Shown here piece after piece: positions 1 through 32,012 of a DNA stretch of 32,012 nt. Each line of letters starts with the position of its first letter. Within the stretch, counting starts at the first letter, position 1. Both the position numbers and the translations under genes were made by a program. The notes beneath the pieces are model-generated. The model made no database searches. It worked only from the letters and a program-made list of their open reading frames with translations, and had not been told where the DNA came from. The DNA comes from an uncultured Nitrospina sp. (GTDB lineage: Bacteria; Nitrospinota; Nitrospinia; Nitrospinales; VA-1). The DNA is taken from positions 1-32,012 of the forward strand of contig CAZMBO010000005.1 in the NCBI GenBank assembly GCA_964564655.1, read 5' to 3'.

Positions 1-834
1 GAGTTCTCTCCTGAGCAATTAGTTAATATTGCGAAAGAAAATAATGTAACTCTATTGTCCCTTACCGACCATGATACCTTTGACGGAATTCAGGAGTTTT
101 TGCAGGCAGCGGAAGAAACGGATATAGAAGCGTTTCCAGGAATCGAGATCACAGTAAAGTTTCACGATTTTAATATTCACCTACTTGCCTATTTTAAAGA
201 TTATGAATCGATCCATTCGGAATTACTCCAACGAGTAAAACAAATGACCGAAACCCGGGAAAGACGTATGATGGAACTTATCCAGCGGATAGACGGAGTT
301 ATTCCTGAAAAATTTAGAGGACTGATCGAGTTTGAAAAAGTAAAAAGGGCTGCCGAGGGTGTTCTTGCAAGACCCCATTTGGCCCGTGAAATGGTTCGTT
401 TGGGTATTGTTTCGAATACTCATCAGGCTTTTGACCGTTATCTGGTAAAATACAATGTACAACGAGAAAATCTAGATGCTGCCACTGCCATATCGCTGAT
501 CCGGGCAAGTAATGGTGTTCCCGTTATGGCGCATCCGGGGGAACGATCTTACTCCCTGATTTGCCCGGAAAAGGGGAGGAAAAAAGAGAATGCCCCTGTC
601 CTTCTAAAAGAGTTAAAAGATATGGGGTTGCTCGGGCTTGAGTGTCATTACCCTTACCAAGAACGTATGGGAACAGTGCAATACTTCATCGAATTAGCAA
701 GCAAATTCGATTTGATCGTAACTGGCAGTCGAGACTTTCATGGGTTTTACAACCATCAGCAAGTCAATATATTCGGCACCACCAATATGGAACCAGTTTT
801 CCTCGAGCAATTCCAGTCTGTCTGGAATAATTGA
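1..834 (+). CDS. PHP-domain metal-dependent phosphoesterase (YciV/TrpH-like), 5'-truncated by window edge
   Basis: Frame is open from base 1 (EFSPEQLVNIAKENNVTLLSLTDHD). PHP motifs LTDHD, PGIEI, IHLLAY, RPHLA, MAHP and TGSRDFHG are present. Confidence 0.88.
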   Translation, partial: EFSPEQLVNIAKENNVTLLSLTDHDTFDGIQEFLQAAEETDIEAFPGIEITVKFHDFNIHLLAYFKDYESIHSELLQRVKQMTETRERRMMELIQRIDGVIPEKFRGLIEFEKVKRAAEGVLARPHLAREMVRLGIVSNTHQAFDRYLVKYNVQRENLDAATAISLIRASNGVPVMAHPGERSYSLICPEKGRKKENAPVLLKELKDMGLLGLECHYPYQERMGTVQYFIELASKFDLIVTGSRDFHGFYNHQQVNIFGTTNMEPVFLEQFQSVWNN

Positions 835-852
835 CTACTCATTAAATTTTAA

Positions 853-877
853 ATAAAAAATTATCAGGCGTAGCCTG
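853..877 (-). terminator. Weak intrinsic terminator candidate after ruvB
   Basis: Minus strand reads TAG-CAGGC-TAC-GCCTG-ATAATTTTTTAT: a 5-bp stem (865-877) followed by a T-rich tract. The stem is short. Confidence 0.3.
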
Positions 878-1903
878 CTAAAACAATTTTTCCTGTTGGC
901 TCTGGTTAGGGGGAGATTTTTTAAAGTGTTCGTATGCCAATGGAGTAGCAATACGACCTCGTGGAGTGCGCTGGATGAACCCGCTTTGGATCAAATAGGG
1001 TTCCAAAACATCTTCGATGGTACCCTTCTCTTCACTTATGGAGGCAGCAAGACTCTCGATTCCGACTGGCCCGCCTGCATATTTTTCGATCATAGTCAGT
1101 AATAGTTTATGGTCCATTTTATCCAGACCTTTTTCATCTACTTCCATCATTTTTAAAGCTTTACTAGCGACCTTGCGGTTGATTATTCCGTCGGCCTTGA
1201 CTTGGGCATAGTCGCGTACCCGTCGTAACAATCGGTTGGCTATTCGTGGTGTTCCGCGTGAACGGCGTGCTATTTCATTAGCTCCGTCTGGGACAATAGA
1301 TATTTCCAAGATAAATGCGGAACGGGTGAGAATAGTTTCTAGTTCCTTTTCACTGTAATAATCCAGCCGATGCACCACTCCAAAGCGTTCACGCAAGGGA
1401 GAAGTGAGAAGGCCAGCTCGCGTTGTTGCCCCCACCAATGTGAAGGGTGGCAGATCGAGTTTGATAGAGCGCGCACTGGGACCCTGGCCTATCATAATAT
1501 CTAGCTTATAATCTTCCATTGCCGAGTAGAGAGTTTCCTCAATGGCATTGGAGAGTCGATGTATTTCATCGATGAATAAAACATCGCCATGTTTTAAATT
1601 TGTAAGTAAGGCGGCGAGGTCACCAGACTTTTCGATCACAGGACCCGAGGTGCTTTTTATTTTTGCCTTCATTTCTTCAGCAATAATATTTGCAAGGGTT
1701 GTTTTGCCAAGTCCAGGGGGTCCATAAAAAAGAACATGATCTAAAGATTCATTTCGCATTTTTGCGGCAGAGATGAAAATTTCAAGATTTTCTTTAACTT
1801 TTTTCTGGCCTATATATTCGGTGAGTTTATCGGGTCTTAGCTTGTTGTCGTATTGGATCTCTTCTTCATCCAATTCCGAATCTATTAGTCTGTCTTCTTC
1901 CAT
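878..1903 (-). CDS. ruvB: Holliday junction branch migration ATPase RuvB
   Basis: LRP..L.EYIGQ, Walker [10 protein letters not shown], Walker [40 protein letters not shown]. Adjacent to ruvA and ruvC. Confidence 0.99.
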
Positions 1904-1916
1904 ATGACTTTAAGTT

Positions 1917-2513
1917 TCAAAGATTATTTAAACTTTCCTTGATTAGGTCTTCCAGCGAACTATCTTTTCCCATCTTATTATAAGCCGATTTCAATGATTT
2001 TTCCGCCTGAGGTTTTTTATAACCTAGGTTGACCAGAGCAGATAACGCATCTTCGTAAGACCCTCCTGGCGATTCTGTATCTGGTTGATGTTCCATTCCG
2101 AATGTCAGATCTGATAACTTGTCTTTCATTTCCAGCGTTAATCGCTCCGCTGTTTTCTTGCCGACCCCAGGAATGGCGCTTAAACGGGCCGCATCGTTAC
2201 TCATTACTGCAGTCAAAAGATTCGCGGGGGACATGCCGGAAAGGATACCGAGTGCCAATTTTGGGCCTACTTTGTTTATGGTAATCAACTTTTCGAAAAT
2301 GGCTTGTTCTTCTTCTGTTAAAAATCCAAAAAGTTTTAACTCGTCTTCTCGAACTCGAGTGTGAATGCGAAAAGTTACTGATTCTCCTATTTTGGGCAGA
2401 ACGTAATAAGTCGAAAGTGGAGAGAAGACTTTATAGCCGATACCATTTACATCCACAATGGAATGATCAGGAGACTTATAAATCAGTTTGCCTTTAAGAT
2501 GTGCAATCATCAC
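1917..2513 (-). CDS. ruvA: Holliday junction DNA-binding protein RuvA (start GTG 2513 or ATG 2510)
   Basis: MIAHLKG, DVNGIGY, VRED..LFGF, HhH motifs VGPKLAL and PGVGKKTAER, C-terminal ALVNLGY. Confidence 0.98.
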   Translation of the reverse strand: MMIAHLKGKLIYKSPDHSIVDVNGIGYKVFSPLSTYYVLPKIGESVTFRIHTRVREDELKLFGFLTEEEQAIFEKLITINKVGPKLALGILSGMSPANLLTAVMSNDAARLSAIPGVGKKTAERLTLEMKDKLSDLTFGMEHQPDTESPGGSYEDALSALVNLGYKKPQAEKSLKSAYNKMGKDSSLEDLIKESLNNL

Positions 2514-3001
2514 TGTTTTATTTTTTGTTGCAGTCCATCGTTATGGATATGACATATGGCAGCGGCCAGGGCATCAGAAGCATCGAACGGATTGGGTTTT
2601 TCTTTGAGTCGTAATAGGGTGGTCACCATGTCTTGGACCTGATTTTTATCCGCGCGCCCATAGCCAACCACGCACTGTTTGATTTCTAGAGGGCTATATT
2701 CTGCAATCTGCAGTCCGCTATTCGCAGCGGCAAGAATTGCAACGCCTCGAGTTTGCCCCAATTTTATGACTGTTTTCACATTAGTGGCATAGAAAAGGTC
2801 TTCTACAACAACCACATCGGGGGCGAATTTCTCCATGGCAATAACCAACTCATCATAAATGTGTTTGAGCCGTTTTGGAAATGCGTCTTTAGGAGAACTG
2901 TGCACACTATTCCAATGTACTGCATGTAAATTACCCTTCACTTCTTCCACGATGCCGAAACCGGTGCAGATGCTTCCTGGATCAATTCCCATTACACGCA
3001 T
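2510..3001 (-). CDS. ruvC: Holliday junction resolvase RuvC
   Basis: GIDPG, VVEDLF, LGQTRG, EYSP..IK..VVGYGRADK.QV and DASDALA, with the catalytic acidic residues present. Confidence 0.98.
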   Translation of the reverse strand: MRVMGIDPGSICTGFGIVEEVKGNLHAVHWNSVHSSPKDAFPKRLKHIYDELVIAMEKFAPDVVVVEDLFYATNVKTVIKLGQTRGVAILAAANSGLQIAEYSPLEIKQCVVGYGRADKNQVQDMVTTLLRLKEKPNPFDASDALAAAICHIHNDGLQQKIKQ

Positions 3002-3052
3002 TTTTTGTAGCCTTGAGGTTGGCCGGTCTGCAAATGCAAATCGGATAGGGTT

Positions 3053-3808
3053 TCAGTTACCTTCGAGGATAGCGTTCATGACATCATCCGAGATGTCGAA
3101 GTTCGAGTAAGCTTTTTGAATGTCATCGTGATCGTCGAGAATATCCATTAGTTTGAGAAGAGCTTTGCCCTTATTTTCATCAACCGCAACCGTATTTGAG
3201 GGAATGCGTGTGATTTCTGCAATTTCAAGAGTGATACCTGCATCATCCAAGGCTTTTCTAACGCTTTCAAAGTTCTCCGCGACTGTTGTGATTTCATAAT
3301 GGTTGTCCACGGTTTTAATATCATCGGCACCTGCGTCGATAGCCAGCTCCATGAGTTCGTCTTCTTCTTTGGATTCGGTTTTAACTGTGATCAACCCTTT
3401 TTGCTCGAAGATCCAACTGACACATCCGTTTTCGCCGAGATTGCCTCCGGCTTTACCCAGAGCGGCACGGATTTCACTCACGGTACGGTTTTTATTATCG
3501 GTCATTGCTTCAAGGAATATTGCAGCTCCACCAGGACCATAACCTTCATAATTAACTTCTTCATAATGCACTCCCTCTAACTCACCGGTGCCTTTTTTTA
3601 TAGCCCGAGTGATGTTATCTCCCGGCATGTTCTGTCCTTTTGCAGCAAGGATCGCCGTGCGCAGACGAGGGTTACCATCAGGATCGCCGCCACCAATACG
3701 TGCGGCAACAGTAATTTCTTTAATAATTTTGGTGAAAATTTTTCCACGCTTAGCGTCCAACGCGCCTTTTTTATGTTTTATACTTGACCACTTGGAATGA
3801 CCTGACAT
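3053..3808 (-). CDS. yebC: YebC/PmpR family protein
   Basis: [34 protein letters not shown]. Classical position upstream of ruvC. Confidence 0.97.
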
Positions 3809-3837
3809 GTTCTGTAAGATCCTTATTTACGTTTAAG

Positions 3838-3866
3838 TTGCTAACCAACGCCTAATTTAACATACT
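3838..3866 (+). promoter_or_regulatory. Putative sigma70 promoter for the Fe-S/flavoprotein operon (leaderless geometry)
   Basis: TTGCTA (3838-3843), 17-nt spacer, CATACT (3861-3866), then 6 nt to the ATG at 3873. No SD precedes the ATG. Confidence 0.45.
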
Positions 3867-3872
3867 AAGACG

Positions 3873-4529
3873 ATGAAAAAAATTGAAATTAAAATTTCAG
3901 GAAAACCCATTTCAGCGCAAGCGGGTGAAACAATTGTTCATGCACTTTGGGCCGCGGGAATGGCAGAATCGGTTCAGACGGGTTGTGCGGGAGGTGTGTG
4001 TGGAGCGTGTACTGTTACCCTTCGCTATGCCGACGGAAGACCGGGAGGAACAGAACTCGCTTGCATGAAGCCCGTAGAAGAGGGTATGGAGATATTTCCA
4101 TGTCCGGTGGAACCAGATAAGGCTGTCGAACCAATTGCCAATGTAGACTCTTTAACTTTGCAATCGGTTTTCCCTACTGTCAACCGATGTACGAAATGCG
4201 GCAGTTGCACGACTGCTTGCCCGATGTCTATTCCTGTGATGGATTCGGTAATGCGTATGCAGGAGGGGAGTTTCGATAAGGTTGCAGAAGATTTTACCAC
4301 CTGTATTCATTGCGGACTTTGCCGGTTTGTATGTGAAGATAAAGTCAAACCACACAGTATGGGACTTTGGATTCGTCGATCTTTAGGAAAGAGCCAGATT
4401 GAGCTAAAAATAGACGTTGAAAATTCTGATTGTGTTGAAAAAGAGTGGCAGTATTTATTGGTTGAAGACAAACAGGAAAGAATGCAAAGAGCAAAAATTT
4501 TTCGTGAAAGTGGGGGGCTCCCAGAATGA
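3873..4529 (+). CDS. [2Fe-2S] + 2x[4Fe-4S] iron-sulfur protein (FrdB/SdhB-like partner of the downstream flavoprotein)
   Basis: 2Fe-2S motif CAGGVCGAC...LAC; two ferredoxin motifs CTKCGSCTTACP and CIHCGLCRFVC. ATGA overlap with the next gene. Confidence 0.88.
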   Translation: MKKIEIKISGKPISAQAGETIVHALWAAGMAESVQTGCAGGVCGACTVTLRYADGRPGGTELACMKPVEEGMEIFPCPVEPDKAVEPIANVDSLTLQSVFPTVNRCTKCGSCTTACPMSIPVMDSVMRMQEGSFDKVAEDFTTCIHCGLCRFVCEDKVKPHSMGLWIRRSLGKSQIELKIDVENSDCVEKEWQYLLVEDKQERMQRAKIFRESGGLPE

Positions 4530-6187
4530 TGGAGTGGGCAAAAGAATCTCTTGGAAAAGTGGAACGGTCTCGTCCAGCCCGTTTTCAAAAACCTGCTCCC
4601 TTTCCAAATGACAATGAATCAGAAAGCATTTTGAAAAATTTTCACCCCGATTACTCGGGGAAAGAACGAACGTTAGTAATTGGCCCAAATGCAGGTGATA
4701 AAAAATTTCCTTTGGAACTTGCAGATTTATTAGAAGCGGATAGTCCGTTGCCTGTTTCGTATTCAACAAAACCCGATATAGAAACCGATGTATTGATTTT
4801 GGGCGGCGGTGGCGCAGGTGCCTCAGCAGCACTGGCACTGGAAGGTTCGGGGCTAAAAACTCATTTGGCCACGAAATTGCGCCTGGGCGATTCTAATACC
4901 ATAATGGCAGAGGGAGGTATCCAGGCCGCATTGGCTGAAAACGATTCCCCTAGAAAACATTTTGCCGATGCTCTTATTGGAGGGCATGGGGAGAACGAAA
5001 CCGAACTTTTACGCATTCTCTGCGAAAGTGGACCTGAGAGCATTCAGTGGCTCAGTCAACATGGTTGTTTGTTTGACAGAAATTCAGATGGCACTTTTCT
5101 TTTAAGGAGAGGAGGTGGAACTTCCGTTCCACGTGTGTTGGCCTGCCGCGATTATACGGGATTGGAAATCATGCGTGTGTTGAAAGACGCAGTGAGATTG
5201 AGTTCTGTAAATACTCTGGAAGGCCATGCCGCTGTTGAACTTTTGGATGATGGAAACTCAACGGTGACCGGTGCCGTTTTGTATGATCGAAAGAAGGAAT
5301 CTTTTGTCAACGTTTCAGCACGGGCCGTGATTCTTGCTACAGGTGGTAGTGGACAGTTGCGTTTGCAGGGTTTCCCGACCAGCAATCATGTTGGAGCCAC
5401 CGGTGACGGATTAGTGCTTGCTTATCGACAGGGTTGCCGTCTACTATTTTTAGATAGCTATCAGTACCATCCCTCGGGAGCCTGTTATCCGGAGGCCTTG
5501 GCGGGGCAATTGGTGACAGAAGCGATTCGATCTATTGGGGCGCAAGTGGTGAATGCCGAAGGGGTTCATTTCATAAACGAGATGGCCTATCGCGATGTTT
5601 TAGCAGGGGCAATTATTAAAGAAACCCGTGAAGGCCGTGGAGTAACAACACCAAATGGGAAAAAAGGGATTTGGTTGGACACCCCTATGATTGACTTAAA
5701 GAATGGAGAAGGAACTTTGGCGAAACATTTTCCCGGCCTGATTCATCGTTTTGAGCGTTATCAAATTAATCCATCACAAACACCTATTTTGATTTACCCA
5801 ACCCTACATTACCAGAATGGCGGGATTTCTGTGGATGCTAATGGTAAAACAGAAGTAAACGGATTATGGGCTTGCGGGGAGGTGACAGGTGGGTTGCACG
5901 GAAGAAATCGTCTTATGGGGAATTCGCTAATGGATATTCTGGTATTTGGTCGCAGAGCAGGAGAATCGGTAAAGGATGATCTGCCAGAAAGAGGTCCCTT
6001 AACAATGACTAGCTTGAACCAGTTTAGAAAAACTCAATCGAATAAGCAGTGCTCTCCTATCTTTTTTCCTGCTGCATCTAAAATGACACTGGAGTTTGGT
6101 AAGGCCGAAATAGAACCTGAAAAATTAGACTCATCCACTTCTAATGAACCTAGCGAATTTGAACCTCCGGATCCTTTCGCACGATAA
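4526..6187 (+). CDS. FAD-dependent fumarate reductase/succinate dehydrogenase/NadB-family flavoprotein, non-covalent FAD type
   Basis: GGGGAG dinucleotide motif, SNTIMAEGG, LATGG, QYHPSG, LVTEAIR, YRD, LHYQNGG, HGRNRLMGNSL. Has an ~85-aa N-terminal extension and lacks the C-terminal ESRG domain. Confidence 0.85.
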   Translation: MMEWAKESLGKVERSRPARFQKPAPFPNDNESESILKNFHPDYSGKERTLVIGPNAGDKKFPLELADLLEADSPLPVSYSTKPDIETDVLILGGGGAGASAALALEGSGLKTHLATKLRLGDSNTIMAEGGIQAALAENDSPRKHFADALIGGHGENETELLRILCESGPESIQWLSQHGCLFDRNSDGTFLLRRGGGTSVPRVLACRDYTGLEIMRVLKDAVRLSSVNTLEGHAAVELLDDGNSTVTGAVLYDRKKESFVNVSARAVILATGGSGQLRLQGFPTSNHVGATGDGLVLAYRQGCRLLFLDSYQYHPSGACYPEALAGQLVTEAIRSIGAQVVNAEGVHFINEMAYRDVLAGAIIKETREGRGVTTPNGKKGIWLDTPMIDLKNGEGTLAKHFPGLIHRFERYQINPSQTPILIYPTLHYQNGGISVDANGKTEVNGLWACGEVTGGLHGRNRLMGNSLMDILVFGRRAGESVKDDLPERGPLTMTSLNQFRKTQSNKQCSPIFFPAASKMTLEFGKAEIEPEKLDSSTSNEPSEFEPPDPFAR

Positions 6188-6201
6188 AAGAATTATTCAA
6201 T

Positions 6202-6798
6202 ATGGTCGAAAGTTATATTGCTGCATACGGGATAAAAATTTTTGCATCACTCATAGTTTTTATAGCATTGATCATGATGTTCATCCGACAAGGTAATGAT
6301 CGGGTAAATGCTGACCCGCAAGCAATAAAGAATATCTTGAATCAATTGGATTCGGATTATAAGGTGGTAGCAAATGTAATGGTGCCAGGGGACCGAGGTG
6401 TGTTCGATTTAGGAAATGTTGTGGTTTCTCCTTACGGAGTTTTTGTGATTACCGTTAAACAGACCGTTGGTAAAATATTTGGCGGAAAAGGAGATCGGGA
6501 ATGGGAAGTGAAGTCTGGAGGGAGTCGGGATTTTATTGCTAATCCACTTTGGGAAAATCGCAAACACGTGAACGCATTGGAAAAACTAATTGGACCTGCT
6601 CCATTTATTTCAATAGTCGTTTTTCCAAGGGGTAATTTGAAAGGCGAGTTTGGTAGAAACGTAATTCGATTAGGCGAACTTGAAAATTTCATTACTCAAA
6701 ATAAAACATTCCACATGTCGATGGACAAAAGGGATGAAATATTAAAAGCTTTACAAAAAAGCCAGTCCAAGGTTAGGGCCCGATCGGATTACCGATAA
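6202..6798 (+). CDS. Membrane-anchored NERD (nuclease-related domain) protein, catalytic residues degenerate
   Basis: N-terminal TM helix (IFASLIVFIALIMMFI). NERD-like segments VVVSPYGVFVITVK..G.IFG..W and NPLWENRKH..AL. Confidence 0.8.
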   Translation: MVESYIAAYGIKIFASLIVFIALIMMFIRQGNDRVNADPQAIKNILNQLDSDYKVVANVMVPGDRGVFDLGNVVVSPYGVFVITVKQTVGKIFGGKGDREWEVKSGGSRDFIANPLWENRKHVNALEKLIGPAPFISIVVFPRGNLKGEFGRNVIRLGELENFITQNKTFHMSMDKRDEILKALQKSQSKVRARSDYR

Positions 6799-6912
6799 AG
6801 TAATTGGGTAAAGGTGATATTTTCAAGGTTTTCTTCCATTCCATTGAATAAATGCATTACAATATCTCTCTTTCAGATAGCTGAAATTTTTTTAGGGGGG
6901 AGAAGTAAAAAG

Positions 6913-7464
6913 ATGAAACATTTTGTTTTGATTTGTGCTTTGCTGGTGGTTTTTTTGTTAGATGGCATAGCTATGGCAGTGCCTAAAAAATTTTTATTCC
7001 CAGGGCCTGAATACAAACCTCCCTGTGATACTTCTAAAACAACGATTTGTACCATAGAAATCTGGCTTGCAAACAAACATAAAAAGCAAAAAAGAGAGAT
7101 AAAGAAATTTTTGAAATCTAAATCTCTTAAGGTTTTAGGGCACACGGTCCAATATTGGCGTCCAAAAGGTGGGCATCCGCCTACAAATATTGCAATAGGC
7201 AGTGCAGTCAGCGCAGAAGATGCGCGCTTTGTTATTGATTTTGCTCTCAAATATAATGATCAGATTGATCTTCTGGTGCTTCGACCGCTCAATCCGCCGA
7301 ATTATGTTGCTATTGCCACATCAGCTTGGGATGAACTGTCACAGATTCCCATTACTCAGGACGATTTAACACGGTTGCGAGATCCTAAATTGACAACGGA
7401 AGAGTTCCATTCTCTCTATTATGAACTCACAAACGAGGCAAATGTTCAAAACAAGTTTTACTAG
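6913..7464 (+). CDS. Hypothetical exported protein
   Basis: ATG 6913 is preferred over GTG 6814: it follows a purine-rich tract and yields a Sec signal peptide MKHFVLICALLVVFLLDGIAMA. The mature part has a C-x7-C pair; no family recognised. Confidence 0.7.
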   Translation: MKHFVLICALLVVFLLDGIAMAVPKKFLFPGPEYKPPCDTSKTTICTIEIWLANKHKKQKREIKKFLKSKSLKVLGHTVQYWRPKGGHPPTNIAIGSAVSAEDARFVIDFALKYNDQIDLLVLRPLNPPNYVAIATSAWDELSQIPITQDDLTRLRDPKLTTEEFHSLYYELTNEANVQNKFY

Positions 7465-7583
7465 GAGGATCGCAATTTTCTTTATTCATTTCATTTCCAC
7501 AACCGATCTTTAATGTTTGAAAGTTAAAGAGTGGGACAGTTGTTTTAATAAATTTCTGATTCCTTCTCTTTACGCTCGGAAGT

Positions 7584-7612
7584 TTGACAAATGAAGCGGG
7601 ATTTGATAGAAG
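7584..7612 (+). promoter_or_regulatory. Putative sigma70 promoter of yajC-secD-secF
   Basis: Perfect TTGACA (7584-7589), 17-nt spacer, TAGAAG (7607-7612) preceded by an extended -10 TG (7604-7605). Confidence 0.5.
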
Positions 7613-7706
7613 CTAAACCTTTGAATTAAAAAAGGGGAAGCTTTTTATGGTTTTCCGTTTTCAAGAAAAGTAAGAAGGATAAACATGCTAAATAGAGGTA
7701 ATCATT

Positions 7707-8021
7707 ATGCTTGAACTAGCTTTTGCAATGGCTCCTCCTCCTGAAGGAGCCGATCCCGGGGGTGGCAGTTTGTTGGCTTTGTTACCGCCGATGATTATGA
7801 TGTTTTTGATCTTCTATTTTATTTTGATTCGTCCCCAACAAAAAAAACAGCAGGAGGCCAGAAAAATGTTGGATGATTTGAATGAGGGCGATAATGTGGT
7901 CACACTGAGCGGTATTCATGGAACTATTAAGAAATTAAAAGATGATACGGTGATGTTGCAGATTGCTGATAATGTTCGGATAAAGATCAATCGATCCTCT
8001 ATAGGTAATAAAAAACAATAG
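7707..8021 (+). CDS. yajC: Preprotein translocase subunit YajC
   Basis: IFYFILIRPQQKK, L.EGDNVVT.SGIHG. SD GAGGT at 7695-7699. Upstream of secD. Confidence 0.97.
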   Translation: MLELAFAMAPPPEGADPGGGSLLALLPPMIMMFLIFYFILIRPQQKKQQEARKMLDDLNEGDNVVTLSGIHGTIKKLKDDTVMLQIADNVRIKINRSSIGNKKQ

Positions 8022-8033
8022 AAGAAAGAATAA

Positions 8034-9587
8034 ATGTACAAAAATCTTAAATGGCGAATTCTTTCAATCCTCATTGTTATTTTTGGGGCAGTTGCTTTGG
8101 CTTATCCGCTCAAGGAAAAAATTTCTTTGGGATTGGATTTGCAGGGAGGGATGCATCTGGTTCTCGAAGTTAAAGTTGAAAAGGCTGTCGAGGCCAGCTT
8201 GGAGCGTTTTGCCGATGATATCAAGCGTGATATTGGTGAAGAGGATTTAGAACTTGATCGCATCAAAGCCATTTTTAAGAATCTACAGATCAATATCCGT
8301 ATGGTAGATGCGTTGGATCTTCCACCTGTTAAAAAGATAATGGAAGGTTATGTCTTTTTTAAAATGGTCAGCGAAGATTCGGATGGCTTAGGCTTGGTTT
8401 ATGAATTGGGTCAAGATCAAGTAAAACAGATCCAACAAAATGCAGTGAGTCAGGGACTAGAAACGATTCGCAATAGGGTAGACCAGTTTGGCGTATCGGA
8501 ACCAACCATTCAGGTTCAAGGAGAACGACGTATTCTAGTACAGTTACCTGGAGTGAAAGACCCTGAACGTGCCATCAATCTTATCGGGAAAACTGCACGA
8601 CTAGAATTTAAGTTGGTAGATGAAGAAAACAGCTTGCAAGAGGCCTTGTCTGGAAGCGCTCCAGAAGGGTCAGAGATTTTATACAAGCGACAAGAGGATA
8701 AGGAAACGGGAGAAGTTACTAAAGAACCTTATCTCTTGAAGCAGCGAACTGTTTTGACAGGAGAAACTTTGACAGGTGCACAAGTCAGGTTTGATGGAGA
8801 TTTCAACGAACCCTATGTTGCGTTAAATTTTAACAGTGTCGGTGCAATGATTTTTCATGAGGTTACTAGAGAAAACATTAGAAAACGTTTGGCCATTGTT
8901 CTTGATGACAATGTTTATTCAGCACCTGTAATACAGGATGCAATTCCAGGAGGTCGGGCCCAGATAACTGGACAGTTTACCTCGGAAGATGCACGTGACT
9001 TGGCAATCGTATTGCGTGCAGGTGCGTTGCCTGCCCCCGTTGTAATTTTGGAAAACAGGACCGTCGGTCCCTCTCTGGGGCAGGACTCTATTAACAAGGG
9101 AATTAACTCGATCATTTTTGGCGGTGCTTTGGTCGTTATTTTTATTCTTTTTTATTACAAACTCTCAGGCGCTATAGCAGTCACAGCATTGTCTTTAAAT
9201 ATTGTTATTCTTACGGGAGCACTGGCTTATTTTGGTGCGGCATTAACCTTGCCGGGAATTGCCGGAATTATCCTTACGGTGGGTATGGCGATCGATGCCA
9301 ACGTTTTAGTTTTTGAGAGAATTCGTGAGGAAATAAAACTCGGAAAAACGGTGAGAGCTGCAATTGAAGCAGGTTTTTCTAAAGCGTTTCGTACTATTGT
9401 GGATGCAAATATCACTACCTTTATTGCTGCGGTGGTATTGTTTCAGTTTGGAACAGGGCCAATTAAAGGATTCGCAATTACTCTTTGTATTGGTATAGCA
9501 GCGAGTATGTTTACGGCTGTATTTGTAAGTCGTACTTTTTTTGATTGCACAATGAGTCAGAAAAAACTTGATCAATTGAGTATCTAA
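8034..9587 (+). CDS. secD: Protein translocase subunit SecD
   Basis: LGLDLQGG, IRNRVDQFGVSEP, LRAGALPAP, VGPSLG, LTLPGIAG, GMAIDANVLVFERIREE, GPIKGFA. Confidence 0.99.
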   Translation: MYKNLKWRILSILIVIFGAVALAYPLKEKISLGLDLQGGMHLVLEVKVEKAVEASLERFADDIKRDIGEEDLELDRIKAIFKNLQINIRMVDALDLPPVKKIMEGYVFFKMVSEDSDGLGLVYELGQDQVKQIQQNAVSQGLETIRNRVDQFGVSEPTIQVQGERRILVQLPGVKDPERAINLIGKTARLEFKLVDEENSLQEALSGSAPEGSEILYKRQEDKETGEVTKEPYLLKQRTVLTGETLTGAQVRFDGDFNEPYVALNFNSVGAMIFHEVTRENIRKRLAIVLDDNVYSAPVIQDAIPGGRAQITGQFTSEDARDLAIVLRAGALPAPVVILENRTVGPSLGQDSINKGINSIIFGGALVVIFILFYYKLSGAIAVTALSLNIVILTGALAYFGAALTLPGIAGIILTVGMAIDANVLVFERIREEIKLGKTVRAAIEAGFSKAFRTIVDANITTFIAAVVLFQFGTGPIKGFAITLCIGIAASMFTAVFVSRTFFDCTMSQKKLDQLSI

Positions 9588-9589
9588 TT

Positions 9590-10492
9590 ATGCAATTATT
9601 TAAAGATGAAACACGATTTGATTTTATGGGAAAGATCAAGGCAGCAATGATCATTTCCGGGGTTGTGATTCTGATCGGTTTAGGTTCTATAGTTATTTCT
9701 GGTGGACTCAAGTACGGAATCGATTTTGCCGGAGGAACTCTAGTTCAATTACAGTTCAAAAGTCCGCCTGAAATAGAAGTGATTCGTGATGGTCTTAAAA
9801 CCATTGGGTTAGGTGAAAGCACCATACAGGAATTTGGTTCGAAAAAAGATATCCTAATAAGAGTAGAACGGTCTGAGGAAAAGTTGGAAGCTGTAGGTGC
9901 AATGGTTAAGCGGAGCCTTTCTGGAAAGTTTCACTCCGATGATATTACTGTGGAAAGAGTAGAAATGGTAGGACCTAAAGTGGGTCGCGATTTGCGCGAA
10001 AAAGCGCTGCTTTCTATTTTATATGCCATCATTGGAATCGTGATTTATATATCATGGCGGTTCGAATTTCAGTATGCAATCGCTGCGATCATTGCACTGA
10101 TACATGATGTGCTAGTTACCATGGGTGCGTTTTCGGTCTTAGATAAAGAATTTACGCTGGTGATTGTTGCGGCATTTCTAACTATCATAGGTTACTCCCT
10201 CAATGACACCATTGTTGTTTTTGATCGTATAAGGGAAAATCTACGACGTAAAGGGAAACGCTCCCTATCGGAAATAATAAATTCCAGTATCAATCAAACA
10301 TTGAGTCGAACCTTGTTAACATCGGGAACAACTTTGTTGGTAGTACTGGCTTTATTCTTTTTTGGTGGTGAAATAATTCATGATTTTTCTTTTGCTCTTC
10401 TGGTAGGGGTTTTTGTTGGAACGTATTCTTCTATTTTTATAGCAAGTGTATTTTTGGTTTATTGGGCTTCCCGGCATACTGCTCACCGCTAG
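9590..10492 (+). CDS. secF: Protein translocase subunit SecF
   Basis: GIDFAGG, VGPKVG, ALIHDV, GYSLNDTIVVFDRIREN, TLSRT, GTYSSIFIA. Confidence 0.99.
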   Translation: MQLFKDETRFDFMGKIKAAMIISGVVILIGLGSIVISGGLKYGIDFAGGTLVQLQFKSPPEIEVIRDGLKTIGLGESTIQEFGSKKDILIRVERSEEKLEAVGAMVKRSLSGKFHSDDITVERVEMVGPKVGRDLREKALLSILYAIIGIVIYISWRFEFQYAIAAIIALIHDVLVTMGAFSVLDKEFTLVIVAAFLTIIGYSLNDTIVVFDRIRENLRRKGKRSLSEIINSSINQTLSRTLLTSGTTLLVVLALFFFGGEIIHDFSFALLVGVFVGTYSSIFIASVFLVYWASRHTAHR

Positions 10493-10598
10493 TGGCCTCT
10501 AGTGCCCCACGCCTCGTTGGGAAAAGAAAAATCCATGTTCAGGCTACAAAAACCCATTGAAAAATATTACTAAGTTTGAAAAGTAAAAACGGAATGAT

Positions 10599-10628
10599 TT
10601 GCATTTCAATTGATGCCCATGCTACATT
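10599..10628 (+). promoter_or_regulatory. Possible sigma70 promoter for the zinc-ribbon gene (and rnpB)
   Basis: TTGCAT (10599-10604), 18-nt spacer, TACATT (10623-10628) with an extended -10 TG. Confidence 0.35.
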
Positions 10629-10658
10629 TTTTTAAGCCCCTATTCGAGATGGAGAATT

Positions 10659-11399
10659 ATGACCGTGTCACCTAAGTTGCAACTTCAACAATTGGTCGAT
10701 TTGCAAAAAATTGACGACCAAATTTTTGAGCATAAAAAGACTCTCGCAGATATTCCTATCCAGCTTGACTCTGCCCGCGCAGAACTAGAAGAAAAGAAAA
10801 ATATTTTAAAAGTTGTGACCGAAGAAATTGAAAACCTACAAAAGCAGCGGAAAGACTTGGAGTTAGAAGTGCAGGGAGAAAACGATCATATGGCTAAGGC
10901 AAAGACTAAACTTCCTTCGGTCAAAACGAATAAAGAGTACACTGCCATCCTTGTTGAAGTCGACGCGATCAAAGAAAAAGTGTCGAAAATTGAAGATATG
11001 GAACTTGAAATTATGGAAGCTCTAGAAGTAAAAGCTAAAGAGATTCCTGATGTTGAAAAAAAATGTAAGGAAGAGGACGCATATTTTAATGAGTATCGGC
11101 TCAAAAAAGAAACTGAAGAGAAAAGGTTTAAGCAAGAACTCGAAGAACTAGTGGGAAAAAGAAAGAACATATCGGCCCAACTGGAGACAGTAATCCTAAA
11201 ACGATATGAAAAAATTTTAAACTCCCGAGAAGGAAGAGCGGTAGTTGGCCTTCGCGAAAATATTTGTCAGGGATGTTTCCAGCAGGTTTTACCGCAGATG
11301 GTCATTGAAGTAAAAGTTGCGGAAAAAATACATCAATGCGAAGGTTGTTTACGTTTTTTATTCTGGGAGGAAGCTTCCGAAACTACAGTGCCGAAGTAA
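10659..11399 (+). CDS. Coiled-coil C4-type zinc-ribbon domain protein (DUF164; CT398/HP0958-like)
   Basis: LQKID start, long coiled coil with KTNKEY, C-terminal CQGC...CEGC.R.L. SD GGAG. Confidence 0.9.
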   Translation: MTVSPKLQLQQLVDLQKIDDQIFEHKKTLADIPIQLDSARAELEEKKNILKVVTEEIENLQKQRKDLELEVQGENDHMAKAKTKLPSVKTNKEYTAILVEVDAIKEKVSKIEDMELEIMEALEVKAKEIPDVEKKCKEEDAYFNEYRLKKETEEKRFKQELEELVGKRKNISAQLETVILKRYEKILNSREGRAVVGLRENICQGCFQQVLPQMVIEVKVAEKIHQCEGCLRFLFWEEASETTVPK

Positions 11400-11771
11400 A
11401 CCGGGTGATCGCTGTTTTGGCCTTTGGGCCAAGAGAGAGGAAAGTCCGGGCTCCACAGGGCAGGATACTCCGTAACGCGGAGTGAGGGCGACCTTAAGGA
11501 AAGTGCCACAGAAAATACACAGCCTACCCGATTTTAATGGTCGGCGGCAATGGTGAAAAGGCGAGGTAAGAGCTCACCAGTACTGCTGGTGACAGCGGTA
11601 GCTTGGTAAACCCTATCCGGAGCAAGATCAAATAGGAAAGTGCTTGAGGGCTGCCCGTCCGATACTTTCGGGTTGATTGCTTGAGCCTGCTGGCAACAGC
11701 AGGCCTAGATTGATGATCACCGCTTCATTTTATATGTGAAGAACAAAACCCGGCTTATGGTTTGCTTCGGC
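11390..11771 (+). ncRNA. rnpB: RNase P RNA, bacterial (type A-like)
   Basis: Conserved GAGGAAAGTCCGGGC, GGAAAGTGCCACAGAAA, L15 GGTAAACCC and AACAAAACCCGGCTTA. P1 helix GCCGAAGTAAACC (11390-11402) pairs with GGTTTGCTTCGGC (11759-11771). The canonical 5' GAAG is at 11393. Confidence 0.97.
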
Positions 11772-11970
11772 TCCTCCACTAACACAGTTTAAACAATAGT
11801 TTTAGGGATCATTAAAGTGGGGTTTTAGGCTAGCCTTTTCTAAGTATTTTTCGAAAATTCCCCAAAAAAACGCCAAAATGTTTTATGTTGTTTCCTTTCT
11901 TGATCCAGCAAGGATCAAAAATTTCCAAAAATATCTAAATATCAACAGTTAAGAAGCCGTTAACCCTATT

Positions 11971-12957
11971 ATGTCATTTATTATTAAATTTCTAGAAAGT
12001 CTACGCAATTTGGAGGTCGTGGCATTTTTTCTGGTTTTTTTTATGATGATGGGAGGGTGGGCTCATGCAGACGAGCTTACAGAGTCTGAGTTTTTTGAGA
12101 ATAGTTTTGAAGAAAAAAAAGATCATTTCTACTCAAATATTAATGAGTTGAAACCTGTGGATAGTCGACCTCATACATCATCTCCGAGAAAACAAGAAAA
12201 GCTGAGAGATTCACAAAACAAAATGGAGTTGGACCGTGATTACTTTAAAGGAATATTTTCAGACATAGCCTATACTGCAACTTCTCCCTTAAAATGGGAT
12301 CGTTCGGACTGGATAACGGCAGGCTGGATTGCGGGTGGGACAGGCATGTTTATAGCTCTGGATGAAGAAATAAATAGTACTTTTAAAAACAATCGAAGTA
12401 TTTATACAGAGAAATTGATGGATATATTTGAACCATTTGGGAATGGTGCTTTTACAGTTCCCGCTTTGGCTACGGTTTATTTTTTAAGCCATTTTCATGA
12501 AAATGAAAAAGCCAAACGAACTGCTTTAATTGCAACTGAAAGTTTTCTCATTACGGGTTTATATACAACGGTGCTTAAAGCTTCGTTTGGACGCCATCGG
12601 CCACGAACAGGAAGTTCCTCAACCAGTTTTGATGGGTTCAGTACAAACCGTAACTATAATTCTTTTCCATCAGGACATACTTCCACTGCGTTTGCCATCG
12701 CTACAGTTGTTGCAAATCAATATGAAAAAACTCCTTATATAAAACCCATATCATATGGAATTGCCACTCTGACAGGATTGTCCAGGATCAATTATGAAGC
12801 GCATTGGGCTTCTGATGTTTTTTTTGGTGCAGCTTTGGGTTATTTTACATCAAAAACCCTCCTTCGATTGCACAATAATAAAAAAGGTCAACACTTTACA
12901 ATCTACCCAAGGGCCGATAGCCGCGGTGGTGGCATTGTGCTATCTAAAAAATTCTAA
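11971..12957 (+). CDS. PAP2-family phosphatase (start uncertain)
   Basis: All three PAP2 motifs are intact: KASFGRHRP (KX6RP), PSGH, SRINYEAHWASD (SRX5HX3D). N-terminal signal-like segment. Confidence 0.9.
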   Translation: MSFIIKFLESLRNLEVVAFFLVFFMMMGGWAHADELTESEFFENSFEEKKDHFYSNINELKPVDSRPHTSSPRKQEKLRDSQNKMELDRDYFKGIFSDIAYTATSPLKWDRSDWITAGWIAGGTGMFIALDEEINSTFKNNRSIYTEKLMDIFEPFGNGAFTVPALATVYFLSHFHENEKAKRTALIATESFLITGLYTTVLKASFGRHRPRTGSSSTSFDGFSTNRNYNSFPSGHTSTAFAIATVVANQYEKTPYIKPISYGIATLTGLSRINYEAHWASDVFFGAALGYFTSKTLLRLHNNKKGQHFTIYPRADSRGGGIVLSKKF

Positions 12958-12964
12958 AGTTTGA

Positions 12965-14599
12965 TTACTGCTTTTCTGCCCAAAGTGAAAGTTTCTCGCG
13001 GAAGATTTTTGCATTATGCCGTACATCGACCGGGAATTTTGGGTAAAAAAGTATTTTTTTTATGGACCGTGTGATAGCGGTTCTTGCTCCACATTCCAGT
13101 AGCTCTTCTTTGAACTTATTTAGAACCACGGGCGATTTTAACCTACTGGGGTTTGTTGGCTCGATAACTATTACCGGCTCCTGTTTGGTTCGCAAGCCTA
13201 TCCCTACCAAGGCGGAACGTTTGACATCAGGATGTTGATTGAAAATAGCTTCACAGGGGATGGTATAAAGGGTTTTGACTCCGGTGATCACTCGCTGATT
13301 TTTTCTCCCATAAAACCAAAGCCTATTTTTTTCATCGAGTCTCCCCACATCACCCATTCGATGCCAGAAAAAATTACCGTCTTCAATCTTGGCAAGTTTT
13401 GTCAGATCTTCTCGATTATAGTAGGTTCGGGTTGCCCATGGAGCCTTGATGACAATTTCGCCTACTGTGTTTGGGGCAAGTTGGATGGCCTCTTCCCATT
13501 TCAAGATCGGGTGGTCTGAAATCGCTATTATTCTAATTTCAACTCTTGGTATCGCACGCCCCACACAAATTCCTTCGCCTTTATTAGAGAAATGCCAGGT
13601 TTGCTCCAAAATTTCTTGTCGATCTATTAAGGATACTGGTAAGGCTTCTGTGGCTCCATACGGAGTATGAATTTTACAATCCTCCGTTACAATGTTTTCG
13701 AATCGCTGAAGTAGTTTGCCAGAAACAGGGGCTCCGGCCATAATGATGCGTTTTAAAGTGGGAAGTTGAATGTTTTTATTTCGACAAAATTGACTAACCG
13801 TATCCCATAAAGCAGGCGAACCAAAACTGCTGGAAATTTTAAAATCATTTATTGGACCAATAATGTTTTCCGGTTTCACCTTTGCGGGTTGAGTGGCATC
13901 CATTTCAGGAATTATGCTTGTAACCCCCAATCCGCTACTGAATAAGCCAAAAAGAGGGAATGTGGGGAGGTCGATTTCATCATCCTGGATATCAAATTGC
14001 TCTTGAAGAACCCTTACCTGATGGTTGAATATGCCATGAGTATATAAAACACCTTTTGCGGGACCTGTGCTACCACTAGTGAACAGGATTGCTGCGGCAT
14101 CATCCTCTCCCATTGGGGCTATTTTAAAACCCGTTTGCCTTGAATCTTGTAACTGCCTCAGAGTGGTTCCGCCCCAGAACCATCTTTTGCCAACGGTTAC
14201 ATTATGTTCTATGGATTTAAAAGTGGCTGGTAGAAGTTTTCTAATTGCATGCGCAAGTGAAATAGCAATCATTCCCTGTGGTTGTATTTGTTTTATACAT
14301 TTCAGAACATTTATTCTCCCTAGACCAGGATCGATTAGGACCGAAACCAGACCAGCCTTGAACATGGCAAAAGCCAATATTACAAAATCTATTCCATAGG
14401 GAACCATTAATAAAACCCGATTTCCGGGTTTCATCCCAGACTGAATAAGGCCCGAAGCCAGAAGATTGCTTTCATTCTCGAGCTCTTTAAACGTTTTTTG
14501 CTTTCCACTGGATATTTCTACAATAGCAGGAGAATCAGGTTTTTCATCAGCCCACCGCCCCAGTCGACTGGCAATATTGCAAGTTTCTATATTAGTCAA
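12965..14599 (-). CDS. oleC: AMP-forming ligase of the OleC (olefin beta-lactone synthetase) type
   Basis: ANL motifs FTSGSTGPAKG, TPYGATE, WHRMGD.G. OleC-typical segments LIDPG.G, DLPTFPLF, GSPALW, IFNQHP.V.RSALVG, FPVDVRHNAKIFREKL. TTG start overlaps the hda stop. Confidence 0.8.
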   Translation of the reverse strand: MTNIETCNIASRLGRWADEKPDSPAIVEISSGKQKTFKELENESNLLASGLIQSGMKPGNRVLLMVPYGIDFVILAFAMFKAGLVSVLIDPGLGRINVLKCIKQIQPQGMIAISLAHAIRKLLPATFKSIEHNVTVGKRWFWGGTTLRQLQDSRQTGFKIAPMGEDDAAAILFTSGSTGPAKGVLYTHGIFNHQVRVLQEQFDIQDDEIDLPTFPLFGLFSSGLGVTSIIPEMDATQPAKVKPENIIGPINDFKISSSFGSPALWDTVSQFCRNKNIQLPTLKRIIMAGAPVSGKLLQRFENIVTEDCKIHTPYGATEALPVSLIDRQEILEQTWHFSNKGEGICVGRAIPRVEIRIIAISDHPILKWEEAIQLAPNTVGEIVIKAPWATRTYYNREDLTKLAKIEDGNFFWHRMGDVGRLDEKNRLWFYGRKNQRVITGVKTLYTIPCEAIFNQHPDVKRSALVGIGLRTKQEPVIVIEPTNPSRLKSPVVLNKFKEELLECGARTAITRSIKKILFYPKFPVDVRHNAKIFREKLSLWAEKQ

Positions 14600-15332
14600 G
14601 GTATTTTATAAGGGCATCTTTTACCAGAGGTAAGGTCACCTTTTTTTTCTGAGCAAAAGATTCTTTATTTATGGTCGAAATCGCATTTTGTATAGATATA
14701 AAGTCTCGAGGGATTCGTGTTAATAGATAATTAATAATATTTTTTGGCAATGTTAGACTAATATCACTGGCTAGCTTCTGTATAATTTTAGAAGTTGTCT
14801 CATCATCTATGGATTTTATTTCTGCCAGCATTCCCCATTGAAACCTAGATGTCAGATAACTTGCCGCATTCTTAATTTTTTCCGGAGACAAACTACTTGT
14901 AAAGGCAACCTTGCCTCCATTGTCAATAATGGTGTTGTAGATGTGATAAAGCTTTTCTTGAGCAGCATTAGATGAAGCCGTCTCCTCAACGTCATCTAAT
15001 AGAAAATAATCTACATCTATTAATTGCGTTTGTTGCTCCTGTAAGGATTTTCCTTCACCTATTTTTTTGGAAAAATCTTCACCTTTAATATATATGGCAC
15101 GGGCACCTCTTTCTGCTACAAGGTTCCCGATAGAAAGCAGTAAATGGGTTTTGCCCAGATTTTCTTGGCCAAATAGAAAAAGTGAATGGTAGAGCGTTTG
15201 GTTTTGGGTGCAAAAATCCTTGGCTGCTTCAAAAGCAAAACGTGAACCACGAGAAATTACAAAATTAGAAAAATTAAACTCTGGATGTGCAGGAAAATTG
15301 AGTAGTAGTTGCTTTGGGAATTGGTCGGGCAT
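14592..15332 (-). CDS. hda: DnaA regulatory inactivator Hda-like AAA+ protein
   Basis: N-terminal clamp-binding-like QLLLNF, F.NFV, Walker A GQENLGKTHLL, Walker B FLLDD, LYHIYN, Arg finger SRF.WG, R.PRD. No DnaA domain I or IV. Confidence 0.85.
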   Translation of the reverse strand: MPDQFPKQLLLNFPAHPEFNFSNFVISRGSRFAFEAAKDFCTQNQTLYHSLFLFGQENLGKTHLLLSIGNLVAERGARAIYIKGEDFSKKIGEGKSLQEQQTQLIDVDYFLLDDVEETASSNAAQEKLYHIYNTIIDNGGKVAFTSSLSPEKIKNAASYLTSRFQWGMLAEIKSIDDETTSKIIQKLASDISLTLPKNIINYLLTRIPRDFISIQNAISTINKESFAQKKKVTLPLVKDALIKYLD

Positions 15333-15360
15333 GGTTAGTTATTCGCCATAAAATACCCGG

Positions 15361-15789
15361 TTATTTAGGGCCGGCCTGAATTTCTATAATGGTTCTTCCA
15401 TAATTGGGATTAAGGATAACGGTTGCGGCCCAGCCGTCTTTCTCATAATTTAGTATGTAATTTTTATGCTTGATAGAGTTGACGAGAGTCCACCCTTTAT
15501 TCAACATTTCATTTTCGTAGAAAGTGATGACTTTTTCCAGATTTTCCCAGCCAGAAAAAACAATCTTTGCTACTTTAACTGTTCCTGAACCCGATTCATA
15601 AATAAAGGACTTGGAATCATCCCGAGAAAAACCGGAAGGAATAGGTATATCAGAAAAAGGGTAGGCGGTTTCCTGTACAGGGGGGGGTGGAGGAAGGCCA
15701 TCATCTTTAGTCCCTAATCCCAAATCCCATTCTGCACATCCATAAAAGAACAACAAAGAAAATAATGATAGCGCTGCAGATTTAACCAT
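15361..15789 (-). CDS. Hypothetical lipoprotein
   Basis: Signal with lipobox-like FYGC (Cys18), Pro-rich linker, F.DIPIP.GF and FY...M...GW motifs. Confidence 0.8.
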   Translation of the reverse strand: MVKSAALSLFSLLFFYGCAEWDLGLGTKDDGLPPPPPVQETAYPFSDIPIPSGFSRDDSKSFIYESGSGTVKVAKIVFSGWENLEKVITFYENEMLNKGWTLVNSIKHKNYILNYEKDGWAATVILNPNYGRTIIEIQAGPK

Positions 15790-15976
15790 TTTTAGCCCCT
15801 CCTAAATACACAACCAGTAATCCCATCATCATTAAAAAAAAACCAATTACTCTTAATGTAGAGTCAGGTATCTCGGGCAATTTTTGTGCAAACGATTTTA
15901 CTTTTTTGGGAAAACAAAAGTAGGGGATGCCTTCGAATACCATCATTAGACCTAATGCGGAAAGAAAAAAACTCAT
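15782..15976 (-). CDS. DUF2065 (YjeT-like) small membrane protein
   Basis: ALGLMMVFEGIPYFCFP...LRVIG...GL signature; two TM helices. Confidence 0.88.
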   Translation of the reverse strand: MSFFLSALGLMMVFEGIPYFCFPKKVKSFAQKLPEIPDSTLRVIGFFLMMMGLLVVYLGGAKNG

Positions 15977-16199
15977 GACCGGACAAGACTATGTTTTTCA
16001 CATTTAAATAAACGCAAAATATTGACCAATAAAAACCCGGGTTTTTGTAACGGACTCATGTTAACCGTGTTAACCGATAGTAGCGGTCATTTAGGAAGGT
16101 CTATACCCTGTTTGATTATCATTTATCTGCTATTTTGAGTCAATATCTAAATTTAAAAATTAAAGTAAAGGTAGTAAAGTTGCATTAGGGGTTTTAAGG

Positions 16200-16229
16200 T
16201 TGTAAATGGCAAAAAGAACATTATATAAT
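16200..16229 (+). promoter_or_regulatory. Putative sigma70 promoter upstream of the first Deg protease
   Basis: TTGTAA (16200-16205), 18-nt spacer, TATAAT (16224-16229). The AT-rich context lowers specificity. Confidence 0.4.
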
Positions 16230-16453
16230 TACTACTAATTTTTTCCCCTTCAAACGTCCGCCATTTAAGTTGGATTATTAATTAGGGTGATTATTGCCTG
16301 AATTAAAAATATTTAATCGTCATTTAACTGCAGTTTAATATCAACCGAATAGAGTTGATAATTATATTTGTGTTCTTCTAGGCCGGGTTTCTAATCACAA
16401 ATGTTTTATTGCGAAAACAAATTTTAAGCTTATACAATTTGAGGTTAATAAAA

Positions 16454-17926
16454 ATGCACAAATCTTTTCATTTTTTATTTAGTTTAGCCGGCGCAATTTT
16501 CCTTTTTATCTTTTCTGTGGTCTCCACCCCTAAACATTCGTTTGCATTAAGCAGTGCTACACAACAACTCTCGAGCAACTTATTTGTGAATATTGCTAAA
16601 AAGCTGAATCCCGCAGTGGTAAATGTCAGCACAAAGTCAAAAATAGAAAAAACGCACAGGAATTTTCGTCCTCCTGGGGGTGGCCGACCAGGCCCCGGTC
16701 AGGGACGTTCACCTGACTCTTTTCGTGATTTTTATGACAAGTTTTTTGGCGAACGACCTAATCAAAAACCCAAACGCGGTATGGGATCAGGGTTTGTAAT
16801 AGATAAAGAGGGTCATATTCTGACCAATTATCATGTTATAGAGGGTGCGGATGAAATTGTTGTTTTGCTCGAGGATGAGGGGAGTGAGAAAGAATATACC
16901 GCAACCTTGATCGGTTCAGATTCAAAAACTGATATTGCCTTAATAAAAATCAACCGCGATGAGAAAACTCCAAAAGAGTTCCCATTTCTAAGATTAGGAA
17001 ACTCTGAAAATCTCGAAGTGGGTGAGTGGGTTATGGCAATTGGGAGCCCGTTTGGATTGAGTCATACGGTGACTGTTGGTGTGGTAAGTGCTTTGGGGCG
17101 GAGTATTAATGCGGGCCCTTATGATGAATTTATACAGACTGATGCTTCTATCAATCCAGGTAATAGCGGTGGTCCTTTGATTAATATTGAAGGAGATGTT
17201 ATAGGGATAAATACTGCAATTATCTCCGGAAATTCAGGTGGCAATGTGGGTATTGGTTTCGCAATACCCATAAATATGGCCAAGGCTATTTTGAAGGATT
17301 TGAAAGAGAAGGGTTCGGTAACTCGTGGTTGGCTTGGAGTTATGATTCAAAAAATTACCCCTGAACTTGCCAAATCGTTTGGGCTAAACCAGAGCGAAGG
17401 AGCCTTAGTAGGCGATGTTATACCCGGTGGACCGGCATTCAAGGGAGGGGTCAAGCGGGGTGATGTCATTGTAAGGTTTGATGGCAAGGATGTAAAAGAT
17501 ATGGAAGACTTGCCCAAAATAGTTGCTGCAACAACTCCCAATTCGGTTGTGAATGTAGAGATTGTTCGTGAAGGTTCTCCTAAAACCTTGAGTATTAAAA
17601 TTGAAACTCTTACGGATACGCAAGCAACTGTAGTCGCCAAAGCAGACCCTCTAGGTATGCAGGTTCAGGATATTACCCCGGAATTGGCAAAAAGCCTACA
17701 ATTGGAAGTTAATCAGGGTGTCTTGGTTTCTGATGTGACCCCAGGTAATTCTGCCGCAGAGTCTGGGATTCGCCGAGGAGATGTTATTTCAGAAATGAAT
17801 CGTACTCCCATCACTAATATGAAAGATTACCAACGTTTAGCGGGCTCTGTAAAAACAGGTGATTCTGTTCTCTTTCTTGTTAAAAGAGGAGGCACCACGA
17901 TTTATATAGCTGTTAAAGTGGGATAG
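16454..17926 (+). CDS. DegP/DegQ (Do family) periplasmic serine protease, 2 PDZ domains
   Basis: ATG 16454 follows SD GAGG (16441-16444). Signal peptide; triad motifs LTNYHV, KTDIAL, INPGNSGGPL; RGWLGV; two PDZ domains. Confidence 0.95.
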   Translation: MHKSFHFLFSLAGAIFLFIFSVVSTPKHSFALSSATQQLSSNLFVNIAKKLNPAVVNVSTKSKIEKTHRNFRPPGGGRPGPGQGRSPDSFRDFYDKFFGERPNQKPKRGMGSGFVIDKEGHILTNYHVIEGADEIVVLLEDEGSEKEYTATLIGSDSKTDIALIKINRDEKTPKEFPFLRLGNSENLEVGEWVMAIGSPFGLSHTVTVGVVSALGRSINAGPYDEFIQTDASINPGNSGGPLINIEGDVIGINTAIISGNSGGNVGIGFAIPINMAKAILKDLKEKGSVTRGWLGVMIQKITPELAKSFGLNQSEGALVGDVIPGGPAFKGGVKRGDVIVRFDGKDVKDMEDLPKIVAATTPNSVVNVEIVREGSPKTLSIKIETLTDTQATVVAKADPLGMQVQDITPELAKSLQLEVNQGVLVSDVTPGNSAAESGIRRGDVISEMNRTPITNMKDYQRLAGSVKTGDSVLFLVKRGGTTIYIAVKVG

Positions 17927-17950
17927 AAGGTATCCTGTCTAAGATAAAAT

Positions 17951-17979
17951 AGAGAAAGCCAGATTATCTGGCTTTCTCT
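17951..17979. terminator. Strong hairpin between the two deg genes (terminator or mRNA-stabilising stem)
   Basis: Perfect inverted repeat AGAGAAAGCCAGAT-T-ATCTGGCTTTCTCT. Confidence 0.65.
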
Positions 17980-18013
17980 CCAATATTACTTATAACTTCT
18001 TTTTTATATTAAC

Positions 18014-21389
<3,376 letters not shown>

Positions 21390-21394
21390 TGTTG

Positions 21395-22696
21395 TTAGGT
21401 TGTAGAACGTGTTCTTGAGTAAGGGCGTCTTCGTTGTGCTCCCTTGCCATTGCGAGGACGGTTGTTGGAATCGATTTTTGCTTTGGTTGCTGTCGCCCTG
21501 CGACGTTTTCTTGCTGGCGGGGTCCCTGGTTTTTCTTCCAGATATAGTTCTTCTTCCGCCCAGGCCACGGGTATTTTCTTTTTGAGATAAACCTCGACAC
21601 GTTCTAGATGTTGTGCAAAGTCTTCACAACAAAGGGTGATAGCGGTACCTTTTTTTCCTGCCCTGGCAGTGCGGCCAATTCGATGGACATAGTCTTCTGC
21701 ATCTTGGGGAAGATCGTAGTTTATGACATGGGTAATATCATCGACATGCAATCCACGCGATGCAACATCGGTAGCGATCATGATATAGATGTTTCCTTTT
21801 TGGAAATCTTCTAATACTTTTATGCGTGCCTTTTGATGAAGATCGCCGCTTATTTGACCCGACTTATAGCCATTATGATTTAGCTTCCATTCCAGTTGTT
21901 CCGCTTCAATCTTCGTATTGCAGAAAATAAGAACTTTTTTCCCTTCTTCCTTTTTTAATAGTCCCAGTAGAAGATTGAATTTTTCGTGTTGGCCAACATG
22001 AAAAAGAGACTGCTTTATTTCATCTACAACCGCTTTCTCAGGTTCAATGACAACTTTAACGGGATTGTTCATATGCTCATAGCAGAGTTCCATGACTCGA
22101 TAATTGAGCGTCGCAGAAAATAACATTGTTTGTCGTTTATTGTAGGGGGAACAACTGCGGAAGAGATAGCGCAAGTCTTGAATGAAACCCATGTCGAACA
22201 TGCGGTCTGCTTCATCCACAACTAGCACTTCGATTCGTTTCAGACTGAAGAATCGTTGCTTGTAAAAGTCTATCAATCTTCCCGGTGTAGCGATGAGGAT
22301 ATCAACTCCTGATTTAATTAGGTTACGTTGTTTTTCGTAGTCGACTCCTCCAATGATGCAAGCTGATTTAAAGCCGCAATATTTTCCAAGCAGCAAGGCA
22401 TCCTTCTCAATTTGTCGGGCCAGTTCCCGGGTGGGTGCCAGAACTAAAGCGCGAGGTCCTTCTTTTCCTTTTGCTGCAGGCGTAGGTTTGTTTTCTATTA
22501 ATCGAGTCAATAGAGTGATTAAAAAAGCTGCAGTTTTACCGGTTCCTGTTTGCGCTTGTCCTGCGAGATCTTTTCGAGCCAGAGTGATGGGAAGAGACTT
22601 GCTCTGTATGGGGGTGCAAGTTTTGAATTCAGCACTTCGAACACCTTTTAGAACAGGTTCAGGGAGCGGTATAGATTCAAAATTAATGAGTTCCAA
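21395..22696 (-). CDS. rhlB: DEAD-box RNA helicase, RhlB-like
   Basis: Q motif TPIQ, AGQAQTGTGKTAAF, PTRELA, TPGRL, DEAD, SAT, HRIGRTAR, basic C-terminal tail. TTG start with SD GGAG. Subfamily assignment is tentative. Confidence 0.8.
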   Translation of the reverse strand: MELINFESIPLPEPVLKGVRSAEFKTCTPIQSKSLPITLARKDLAGQAQTGTGKTAAFLITLLTRLIENKPTPAAKGKEGPRALVLAPTRELARQIEKDALLLGKYCGFKSACIIGGVDYEKQRNLIKSGVDILIATPGRLIDFYKQRFFSLKRIEVLVVDEADRMFDMGFIQDLRYLFRSCSPYNKRQTMLFSATLNYRVMELCYEHMNNPVKVVIEPEKAVVDEIKQSLFHVGQHEKFNLLLGLLKKEEGKKVLIFCNTKIEAEQLEWKLNHNGYKSGQISGDLHQKARIKVLEDFQKGNIYIMIATDVASRGLHVDDITHVINYDLPQDAEDYVHRIGRTARAGKKGTAITLCCEDFAQHLERVEVYLKKKIPVAWAEEELYLEEKPGTPPARKRRRATATKAKIDSNNRPRNGKGAQRRRPYSRTRSTT

Positions 22697-23140
22697 ATGA
22701 ATACTCCATTCCGCAGAAATTGCCGCGGGTCTGTTTAGATATAGTTTTTCTTCAACGGGAAAACGATTTATGGATTAATGAGGCATTGCCATTTGTATTT
22801 ATGGGAGGAGGGCCTTAAATTTCAATCGCTTGCTACTTATTCTCGTTGGCAGGGGTTATTATGATAGGCTTGCTGGGCTTTTGCAACCCCAATTTCATTT
22901 TGCTTGACTTTAAAGGGGGGGAAGTGTTTAAATCCTTCCTTGATTTTGTATCTGGCCAAGGCCCCGATTGACAACCTCTCCGACGGAATCCAACTAATTT
23001 TTATTAGGTTTTTCAATGGTTTTCGTGTCTCGTGAGGGGTTCTGGATAAAATCATGACAGCAAAGGCTTGATTAGGGCAATAAGTTTATAGTCTGTCATG
23101 GCCAAGAATTAAAATGTTTGCCCCGTTTTGAGGTATTTTT

Positions 23141-24850
23141 GTGATCGAACATGATGTCGTGATCGTAGGTGCTGGTCTTGCAGGAATGCGCTGCGCTCTT
23201 GAGGTTTGTAAAGAGCTTGATGTCGCCGTGTTGACCAAGGTTTATCCCTCCCGTTCGCATTCTGGTGCAGCTCAAGGCGGAATTGCGGCTTCTCTTGGAA
23301 ATTCTGAGCCGGATAGCTGGGAAGAGCACATGTTTGATACCGTCAAAGGCGGTGATTTTCTAAACGATCAGGATGCGGTCGAGGAATATGTCAAGGCGGC
23401 ACCCAGAATTATCTATGAGCTAGAGCACATGGGTTGCGTTTTCAGTCGCACCCCAGAAGGAAAGATAGCGCAACGTAGCTTTGGTGGTCATTCAAAGCCC
23501 CGTGCCTGCTTCTCCGCTGACCGAACTGGTCACGCGATTTTACATGCTCTTCATGAGCAGCTGATGAAAAACTCCAAGTCCGTTAAAATTTATAATGAGT
23601 GGTATATGCATTCTCTGGTGGTCGATGGTGACCGGTGCAACGGTGTGATTGTAAGTAATATTCAAACCGGTGAAGTCGAAGTTATCCGGGCCAAAGCTGT
23701 GGTCTTTTGTACCGGAGGTTATGGCCGCGTATTTAAAATCACATCCAATGCTTTTGCCAGTACCGCGGATGGCGTGATGGCAGCTTTTGAGGTTGGCATT
23801 CCTTTGGAGGATCCGGAATTTGTGCAGTTTCATCCTTCTGGGTTATACCGACAGGGAATTTTGTTTTCTGAGGCGGCTCGTGGCGAAGGTGCTTACCTGC
23901 TCAATGATAAAGGCGAGCGGTTCATGGAAACTTATGCTCCCTCCAGAATGGAATTGGCACCGCGCGATATTGTGGCTCGTGCAGAGCAAAGTGAAATGGA
24001 TGCGGGACGCGGCGTCAACGGTGAAGATTGTATTCATCTCGATCTTCGACATCTGGGCGAAGCGCGAATCATGGAACGCCTACCGCAAATTCGACAATTG
24101 GCAATCGACTTTCTCGGTATTGATTGCGTTACCGATCCTCTACCCATTCAACCCACTGCACATTATTCCATGGGGGGTATTCCTGTGGATAATAATTGTC
24201 ACGTTATCCTCGACTCAGAAGGAACAAAGATGCATGGTTTTTTTGCGGCAGGTGAATGCGCATGTGTTTCTGTTCATGGTGGCAACCGATTGGGAACCAA
24301 TTCTCTCCTTGATGCCGTGGTGTTTGGCGAACGTGCAGGTAAATCTGTCCTCGAATATGCCAGAGGTAGGGACTTTGGCAATGTTAATGAAGGACAGGAA
24401 AAAGCTAGGGTCTTAGAGAAATTTGAAGATATATTCCAAAGAGACGGTAGCGAAAGTTACAACCAGATTCGCGACGAAATGAAAGAAATTATGATGTCCC
24501 ATTGCGGTGTTTTCCGCGATGAGCAAAGACTGAAAGCCTGCATCGAAACTCTCAAAGGGCTTCAGGAACGGTTCAAAAAAGGTAAAGTAACGGATAAAGG
24601 GAAACTGTTCAATACAGAAATTTATGAAATTATGGAGTTAGGAAATATGTTGGGTATGGCAGTAATTATAGCCACAGCCGCATTGGAACGACAAGAAAGT
24701 CGTGGTGGGCATTTTCGTACTGACTTCCCAAAGCGAGATGATAAAAAATTCTTGCATCACTCCATGGTCTATGATTCTCCAGATGGATTGGTCATAAAAA
24801 CTAAGCCGGTGGTGATTACTAGATATCAACCTGCTGAAAGAACTTATTAA
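23141..24850 (+). CDS. sdhA: Succinate dehydrogenase/fumarate reductase flavoprotein subunit (covalent FAD)
   Basis: [16 protein letters not shown] (covalent-FAD His), [48 protein letters not shown], terminal RTY. GTG start with SD GAGG. Confidence 0.96.
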
Positions 24851-25791
24851 TGGCGACATTTAGGATCAAACGGTTCAATCCGGAAAAACAGCCCGAGCCT
24901 TACTTCGAAGAGTTTCAACTGGATATTCCCGATGGTGCCACGCTTCTGGATTGCATGAACCAGATCAAGTGGACTCTCGATGGCAGCCTTTCTTATAGGA
25001 TGTCGTGCCGAAGTGCCATCTGTGGCTCGTGTGCAGTCAAGTCAAACGGTCATGCCTTACTGGCTTGTCAACGACAGGCGGAACACCTTGTGGATGACAA
25101 CGATACTATTACTTTGGAACCTCTCGGCAATATGAAACCAGTGAAAGATCTGGTGGTCGACTTCACACCGTTCTGGGACAAAGTGAATAAAATTAAACCT
25201 TATCTGGAGCCAAAAGAAGAGCCACCGGTAAAAGAAAGACGTCAGTCGCAGGAAGAGTTTTTAGTCATTGATGACGCTAGCACTTGCATCATGTGCGGTG
25301 CCTGCTATTCCGACTGCAACACTCTGGAAGTGGATGATAATTTCCTCGGGCCTGCAGCTCTGGCAAAAGCGCAACGGTTTGTCGGCGATTCCCGCGACTC
25401 TAAAACCCTGCAACGCGTACAGGACTTAAGCGAGCCAGGAGGGATTTGGGATTGCACCCATTGTGCCGAATGTGTGGAACGCTGTCCGAAACCGGCACGT
25501 CCTTTCGATCGCATCAAAGAAATCATGACCGTGGCATTGGAGGAAGGTGTGCATAACAATAATGGCGCGCGTCACGCACTGTCCTTCACTAATTCGGTTA
25601 AGAGGAGTGGCAATCTAAATGAAAACAGAATTCCCGTTGAGTCGATGGGAATTTTTAATATCCCCGGACTGCTCAGCTTGATTCCGGTTGGGCTCAGAAT
25701 GTTGCTCAAAGGAAAAGTTCCACCGATCCTTCATCATTCCATTGAAGAGGTTCGTGACGTAAAACGTATATTCAAGGAGTTGGATCAATGA
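24850..25791 (+). CDS. sdhB: Succinate dehydrogenase iron-sulfur subunit (type-E-like)
   Basis: [10 protein letters not shown]...[33 protein letters not shown] (extra Cys), amphipathic C-terminal extension. Confidence 0.95.
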
Positions 25792-26681
25792 AGTTTGCCC
25801 TTTTTACCGGATGTGTCGCCAAAGGGGCGACTCGAGAGTTGATGCTCTCCACAACCAAAGCAGCAGAAGGCCTAGGCTTTGATTTTGTAGAAATGAAAAG
25901 CGCGTCCTGTTGTGGTGCGGGAGTGGTTTCCGAAAAGAGCCCACTATTGGCAGATGCCTTGAACGCGCGTTCGTTCTCCATCGCTGAAAAACAGGGATTG
26001 GATATTGTCACTATTTGTTCAACCTGTCAGGGGACCTTAAAAAAAACCGAAGCACATTTGAACGAAAGTAAAGAGTATAAAGAAAAAGTCAACGACATCC
26101 TAGAAGAGGGGGGGCATCAGTACAACGGAAAAACAAGAATCAAACATTTTGCTAACATCCTCGCAACCGAAGAGGGAATGGCAAGATTGAAGTCTCGCAT
26201 CAAGCGTCCTTTGACTGGATTAAAGGTTGCAGCCTTTTACGGTTGTTATGTTCTGCGTCCGTCAGAAAGGTCTGACTTTGATAGTCCAGACAATCCAACG
26301 GGGATGGAAGATATCTTTGAAGCGCTGGGCGCAACCCCGATTTATTATCCTAGTCGTACCAAATGTTGCGGATTTCCGATCGTGATGATGAACAAGGATG
26401 CATCTTTAGGTATGTCAGGTAATGCATTGCAAGATGCGATCGAACACGGCGCCGATGTCGTTGCCACTGGATGTCCGCTTTGTCATCTGAGTCTCGATTC
26501 TTATCAACCGGAAATCGAATTATTGCAAAAGAAAAACCAATCCATTCCCATCCTGCACTTACCACAACTGGTGGCTCTGGCATTGGGCTACACACCCACA
26601 CAACTGGGAATGGACACCCACATCGTCTCCACCCTCAAAATAAACCAGATCCTTTCCAGTTCGCATTCGGCTGCTCACTGA
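25788..26681 (+). CDS. CCG-domain subunit (type-E complex II anchor 'SdhE' / HdrB family)
   Basis: Two CCG domains: FTGC...SCCGA...CSTC and FYGC...KCCGF...CPLC. ATGA overlap with sdhB. Confidence 0.9.
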
Positions 26682-26785
26682 GACGTCTTCTTTTCCAGTG
26701 ATACGTTTGTCCATCCCTTCTGAATAGGATTTTTATCTTCCCTCTGTTAATATCAATTCGTTGAACTTTTTTTGACGAGCCACCA

Positions 26786-28336
26786 TTGAACAAAATTGAA
26801 TTTAAAAAAAAGATCTTTGTTCTTTTAGCCGGGCTTGTTATGTTCTGCGGAATTTTGTTCATGCCGCTTCCTGACGGTATGACAGAAAGTGCACAGCACA
26901 TGCTCGCCGTGGTAGCCTTGATGGCGATATGGTGGGTCGGTGAAGGTATCTCGCTTGCCGTGACAGCATTGTTACCTCTGGTATTGTTTCCACTGCTCGG
27001 CATCATGCCTAGCAAACAGGTCGCTCCCAATTACGCTAATCATCTTATCTTTTTATTTCTTGGCGGATTTATGATCGCTCTCGCCATGGAGAAATGGAAT
27101 TTTCATAAACGTCTTGCACTATGGGTTATCAATGTGATGGGGAGCGATCCTCAGCGCATCGTTTTGGGTTTTATGATATCAACGGCCTTTTTGTCGATGT
27201 GGATTTCCAATACCGCTTCAACCATGATGATGCTTCCGGTTGCCATGGCGGTGGTAAGGCAAATCGCTTTAGACGCTTCTTTAAATGGTGAAAGAAATTT
27301 TGATTCACAAAAACAGATTGAAAACGGATTGGGGCTCGTATTAATGCTGGGCCTGGCATACTCTGCCAGCATTGGTGGTGTCGGTACCCCGATTGGAACA
27401 CCACCGAATATTGTGTTTGCAGGGTTCTACAAAAGTTTGTTTCCGAATAATCCTGAAGTAAGTTTTTTTCAGTGGATGATATTTGCTCTCCCCGCCGTCT
27501 TAGTTTTCATTCCAATAACATGGATTTACCTTTGTCGTTTTGTTTTACCCTTCCCAATAAACCAGATCAAAGGTGGAGAAAGCAGGATCATTCAAAAAGA
27601 GCTTGATAAGTTAGGTTCCATGAACCGGGCGGAAAAACTTGTCGCAACTGTTTTTTGTTTTACAGCAATGCTATGGATTTTTAGGCAACCCATTTTAATA
27701 GGGGAGTGGTTACTTCCTGGTTGGTCGAACCTCTTCGAAAACCCAAAATTTTTACATGATTCCACTATTGCCATGACTATGGGACTACTGCTATTTGTGA
27801 TACCGATCAATGGGGCTCAAGGTCTCACCTTGAATGGTAAAACCGAATGGTTTGCTTTAGACTGGAAAACGGTACAATCAAAAACACCGTGGGGAATTTT
27901 GATTCTTTTTGGCGGTGGTTTCGCTTTGGCATCGGGTTTTGGAGTGAGCGGACTCGATAAATGGATTGGATCTAAACTGACCGGAGTTTCTGATTGGCCG
28001 TTGTGGATGACGGTACTTGCCATTTGTATCACGGTTACTTTTTTAACGGAATTGACTTCTAACACGGCGACCACAACAATGATACTTCCTATACTTGGTA
28101 TGGCGGCGATAGCGGCGGCTATTCATCCGTTATATTTTATGGTGCCAGCGACTTTGGCCGCTTCGTTTGCATTTATGTTGCCGGTAGCGACACCGCCAAA
28201 TGCAATTGTCTTTGGTAGCGGTTGGGTGAGCATTCCAACAATGTCGAAAGCAGGATTGATCCTAAACCTTATTGGAGCAGGCATTGTAACCACAACGGTG
28301 TTGTTTTTGGTGAGCGGGTTTTTAATTGGTTTCTGA
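26786..28336 (+). CDS. DASS/SLC13 Na+-coupled dicarboxylate (or sulfate/citrate) symporter
   Basis: IFLFLGGF, SMWISNTA, GTPIGTPPN, LFGGGFALA, TELTSNTA, AFMLPVATPPNAIV. Many TM helices. Confidence 0.93.
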   Translation: MNKIEFKKKIFVLLAGLVMFCGILFMPLPDGMTESAQHMLAVVALMAIWWVGEGISLAVTALLPLVLFPLLGIMPSKQVAPNYANHLIFLFLGGFMIALAMEKWNFHKRLALWVINVMGSDPQRIVLGFMISTAFLSMWISNTASTMMMLPVAMAVVRQIALDASLNGERNFDSQKQIENGLGLVLMLGLAYSASIGGVGTPIGTPPNIVFAGFYKSLFPNNPEVSFFQWMIFALPAVLVFIPITWIYLCRFVLPFPINQIKGGESRIIQKELDKLGSMNRAEKLVATVFCFTAMLWIFRQPILIGEWLLPGWSNLFENPKFLHDSTIAMTMGLLLFVIPINGAQGLTLNGKTEWFALDWKTVQSKTPWGILILFGGGFALASGFGVSGLDKWIGSKLTGVSDWPLWMTVLAICITVTFLTELTSNTATTTMILPILGMAAIAAAIHPLYFMVPATLAASFAFMLPVATPPNAIVFGSGWVSIPTMSKAGLILNLIGAGIVTTTVLFLVSGFLIGF

Positions 28337-28379
28337 TCGTTCCTTTGAGATACAAGCAAATAAAGAAAAATAACGAGAT

Positions 28380-29885
28380 TTATACTGGTTGCTTTGTCCA
28401 TTTTAATTTTGGTTGGCGAGCTGCTTGGGCTTCATCAGGACGTGATACTTTGGGTAGGCGTGGTGCCTCATTAAAACTTTCTGGGTCTTCATGGCCTTTC
28501 TTGGAGATGGACTTCATAGCCTCAATAAACATATCGAGGGTTTCTTTGGATTCGGTTTCCGTCGGTTCGATCATCAAAGCACCTTTTACGATTAACGGGA
28601 AGTACACGGTGGGTGGGTGAAACCCATAGTCAATGAGTTCTTTGGCAAAGTCCATCGTTGTGATTCCCTGACCTTTATCGTTGAAAATGCATTCGTGTAG
28701 GCAGGCTCCAGTGAAAGGGAGATGGAACGTATCTTTTAGCTTTGCACGGATATAGTTTGCATTTAAGACGGCGGATTGAGCGGCTTCAAGAATACCTTCA
28801 GGGCCGAGAGTGCGTATGTATACGTATGCTCTTAGCAGCATACCAAAGTTGCCGTTGAACACTTTCAATTTGCCTACACTTTTGGGTCGGTCATTATTTA
28901 ATACGTATTTATGACCTTTTTTCTCTAGGATTGGTTTAGGTAAATAAGGTTCGAGAATATCTTTGATGCAGACGGGCCCTGCTCCCGGTCCTCCTCCGCC
29001 ATGTGGAGTCGAGAAGGTTTTATGCAGATTGATATGTAAAACGTCAATTCCCATTTCCCCCATCTTAGCGATTCCCATTATCGCATTGAGGTTGGCGCCA
29101 TCACAATAAACCAATCCTCCCTTACTGTGAACGATCTCGGTAATTTTCAAAATATCTTTTTCGAACATTCCCAATGTATTGGGATTGGTCAGCATGATGG
29201 CGGCGGTTTCTTCATCCATGACAGCTTCGAGTTTGTCAATATCAATAAGGCCTTCAGAGTTGGATGGGATTTGCACTGATTTGTAACCGCAAAGAGTTGC
29301 GCTTGCTGGGTTGGTTCCGTGCGCGGAATCGGGTAAAAAAACTTTTTTCCGAGGATTGCCTTTTGCGGTGTGATAAGCCTGAATCATCAGCATTCCGGCA
29401 AATTCACCTTGAGCCCCGGCTGCGGGTTGCAGGCTGACATGGTCCATGCCACTTATTTCCTTAAGGCACTCTTGCAACTCGTACATAAGTTGCAAACTTC
29501 CCTGCGCATCTTCATCTGCAGAAATGGGATGGTTTCCTGCGAAGCCGGGCAAACGTGCTAGGGTTTCGTTTAATTTTGGGTTGTACTTCATGGTGCATGA
29601 CCCTAATGGATAAAAATTGGTGTCGATACTAAAGTTCCATTGCGATAACCTTGTATAGTGACGAACGACATCGAGTTCGGTTAATTCTGGTAGTTCTTTA
29701 ATTGGATCACGAATTTCATCCACGGGTAGCAGTGTTTCTAGTTCGATTTCTGGAACATCACAGGGGGATAAGGAATAGGCTTTGCGTCCGGGAGACCCCA
29801 ACTCAAAAACAATCGGTTCCTCAAAAATCAAACCTTCAGTGGCTATTTTTGATTTGGATGAAGTTTTATTCTGTTTGCTGTCCAT
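28380..29885 (-). CDS. gcvPB: Glycine dehydrogenase (decarboxylating) subunit 2
   Basis: VVRHYTRLS, YPLGSCTMKYNP, QPAAGAQGE, SAHGTNPASA, DGANLNA, PLP Lys motif LHKTFSTPHGGGGPG, HPPTVYFP, EPTETE. Confidence 0.96.
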   Translation of the reverse strand: MDSKQNKTSSKSKIATEGLIFEEPIVFELGSPGRKAYSLSPCDVPEIELETLLPVDEIRDPIKELPELTELDVVRHYTRLSQWNFSIDTNFYPLGSCTMKYNPKLNETLARLPGFAGNHPISADEDAQGSLQLMYELQECLKEISGMDHVSLQPAAGAQGEFAGMLMIQAYHTAKGNPRKKVFLPDSAHGTNPASATLCGYKSVQIPSNSEGLIDIDKLEAVMDEETAAIMLTNPNTLGMFEKDILKITEIVHSKGGLVYCDGANLNAIMGIAKMGEMGIDVLHINLHKTFSTPHGGGGPGAGPVCIKDILEPYLPKPILEKKGHKYVLNNDRPKSVGKLKVFNGNFGMLLRAYVYIRTLGPEGILEAAQSAVLNANYIRAKLKDTFHLPFTGACLHECIFNDKGQGITTMDFAKELIDYGFHPPTVYFPLIVKGALMIEPTETESKETLDMFIEAMKSISKKGHEDPESFNEAPRLPKVSRPDEAQAARQPKLKWTKQPV

Positions 29886-29896
29886 GTTATTTCCAT

Positions 29897-30952
29897 TTAG
29901 GTTTTCAAGATTTCTTTGAGGGTATTTATAACTATTTCGGGTGTTAAGTTATCCTGGTGTCTGTCATCAAGGACCACGCTTTTCAGGTGTCTCGGTCCCC
30001 AACGTAGAATTTCTCCGTGCTTGAATATAACGCAGGCGGGTTTTTCAACAGCCGAGGCCAAATGCATGATACCTGTGTGGTTGCATAAAAGAACATCGCA
30101 TTGTTGTATCAGAAGCGCAAGCTCTTTTGTTTTTACCAGTGGTAAGAGTCGGGGTTGGAATTTCATCTTTGCAATATGAGATCTCAGCTTTGCTTCTTCC
30201 CCGGGTCCATTGATCAACCAGATGTCGGCGATTTTATTTTTCAGGATATTTTCCATTACAGCCTGAAACTTCTCCCATTGCCAGCCCCATTCAGCAATAC
30301 GAGTTTCCGTTTTAACGAGAATAAGAGGTTGTTCTTTTTTTTCTGACTTCATGAGCCCCTCTATTTTTATTTTTTCATTGTCGTTAAAGTAGATTTTAGG
30401 TTGTGAGATGATTTGCGGTACCCCTATATACTTAAGCAGCGCCAGATTGTTTTCGATTTCATGGCAAGGGAACGTTTCGATAGGAAGCCGTATATTATAT
30501 TTACATGAATTTTGTGGGTGGAGATAACCAGCCATCATTTTGGCATTAGAACACAACGTGAAGAAAGTGGCTGAGGCACTGAATTTTTTATTGAGGGTGA
30601 TAGCCAGATCAAATTTTTCTTTGCGGCAGTCAAGAATGACACGCCAGAACCGCCTGCGTCGCATTCTAATAATCTTATGAATCTTAGGGTTGTCTTTCAA
30701 GACTTCCGCTTGTAAGGGGTTTACCATCACTGTGATTTTTAAATGTGGAAAAGAGGTTTTTAAAGATTCATAAACCGGTGTTGACAGTATGACATCCCCC
30801 AGTCTGTCAGAGCGAACTACAAGCACATTGGAAATTTTTGAAAAATCAAGGGGCAAAGGAGCCAAGGGAACATTTTTCTTGGCAAACAGTCTGAATAATA
30901 TCCAGAGACTATTTTTTATATAGTATTCGACGGATCGTAGGAACTTGCTCAT
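29897..30952 (-). CDS. Glycosyltransferase family 9 (LPS heptosyltransferase-like)
   Basis: RSDRLGDVIL..P, LK..FP, HEIE..L, GPGEE, TGIMHLA.A, WGP. Confidence 0.88.
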   Translation of the reverse strand: MSKFLRSVEYYIKNSLWILFRLFAKKNVPLAPLPLDFSKISNVLVVRSDRLGDVILSTPVYESLKTSFPHLKITVMVNPLQAEVLKDNPKIHKIIRMRRRRFWRVILDCRKEKFDLAITLNKKFSASATFFTLCSNAKMMAGYLHPQNSCKYNIRLPIETFPCHEIENNLALLKYIGVPQIISQPKIYFNDNEKIKIEGLMKSEKKEQPLILVKTETRIAEWGWQWEKFQAVMENILKNKIADIWLINGPGEEAKLRSHIAKMKFQPRLLPLVKTKELALLIQQCDVLLCNHTGIMHLASAVEKPACVIFKHGEILRWGPRHLKSVVLDDRHQDNLTPEIVINTLKEILKT

Positions 30953-31030
30953 GCTTGACTTAAATTATTACGGAGTGGTGTTCGATTCGGAGGCAGCGAT
31001 TTCAGATTTTAGAATTTTGATTGTTACCCA

Positions 31031-31201
31031 CTAGTCCAGTGGAAGGGCTTCCTCAATGAGCATAACAGGTATATTGCCTCTAATAGGGTATTTCAAACTG
31101 CAAGCTTTACAGTCGAGGCTATCCTCGTTAGTGCTCAATTCAAGATCACCCTTGCATTTTGGACAAACTAGAATATCCAATAATTTTTTATCAATTGCCA
31201 T
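31031..31201 (-). CDS. Trm112/YcaR (UPF0434) family small protein, absent from the supplied ORF track
   Basis: Hand translation, 56 aa: MAIDKKLLDILVCPKCKGDLELSTNEDSLDCKACSLKYPIRGNIPVMLIEEALPLD. LLDILVCP..KG.L and YPI..IPVML signatures; SD GGAG upstream. Confidence 0.93.
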   Translation of the reverse strand: MAIDKKLLDILVCPKCKGDLELSTNEDSLDCKACSLKYPIRGNIPVMLIEEALPLD

Positions 31202-31219
31202 AAAATTTCTCCACTTAGC

Positions 31220-32012
31220 TTAAATAGTACTTTTTTGGTTGGATCGAACAGATTCAAACACTTCGTCTACAGTCACTTGCTTCATACATTCGTTGGTTCC
31301 AAGCGGACACTTTTTTTTCCAACAGAAACTGCAGGTCAATATTTTATATACTGTTTGGTGATTCAACCCGTAAGCCCCATTTCGCACAGGGTCGGTAGGC
31401 CCAAATATCGACACAGTAGGGATGCCGAGTGCTGCGCATAGATGGAGCGGCCCTGAATCACAACTTACCAGCAGTGTTAGGTGTTTGTAAAGGGCGATAG
31501 ATTCCTGAATGGAAGTGGGTGGGGCAACCCAGCATTTCTGTTTCATAGATGCAGCGATTTGTTTGGTTTTGTGCTCTTCTCCTGGTCCCCAGGTCAATAG
31601 TATGGAGCAGTTAAGTTCAACAGTTATGCGATCTGCTAATTGTGCGAATCGTTCCAGTTCCCAAAGTTTACTTTCGAATCCAGCTCCAGGGTTGATACCA
31701 ATGATGTTTTTGGAAGTGAGTTCGGGGTGGTGCTGAAAAAAGTCTTCCACTTTTTGGTGCCGAATTTCAGGAAGGGGAAATTGCTTTACTTTGTTTTGGA
31801 TTTCCAAAGCAGATTGCACCAGGGTCAGATACATATCTATAACATGAATTCCGCCAGCCATATAAGGCGCTTTTTTATTAAAAAAGATCGAACTGATTTT
31901 TTCCTTACAGTTTTTTCTGTGGAATCCAGACTTAATGCGCGCGCCACTTAGCATGGCAATCACACCACTTTTTATCAGACCATGTAAGTCGAAAACCACA
32001 TCAAAGTTTTGT
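31220..32012 (-). CDS. Glycosyltransferase family 9 heptosyltransferase (WaaC/WaaF-like), 5'-truncated by window edge
   Basis: Frame is open to the window end (QNFDVVFDLHGLIKS). INPGA...K.W, WGPGE, DSGPLHL.AALG.P...FGPT, C-terminal CSFC...C....CM. Confidence 0.92.
   Translation of the reverse strand, partial: QNFDVVFDLHGLIKSGVIAMLSGARIKSGFHRKNCKEKISSIFFNKKAPYMAGGIHVIDMYLTLVQSALEIQNKVKQFPLPEIRHQKVEDFFQHHPELTSKNIIGINPGAGFESKLWELERFAQLADRITVELNCSILLTWGPGEEHKTKQIAASMKQKCWVAPPTSIQESIALYKHLTLLVSCDSGPLHLCAALGIPTVSIFGPTDPVRNGAYGLNHQTVYKILTCSFCWKKKCPLGTNECMKQVTVDEVFESVRSNQKSTI

Follow-up and report, generated by a model that had tools for sequence, protein, structure and literature searches.

Nitrospina-type bacteria account for most oceanic nitrite oxidation and fix CO2 by the reductive TCA (rTCA) cycle. 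In gene-based surveys, they are often reported without a fumarate reductase. The whole stretch of DNA analyzed here (32,012 nucleotides of contig CAZMBO010000005.1 from an uncultured Nitrospina sp., hereafter the window) carries adjacent genes for an iron-sulfur (FeS) protein and a flavoprotein, and a preliminary description had proposed that they form a cytoplasmic fumarate reductase of this cycle. The locus raises the question of whether the pair could carry out the fumarate-to-succinate step. Our results indicate that it is probably a heterodimeric, anchor-less fumarate reductase serving this rTCA-cycle step in Nitrospinales, and the strongest support for this role came from gene context in relatives.

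The gene pair and its two subunits

The FeS subunit gene (positions 3873 to 4529, forward strand) encodes a protein of 218 amino acids, and the flavoprotein subunit gene (4526 to 6187, forward strand) encodes an SdhA/FrdA-like protein of 553 amino acids. The two genes are coupled, as had been described, by an ATGA overlap at 4526 to 4529 (forward strand), in which the TGA stop codon of the FeS gene (4527 to 4529) lies over the ATG start codon of the flavoprotein gene (4526 to 4528). The yebC and ruvC genes are located upstream on the opposite strand, and a NERD-domain gene followed by an open reading frame of unknown kind is located downstream. Pfam analysis of the adjacent reading frames in the window detected no cytochrome b or CCG anchor gene beside the pair, in agreement with the preliminary description. 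The same synteny was observed at other Nitrospinota loci: in the window and 31 Nitrospinota loci, the flanks were yebC-ruvC and NERD-yajC-secDF, and the pair adjoined no TCA gene. A promoter and terminator scan of positions 3000 to 8100 returned fewer sites than were found in shuffled sequences and nothing usable. Contigs from four RNA-library runs (three studies) partially covered both genes, and one contig of 793 nucleotides crossed the junction between them; this evidence is weak because the contigs carry no level, strand, or proof of a single transcript. The window also encodes a type E succinate dehydrogenase, sdhA-sdhB-sdhE (23141 to 26681), with SdhE about 20 kb downstream of the pair. 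This SdhABE could in principle reduce fumarate, a point counter to an rTCA role of the pair.

The domain composition of the flavoprotein was compared with that of the window SdhA. PF00890 matched residues 88 to 468 of the flavoprotein (E = 5.6e-74) versus residues 5 to 389 of the window SdhA, and this offset bears out the N-terminal extension of about 85 amino acids (residues 1 to 86, positions 4526 to 4783, forward strand) that had been claimed. The C-terminal helical domain was found to be missing, as was also claimed: PF02910 (Succ_DH_flav_C) had no match in the flavoprotein at E ≤ 0.01, whereas the window SdhA has one. Residues were then mapped by alignment with E. coli FrdA, SdhA, and NadB, with the FrdA numbering counting Met1 as 1. 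FrdA H45, the site of covalent FAD attachment, aligned with Asn124 of the flavoprotein and with His40 of the window SdhA, confirming the loss of the covalent-FAD His, and all of 120 close homologues carried Asn here. The dicarboxylate catalytic residues were retained as a complete set, as previously noted, with FrdA H233, T245/E246, R288, H356, and R391 corresponding to H315, T331/E332, R356, H428, and R462, and this set was invariant across 24 family members. The capping-domain hinge reads RSIG in the flavoprotein versus the canonical RGEG. An AF2 model of the flavoprotein (pLDDT 86.5) showed its best Foldseek match to E. coli FrdA (1kf6_A, E = 8e-34, TM 0.70), and 1kf6_A compared with the model gave a VIA Z of 37.9 and an rmsd of 2.6 with 419 aligned. 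The fold family also takes in urocanate reductase and ketosteroid dehydrogenases. All curated NCBIfam models placed the family under their cutoffs; the best match was TfrA (NF004900, 323.8 versus 718 bits), and TIGR01812 (SdhA/FrdA) gave 273.2 bits versus a cutoff of 567.3. Annotation pipelines label the family merely "FAD-binding protein," and a family model would be needed if the pair is a working enzyme.

In the FeS protein, the 12 cysteines were invariant in 18 of 18 homologues, supporting its description as a 2Fe-2S/2x4Fe-4S protein. Four of them (C38, C43, C46, and C64) make up a 2Fe-2S site, and the others make up two 4Fe-4S sites of four Cys each (C106/109/112/116 and C144/147/150/154). 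Pfam assigned Fer2_4 and a 4Fe-4S dicluster domain, with the SdhB-type Fer2_3 below threshold (16.5 versus 27 bits), and TIGR00384 (SdhB) gave 22.8 bits versus a cutoff of 88. Profile comparison by hhalign matched the protein to SdhB/FrdB with 98% probability (E = 2.9e-13, 146 columns). The monomer model (pLDDT 82.8) showed weak, domain-level fold matches with TM ≤ 0.37, in which FrdB ranked 16th with a TM of 0.28; this fold search was uninformative, and the relation to SdhB/FrdB thus rests on the hhalign comparison. By its sequence profile, the FeS protein is a compact, remote SdhB/FrdB homologue, which differs from the complex II subunits in its size, its four-Cys third cluster, and its scores under the SdhB model cutoffs.

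The predicted complex of the two proteins reached an ipSAE of 0.89 versus 0.01 for the best of three controls. Of 157 solved complexes, 116 attained this mark, as did 2 of 215 mismatched pairs; these counts hold only roughly here, our own alignments having been used. Contact agreement between runs was at least 89%, and the partner pLDDT was at least 88. As SdhA/SdhB-type complexes have already been solved, the prediction may mirror that likeness rather than prove binding. In the prediction, the C-terminal helices of the FeS protein (about residues 165 to 215) grip the flavoprotein, and the interface passes through the 2Fe-2S loop, which suggests a heterodimer. In such a heterodimer, the outermost 4Fe-4S cluster of the small subunit would receive the electrons, which would move on via the other 4Fe-4S and then the 2Fe-2S cluster to the non-covalently bound FAD. 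The FAD would reduce fumarate bound by H315, T331/E332, R356 (as the proton donor), H428, and R462. We infer that catalysis runs in the reductive direction; work on E. coli FrdA His44 mutants reportedly implies that non-covalent FAD should disable succinate oxidation.

Distribution and gene context in relatives

Among 120 Nitrospinota genomes, 84, all from one order, carried the pair, as did 47 of the 57 high-quality ones. The FeS gene was located directly upstream of the flavoprotein gene at 77 of 80 genome loci, and the remaining three had no upstream DNA. A fused FeS-flavoprotein form was considered for a protein of 727 amino acids (P0123) and rejected, its 217 extra N-terminal residues having no Pfam match at 1e-6. 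Long upstream open frames at some loci were also rejected as fusions, as they run across the FeS gene in a different frame. In other Nitrospinota classes, the pair was found in none of 18 genomes, 15 of which showed an ACL-type Citrate_bind match. The pair is thus not needed wherever ACL occurs, and ACL co-occurrence across Nitrospinota did not single it out.

Orthologues in Nitrospirota showed 50 to 54% identity to the flavoprotein over residues 12 to 519 (about 51%) and 30 to 36% identity to the FeS protein, and the Nitrospirota and Nitrospinota flavoprotein clades were adjacent in the IQ-TREE tree. In Nitrospirota, the pair lies in an operon with the order aclB-aclA-aconitase-(monomeric IDH)-FeS-flavoprotein-sucC-sucD. 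Among 49 non-Nitrospinota loci (L035 to L083), many of them short and with Pfam assignments limited to L055 and a single L036 gene, aconitase-type genes were found at 33, AclB/SucC-type genes at 36, AclA/SucD-type genes at 38, and IDH at 21. At a Bipolaricaulota locus (L062), the pair adjoins an OFOR, fumarase A/B, and malic enzyme, and among 80 metagenome loci, a fumarase was found at 8 and an Asp-Al_Ex (succinate-exporter-type) transporter at 13. A search of the window's own genome for rTCA genes identified an ACL-like gene, two OFORs (one adjoining sucCD), and a monomeric IDH.

The Nitrospira version of the pair has been published, from genomes and transcriptomes, under the label "putative soluble fumarate reductase," named SFR_1 or SFR_A/SFR_B (PMC13147460; PMC6606698), and most Nitrospira entries in Table S4 of PMC13147460 list the flavoprotein alone. 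A literature search found no discussion of the Nitrospinota ortholog and no measured activity for any family member; the enzyme type is noted in genome surveys. In N. moscoviensis, NITMOv2_0694 (714 nucleotides, "ferredoxin") and NITMOv2_0695 (1,584 nucleotides, "sdhA or nadB") are located between idh and sucC (PMC6606698), and we equated them with the pair by gene order and gene lengths. According to the same source, they were transcribed at log2 +1.97 and +2.56 versus the median and were co-expressed with rTCA genes, in comparison with −1.07 for sdhC of complex II. Common to the Nitrospirota and Nitrospinota pairs are the N-terminal domain, Asn in place of the covalent His, all 12 cysteines, and the upstream FeS gene. 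In contrast to the Nitrospirota pair, which lies within the ACL-aconitase-IDH-sucCD operon, the Nitrospinota pair lies outside it. Altogether, the ACL operons of Nitrospirota, the co-expression in N. moscoviensis, the fumarase, OFOR, and malic enzyme neighbors, and the rTCA genes of the genome support the proposed cytoplasmic rTCA fumarate reductase.

Other fumarate-reducing systems were compared with the pair. Hydrogenobacter thermophilus has a soluble NADH-dependent five-subunit fumarate reductase, FrdABCDE (PMC13147460), in which three further subunits bring in NADH. By description, that enzyme, like the pair in its proposed role, is cytoplasmic, belongs to an rTCA autotroph, and has a core resembling FrdA/FrdB, whereas no extra subunit genes adjoin the pair here. 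In Leptospirillum, the flavoprotein gene comes first in the frdA/frdB order (PMC2607301), and in the N. gracilis genome paper, the fumarate step is assigned to two complex II types (PMC3578206).

Alternative identities of the pair

The flavoprotein resembles NadB in its non-covalent FAD, its catalytic Arg/His set, and its comparable sequence scores. NadB likewise lacks the covalent His, the PDB NadB structure 1chu scored near the top (E = 3.5e-59), and a quick IQ-TREE run placed the family as a sister to NadB with a support of 97, all of which would suit a NadB paralogue serving as a second L-aspartate oxidase, or an amino acid oxidase related to it. However, the flavoprotein scored 296 bits against TIGR00551 (NadB), whose cutoff is 452.75, and a separate true nadB was found elsewhere in the genome (G000:C8:17337-18878, 559.5 bits), so that the flavoprotein is not the sole NadB. 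Of the phylogeny that the preliminary description had called for, the split from NadB was obtained, in trees built without TfrA and Hydrogenobacter reference sequences: the NadB clade, with a support of 100 in both the FastTree and the IQ-TREE trees, excluded the flavoprotein, which hence does not cluster within NadB. FastTree placed the family with TfrA-like proteins, and because the two programs disagree on this position, the deep branching was left without a conclusion. NadB uses Glu121 (E. coli numbering) to hold the amino group of its substrate. The corresponding residue is Gly196 in the flavoprotein, Gly or Ser in its relatives, and Glu in the genome's own NadB. The flavoprotein was ruled out as NadB by the TIGR00551 score, the separate nadB, the trees, and Gly196, and its obligately linked FeS partner further argues against an amino acid oxidase, making such an identity extremely improbable. 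It is unlikely that this kind of active site reduces or oxidizes some other substrate, such as an enoate or dicarboxylate other than fumarate, or serves a thiol-coupled reaction as in archaeal TfrAB. The TfrAB of methanogens is similar in being cytoplasmic and without an anchor, TfrA was the best NCBIfam match, the neighboring clades are TfrA-like, and both the RSIG hinge and the presence of urocanate reductase and ketosteroid dehydrogenases in the fold family would allow another substrate. In contrast, TfrB carries CCG (HdrB-like) domains, and the FeS protein has none (PF02754 absent; 22.7 versus 385 bits against NF004898, TfrB); the TfrA score was far under 718 bits; the fumarate-binding and catalytic residues are invariant in the 24 family members; and the fumarase, sucCD, and Asp-Al_Ex neighbors point to fumarate and succinate.

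The pair shares with complex II (E. coli FrdAB(CD) and SdhAB(CD) and the window SdhABE) the flavoprotein fold, the catalytic residues, a three-cluster FeS subunit, and, in the prediction, a subunit interface through the 2Fe-2S loop, but it differs in having no covalent-FAD His, no PF02910, and no anchor gene and in having an extra N-terminal domain. As the SdhA/FrdA superfamily is reversible, the pair might act as a soluble succinate dehydrogenase in the oxidative direction. This is very unlikely, given that the flavinylation His is missing in all 120 homologues, that the pair shares an operon with ACL in Nitrospirota, that a type E succinate dehydrogenase bearing the His is already encoded in the genome, and that, in PMC6606698, the pair was expressed in autotrophic growth, in which oxidative TCA genes were low. 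The pair could also be an alternative catalytic head on a membrane-associated subunit encoded elsewhere, with SdhE as the candidate, and would then be a non-soluble quinol:fumarate reductase. At the Bipolaricaulota locus L062, a 291-amino-acid two-CCG protein is encoded directly upstream of the FeS gene; along its entire length, it shares 30% identity with the window SdhE (E = 3e-42). This Bipolaricaulota locus was the sole one at which a separate CCG gene preceded the pair. Two-CCG proteins of about 300 amino acids were present in four of four nitrite-oxidizing (NOB) genomes examined, but the genes that were checked lie within their own sdhABE operons (in the window and in the Nitrospirales genome G001). 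The C-terminal region of SdhB faces the membrane anchor, whereas, in the prediction, that of the FeS protein packs against the flavoprotein. Anchor sharing is mentioned in PMC13147460 as one possibility for additional AB copies, but complex II of N. moscoviensis was expressed under the median and the pair well over it (PMC6606698). Docking on SdhE accordingly has a low, though appreciable, probability.

N-terminal extension, C-terminal tail, and electron donor

The N-terminal extension carries two family-wide motifs, HPDY (H40 and P41) and GPNAG (G53, N55, and G57), and HP[DEN][YHF] was found in this domain in 120 of 120 close homologues. The extension is predicted to be folded, with two helices and two short strands, and to lie outside the predicted FeS interface. 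Structural matches of the whole flavoprotein began at model residues 66 to 88, and residues 1 to 65 were therefore barely probed by the whole-protein fold search; a search of the ESM Atlas using residues 1 to 86 gave a best score of 0.84, inside the tool's stated noise range. At the other end, the motif EPPDPF (residues 546 to 551, positions 6161 to 6178, forward strand) was present in 118 of 120 close homologues, at 21 of 31 Nitrospinota loci, and at none of 49 other loci. The tail ending in this motif (residues 526 to 553) is disordered in the model (pLDDT < 50), is specific to Nitrospinota, and distinguishes the Nitrospinota flavoprotein from the Nitrospira SFR. EPPDPF may be a docking peptide, and a donor partner could possibly dock via the N-terminal domain or the EPPDPF tail.

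For the donor, the preliminary description had suggested ferredoxin or an NADH module encoded elsewhere. No match at E ≤ 1e-4 was obtained when the window's genome was searched by tblastn using HdrA-like, MvhD, Fer4_22, and PyrK-like proteins from relatives; the genome is 86.5% complete, and this result does not prove the absence of a donor module. MvhD was absent from both of two complete Nitrospinales chromosomes. Our best guess, a tentative one, is that the donor is a soluble low-potential carrier, for example, a ferredoxin that also feeds OGOR/POR. If the pair is a working enzyme, the reductant cost of carbon fixation in these organisms needs a new calculation, since the electrons would come from a soluble carrier and not from quinol.

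In more distant relatives, HdrA/MvhD/NAD(P)H (PyrK-like) modules were found beside the pair, and Bipolaricaulota relatives encode an Mvh-type hydrogenase and an HdrB-like CCG protein with it. It is conceivable, though somewhat doubtful, that the pair is the stripped-down core of a widespread uncharacterized family of HPDY-marked cytoplasmic fumarate reductases, in which the anaerobe versions are wired to HdrA-MvhD/NAD(P)H or to hydrogenase/HdrB-like CCG proteins, the nitrite oxidizers kept the AB core, and Nitrospinota gained the EPPDPF tether. Such a core would imply a new electron route into the rTCA cycle, for example, by docking to ferredoxin/OGOR or to a reverse-electron-transport complex. 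The relatives linked to HdrA-MvhD-PyrK-like modules are anaerobes, gut metagenome organisms included. The HdrA-MvhD and hydrogenase wiring fits flavin-based electron bifurcation, with fumarate as the high-potential acceptor and reduced ferredoxin as a product, and if the pair is a working enzyme, the large related anaerobe family could harbor a new electron-bifurcating reaction. Of two Nitrospirales genomes, G001 had no MvhD, and G002 carries an HdrCBA-MvhD-Fer4_22-PyrK-like cluster about 17 kb from the pair.

The gene pair and the separate complex II

The pair under study consists of an iron-sulfur (FeS) gene at 3873-4529 (plus strand, 218 aa) and a flavoprotein gene at 4526-6187 (plus strand, 553 aa). 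Both open reading frames are real and share the ATGA overlap by which the preliminary description had coupled them. The complex II that it had set apart from the pair was identified by Pfam and NCBIfam as a type E complex at 23141-26681 on the same strand, comprising sdhA with the covalent-FAD His (23141-24850), sdhB (24850-25791), and sdhE of the two-CCG type (25788-26681; CCG denotes the HdrB/SdhE-type domain). The window corresponds to positions 1-32012 of contig C5, and its closest protein relatives carry the names Nitrospina, Nitrospinaceae, or Nitrospinota. Upstream of the pair, yebC, ruvC, ruvA, and ruvB lie on the opposite strand. The gene that starts 14 nt past the flavoprotein stop (6202-6798, plus strand) encodes a NERD-domain protein (PF08378, E 4.6e-17) with a hydrophobic helix at its N terminus; it is followed by a putative secreted or membrane ORF and yajC-secD-secF. 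Of the 31 Nitrospinota loci, 25 have a NERD homologue on the downstream side of the pair.

The flavoprotein and its iron-sulfur partner

Pfam placed PF00890 at flavoprotein residues 88-468 and found no PF02910 domain, in agreement with the C-terminal domain described as missing. None of the curated NCBIfam cut-offs was met (TfrA, 323.8 bits against 718; nadB, 296 against 452.75; sdhA_frdA, 273.2 against 567.3). When the flavoprotein was aligned with E. coli FrdA, SdhA, and NadB from the annotated K-12 record, all catalytic residues were retained, as had been read for the dicarboxylate active site, and Asn124 occupied the position of the flavinylation His. The reported loss of this His extends beyond the window, with Asn at the site in 120/120 close homologues and throughout a 24-sequence family alignment reaching down to 37% identity. 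Gly196 aligned to the NadB-specific Glu121, where Sdh/Frd have Phe.

We examined whether the flavoprotein is itself NadB. The genome carries a true nadB on contig C8 (559.5 bits against a cut-off of 452.75), and its superfamily paralogues are three only: NadB, the type E SdhA, and the flavoprotein. In a FastTree phylogeny (138 rows, sequences shorter than 395 aa omitted), a NadB clade of 68 rows with support 100, to which the NadB proteins of E. coli and of this genome both belong, left the flavoprotein out; the latter was placed in a group of 42 rows, next to proteins resembling TfrA and mycobacterial Sdh1. In a quick IQ-TREE phylogeny of a hand-picked subset of 65 rows, the family (45 rows, SH-aLRT 100) and NadB (8 rows, 100) were distinct yet sister (97). 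Because the two placements differ, the deep position is unstable; the separation from NadB holds in both trees. The separate nadB and the position outside the NadB clade in both trees rule out NadB as the identity of the flavoprotein.

The AF2 model of the flavoprotein (pLDDT 86.5) was confident, including the N-terminal 86 residues, with a disordered tail at 526-553. Structurally, the model came closest to E. coli FrdA (Foldseek E 8e-34, TM 0.70; VIA Z 37.9, rmsd 2.6 over 419 aligned residues) and to the soluble flavocytochrome c3 fumarate reductases (Z 38.7, rmsd 2.4 over 388). Every structural match begins at model residue 66-88; within the preceding N-terminal domain, H40, P41, G53, N55, G57, and E64 are invariant or nearly so across the family. 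After the disordered linker, Nitrospinota flavoproteins end in the motif [ED]P[PR][DN]PF, which was present in 118/120 close homologues and, by locus, in 21 of 31 Nitrospinota and none of 49 others (Nitrospirota or other). In the window it reads EPPDPF (residues 546-551; 6161-6178, plus strand) and may serve as a partner tether or docking peptide.

The FeS protein carries one 2Fe-2S motif and two CxxCxxCxxxC motifs, and because of the latter two its third cluster would have four Cys ligands; 12 Cys are invariant in 18/18 homologues. By Pfam it combines Fer2_4 with a dicluster domain and lacks the Fer2_3 of SdhB. Profile-profile comparison nevertheless matched it to SdhB/FrdB (98% probability, E 2.9e-13) over 146 columns spanning all three sites, which identifies it as a compact, remote SdhB relative. 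Prediction of the FeS-flavoprotein complex scored 0.89, while the best of three controls reached 0.01, with at least 89% contact agreement between runs and partner pLDDT of at least 88. The mark applied was attained by 116/157 solved complexes and 2/215 mismatched pairs (counts that apply only approximately here, because the prediction used our own alignments); because SdhA/SdhB complexes have already been solved, passing it expresses likeness to them and is no proof of binding. In the predicted interface, the 2Fe-2S loop meets the flavoprotein region around Asn124, and the FeS C-terminal helices 165-215 (conserved R169, G172, and W192) pack on flavoprotein helix 142-152. The interface also takes in flavoprotein residues 514-520 (conserved SPxxFP) and excludes the N-terminal domain.

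Relatives of the pair and the reductive TCA cycle

A scan of species-representative genomes for the flavoprotein returned 80 loci, 31 from Nitrospinota (62-85% identity) and 49 from elsewhere (48-54%; mostly Nitrospirota, one Bipolaricaulota). An FeS homologue lay immediately upstream in 77 of them, and the remaining three had no upstream DNA. The Nitrospinota loci have the window's synteny in common, with no TCA genes around the pair in the 31 loci. The Nitrospirota order is aclB-aclA-aconitase-(monomeric IDH)-FeS-flavoprotein-sucC-sucD, identified from gene-cluster tallies with Pfam confirmation on locus L055 and one gene of L036. Table S4 of one paper lists an identical aclB-to-sucD order in six Nitrospira species (PMC13147460). 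In N. moscoviensis, NITMOv2_0694 and NITMOv2_0695, equated with the pair by gene order and size and not by sequence, are transcribed at log2 +1.97 and +2.56 versus the median, like their rTCA neighbours, against -1.07 for sdhC of complex II (PMC6606698). An anchor-less frdA-frdB, a possible relative of the present family, was reported in 2008 in the Leptospirillum rTCA operon (PMC2607301).

The proposal of an anchor-less rTCA fumarate reductase thereby gains comparative support from Nitrospirota orthologues within an aclB-aclA-aconitase-sucCD operon; as a putative function of the pair it is well supported, not proven. The enzyme type is already known, as a genomic hypothesis only. What goes beyond the literature found is the Nitrospinota member, the link to Hdr-coupled relatives, and the family hallmarks, namely, the N-terminal domain, Asn at the flavinylation site, the compact FeS protein, and the Nitrospinota tail motif. 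The N. gracilis genome paper discusses complex II types B and E only, and a term search of its Table S1 returned no third flavoprotein (PMC3578206). Literature searches on Nitrospina/Nitrospira fumarate reductase, rTCA, and HdrA/MvhD returned no discussion of the Nitrospinota pair and no biochemical characterisation.

Among Nitrospinota species genomes, 84/120 carried an orthologue (E <= 1e-120), as did 47/57 high-quality ones. Every orthologue belongs to one of the four families in the order of the window (54/69, 5/5, 6/6, and 18/21), with 0/18 in genomes of the other five Nitrospinota families, 15 of which had a Citrate_bind match of the ATP-citrate lyase (ACL) type. The pair thus characterises the order as a whole and does not accompany ACL universally. 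The ACL-type gene of the window's genome (C1:24844-25335) matches Citrate_bind weakly (61 bits), likewise order-wide; other Nitrospinota classes have a canonical match of 170-190 bits. In the same genome, sucC-sucD lies about 2 kb from the alpha subunit of an oxoacid:ferredoxin oxidoreductase (OFOR; G000:C19:6112-10640), which agrees with the OFOR-SCS arrangement of Nitrospina watsonii. For that species, Table S4 gives OFOR-SCS_A-SCS_B only, and the full gene tables may list a homologue (PMC13147460).

Hdr-linked relatives, possible electron donors and RNA traces

In a search of 1.84 billion representatives, proteins with the N-terminal domain scored 330-495 bits, and a score gap set them apart from the NadB- and SdhA-like ones at about 200-245 bits. 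Proteins of about 400 aa without the extension scored between the two groups; a clade of flavoproteins of about 400 aa (P0133, P0139, P0140, P0151, and others), with neither the extension nor any C-terminal domain, branches within the family. Seeding a metagenome scan with distant family members brought up 80 loci (L094-L173), many of them short. These relatives (e.g., L158, L119, and L141, 44-49% identity to the representative P0125) are frequent in metagenome contigs from anaerobic settings and the gut. In 28 of the 80, at least two genes of an Hdr block lie immediately upstream of the FeS-flavoprotein pair; the block comprises an HdrA-like protein (657 aa), MvhD, two Fer4 proteins (Fer4 and Fer4_22), and a PyrK-like 2Fe-2S protein that binds NAD. 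Downstream of the pair there is frequently a gene for fumarase or an Asp-Al_Ex transporter. Across the scan, fumarase A/B occurred in 8/80 loci, an Asp-Al_Ex family transporter in 13/80, and aconitase, IDH, or sucCD in 13/80, and the six of the latter that were included in the IQ-TREE phylogeny cluster with the Nitrospirota sequences. The Hdr block and TCA genes occurred together in none of these 80, often short, loci. In IQ-TREE, a clade of 16 Hdr-linked rows (support 100) was sister to the Nitrospirota clade (93), with Nitrospinota next. The gene contexts fit fumarate as substrate, and those of anaerobes would also fit an Hdr-type, possibly bifurcating, electron input. Links between Hdr and frdA have been remarked on in genome papers (PMC4914600; PMC13147460 on Ca. 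Endoriftia).

A Bipolaricaulota MAG contig (L062:14-13892) carries the string HdrA-like, MvhD, NiFe hydrogenase small and large subunits, a 157-aa ORF, a two-CCG HdrB/SdhE-like protein, FeS, flavoprotein, OFOR, fumarase A/B, and malic enzyme, and looks like a candidate hydrogen-driven, Hdr-coupled fumarate reductase. The window's SdhE shares 30% identity with the CCG protein preceding the pair in the Bipolaricaulota genome. The five module proteins had no tblastn match at E <= 1e-4 in the window's genome (1.71 Mb, 86.5% complete), and neither of two complete Nitrospinales chromosomes encodes MvhD, nor does one Nitrospirales chromosome. A second Nitrospirales genome (G002) does encode it, about 17 kb from its pair, where C1:404000-416000 (L177) reads HdrC-HdrB-HdrA-MvhD(fused, 473 aa)-Fer4_22-PyrK-like-Fer4. 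A two-CCG protein of about 300 aa was found in 4/4 genomes checked and was part of sdhABE where inspected.

At least half of the sampled words of the window occurred in 14 DNA runs, and small shares in six RNA-library runs. Contigs from four RNA runs of three studies partly cover both genes at 93-100% identity, and one of 793 nt (4408-5200) crosses the FeS-flavoprotein junction. These contigs carry no strand, level, or single-transcript information and may include DNA carry-over, and they give a weak hint that the pair is transcribed in the sea. One further RNA-library contig (6074-6231) bridges the gap between the flavoprotein and NERD genes.
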